This document shows positions 1 through 16,196 of a DNA stretch of 16,196 nucleotides, piece by piece. The DNA is from a virus, in IMG/VR virus record IMGVR_UViG_3300045988_105695, positions 1 to 16,196 of that record. One strand, written 5' to 3'. Under the pieces are notes generated by a model, which had not been told where the DNA came from, did no database searches, and was given only the letters and a program-made list of their open reading frames with translations. Position numbers and translations under genes: made by a program. Numbering within the stretch: position 1 is the stretch's first letter; each line of letters begins with the position of its first letter.

Positions 1-156
1 CTTCCCCACAAGAAAAGGCCGGCCAACTAACATCACTGCCAGTCAACCAGCCTCACAGCACATCACCGTACTGCACATTATCTCACAGCGCCTCACCGCA
101 CTGTCTTTTGCTTGCCAGCCACCGTGTATCAAGTGACTGGCGAAAGGGAGGGAATG
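1..156. repeat. Left inverted terminal repeat (ITR), GC/C-rich; only 113-156 has its partner inside the window
   Basis: 113-156 (tgccagccaccgtgtatcaagtgactggcgaaagggagggaatg) is the exact reverse complement of 16153-16196 (44/44 by hand alignment). The match ends at 157/16152. 1-112 has the same atypical C-rich composition and shares the GCCAGTCA motif (38-45 on +, 135-142 on -, variant GCCAGCCA at 115-122). I therefore infer it is ITR whose right-hand copy is missing from the window. Confidence 0.75.
52..103. repeat. Imperfect 22-bp direct repeat pair inside the left terminal region
   Basis: ctcacagcAcAtcaccgTactg (52-73) versus ctcacagcGcCtcaccgCactg (82-103): 19/22 identical, 30-bp period. 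Confidence 0.7.
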
Positions 157-273
157 TGTTAGTCATTTACCTAACCGAACTTTACAGAAAAGTCAAGTAA
201 CAACCAACACTTACAGAAGATTTACACTATTCCTTTCTATAATATAATACACCATATATAATAGAATTGCAAA

Positions 274-1290
274 TTAGAATTTTGATAAAATGTAAGTCAT
301 GTCTGTTTTAACCTGTGCATTGCTAAACCAAATATTACCGGCTCTAAAGTTCCTAACAATAGCACTCATCTTATAATCTTTTCGCCACTCTTTGGCAAGA
401 ATCATATTTTCGCAACGATTATTTCCAATGGCATACTTGTAGGGGTATTCCATGTTCACATCCTTGTCGATATAAAATTTACCTAACATGGTGTCAATAT
501 ACACACCATAATAGAATCCGTCTAAGTAAAGCGTGGCAAAATATCTAGCTGTCTTTTCCTTTTTAGCTATAAAATCGTTCGTGTCATAGGCAAACTCTCC
601 ACTGTTATAATCTCCGTATCGTGTTCCCTGTATCAAAGTTTGAAAACGTGACTTTTCTCCGTCCCCTTTAGAATAATCATCTCCACAGTTTTGTATTAGA
701 ATTTGTTTTACGGACTCGTTAAAATTGAATGTGTTGAACTCTTTATTTGCATTGACTGTTATATTGAAATAACTAAAGTATGGTGAACTGATAGATGTTT
801 TGTTTGCTAATAAGTACACGTGACCGTTACGTTGTCTAAAAATAGAATCCACCATATTCAAGAAGATCTCCACTTCGTTGGGAATATACATATTATACCC
901 ACCTTTTTCGGGTAGAAACTCATCAAAAATAATTGTGGTTACTTTATTAAAGGAACTTGATTTTAAATTTGCGTACAAACTCAATGGCATAGCATATCCC
1001 ATTTCTAACCCGTTGATATAAAATCTAGTGAATTTCTTTCCGGCGCTTATTTTAAACTTGTCTTTAGGGAAATTCTCAATCATATCATTTAAGAACGTGT
1101 CTATATTTTGCATGTCTGTTTTATGTCGTTTTATATAAAAGAATTGTTCTCCCTTTGTTTTGAATCTTTTTATGGCGTCTTTTTTAAAACCATATGTTTT
1201 TCCAATACCACGTCCTCCTAAGATAAAGTTTAAAAATTTATCATAAGACTTTGCACGTGCTGGTTCATACCATTTGAACTTTTTAGCCAT
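274..1290 (-). CDS. DNA encapsidation (packaging) ATPase, phi29 gp16-like
   Basis: 338 aa. Walker A is GGRGIGKT and the Walker B-like motif is TIIFDEF, followed by YIPNEVE. It is collinear with phi29 gp16 as I recall it (SYDRILNFVIGARGIGKSY, GEQFIYVRRYK, TIVFDEF..YIPNEV). It is the last gene of the late operon, as in phi29. Confidence 0.95.
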   Translation of the reverse strand: MAKKFKWYEPARAKSYDKFLNFILGGRGIGKTYGFKKDAIKRFKTKGEQFFYIKRHKTDMQNIDTFLNDMIENFPKDKFKISAGKKFTRFYINGLEMGYAMPLSLYANLKSSSFNKVTTIIFDEFLPEKGGYNMYIPNEVEIFLNMVDSIFRQRNGHVYLLANKTSISSPYFSYFNITVNANKEFNTFNFNESVKQILIQNCGDDYSKGDGEKSRFQTLIQGTRYGDYNSGEFAYDTNDFIAKKEKTARYFATLYLDGFYYGVYIDTMLGKFYIDKDVNMEYPYKYAIGNNRCENMILAKEWRKDYKMSAIVRNFRAGNIWFSNAQVKTDMTYILSKF

Positions 1291-2059
1291 CGACTACCTC
1301 AATGAGTGGAGTAGCATTTACCCATATTCCATTGTTCAATTTCACACGATTTTTAGTCACGTCTAATTCTGTCACAATCTTTTCATCCAGATACACAACA
1401 GCATTTGTGTTCGCTAAATAATTATCTTTATTACCGTCGCTTGCGTCATATTCTGAAACTTGTGATATAGGATACCAACCACCTAATTCTTCCAAATAGC
1501 AACACATATCACCACTTATATTTTTTAATCCTTGGTTTCCTATTTTCATAGGTTTACTTGAAATATGAGATCCAACATGCAAAATATCATCACACCCATA
1601 TTCATTCAAACCGCTTTCGTTCTGTTCGTTTAGCACATTCGGTCTAAACGCATAATAATCTGTAATGCTATAAGGTAGTTTAACTATGTTGAAATTTGCT
1701 CCACCGCTAGGATAGGCTTTGCCTCCTTGGTTTTGTCCTAAGAAATAGCCATACCCATTGCCACAATCTCCGTCATAAATTGCTATATGTGTATACGGTG
1801 TATAATAACTCTTTTGGAAAGTTACGATATCTCCTTTTTTAAGCACATACTGTAAAGAGTTATAATTTAAGATTCCGTTTGAATTTCGCAATGTATAGAT
1901 ATCTCCAACATATCCCGTTAAAGAACACCGACATACGGCCTGTCCTAAATACTGTGCATACTTAGCATAACCATCCCAACATTGAGCGCCATATGCTCCG
2001 TCTAAATCATAGCCTTTATTTAATACCATATTTTTAAATTCTTGATAGCTTTTTGCCAT
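1283..2059 (-). CDS. Endolysin, N-terminal CHAP peptidase/amidase domain plus C-terminal putative cell-wall-binding domain
   Basis: 258 aa. CHAP signature: catalytic Cys in GAQCWDGYAKY and His in YTHIAIYDG. The C-terminal ~100 aa are beta-rich (SH3b-like guess). It sits directly upstream of the ATPase with an 8-nt overlap, which is the phi29 gene 15 position. Confidence 0.85.
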   Translation of the reverse strand: MAKSYQEFKNMVLNKGYDLDGAYGAQCWDGYAKYAQYLGQAVCRCSLTGYVGDIYTLRNSNGILNYNSLQYVLKKGDIVTFQKSYYTPYTHIAIYDGDCGNGYGYFLGQNQGGKAYPSGGANFNIVKLPYSITDYYAFRPNVLNEQNESGLNEYGCDDILHVGSHISSKPMKIGNQGLKNISGDMCCYLEELGGWYPISQVSEYDASDGNKDNYLANTNAVVYLDEKIVTELDVTKNRVKLNNGIWVNATPLIEVVDG

Positions 2060-2070
2060 AAAATCACCTC

Positions 2071-2769
2071 TTAAAATAACTGATAAAATAAACCATATGC
2101 CATCATCTCATCATAAAGAGATGTTTCTAAAGTAATAATTGCGTCACGAGAACCCTGTAACACTTCTGCTAAAGTCTGCACGCCAATGTTACCGGATCTG
2201 TGAAACTTATACTTTTCAGTCCCTTCTGAATCTGTCTGTGAATTAGGTTCTGAAATTGATTGTGCGATACTGTCAACATATCCCGTACTTTCTAAGTCAA
2301 TTCGCCCCTGTGGTGTTGCACTTGTAAGGTTTGTTGCTTTGTCCTTTCCACTTGCTTTACTTCTTCCTGTTGTTCCTCTTTCGTATTCTTCACTATATTC
2401 CGTGTTCCACGTTGGATTTTCCTGGTCTTGGAAAGGAATCGTTTTAAATAGACTGTAATATCTTGGCATATTCACAATCATCCAATGACGTAATTCAAAT
2501 TTCCAATATTCATAAGTTTCTTGTCCAATTTCATCAAAGAAAAAATGTTGAATGATTCCTGTTTCTAGTGCTTTTTTCTTTTCTTCCATTTCATTTGTAT
2601 CATTGTAAAATTCATAATCAAAATCAAAAATCTTCTTTCTTGCCATTTCAATAATTTCGTCACGTTTCAATTCATAGTTACTTTGTAGTCTTTCAACATT
2701 TGTAAGCGCGTCACATAATTTACTTAACATCATGGTGTATTTACTCATTGTCTGCATTTTGGTCACCAC
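2071..2769 (-). CDS. Lower collar protein (phi29 gp11-like), assigned mainly by synteny
   Basis: 232 aa. It lies immediately downstream of, and overlaps by 29 nt, the connector gene, as gene 11 follows gene 10 in phi29. I did not recognise any catalytic motif. Confidence 0.6.
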   Translation of the reverse strand: MVTKMQTMSKYTMMLSKLCDALTNVERLQSNYELKRDEIIEMARKKIFDFDYEFYNDTNEMEEKKKALETGIIQHFFFDEIGQETYEYWKFELRHWMIVNMPRYYSLFKTIPFQDQENPTWNTEYSEEYERGTTGRSKASGKDKATNLTSATPQGRIDLESTGYVDSIAQSISEPNSQTDSEGTEKYKFHRSGNIGVQTLAEVLQGSRDAIITLETSLYDEMMAYGLFYQLF

Positions 2770-3664
2770 CTTTTGAAATGTCTAAATCAATAGAATTGTT
2801 GTTTACTTCAATCATATCTAAAATATCGTTATAGGCTCTAAAAGATACTTTCACATTTGTTCCATATTTTTCATTTAGTTTTTTGACAAACTTTTCTCGT
2901 TCTGATAACCAAATATTACGCGACGAAATAATCTGTGTATTGTTGGCATTGACTTCTGCACTCTGCACACGTTCCTTTTTGTCTTGGTTAGCGTTGTCAA
3001 TTCCTAGTAAAGTCATACATTCTCTAAGTATAGATTGTTTTAAAACGTTGACACTTTCTGCAACCCACGGTGCCTGTGTTGGTAGTACGTTTATACTATT
3101 TAAATCAAAGTTTGACCACGTGAATATGGTTTTAACGCCTTTTCTTACTTGGTCGATAAAATTTTGAAACATGGATTTCATGCGCTTATCGCCCGCTATG
3201 ATGTAAGGTGTCCACTGCGCATCTAAGTTAACGTCAATAGTACGGGAACACAGGGAAAGTTCACGTGCATAATAGTTGATAAAGGGAATCGTACCTACGA
3301 AAAGCGGACTGTTTTTACACAACACAACCTCGTCCAAAGAATAATCTTTTGTCAATTCTCCCGTCGGGTCAACTCCTCTAAAACTTGTTGGTAGATAATA
3401 GTGATTGATTCGTCCGCCCATGGCGCACTCCAAAGCGGTCAGTCCAAAGATATCATCATTCACAATAATCAAGAAACCTCTTGTTTGTAAAATATATTCC
3501 AAATAAAATTCGTCAATCGATTCGGGCAAGTTTTCGTATTGAAACATATTCAAAGATATCTGTAGTAAATAGCTTTGATATATGTTTTCTGTTTCAAATG
3601 TTTCCATATTCGCATAATCTGTCGGACTTTTTGAATAGTTGAATAAATTTCTTCTTTGTGACAT
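2741..3664 (-). CDS. Head-tail connector / upper collar (portal) protein, phi29 gp10-like
   Basis: 307 aa (phi29 gp10 is ~309 aa). [23 protein letters not shown] resembles phi29 [50 protein letters not shown]...[15 protein letters not shown] resembles phi29 [30 protein letters not shown]...KINELYGLNVKVKFR (from memory). Confidence 0.92.
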   Translation of the reverse strand: [307 protein letters not shown]

Positions 3665-3668
3665 ACTA

Positions 3669-5882
3669 TCACACTCCTTTCTTGTGACTCAAAATAGAGC
3701 CGTATTTGTCAACCTGTGTCGGGTCTGTCAACTCGTCATTGTTTAACGTATAGTTCGCAATATCTTTCGTGTGCCACAATGTAATTCCGTTGTCAAAGCA
3801 CTGTTTGATACGTTCCAAATCAACAACATCAATGTCATGGCTTACAATGTTACACTTTACCGTCTGAATATAGTTCCAACTTTTTCTTGTGTGTAAGTTT
3901 GGTAATTCTACCAAATTTGTTGCATAACCTCGAATCGTAAATGATAATTTAGCACGGTTTTTATATTCATCTGTAGGAACGAAAAACATAAGTTTTGGTG
4001 TTAGTAAATTTAAAGATAGCATTCGATACACATCATTAGAACCACTTACTAAAGTGTCAGCTGTAGCTTTTGCGTCATTTATTCTTGCTCGGTAGGAATC
4101 AATAGCATTTTGTATATTAGTTTGTCCTTGGTACCTTGTGGCTGCGTTTCTTAATTTGTTCATAACTGCAATACTTGCATTGTTGGCTTGGTTTGTAGCA
4201 CCTACATTTTGCCATGCGTTTGTTGTCTGAGCGCTTAGCCTTGCATTGTTAGCTTGCATTTGATTGTAAGTATTTGCTCCACTTTGCAACTCACTTCCAA
4301 TAGCCTGTCCCCCTGTAAATAAAGCACCAATACCGGTATAAGTGATAGGATTTGACAACATTCCTCCCATAGAACCACCAACACCATTGATTAAGTAAGA
4401 ATTTGCTAACTGTTCATTTGCTATTTCATTCAAACTTTTATTCATTTCTGTATTATAGCCTGTCTGTTGTAAGCGTAAATTATTCTGAATAGCTCCCTGT
4501 TGTGTCATGGCACTTCCTGTCATACTAGCAATCGTGTTTGCCGTTTCTGTATTTCGTATTGTATTCGATACACCCACGTTCATTGAATTCTGCGAACTTT
4601 GCAATAATACCGCTGTATAGTCTGACACAATAGGCAATGTCATTTCATATCCATCTTCAAAAGAATCTGCTAAACCATCTAAAATAAATGAGCCTTTATT
4701 TTTAACTTTATAATTGATTGGTATATAATCTGATTTTGAACTTCCAATCGTTCCAATCGCATAAAATTCAACGTCTTGAGGATTTTCCCAAATCTCATTT
4801 TTATAGACTTTATATGTCCCATTGAAATTAGTTAGTGTTGTAAAACTAAAAGGATAATTAAAAAGTTTACTTTCTTTTTCGTAAATTACATTATTTATTT
4901 TAACACTAAAATACGTTAATAAATCGATTCCGTCTGTTTTTTCAACTAACTCTCCACCGCTTATATAATCAAACGATGATACGCTAGGAATTAAGAGAGA
5001 TAAACCACTTTCAGATGTCCATTTATACATGCTCCCGTCAAATAAAGCATTTCCGTTTGAATCTGCTTTTATACCGATTAAACTGTTCAATACTTTAATA
5101 CTCACGCATTTGTTTACAAAATTCTTATCATTTCTTATTTTCTCATAGACTTCGTTAAAAGATGATAATTGTGCTGTTGCTCCGTCTTTACTGTTTTTAA
5201 CAGTCATTTTTGAAATTGTTCCTAAACTTCCATTGAATGGAAAAATATAATTTCTTAAAACAGTCGGAACACCTTGTTCAAAGTTTGACCATTCGGAGTT
5301 ATCAAATCCACTTGTCATAGTAACCACAATATAATTGAGTTCGTGCTGTTCGGAAAAAATATTCACAACACTGTTGCATACCATTTCCGTTCCTAATTCG
5401 ATATTTTCGGGCTGTGTATTTACACAAGGCAACAAATTCCCATTTGAATTATACCACCTGTCACGGTGTTCAAAAGCAATATAACTCGGTAAAAAAGAAT
5501 CTTCAATTTCAAAGCGCCATGTCTGCATTACGTCTGTTTCAAAAGAAATGGAACAAACAGAATCACTCACATAGCCCACTTGTGTGATAAAACAGTAAAT
5601 CCATTTACTTCCAGCTCCGGCTTTTCGGTTTTTGTAAATCATATAATTGTATTTTCTGATTTCGTCAAAATCACCTTCGATATTGACTATACCATTTACA
5701 CGCTGATATGTAAAATCATTAAATACTTTATGCTCAAAGTTATTCAAGAAAAAGTTTAATTGACTTTCTTTATCTTCATATACACCCCAGTAGGTGTTGT
5801 TCATAGCGTCACATTCAACGCCCTTTAGAATATAAATTTTTGTTTCTGGCGTAAACTGATTGTTATAAACTCCAATGGTCAT
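3669..5882 (-). CDS. Tail knob protein, phi29 gp9-like, with an expanded Q/N/G-rich internal region
   Basis: 737 aa. The N-terminal KWIYCFITQVGYVSDSVCSISFETDVMQTWRFE matches phi29 gp9 [33 protein letters not shown] (from memory). RBS aaagaggtg lies 5 nt upstream of the ATG. Confidence 0.9.
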   Translation of the reverse strand: MTIGVYNNQFTPETKIYILKGVECDAMNNTYWGVYEDKESQLNFFLNNFEHKVFNDFTYQRVNGIVNIEGDFDEIRKYNYMIYKNRKAGAGSKWIYCFITQVGYVSDSVCSISFETDVMQTWRFEIEDSFLPSYIAFEHRDRWYNSNGNLLPCVNTQPENIELGTEMVCNSVVNIFSEQHELNYIVVTMTSGFDNSEWSNFEQGVPTVLRNYIFPFNGSLGTISKMTVKNSKDGATAQLSSFNEVYEKIRNDKNFVNKCVSIKVLNSLIGIKADSNGNALFDGSMYKWTSESGLSLLIPSVSSFDYISGGELVEKTDGIDLLTYFSVKINNVIYEKESKLFNYPFSFTTLTNFNGTYKVYKNEIWENPQDVEFYAIGTIGSSKSDYIPINYKVKNKGSFILDGLADSFEDGYEMTLPIVSDYTAVLLQSSQNSMNVGVSNTIRNTETANTIASMTGSAMTQQGAIQNNLRLQQTGYNTEMNKSLNEIANEQLANSYLINGVGGSMGGMLSNPITYTGIGALFTGGQAIGSELQSGANTYNQMQANNARLSAQTTNAWQNVGATNQANNASIAVMNKLRNAATRYQGQTNIQNAIDSYRARINDAKATADTLVSGSNDVYRMLSLNLLTPKLMFFVPTDEYKNRAKLSFTIRGYATNLVELPNLHTRKSWNYIQTVKCNIVSHDIDVVDLERIKQCFDNGITLWHTKDIANYTLNNDELTDPTQVDKYGSILSHKKGV

Positions 5883-5911
5883 GTTATCACCTCTTTATCT
5901 TTAGTTTAACA

Positions 5912-5948
5912 CAAAAATAAAAAGAATGATACATTGATTGTATCATTC
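5912..5948 (-). terminator. Intrinsic terminator after the tail lysin gene
   Basis: Perfect 10-bp stem gaatgataca (5924-5933) / tgtatcattc (5939-5948) with a 5-nt loop. On the minus strand it is followed by tttttattttt. The lysin stop codon (5943-5945) lies inside the stem. Confidence 0.7.
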
Positions 5949-7439
5949 AAACTGCAATAAATAATCATACAATTCCTGTGCTTTTGTTCCTCGTTCCGGT
6001 TGGTTCGGGTCAAATGGCCTTTCGTAGTTTGCTAGAAATTCAATAGCACACGTATACGTGTTTTTTGTGGTTGTCGAATACTCTCGAAAACTTTCGGGGT
6101 AAGTGGCTGTAGCAATCCATTGTTGATTGTTTTCCATTTCCCATTGTATCCTATCACATTCCGCTTGTCCAAATTTTGATACGTCATTTAATCCTACCTG
6201 TTCCTCTAACCAACTGATAATCTTTGTATAAGGTGTCCACTGAACAAGTCCAAATCCCCATTGATCGGGTGGCTGATGCCATGGGTCATCCCCTTGCCAC
6301 CGGTTTGGATTCACGGTTGATTCATACCATGCATTACCCAAGATTCCGCAAACTGCATTAAGACTCCAACCTTTCGCTTTAAAATAAGACCAAAATACTT
6401 TACAGTTATTCAAAGCTTCTTCTTCGTTCAGTGGTCTAGTACTATTGATTGTTCCCGGAATTATCCATTCTCCTGTTGGTGGTTCCGGTTCTGGATGTTC
6501 TGGTTCTTCACTTGCTTTTTTCATTAGGAAAATGTCAATTCCCATTCCGTCCATAAATAATGGAATATATTTATTTTTTGTTGGTTCCGGTTCGGGTTCT
6601 GGTCCAGGTCCACCGCCCTCATACGTTGCAAAATTTAAACCTAAGGTTTGTACAATATTTGTATCATTTATAAAATAAATTTTTGTTGGGTCTGTTGATC
6701 CTTGTAGTGCATAACATAAATTTCCATATGAACACGTCACACCAAAGCTAACATTTCCAACATTAGGAATTGTACTTTGGTCTAAATGGCAGTGGTCTCC
6801 TGTAACATTACCGCTTGTTCCCGTGTGCGCTATAACTTCCCCCTGTTTAAAACTCGTCTTGGTAGGAGGGTTATTTTGGTGAGTAAAACAAACAGTGACA
6901 TATCCTAATGTCCACCCGTTCCCGTTCGGTGTTGCATACCAAACAGGATTATCACTTGTATAGCTGCGTTCGTTTCCGTCTGACCAACTCCAAACTAAAT
7001 GGCAACTAAATGGCGCATATAAAGGATATTCAGCCGTATTACCTACTATGTCGATAGGATGTCCACAACAATGGCTTAAACTACTTGGCCCGCTCACCTG
7101 TGTGATATATAACATATCCATAGGAAAAAGGCAGACTTCGTGTCCATCACTTGCAACTAACGTTTGTCCAGATTGCACTCCAACATCAACTCCTCTCACT
7201 AAATTATGTAAATAAATATGATTCAATTCATAGTAAAAAGATAGATTTACTAATAAAGAAAAAGAGAAAAGAAAAGCTACAATCGCTTTAACTTTTCCCT
7301 CAATAGGTTTGCTTTTTGGTGTAGTCCGCATTTTTCGCATAGCTTTATAAAATACATATACGATTCTTCTAACTGTTCGGTATTTAACCCTTGTAAACTG
7401 TTGGGAATTTCGCTTGGCTTTTTGATTCTGTATAACCAT
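5943..7439 (-). CDS. Tail-associated peptidoglycan hydrolase: M23 (LytM-type) endopeptidase domain + Pro/Glu linkers + C-terminal phage-tail-lysozyme-like domain (functional analogue of phi29 gp13)
   Basis: 498 aa. The M23 signature is GEVIAHTGTSGNVTGDHCHLD (HxH), with an upstream SHCCGHPIDI. Linkers are GGGPGPEPEPEPT and EEPEHPEPEPPTGE. The C-terminal AVCGILGNAWYESTVNP matches the GILGN..ES motif typical of the phage tail lysozyme family. The start is uncertain: in-frame alternatives are M34 and M37, and there is no good RBS at any of them. Confidence 0.85.
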   Translation of the reverse strand: MVIQNQKAKRNSQQFTRVKYRTVRRIVYVFYKAMRKMRTTPKSKPIEGKVKAIVAFLFSFSLLVNLSFYYELNHIYLHNLVRGVDVGVQSGQTLVASDGHEVCLFPMDMLYITQVSGPSSLSHCCGHPIDIVGNTAEYPLYAPFSCHLVWSWSDGNERSYTSDNPVWYATPNGNGWTLGYVTVCFTHQNNPPTKTSFKQGEVIAHTGTSGNVTGDHCHLDQSTIPNVGNVSFGVTCSYGNLCYALQGSTDPTKIYFINDTNIVQTLGLNFATYEGGGPGPEPEPEPTKNKYIPLFMDGMGIDIFLMKKASEEPEHPEPEPPTGEWIIPGTINSTRPLNEEEALNNCKVFWSYFKAKGWSLNAVCGILGNAWYESTVNPNRWQGDDPWHQPPDQWGFGLVQWTPYTKIISWLEEQVGLNDVSKFGQAECDRIQWEMENNQQWIATATYPESFREYSTTTKNTYTCAIEFLANYERPFDPNQPERGTKAQELYDYLLQFE

Positions 7440-7466
7440 GACATATCACATACTTTTTTCATATTC

Positions 7467-8024
7467 TTAAACTGTTACAAAATAATGTCCAATCAGCTGG
7501 TCCGGTGTGTAGAATAACTTAATTGTTCCGCCGTCTGGTTCTCCCCTACGTTCACAATGATATAACACGTCATTCCATTTGTAATATTTTCCATATGTGT
7601 ATAAGCATCCATTGTGGGCAATATCATTATCGACAATAACAACAGGATTTGCCTGTGTTCCGCTTTCTACCTTTGTTGTCGGATTAATAATATCTACAAG
7701 GCTCGGCGCATTTTCGGTTGTTAAAGTTTCTCCGTCCGGAATCACATTCAAGACCATTGCATTGATTGTGTTTACGATTTCTTTTTCCAAAACATTCACT
7801 TTTTCTTTTTTGTATTCTTTATAGAAGTCTTCTTTATCATCAATTTTTTTTAAAACATTATCTTTCACATACTTATCAAATAAATTTTCAAAGGATTCTA
7901 ATTCAACTTGAACGTCATGCGCTTCTTTTTCAATCTCAACATTAGGATTGTAAATAGTTACTTTGTCCATTGTGGCAGTAAAAATACAACCTTTATCATC
8001 AATTTTTAAATTCATATTCAACAC
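7467..8024 (-). CDS. Hypothetical protein (probable virion/tail accessory protein)
   Basis: 185 aa. It is tightly packed between the tail fibre and tail lysin genes. The N-terminal half is acidic and K/E-rich (coiled-coil-like). The C-terminal part is a small Cys/aromatic-rich module (NGCLYTYGKYYKWNDVLYHCERRGEPDGG). I do not recognise a family. Confidence 0.55.
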   Translation of the reverse strand: MLNMNLKIDDKGCIFTATMDKVTIYNPNVEIEKEAHDVQVELESFENLFDKYVKDNVLKKIDDKEDFYKEYKKEKVNVLEKEIVNTINAMVLNVIPDGETLTTENAPSLVDIINPTTKVESGTQANPVVIVDNDIAHNGCLYTYGKYYKWNDVLYHCERRGEPDGGTIKLFYTPDQLIGHYFVTV

Positions 8025-8029
8025 CCCTT

Positions 8030-9193
8030 TTATTTTTTAACATATAAAAATGAAATATAAAAGATATTATACCAATTTTGGAATCCCATTCCTATATTTA
8101 CTTTTATTTTGTCTTTGTTGATTGTTGCTTGAACGGAACCACTAATAACATCATTGACACTTGAGGCTGTGGTACTTCCGATTACATTCAGCGGGTAAAA
8201 ATAAAATTCTGCTCCGACACTATAACTTTTCGCTGACCATAAACAGGAACATTCATCAAAAAATGCAAAACTAGTTTGTGTGAAATCAAAACTATAATCA
8301 CCTTCCCGACTAGCGTTTGACAAGTCAATTTTACAATAACGCCTATAAATCGGTTTTCCGTCTATCCATTTTAAACCCGTATCGATTTCTTTATTTTGAT
8401 TATATTCAAAGAAATTATTCATTTTTACAATGGTGTCATTTAACTTTTTTCCTTGGTTGGCACTTAACGCTTTATTGGCTGCTGTGGTTGTCAAGTTATC
8501 TACAATATCTTTATCTTCCAATAAATTGTAATTTGTTGTGCCTTGGTAGTTTGTTATTGTCGGATGTTCATCATTTTCGGTAAAGTATGCACCACTTTCA
8601 ATTTTATTTTGTATTTTACTAACACTTAAGTTTAAATCTTCTAAATCTTTTTCCACTAATAAATCCTGGTTTTTCGAACCATCATACCAAACAGGTCTTT
8701 TTTCTGAGTGAACAACCGCCTGTGCATTGTCATCTCCAATCTGTGTATAGTCATCCGTTCCCGTATAACTATGACTAACCATATTTACTTTTTTCCCAGA
8801 ATGTAAAGTCCCATAAACACCTTTGTCCTCTTGAAACTGTAAATCTCCGGACATAACATCTCCGGCTTTATTCACTTTTTGATTCCACAATGGATTTTGT
8901 GCAATAATCTCATTTAATGTTCCGTCTGACTTCCATTGATTTAAAATTTCCTGTGTTTTTTCGTTGGCGATTTGTGAAATATTTTCTGTAATATAATCCT
9001 CAAAATTGTTCCAATCGGAAATCAAATCATCCATACTTTTATATGTAATTTGCACATACCCCTGTAAATAAACCAAAGCCTCATAGATATTCATACCATT
9101 GTTAAATGCGGACATATAATTGGAACTTAAATTTCCAACATCCGGTAAAGGTTTAAATTCCGGTAAATTATTCATTTGTTCCACCTTCTTCAT
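8030..9193 (-). CDS. Tail fibre / receptor-binding appendage protein
   Basis: 387 aa. It carries tail-fibre-type motifs: KAGDVMSGDLQF (similar to GGTMTGxL) and TTTAANKALSANQGKKLND. It lies in the late structural block. Confidence 0.75.
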   Translation of the reverse strand: MKKVEQMNNLPEFKPLPDVGNLSSNYMSAFNNGMNIYEALVYLQGYVQITYKSMDDLISDWNNFEDYITENISQIANEKTQEILNQWKSDGTLNEIIAQNPLWNQKVNKAGDVMSGDLQFQEDKGVYGTLHSGKKVNMVSHSYTGTDDYTQIGDDNAQAVVHSEKRPVWYDGSKNQDLLVEKDLEDLNLSVSKIQNKIESGAYFTENDEHPTITNYQGTTNYNLLEDKDIVDNLTTTAANKALSANQGKKLNDTIVKMNNFFEYNQNKEIDTGLKWIDGKPIYRRYCKIDLSNASREGDYSFDFTQTSFAFFDECSCLWSAKSYSVGAEFYFYPLNVIGSTTASSVNDVISGSVQATINKDKIKVNIGMGFQNWYNIFYISFLYVKK

Positions 9194-9428
9194 TCTTTAA
9201 GTCTAAAATCGTGTCAATTTTTGTGCTTAGCTTTTCCATAACGATTGTGTTATTCTCTATCGTCTTTGTCAGTTCCTGTGTTTCCGCTTTATGTGAGCTA
9301 TTCAGTTCTTCAATTTCACTTTTATGTTGGTCATTTAAGTACTTGATATAATACCCCATAACTAAACACATGCAAATTGGGAAACCTACAGTACTGATAA
9401 CCTGTACAATTGCATTGACTTCATCCAT
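9168..9428 (-). CDS. Holin-like protein, BhlA/UviB family type (single N-terminal TM + charged coiled-coil tail)
   Basis: The TM segment is AIVQVISTVGFPICMCLVMGYYI, followed by a K/E-rich helix. This is the same layout as BhlA/UviB holins. I prefer the ATG at 9428 (MDEVNAIV..., 86 aa) because AAGGAGA lies 9 nt upstream. The ORF-track start at 9467 has no RBS. Confidence 0.65.
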   Translation of the reverse strand: MDEVNAIVQVISTVGFPICMCLVMGYYIKYLNDQHKSEIEELNSSHKAETQELTKTIENNTIVMEKLSTKIDTILDLKNEEGGTNE

Positions 9429-9482
9429 GTTCCATAATCTCCTTTCTTTCTCCACAATAAACATCATGGATTTTACAATTAC

Positions 9483-9491
9483 ATTATATCA
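9483..9491 (-). promoter_or_regulatory. Extended -10 promoter candidate (TGaTATAAT) for the holin/tail genes
   Basis: The minus strand reads tgatataat immediately after the capsid terminator T-tract. There is no clear -35. Confidence 0.45.
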
Positions 9492-9518
9492 AAAATAAAA
9501 GGGGTTTACACCCCTTTT
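9491..9518 (-). terminator. Intrinsic terminator after the major capsid gene
   Basis: The minus strand reads AAAAGGGG-tgtaaa-CCCCTTTT followed by ATTTTT. It starts 6 nt after the capsid stop codon. Confidence 0.75.
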
Positions 9519-9523
9519 TGTTT

Positions 9524-10876
9524 TTACGCTGTGATAACAACCTGTAAAATAGCCTGTACTTCAGAAGTAGTGTCTTTCACTGTAATTGTTTTCAATCCGG
9601 TTGTGGCAGTTCCTGTGGCACTCACTGTCATACTTCGTTTATCGTCACTCAGTGTTGCGGTAACTTCGCTGTTGGCTGAACTTGTCGCTGTGATACCGTC
9701 TTCGCTTACGTCAACACTTGTCTTAGTCACATCAATAGCAACTTTAGTAGACTGATTTGCTTTTAATACTACGGACTGTGGTTTAACCTCAATGGCTGAC
9801 ACCTTTTCTTCCGGTGTTCCACTTACAAAAGCAATCGCATTCGCAAAACGTGAAGTGGCAATAGATTCCCAATGATGTAACCAATAGTTCCAATAAAGCC
9901 CCTCTGCATTGTATTTAGTAGTAACATTGTACTTTTGGTCAAATACTCGATAGATTTCACTATCGACTAACAGTGCCTCAATCGTTCCATTCTCTGTACT
10001 TGGCAAAGTAGGAATCACTAACACATGAGTTTTAAAGCTAGCAACGTCTAATTGGAAAGTCTGTGCTAACCATTCAATGTTCAAGTAAGAATTGGATTTT
10101 CCTGTCAAAATAATATACAGGTCATCCATTTCATTTTGTTTTGTTACACCCATGGCATTATATTCGTCTGTTGGCTCTGTCAAATAGCTTGCGTATTCTG
10201 TCAACTTCTGCGCCAAAGCTTTTGCACTGTCTGCGTCCTGTACAGCACTATTCAATTTGACAATTTTCATATGTCCATTTTCATAATGGGTTGCAAGTGC
10301 TGATTTCATGTAATTGTAATCGTCTTTATTGTCACCATTGTACAAAGCGTCAACGATACGAGCAATCAAAGATGTTACACCGTCCCATGTCACAAAATAA
10401 CTTCTCAAATCATCATCCGTGATGGTCTGTTTGTAGTACGATTTACGATTTACAATGTAAAATACATTTTTAATGTCTGGAAGTTCACGCTTAAACTGAT
10501 TTGTTTCTGCCTGTTCTTGGTTGTACTCGTGTTCTTTTGCCACGTCAACAAAATATTCTTCCATTGTATAACCTAACGGCATATCTGCCATTTTAAAAGG
10601 TGCTAATTTGTTGGTAATAATATTTTTGTGGGCAATCGAACGTCCAATTCGTGTTGCTAACGTAATCCATTCGGTCGCTAGTGTATCTGGATACTGCAAT
10701 AAACCGTCCATAAAGTCTAGCGAGTTTACTTCATACGGGTCGCCAACGGTACTTCTTAAATTCGGACTTGCACTTGCATACATAGCATGTGCAACATCCA
10801 CGCTTTTTGGGGTAACGTCTGCCCCTGTTGATTCTTGAATTGCACTTAATACTTGTGCTCTTGTTGTTTTTGCCAT
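9524..10876 (-). CDS. Major capsid protein (phi29 gp8-like) with C-terminal Ig-like (Big_2-type) domain
   Basis: 450 aa (phi29 gp8 is ~448 aa). It follows the scaffold gene. The C-terminal ~90 aa (VSAIEVKPQSVVLKANQSTKVAIDV...TITVKDTTSEVQAILQVVITA) has the alternating T/S/V beta pattern of bacterial Ig-like domains, as in phi29 gp8. Confidence 0.88.
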   Translation of the reverse strand: MAKTTRAQVLSAIQESTGADVTPKSVDVAHAMYASASPNLRSTVGDPYEVNSLDFMDGLLQYPDTLATEWITLATRIGRSIAHKNIITNKLAPFKMADMPLGYTMEEYFVDVAKEHEYNQEQAETNQFKRELPDIKNVFYIVNRKSYYKQTITDDDLRSYFVTWDGVTSLIARIVDALYNGDNKDDYNYMKSALATHYENGHMKIVKLNSAVQDADSAKALAQKLTEYASYLTEPTDEYNAMGVTKQNEMDDLYIILTGKSNSYLNIEWLAQTFQLDVASFKTHVLVIPTLPSTENGTIEALLVDSEIYRVFDQKYNVTTKYNAEGLYWNYWLHHWESIATSRFANAIAFVSGTPEEKVSAIEVKPQSVVLKANQSTKVAIDVTKTSVDVSEDGITATSSANSEVTATLSDDKRSMTVSATGTATTGLKTITVKDTTSEVQAILQVVITA

Positions 10877-10888
10877 AAAATCACTCCT

Positions 10889-11164
10889 TTAATCTTTTAA
10901 CATTTTTGAGATATCTAAGCCTTTGTTTTCAGTTTTTGTTTCGGGTTTATTTTCTACACCCAAACGCATAAACAATTTTGAGTTTGCCTCGACCAGAGAT
11001 CCATTTCTCTCCTGTAAATTGGAAACTTGGCTCGAAAGTTCGTCAATGCGTTCATATAATGCATTTGTTTCCGTTCGGACTTCGTCCAGCATGGTTGATC
11101 GTTCCGCTCTGTCATCAGTCTCCAAAATCTGTGACAACTGTTGTTCCATTTTCTCACGTTCCAT
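10889..11164 (-). CDS. Scaffolding protein (phi29 gp7-like)
   Basis: 91 aa, highly charged and helical/coiled-coil. It is the first late gene, directly upstream of the capsid gene. RBS GAAAGGTG lies 6 nt before the ATG. Confidence 0.72.
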   Translation of the reverse strand: MEREKMEQQLSQILETDDRAERSTMLDEVRTETNALYERIDELSSQVSNLQERNGSLVEANSKLFMRLGVENKPETKTENKGLDISKMLKD

Positions 11165-11184
11165 AACATCACACCTTTCCTAAC

Positions 11185-11196
11185 ATTATAATATCA
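11185..11196 (-). promoter_or_regulatory. Late promoter candidate: overlapping -10 elements (TGaTATTAT / TATAAT) without a recognisable -35
   Basis: The minus strand reads atgatattataatgttaggaaaggtgtgatgttATG. At 17-bp spacing the -35 position is ttcttt, which is part of the upstream terminator T-tract. Confidence 0.45.
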
Positions 11197-11211
11197 TGTT
11201 TTATTTAAAAG

Positions 11212-11243
11212 AAAAGAAAAAAGACGCTTTTAACGTCTTTTTT
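11212..11243 (-). terminator. Intrinsic terminator ending the early region / small RNA
   Basis: The minus strand reads AAAAAGACG-ttaaaag-CGTCTTTTT followed by tcttttc (stem 11218-11226 / 11234-11242). Confidence 0.8.
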
Positions 11244-11370
11244 CTAAAATCAAATGGCCAAAGTAGCATAAACTGTCATACTAGATTCATTACTTCTACA
11301 TCGGGTAGGAGGATTTTACGCCTAATGAACCCCACCAACGAAAGACAGACTTCATCTATGCACCTTGTAC
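11212..11370 (-). ncRNA. Candidate prohead/packaging RNA (pRNA); structured core about 11256-11370, 3' extension ends in the terminator
   Basis: It has its own promoter and terminator and no credible ORF. Hand folding gives a 5'/3' closing helix, a three-way junction, a bulge UUCAUUA (DNA 11323-11329) and a hairpin loop containing UAAUGAA (DNA 11286-11292). These two are perfectly complementary over 7 nt. Its position downstream of the polymerase and a small ORF matches phi29. The 3'-arm 9-mer GCUACUUUG is identical to the phi29 pRNA as I recall it. Confidence 0.68.
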
Positions 11371-11374
11371 TTTT

Positions 11375-11402
11375 ATTATAACTTATTTTAATTCTTTTTC
11401 AA
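11375..11402 (-). promoter_or_regulatory. Sigma-A-type promoter of the small RNA
   Basis: The minus strand reads TTGAAA (11402-11397), a 16-nt spacer, then TATAAT (11380-11375). It lies within the 3' end and stop region of the 70-aa ORF. Confidence 0.65.
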
Positions 11403-11595
11403 TATCATCAAACGCTTTTTCGCATACCCAATCTTTTAATTGTTTATTTCTGCGTTTTGTATTCAAAAACAATCGCACTGCTTTTTCTTTTTTAGGTATA
11501 AAAACAGTAAATCGTTCATACTTACTTTTATGATGTCTGTTGATATAATCATAATTTTTCTTTTTATCTTCGTTTGATTTTGAACTTTCTGTCAT
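11383..11595 (-). CDS. Small basic protein, possible ribbon-helix-helix DNA-binding protein
   Basis: 70 aa from the ATG at 11595 (AAGGGGG lies 11 nt upstream). The ORF-track start at 11607 is a GTG sitting on the RBS. The pattern ERFTVFIPKKEKAVRLFLNT..NKQLKDWVCEKAFDDIEKEL fits strand-helix-helix. This is a weak inference. It overlaps the polymerase 3' end by 32 nt. Confidence 0.45.
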   Translation of the reverse strand: MTESSKSNEDKKKNYDYINRHHKSKYERFTVFIPKKEKAVRLFLNTKRRNKQLKDWVCEKAFDDIEKELK

Positions 11596-13384
11596 ATAAT
11601 ACAACACCCCCTTTTACGTGTGCTTTTTTCAAACAGTCGGGCACTTCATTACCTACTCTGAAATTATTAAAGGTGATATTCTGTTTCGCTTTTTCTGTCA
11701 TGCCAGAGCATTTTACATTTAAACGATAACAAACACCGTCACGCATATAATATAAATTATCTTTTTTATCATGGTCAAAAATATATTCTTTCTGATGATC
11801 GTTGTAATCTTTATAGCTTATCTCAATTTCTTCAATGTAGGCTTTTGCACCTATAAAATATGCTCTTTTAAATACACTTTCTAAACCCCAATACCCTAGT
11901 TCTTTATCGTCAATGATATGTTCAATTTCTTTCGGTATTTCTGTTCCGACTAGGTGTATGCTATCCGTGTCGATATAAGCAACACGATTGATTCCTACTT
12001 TTTGCGCAGTGGTTATTGTGTACTTTCTAGCATAGGCGGTAACAAACGCACCGTAAGGCAAGTAAATAGGGTCACGTTCCTGTTTGTCTTCTACTTCTTG
12101 CACTTTCCCATTTTTGTATGTTGTGTACGTTGGTAGTTTTGTTTTTAAAACACCACTATCATCCAAATAAGGTATTTTTGGAGTGACGTCTGGATTTGTT
12201 GCAAACTTTCCGTAAACACTATTCATTTTTCGTTTTGCAATAAATCGTTTCACTCCACGCTCTTTCTTTTTAACTTCCATACATTCATCAATAAATTTGT
12301 TGGCAATTCCCACAACACCTTTAAATTTATAGCCACTGTACCAATTCACATCATATACATCATACTGTTCATTTATAAGTTCCCAATCAACGTTCGTTAA
12401 AACCATGGTTACAACATCACCGCCACTTGACTTCACATATTTTTTACTCCCAAACATAACACTAAATCTATCCAAACTGATACATTCAATATGTTCTTTT
12501 TTCAATTCAAAACCAAAGGAAACTTTACAAATCCATAAAGGATACAATTCTGTTTTTTGTGGTGCTCCTGTAAAAAATACAGGCGAACCATATGGCAATA
12601 GTTCTTTGTACATTCGACTTGGATATAGACTATTCACATCAAATACAATTCCCTCATTAATTACTTTCTCTTTAAATCGTTCGTTTGCCCAAACAAAACC
12701 ACCCATATAACTAGGTCTTATATCTTTATCAGTTTCTAAGGAAATTACAGGAAATATTTTTTCAAAATCGTCTGGCAGTGTTTCTTTAAAGGCTTTGAAA
12801 CTGCTTGCAGTGGCGGTCATTTTATCAAAACCCTCATTAAAGCACTGTTGTAAAGCCATAGCTATAATGTCGATGTCATTAAACAAATAGTCTTTTTCTA
12901 GTGGTGTGAGTTCGTGTCCAATTTCCCTAAATTCGTCATAGTCGATTTTTAGTTTTCGTATCGGTAACTTAAAATCAATGGCAATCTGCTCCACACTAAA
13001 TGGAATCAATTTCAAACTATCCCAAATAACGGTTTTTGTAGTGTGCTTTCCTTTCACACTCCAATAGATCTCTATGCAATACCAAAGTCCCTGCTTGGAT
13101 ATAATAGTTTTAAAAGCATTTGTTTTTGGTCTGTCTGTGTATTCAAATCCATTTGATAAAAGCCACGACACAATAAATTCCCCGTCAAATGCCAAATTGT
13201 GAAAATATAACTTTTTATTCTGATTCGATATCCAATCGATAAAACTTTGCATTGTATTTCCATAATATTTCTTTTCAACATCAAATACATTGGACGCTCC
13301 CCATGCCCATACTCTACAGTCATTCGGGTTTGTGGTTGTTTCAAAGTCACAACTCCAAACCTCATTTTTTCTTTTTCTTGCCAT
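11564..13384 (-). CDS. Protein-primed family-B DNA polymerase (phi29 gp2-like)
   Basis: Motifs: ExoI SCDFETTT..DCRVWAWG, ExoII FHNLAFDGEFI, ExoIII YLFNDIDI, motif A VFDVNSLYPSRMY, motif B KRKMNSVYGKFA and motif C AYIDTDSIH. All are near-identical to phi29 polymerase motifs. The start at 13384 (MARKRKNEVWSCDFETTT) aligns to the phi29 N-terminus. The ORF-track start at 13453 is an in-frame upstream extension. 606 aa. Confidence 0.97.
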   Translation of the reverse strand: MARKRKNEVWSCDFETTTNPNDCRVWAWGASNVFDVEKKYYGNTMQSFIDWISNQNKKLYFHNLAFDGEFIVSWLLSNGFEYTDRPKTNAFKTIISKQGLWYCIEIYWSVKGKHTTKTVIWDSLKLIPFSVEQIAIDFKLPIRKLKIDYDEFREIGHELTPLEKDYLFNDIDIIAMALQQCFNEGFDKMTATASSFKAFKETLPDDFEKIFPVISLETDKDIRPSYMGGFVWANERFKEKVINEGIVFDVNSLYPSRMYKELLPYGSPVFFTGAPQKTELYPLWICKVSFGFELKKEHIECISLDRFSVMFGSKKYVKSSGGDVVTMVLTNVDWELINEQYDVYDVNWYSGYKFKGVVGIANKFIDECMEVKKKERGVKRFIAKRKMNSVYGKFATNPDVTPKIPYLDDSGVLKTKLPTYTTYKNGKVQEVEDKQERDPIYLPYGAFVTAYARKYTITTAQKVGINRVAYIDTDSIHLVGTEIPKEIEHIIDDKELGYWGLESVFKRAYFIGAKAYIEEIEISYKDYNDHQKEYIFDHDKKDNLYYMRDGVCYRLNVKCSGMTEKAKQNITFNNFRVGNEVPDCLKKAHVKGGVVLYDRKFKIKRR

Positions 13385-14138
13385 TTTGATTCTTAAATTT
13401 ATTGAGTGATGTTTGTATTTGACGTAATTCCAATGATTTATTATTATCTCCAATGCCTAAGTCTTCATACCTAAAAGCGTCTAAGCTGGATTGCTCCTGA
13501 TAAAACCACGTGATAAATTGAGCAACGCTCATGTTCTTTATATTTTTCGACATTTCTCGAAACTGCTTTGACGTCAAATTGCCTTTTTTCTTTTGTTTCC
13601 TTATCGCTTTTATATAATTTTTCTGTAATAGTTCTTGCTTTTTCGTTGGATTTTTTGTGTTTCTTTTTAACGTCTTGATTCTCTTTTCTAACTGTTTTTT
13701 TGATGAATAACTATCGATATTTACGTGTTTTATATCGGTAAATAAACTACTTTTATCATCTAAAACTAACCCGGTGGCTCTTCTCACTGTGATATCCTGT
13801 GCAATACCTCCAACGGTCTGTGGTAGGTCACCTATTTTATTTGCCAACTTCCTTTTTTGTCTATTCTGTTTGTCAATCAATCTATTTGCCTCACGTATAT
13901 CTTTTCTGTTAAAAACTACGTTTCTGTCATTTTTGTAATATTGGTTGTTTAAAATAAATCGTTCTGCCTGTCTTTTATATTTATTCAGTTCTTCACGTGT
14001 TTTAAAACTCATATAATTACGTGTTGTAAATTCAATATCGACACCCATATTTTTTGCTTTTGTTACCGTTCTTTTAATACTTTCATTTAAATTTCTAAAA
14101 GCTACCTGGTCTTTGTAAGACCGTCTTATTTTTGCCAT
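13362..14138 (-). CDS. Terminal protein (phi29 gp3-like)
   Basis: 258 aa from the ATG at 14138 (GAAAGGA lies 9 nt upstream; the track start at 14156 is a TTG). It is very basic. NMGVDIEF..SFKTREELNKYKRQAERF resembles phi29 TP KYGVDLTAE..SFETRAQFNKWKEQASSF (from memory). It lies directly upstream of, and overlaps, the polymerase gene. Confidence 0.85.
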   Translation of the reverse strand: MAKIRRSYKDQVAFRNLNESIKRTVTKAKNMGVDIEFTTRNYMSFKTREELNKYKRQAERFILNNQYYKNDRNVVFNRKDIREANRLIDKQNRQKRKLANKIGDLPQTVGGIAQDITVRRATGLVLDDKSSLFTDIKHVNIDSYSSKKQLEKRIKTLKRNTKNPTKKQELLQKNYIKAIRKQKKKGNLTSKQFREMSKNIKNMSVAQFITWFYQEQSSLDAFRYEDLGIGDNNKSLELRQIQTSLNKFKNQNGKKKKK

Positions 14139-14161
14139 TTTAACACGTCCTTTCAAATGGT

Positions 14162-14191
14162 AAAAATAAAGGGTGCCATTGTTGACACCCT
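14162..14191 (-). terminator. Weak intrinsic terminator / attenuator between the SSB and terminal protein genes
   Basis: The minus strand reads AGGGTG, a 10-nt loop, CACCCT, then ttattttt (stem 14170-14175 / 14186-14191). Confidence 0.45.
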
Positions 14192-14198
14192 ATAAATC

Positions 14199-14585
14199 TT
14201 ATTCGTTGACAACAAATGTCAAATATTTATTGTTTGAACTAAAGGACTTTTTCTGAATCGGTGTAATTACGAGTGGTTTTTCGTTCCAATCGTATGTAAA
14301 CACCTGTTTAGCTAAATTCATTGCGTCAATAAAACTATTAGAGTTTGTCGCATAGGCTTTACCGAAATCATCAATCACAGTAATAATTTTGCGAACTTTC
14401 ACTTCGCCTGTTTTTTCGTCTAAGTCCTCTTTTTCCTGTACAAAATAACCGATAATTGGAATAGCTTGTCCTACCATATCGGAAAGACTTGCTTCTGCAT
14501 TATTCAAAGCGTTAAATAGTTTGACTTTATCGCTTTCCTTAACATTCATTAAATTTGTTCCTTTTGTTTCCATAACTTCGTTCAT
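14199..14585 (-). CDS. Single-stranded DNA-binding protein, phi29 gp5-like
   Basis: 128 aa (phi29 p5 is ~124 aa). LFNALNN..., ...KIITVIDDFGKAYATNSNSFIDAMNLAKQVF and ...YLTFVV are collinear with phi29 p5 IFNAQTGG..., [31 protein letters not shown] and ...VFFSLQL (from memory). RBS AGAGGT lies 7 nt upstream. It is located just upstream of TP and polymerase. Confidence 0.6.
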   Translation of the reverse strand: MNEVMETKGTNLMNVKESDKVKLFNALNNAEASLSDMVGQAIPIIGYFVQEKEDLDEKTGEVKVRKIITVIDDFGKAYATNSNSFIDAMNLAKQVFTYDWNEKPLVITPIQKKSFSSNNKYLTFVVNE

Positions 14586-14683
14586 AAATTTACCTCTTTT
14601 CTATGTTATTCTATTTGACCAAACCTAAGCAATATGTGCACCAAAAACAACATATTATTTTTGTATTTTACATTTTATCACCC

Positions 14684-14926
14684 CTAACTATCTATATCAA
14701 TTTCATTTAATGATAACTGTCTTATAACTGAAATAAATATTTCTTCAACATCTCCACCAAAAGGATTTATTAATTCTAAGTTATAAACGAAAGCTTTTAA
14801 ACCGTCTGCATTAACTTCTAAGACATCTTTTTTCTTTCTTATATTTACTTTTCTATAACCTCTAATATGTAACTCATATTTTAAAACATCCTTTAAGTAA
14901 TTAACAGTATATTCAATTTGATTCAT
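14684..14926 (-). CDS. Hypothetical early protein (80 aa)
   Basis: The ATG at 14926 is preceded by GGAGG with a 5-nt spacer. The ORF-track TTG start at 14938 overlaps that RBS. I do not recognise a family. Confidence 0.6.
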   Translation of the reverse strand: MNQIEYTVNYLKDVLKYELHIRGYRKVNIRKKKDVLEVNADGLKAFVYNLELINPFGGDVEEIFISVIRQLSLNEIDIDS

Positions 14927-14927
14927 A

Positions 14928-15089
14928 TTAACCTCCAATTCTTGGCAACATTGACCAATCTATACTATTTCCAATCCAACACCATATAACTAATAAACCT
15001 AACAGGAATGTGATTCCAACAAAAGCGATTAGAACCAGCTTGCAAAAAGCAAGCCATAACAGATATATATTTTCTTTCAAGTTTTTCAT
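14928..15089 (-). CDS. Unannotated small hydrophobic membrane protein (53 aa)
   Basis: My translation: MKNLKENIYLLWLAFCKLVLIAFVGITFLLGLLVIWCWIGNSIDWSMLPRIGG. Its ATG overlaps the upstream gene's stop (ATGA at 15086-15089). Its TAA stop (14928-14930) is 1 nt from the next ATG. It exactly fills an otherwise empty 147-nt gap. It is below the 60-aa track cutoff. Confidence 0.6.
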   Translation of the reverse strand: MKNLKENIYLLWLAFCKLVLIAFVGITFLLGLLVIWCWIGNSIDWSMLPRIGG

Positions 15090-15382
15090 TGTAAATACAC
15101 ACTTTCTAGTTCTTTACGCAAGTAAAATAAATGCGTTACACCAAATACATCAAACGAACCTAATATAGCGCTTGAACCTGTCTTGTATAAAACAAATCCT
15201 TTCAAGTTTCCTTTGTTGCTGTACATACAATAGACTTTAAATGAATGTGCCTCGTTTATTCGTAATCTAGGATATTTAGTTTTCACTTCCTGTAAATAAT
15301 CAATGAACTTTTCCGCCCATACTCTAGCATTGATTCTGTCGACATCATTCTTTGCTCTTAAACACATAATTTTTCCATCCAT
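15086..15382 (-). CDS. Hypothetical early protein (98 aa)
   Basis: RBS AAGAGGAAA lies 6 nt upstream of the ATG. It is the first gene after the second early promoter. I do not recognise a family. Confidence 0.7.
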   Translation of the reverse strand: MDGKIMCLRAKNDVDRINARVWAEKFIDYLQEVKTKYPRLRINEAHSFKVYCMYSNKGNLKGFVLYKTGSSAILGSFDVFGVTHLFYLRKELESVYLQ

Positions 15383-15404
15383 TTTATTTTCCTCTTTCTT
15401 TTTT

Positions 15405-15440
15405 CAATTACATTGTAGTACAACTATAATTGATTGTAAA
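15405..15440 (-). promoter_or_regulatory. Early promoter P2 (TTTACA-17-TACAAT), a paralogue of P1
   Basis: On the minus strand the -35 TTTACA is at 15440-15435, the spacer is 17 nt, and the -10 TACAAT is at 15417-15412. The module shares about 31/36 positions with the P1 module, including the spacer TTATAGTTGTAC. Confidence 0.7.
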
Positions 15441-15445
15441 CACTT

Positions 15446-15586
15446 TTAATAAATATAATCAATTTCACTTGCAATAGAGGTGATCGTTACACCTCTTGAC
15501 GTTTGATAGAAGTAATAGACACCGCTTAGCTGCTCATAATATTTACAAGTAAATTGCGTACCGTCTTTTAATCTAACCGTATACAT
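15446..15586 (-). CDS. Unannotated small ORF (46 aa), hypothetical
   Basis: MYTVRLKDGTQFTCKYYEQLSGVYYFYQTSRGVTITSIASEIDYIY. AAGGAG lies 8 nt upstream of the ATG at 15586. It fills the gap before promoter P2. Confidence 0.45.
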   Translation of the reverse strand: MYTVRLKDGTQFTCKYYEQLSGVYYFYQTSRGVTITSIASEIDYIY

Positions 15587-15735
15587 ATTTCATACTCCTT
15601 TCTTATTTTTAATTTTAAATCAAGTAGACTCATAAACACATCATAATCATCAATATAATTTTCCATTTCAGCATTTAATGCACAAAGAATAGATTCAACT
15701 TCAATAGGTGATAATTGTAACTTGACTTTCTTCAT
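15568..15735 (-). CDS. Unannotated small acidic ORF (55 aa), hypothetical
   Basis: MKKVKLQLSPIEVESILCALNAEMENYIDDYDVFMSLLDLKLKIRKEYEICIRLD. AGGAGG lies 8 nt upstream of the ATG at 15735. It overlaps the next small ORF by 19 nt. Confidence 0.55.
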   Translation of the reverse strand: MKKVKLQLSPIEVESILCALNAEMENYIDDYDVFMSLLDLKLKIRKEYEICIRLD

Positions 15736-15800
15736 TTTGTTTACCTCCTAATATAATCTCCTATAAAATAGTGTTTTAAGTGTTATCGCTTCACTGTTTT

Positions 15801-15992
15801 TTAATCATACCATCCTAAATTATGTTCTTTAATGTATTTCTTGTACGCTTCAATCATTGTTTTATTGAAGAACACATCTTGTTCCGATCTAATAACTGCT
15901 CTACCTAATGCTTCAAAAACATTTGTTCCTAATACTTCTATTTCATACTTAACTGCTTCATAACACGCTTCTAAACTATAATCGTATTTCAT
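15801..15992 (-). CDS. Hypothetical early protein (63 aa), first gene of the early operon
   Basis: AAGGAGGA lies about 6-7 nt upstream of the ATG. It sits about 40 nt downstream of consensus promoter P1. Confidence 0.7.
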   Translation of the reverse strand: MKYDYSLEACYEAVKYEIEVLGTNVFEALGRAVIRSEQDVFFNKTMIEAYKKYIKEHNLGWYD

Positions 15993-16027
15993 AAATTTTC
16001 CTCCTTGGCTTTCACCTTACCTCTTTA

Positions 16028-16063
16028 CAATTATATTATAGTACAACTATAAATTATTGTCAA
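16028..16063 (-). promoter_or_regulatory. Early promoter P1, perfect sigma-A consensus
   Basis: On the minus strand TTGACA is at 16063-16058, the spacer is 17 nt (ataatttatagttgtac), and TATAAT is at 16040-16035. Confidence 0.85.
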
Positions 16064-16152
16064 ACAATTTCGCATTATTTTATCGAAATTCTAACTTGTA
16101 CTTCTCCCCTACCTATGCTATACTATTTATGGAATCAGTAGGTATTTCTTTT

Positions 16153-16196
16153 CATTCCCTCCCTTTCGCCAGTCACTTGATACACGGTGGCTGGCA
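16153..16196. repeat. Right inverted terminal repeat (inner 44 bp only; the window ends inside it)
   Basis: It is the exact reverse complement of 113-156. The window terminates where the left copy continues for a further 112 nt. Confidence 0.85.

Follow-up and report, generated by a model that had tools for sequence, protein, structure and literature searches.

A minus-strand transcription unit, made up of a promoter, a structured domain of ~113 nt, a short linker and an intrinsic terminator, was found at positions 11215-11402 of the window (the entire 16,196-nucleotide stretch of viral DNA that was analyzed). With a probability of roughly 0.88, this region encodes a packaging RNA (pRNA) that is a highly divergent relative of, and homologous to, the pRNAs of GA-1, Nf/M2 and phi29. 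In phi29 such RNAs form a small ring that assists the pumping of DNA into the phage head; in the phi29 family the RNA is essential for packaging, yet it is not found in virions. Documentation of pRNA has so far come from Bacillus phages only, and reviews published through 2024 treat it as peculiar to phi29 and its relatives among them. A literature search retrieved no report of pRNAs in phi29-like phages of gut metagenomes. The curated Rfam pRNA family covers little beyond phi29.

The present assignment would place a pRNA in an uncultured, 16-kb, one-strand phi29-like gut phage, with about 150 syntenic homologs across phages that share only about 40% polymerase identity. We show herein that pRNA has a wide distribution among phi29-like phages from animal and human guts. 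This is evidence that dependence of the packaging motor on RNA characterizes the lineage in general, beyond a Bacillus oddity, and makes a case for a broader Rfam model and for annotating the pRNA gene in gut viromes. The family also provides a comparative set for essential pRNA features (an invariant head loop, a G.U-rich end of the A helix and variants of the junction), and it supplies RNA nanotechnology with a naturally occurring collection of three-way junctions and mutually orthogonal kissing-loop pairs.

The genome is that of a phi29-like phage with all genes on one strand; on one side of the RNA unit lies the early block with the polymerase, on the other the genes for scaffold and capsid. 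A preliminary description of this stretch had proposed that a promoter and a terminator bracket a minus-strand RNA here, and both signals withstood analysis. The promoter TTGAAA-16-TATAAT (11402..11375, minus strand) agrees with the sigma-70 consensus at 11 of 12 positions and is the best within 10800-11800, and a hairpin of 14 pairs (11245..11215) is followed by a T-run. A 74-aa ORF upstream ends within this promoter, with its stop codon (11385-11383) in the spacer that separates the -35 and -10 boxes. The predicted transcript has its 5' end at 11368-11370 (the start site is resolved to about 2 nt), is about 155-165 nt long and carries the terminator hairpin as its 3' domain. Similar signals accompany the RNA in its relatives: 103 of 117 unique family contexts have a promoter with at least 9 of 12 matches whose -10 box stops about 5 nt short of the RNA, and 102 of 115 have a terminator-like hairpin with a T-run, in most cases beginning 30-40 nt past domain I. 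By position, the linker between the two domains (Table 1) resembles the 13-nt linker between domains I and II of phi29 pRNA (PMC5066667). A candidate late promoter (TATAAT, 11190-11185), lacking a -35 box, adjoins the RNA at the early/late boundary.

Table 1. Predicted features of the pRNA locus, in window coordinates; RNA positions are given where assigned
Feature	Coordinates	Strand	Basis
-35 box TTGAAA, pRNA promoter	11397..11402	-	sigma-70 consensus match, 16-nt spacer
-10 box TATAAT, pRNA promoter	11375..11380	-	sigma-70 consensus match
pRNA domain I, about 113-115 nt	11256..11370	-	covariance models R2, R3
A helix 5' strand, positions 4-15, CAAGGUGCAUAG	11356..11367	-	pairs with 11259-11271
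Asymmetric bulge AUGAAGU in A helix 5' strand, positions 16-22	11349..11355	-	unpaired in hand fold and family alignments
Junction-proximal A helix, 5' strand CUGUC, positions 23-27	11344..11348	-	pairs with GACAG 11273-11277
C helix 5' strand, positions 31-41	11330..11340	-	covariation, RNAalifold
CE bulge ('right-hand loop') UUCAUUA, positions 42-48	11323..11329	-	loop-loop partner
E helix (2 bp) and head loop with GUAAAA, positions 49-60	11311..11322	-	family alignments, covariation
C helix 3' strand, positions 61-72, C66 bulged	11299..11310	-	fold, covariation, RNAalifold
D hairpin, positions 73-89, 4-bp stem, 9-nt loop AGUAAUGAA	11282..11298	-	fold, covariation, RNAalifold
'Left-hand loop' segment UAAUGAA, positions 79-85	11286..11292	-	complementary to 11323-11329
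Junction-proximal A helix, 3' strand GACAG, positions 94-98	11273..11277	-	fold, window-clade changes
A helix 3' strand, positions 100-112, UUAUGCUACUUUG, U106 bulged	11259..11271	-	fold, covariation, RNAalifold
Single-stranded linker AUUUGAUUUU, domain I to 3' hairpin	11246..11255	-	sequence
Intrinsic terminator hairpin and U-run, 3' domain of transcript	11205..11245	-	hairpin/T-run

The protein-coding content of the genome is that of a phi29-like phage. Profiles from PHROGs and Pfam identified a terminal protein and a DNA polymerase, the protein-primed PolB being 46% identical to the M2/Nf/phi29 polymerases, together with a Gp16 ATPase (PF05894, 211 bits), a GP10 connector (PF05352, 181 bits), a Phi29_MCP capsid protein (268 bits) and a scaffold protein. 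The packaging ATPase is of the Gp16 type expected of the phi29 family, in which no separate nuclease-bearing large terminase accompanies it. The connector has a basic N-terminus, MSQRRN, like the MARKRS of phi29, which is the pRNA-binding segment of that connector (Xiao et al. 2005, as reported in PMC9965433). Megablast and blastn searches of the window against GenBank phages returned no close relative. No terminal inverted repeats were found in the window, and the true genome ends are therefore probably missing from it. Related contigs in genome collections were exclusively MAG-binned gut contigs, which is suggestive, but not decisive, of a host among the Clostridia/Bacillota.

Of the computational checks recommended in the preliminary description, all came out in its favour but one, the search with the Rfam pRNA model, and this gave no match: RF00044 (Phage_pRNA, gathering threshold 100 bits) did not recognize the window RNA at the gathering score, nor at E<=10 on 301 nt. 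In control searches the same model scored phi29 at 145 bits and the proven Nf pRNA at 47 bits, and gave no match to the proven GA-1 pRNA at E<=1. Because RF00044 fails on GA-1 and scores Nf below its own cutoff, the negative result is uninformative; it bears on the narrowness of the Rfam model and not on biological family membership. When the RNA was compared by BLASTN with about 170 related loci, matches were confined to the closest subgroups, as its sequence diverges too quickly for more. A MAFFT alignment across clades mis-aligned the 3' half, and CM-based alignment was used instead. As a detector, a hand-written structural descriptor was rejected; it ranked the cores of the window, L002 and L005 near the top, together with many AT-rich false positives.

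Covariance models built from relatives recovered the RNA. A narrow first model, R1, aligned the window in register at only 10.3 bits. Model R2, built from 51 metagenomic relatives and containing no sequence of the window clade, had its top match in the whole window (both strands, filters off) at 11256-11369 on the minus strand (23.8 bits, E~5e-4), the next match scoring 12.5 bits. The family model R3, in which the window clade is included, scores the window RNA at 82.5 bits, and about 150 syntenic copies were found with the clade included. R3 also detected the known pRNAs: that of GA-1 at 1765-1881 (annotated 1719-1879) with 43 bits and E 1e-6 to 8e-8, and, with modest scores and rough calibration, those of Nf at 173-290 (annotated 120-290; 22.5 bits, E 0.006 in 40 kb) and phi29 at 203-320 (annotated 147-320; 18.8 bits, E 0.05 in 40 kb). 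All three matches are full-length and begin at, or no more than 2 nt from, the annotated 5' end.

This recovery of three known pRNAs at their annotated coordinates argues against a structured phage small RNA with some other job, such as early-to-late regulation, antisense or decoy, that is only pRNA-like. The location of the RNA, exactly at the early/late boundary beside the candidate late promoter, would suit such a function. However, where relatives have a phi29-like layout, the RNA is located terminally and the late promoter is distant from it, and the window genome encodes a Gp16-type ATPase, which in phi29 needs pRNA to dock. A different job for this RNA is thus very improbable.

The secondary structure was first drawn by hand (4-15/100-112, 23-27/94-98, 31-41/61-72 and 73-76/86-89), and every pair listed is a standard one. 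The energy of this fold, -22.7 kcal/mol, is 5 kcal/mol above that of the minimum free energy (MFE) structure (-27.8 kcal/mol), and the MFE z-score of the single sequence, -0.81, indicates an unremarkable stability that is not diagnostic. The comparison of homologous regions, another check proposed at the outset, bore the fold out: the architecture is kept in relatives with abundant compensatory changes. Among 61 distinct sequences, compensatory changes occur at 42 of the 44 helix pairs, the proportion of paired cells is 88.7% (shuffles give 64.5%, slid partners 30-41%), and the covariation score is 0.58 as against 0.18 and at most 0.12 in controls, these nested-helix counts resting on CM-fitted alignments that lean towards the model structure. 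RNAalifold on its own gave the same helices, with 25 of 29 pairs compensatory, and the helices were also recovered from a MAFFT-only alignment.

Each part of the fold shows such changes. They affect 13 of 14 pairs in the A helix (helix 1 of the covariation analysis), 8 of 9 in the C helix (helix 3; 95% paired, and found independently by RNAalifold), all four in the E helix across the family and all four in the D stem (helix 6). The E helix of the window has only two pairs, with a C51/U58 mismatch, and the sequence of the 7-nt bulge at 16-22 is not conserved. Within the window clade, C23-G94 is replaced by A-U in L014, a compensatory double change, and the changes of G15.U100 to G-C in L013 and of C51/U58 to U.G are pair-improving or compensatory. 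Some relatives have lost C31-G72 or G10-C105. Of 96 unique family members, 80 have GUGAAA as the head loop; nine, among them GA-1 and the window clade, have GUAAAA. In colinear genomes (the window, L002 and L003) the RNA comes after the polymerase block, as it also does in the phi29-like L005, where it lies near the contig end.

The same comparisons bear on whether the region is protein-coding, or a plain spacer with a terminator and promoters. One ORF alone, an antisense ATG ORF of 61 aa (11196-11381, plus strand), does span it, and a core of 112 nt will often lack stop codons in one of the six frames; chance produces this in most cores, which made a six-frame stop-codon test on them uninformative, the useful evidence being a frameshift in L013. 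However, this ORF lies on the strand opposite to every gene, its ATG is lost in L001, a 1-nt indel shifts its frame in L013, a relative of 95% identity, and the substitutions track base-pairing with no codon pattern. Gene callers leave the corresponding gaps of relatives empty, in keeping with the initial view that the gap holds no credible ORF. Nor would 42 covarying pairs persist in a spacer when the polymerases of the phages compared have diverged to about 40% identity. It is very improbable that coding or spacing accounts for the region.

The feature that the preliminary description took as a pRNA hallmark, a 7-nt complementarity between a bulge and a hairpin loop, is present: UUCAUUA (11329-11323) and UAAUGAA (11292-11286) form seven contiguous Watson-Crick pairs. 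A shuffled 7-nt bulge and 9-nt loop give such a run with p=0.008, and the contact, rich in A/U pairs, has a computed energy of -3.7 kcal/mol. In a further check proposed at the outset, the two loops were found to co-vary across the family, at least 11 different bulge/D-loop pairs at the same structural position retaining complementarity while the sequence changes. Cognate pairs average 4.6 nt and non-cognate pairs 2.4 nt; none of 200,000 permutations reached the observed sum (p~5e-6), and the result also holds with the window excluded. The kissing helix, which is absent from the covariance model, is compensatory at five of five pairs and 89.5% paired. The 3'-most nucleotides of the CE bulge abut the E helix, as A45-C48 do in phi29.

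Whether these loops meet within or between molecules affects the ring, as a pRNA homolog might instead use the complementarity as an intramolecular pseudoknot that locks the three-way junction, with ring assembly depending on protein. The single-sequence MFE structure pairs both kissing segments in cis, and the computed evidence fits cis and trans pairing alike. Moreover, strong RNA-RNA ring contacts are not universal, because GA-1 pRNA, with about two potential kissing pairs, does not detectably multimerise in vitro (PMC4201828). On the other hand, the homologous loops of phi29 are established intermolecular partners (PMC2241910, PMC4201828), and the phi29 ring is visible by cryo-EM (PMC6542822). 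The position of the contact equals that of phi29 (nucleotides of the bulge that adjoin the E helix, and those in the 3' portion of the D loop), and the loops lie on different arms of the junction, where nested pairing in cis would destroy the strongly covarying C and D helices. A pseudoknot of this kind is accordingly judged unlikely, and pairing between molecules is the preferred reading.

The variants of the bulge and D loop, at least 11 in number, are mutually non-cognate, and some differ between close relatives (GCAU/AUGC vs GUAU/AUAC). The bulge of the L019-type RNA matches the D loop of the window RNA over 6 nt. Perhaps, and we put this forward only tentatively, selection is driving this 'address' apart in phi29-like phages that circulate together in the gut, each lineage building a private pRNA ring. 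If so, the motor would be safe from both poisoning and hijacking by a co-infecting relative, and the unusually long 7-pair contact of the window would be one extreme, possibly conferring greater ring stability or a stoichiometry unlike that of any pRNA studied.

We infer the expression of this RNA, its intermolecular pairing, the stoichiometry of a ring, the binding of prohead and ATPase and the requirement for packaging. In the proposed scheme, a strong promoter of its own at the end of the early (replication) block would drive the RNA, with termination about 160 nt downstream. The first ~113 nt would fold into a three-way junction composed of an A helix, formed by the 5' and 3' ends and long with an asymmetric bulge, a C-E arm bearing the 7-nt bulge and the conserved GUAAAA head loop, and a short D hairpin with a 9-nt loop. 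If phi29 is a guide, seven A/U-rich pairs would join the bulge of each molecule to the D loop of its neighbour. The head loop may touch the capsid, as U54-A56 of the phi29 head loop do (PMC6542822), and the A helices would project outward as a docking scaffold for the Gp16 ATPase, which would translocate the terminal-protein-capped DNA. The C18-C19-A20 bulge in the A helix of phi29 is needed for ATPase function (PMC3479190), and the 16-22 bulge of the window stands at an equivalent place, as judged from position only. The nearly invariant head loop, the basic N-terminus of the connector and the partner proteins lend indirect support only to a role in a ring and in packaging.

Among known pRNAs, that of GA-1 (NC_002649, misc_RNA 1719-1879; group III of the phi29 family) is the best-scoring relative, with 43 bits under the family model. 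It shares with the window an A helix, a C-E arm with a bulge, a D hairpin and the GUAAAA head-loop motif, and its gene likewise has its own promoter directly upstream (11/12 match) and lies off the extreme genome end. In contrast, GA-1 pRNA has about two potential kissing pairs and barely self-associates (PMC4201828), whereas the window RNA has seven; GA-1 has a divergent early/late layout, whereas the window genome is on one strand throughout; and GA-1 comes from a Bacillus host and soil, whereas the window family comes from gut metagenomes.

The likeness to phi29/PZA extends to the synteny of polymerase, small ORFs, promoter (A1 in phi29) and RNA, to the three-way junction and to the placement of the right-hand loop at about 42-48 and of the left-hand loop at about 79-85. 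The order polymerase - small ORF(s) - promoter - RNA agrees with the annotated records of phi29, Nf and GA-1, and the echoes of the phi29 A helix noted in the preliminary description are real (5' UCAAUGGUAC and 3' GCUACUUUGAUAA in phi29, CAAGGUGC and GCUACUUUGG in the window). The 3' A-helix strand GCUACUUUG is identical in both, and the 5' strand of this helix is bulged in each. The kissing contact of phi29 consists of four G/C-containing pairs, AACC/GGUU, at -1.8 kcal/mol, as compared with the seven A/U-rich pairs at -3.7 kcal/mol here. The phi29 E helix has 4 bp and the loop UUGAGU, as opposed to 2 bp around GUAAAA, and its D stem has 6 bp and a 5-nt loop rather than 4 bp and 9 nt. Unpaired junction residues are UUU between C and D in phi29, but UUU between A and C and GUAU between D and A in the window.

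The pRNAs of M2/Nf/B103 and SF5 have the same architecture as the window RNA, but have four to five kissing pairs (PMC4201828), Bacillus hosts and a gene at the left genome end. In Nf, promoter A1 is overlapped by the preceding ORF J, just as the window promoter overlaps the end of the 74-aa ORF. For the pRNAs predicted computationally in further Bacillus podoviruses, such as the Goe4 group, and for the one proposed in Cp-1, the evidence is of the same type as that given here, namely a covariance model, a promoter plus terminator, and synteny (PMC6266182, PMC9965433).

In the literature searched, experimental or predicted pRNAs occur only in Bacillus phages; a pRNA of Streptococcus phage Cp-1 is a long-standing proposal that a covariance model failed to confirm, and a 2024 review regards the RNA as confined to phi29 and its relatives among Bacillus phages (PMC11476376, PMC5066667, PMC6266182, PMC9965433). 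Judged from its sequence, the RNA of the window belongs to the pRNA family, with all of the defining features that can be tested in this way. It differs from the pRNAs studied so far in a longer kissing contact between the bulge of the C-E arm and the D-hairpin loop, a very short E helix, unpaired junction residues placed otherwise, a gene situated mid-way in a one-strand genome, and its habitat. The main value of this finding is twofold: it extends the pRNA family to gut phages, and it gives a natural catalogue of orthogonal loop pairs.

In the preliminary description, the helices were folded by hand, and all of the pairs listed are standard pairs. The energy of that fold is -22.7 kcal/mol, 5 kcal/mol above the minimum free energy (-27.8 kcal/mol), and single-sequence folding did not find unusual stability for the window RNA (z = -0.81). 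The claimed 7-nt complementarity between bulge and hairpin loop holds (UUCAUUA with UAAUGAA), and the chance of a 7-nt run in shuffled loops of equal size and composition is 0.008. The fold and the loop complementarity are real, yet one sequence by itself is no proof.

Metagenomic relatives of the polymerase form a graded series from 96% down to ~36% identity. At the position matching that of the window, colinear relatives carry a gene-free gap of 220-240 nt, and in relatives with a phi29-like divergent layout 200-270 nt separates the polymerase block from the contig end. The RNA is too divergent across these relatives for BLASTN to serve. One subgroup, with the window left out, was aligned with MAFFT; unguided RNAalifold predicted a phi29-type three-way junction for it, and a covariance model of this subgroup (R1) matched 51 loci downstream of the polymerase, over the full length and on the same strand. 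These 51 sequences, none of them from the window clade, went into a second model (R2). When the whole window was scanned with R2 on both strands with filters off, the top match was 11256-11369(-), at 23.8 bits and E~5e-4 (E-values of the models built here are rough), with every structural element in register with the earlier fold. The runner-up (12.5 bits, E ~0.4), among small ORFs of the early region, is most likely noise. The window clade (L001, L013 and L014) scores 28-30 bits with R2. A third model (R3), made from 12 representatives with the window clade among them, found the RNA in 149 of the loci (metagenomic and viral), always on the same strand as the polymerase and downstream of it, with four more matches from MAG contigs.

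R3 also matched the annotated pRNAs of GA-1, Nf and phi29, in each case over its full length and starting 0-2 nt from the annotated 5' end. The scores on phi29 and Nf are modest, and persuasive mainly through coordinates that agree with the annotation. In the GA-1 pRNA each element aligns with its counterpart in the window RNA, and the GUAAAA head-loop motif is common to both, in agreement with the run of four A's reported for the GA1 E loop (PMC4201828).

A search with the Rfam model Phage_pRNA (RF00044), suggested as a check in the preliminary description, found nothing in the window at the gathering score, nothing at E<=10 on 301 nt, and no match in eight related loci. In controls, RF00044 scored phi29 pRNA at 145 bits (cutoff, 100), and of two experimentally established pRNAs it placed that of Nf at 47 bits, under its own 100-bit cutoff, and gave no match at E<=1 for that of GA-1. 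Because these two are lost, the miss on the window is silent on biological family membership. RF00044 is a narrow model that covers essentially only phi29/PZA-type sequences, a database gap; the only membership test that failed is this curated model, not the pRNA family itself.

Conservation and compensatory change of the helices, proposed as a further check, were both found. In an alignment of 69 sequences (61 distinct rows), which is model-fitted and so leans to nested helices, 88.7% of cells hold standard pairs, compared with 64.5% after column shuffles and 30-41% after sliding the 3' partner by 1-3 columns; the covariation score is 0.58, compared with 0.18 and <=0.12, respectively. The sequences are related, so that shuffle controls overstate significance, an effect mitigated by the slid-partner and cognate/non-cognate controls. 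Changes on both sides occur in 42 of 44 pairs. RNAalifold's own prediction on a multi-clade alignment recovered the A helix, C-bulge-E arm and D hairpin; 25 of its 29 pairs are compensatory, and the MAFFT-only subgroup alignment gave 10 compensatory pairs. Within the window clade (94-97% identity), C23-G94 becomes A-U in L014, and in L013 G15.U100 becomes G-C and the C51/U58 mismatch a U.G pair; the C helix of L013 also tolerates deletion of 1 nt. A protein-coding reading was rejected: this deletion frameshifts the only ORF spanning the region.

The loop-loop contact was never part of any covariance model. It occupies one and the same structural position in all clades: the last bulge nucleotides on the 3' side, which abut the E helix, can form Watson-Crick pairs with the 3' portion of the D loop, the same geometry as A45-C48 with U85-G82 in phi29. 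The sequences vary between clades and complementarity is kept: UUACU/AGUAA in the L019 clade, UGCAU/AUGCA in L002, GUAU/AUAC in L051, UGUAA/UUACA in L083, UUGCU/AGCAA in L003, AACAU/AUGUU in L005, UUUUC/GAAAA in L061, GUCA/UGAC in L078 and, out of sample, GUUA/UAAC in L173 and ACCAC/GUGGU in L185. With one representative per clade, the mean run of contiguous Watson-Crick pairs is 4.6 for cognate loops and 2.4 for non-cognate loops; none of 200,000 permutations reached the observed cognate sum, also with the window excluded. Entered as a pseudoknot, the contact has 5/5 pairs compensatory and 89.5% of cells paired. The anticipated co-variation of the two loops is upheld. The 7 pairs of the window are the most among the pRNAs compared here (potential pairs: GA1, 2; phi29, M2 and B103, 4; SF5, 5; PMC4201828); the contact is A/U-rich, at -3.7 kcal/mol compared with -1.8 for phi29. 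In the large L019 clade (L019 5106-5219), a 6-nt stretch of the bulge AAUUACU is the complement of part of the window D loop AGUAAUGAA (11286-11294), in which the L019-type partner AGUAAU is present in extended form. A shift of register in the course of evolution is suggested, and RNAs of the two clades may be able to pair.

Features of the window, and R3 matches to established pRNAs
Feature	Position	Strand	Remark
Terminal protein	13362-14156	-	gene annotation
Protein-primed DNA polymerase	11564-13453	-	gene annotation
74-aa ORF	11383-11607	-	no family match in PHROG or Pfam
Gene-free gap, 218 nt	after 74-aa ORF, before scaffold		holds pRNA region
Promoter TTGAAA-16 nt-TATAAT	11402-11375	-	11/12 consensus matches
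CE bulge (RNA 42-48)	11329-11323	-	UUCAUUA
D-loop partner (RNA 79-85)	11292-11286	-	UAAUGAA
14-pair hairpin, then T-run (terminator)	11245-11215	-	sequence
TATAAT	11190-11185	-	candidate late promoter
Scaffold	10889-11164	-	gene annotation
phi29-type major capsid protein	9524-10876	-	gene annotation
G+C-rich hairpin	9490-9527		probable terminator
Tail and lysis genes	between major capsid and GP10 connector	-	gene annotation
GP10 connector	2741-3664	-	gene annotation
Gp16 encapsidation ATPase	274-1290	-	gene annotation
Second-best R2 match	15434-15562	-	most likely noise
R3 on GA-1	1765-1881	-	annotated 1719-1879; 43 bits, E 1e-6 to 8e-8
R3 on Nf	173-290	-	annotated 120-290; 22.5 bits, filters off
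R3 on phi29	203-320	-	annotated 147-320; 18.8 bits, filters off

The near-consensus promoter and intrinsic terminator of the preliminary description were both recovered, the promoter as the top promoter-like site within 10800-11800. Across the family, a sigma-70-type promoter (>=9/12 matches) with its -10 box ending ~5 nt 5' of the RNA occurs in 103 of 117 unique contexts, and a hairpin plus T-run, starting mostly 30-40 nt past domain I, in 102 of 115. The expected transcript, predicted from sequence, has ~155-165 nt and comprises domain I, a short linker and the 3' hairpin, a layout similar to that of the 174-nt phi29 pRNA, of which domain II is dispensable (PMC5066667).

All genes of the window are on the minus strand, in an order that opens with SSB. 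The claimed synteny with phi29 (polymerase, small ORF, RNA) holds, and it extends to Nf and GA-1: in all three annotated records the polymerase and a few small ORFs precede a pRNA gene that has an early promoter of its own. The nearest cultured relatives are M2, Nf, B103 and phi29 (polymerase identity, 45-46%), and a search of GenBank phages found no close relative; near-identical and related contigs are mostly of gut origin, from human metagenomes and from MAG bins.

The best-supported reading is that the window RNA is a pRNA working like that of phi29. RNA molecules joined bulge-to-D-loop would encircle the prohead connector as a ring, with trans pairing and stoichiometry taken by analogy with phi29. 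The head loop, which in 89 of 96 unique sequences reads GUGAAA or GUAAAA, may contact the capsid as U54-G55-A56 does in phi29 (PMC6542822). The A helices, with an asymmetric 5'-strand bulge at the position of the essential phi29 CCA bulge (PMC3479190), would be a scaffold for the Gp16 ATPase. The partner proteins (Gp16 ATPase, GP10 connector and capsid) are encoded in the window; the connector N-terminus is basic (MSQRRN; MARKRS in phi29).

Several minor observations were made. L005 and L007/L008, relatives at 60% and 49% polymerase identity, are laid out divergently as in phi29, and their polymerase block lies at one end of the contig; the L005 pRNA (4868-4978) lies ~130 nt from that end, and in L007/L008 none was found with any model, despite ~200 nt of non-coding sequence after the last small ORF. 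L172-L187, which are all of the relatives from the genome collection, are MAG-binned contigs from human, rabbit and yak gut samples, with bins mostly of Clostridia/Bacillota but also of Bacteroidales, Kiritimatiellae and others; binning of such small phage contigs is evidently unreliable. The ends of the window (1-60 and 16137-16196) have no inverted terminal repeat in common, and a 95%-related contig has 16,983 nt; the true termini with their protein cap are probably missing from the window. The listed polymerase ORF starts with TTG at 13453 (629 aa); since homologs are all 604-612 aa and align from ~residue 24, the true start is probably the ATG near 13384 (MARKRKNEVW...). The 74-aa ORF ends inside the pRNA promoter, its stop codon lying in the spacer that separates the -35 box from the -10 box; ORF J overlaps promoter A1 in the same way in Nf, and relatives have one to three unrelated small ORFs in its place. 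The TATAAT upstream of the scaffold gene has no recognisable -35 box, the -35 position lying inside the terminator T-run; it could be an activator-dependent late promoter, like A3 of phi29. Finally, directly after the major capsid gene lies a strong hairpin, rich in G+C and with A- and T-runs on its flanks; it surfaced as a spurious "deletion" match of the covariance models and is probably a terminator inside the late operon.
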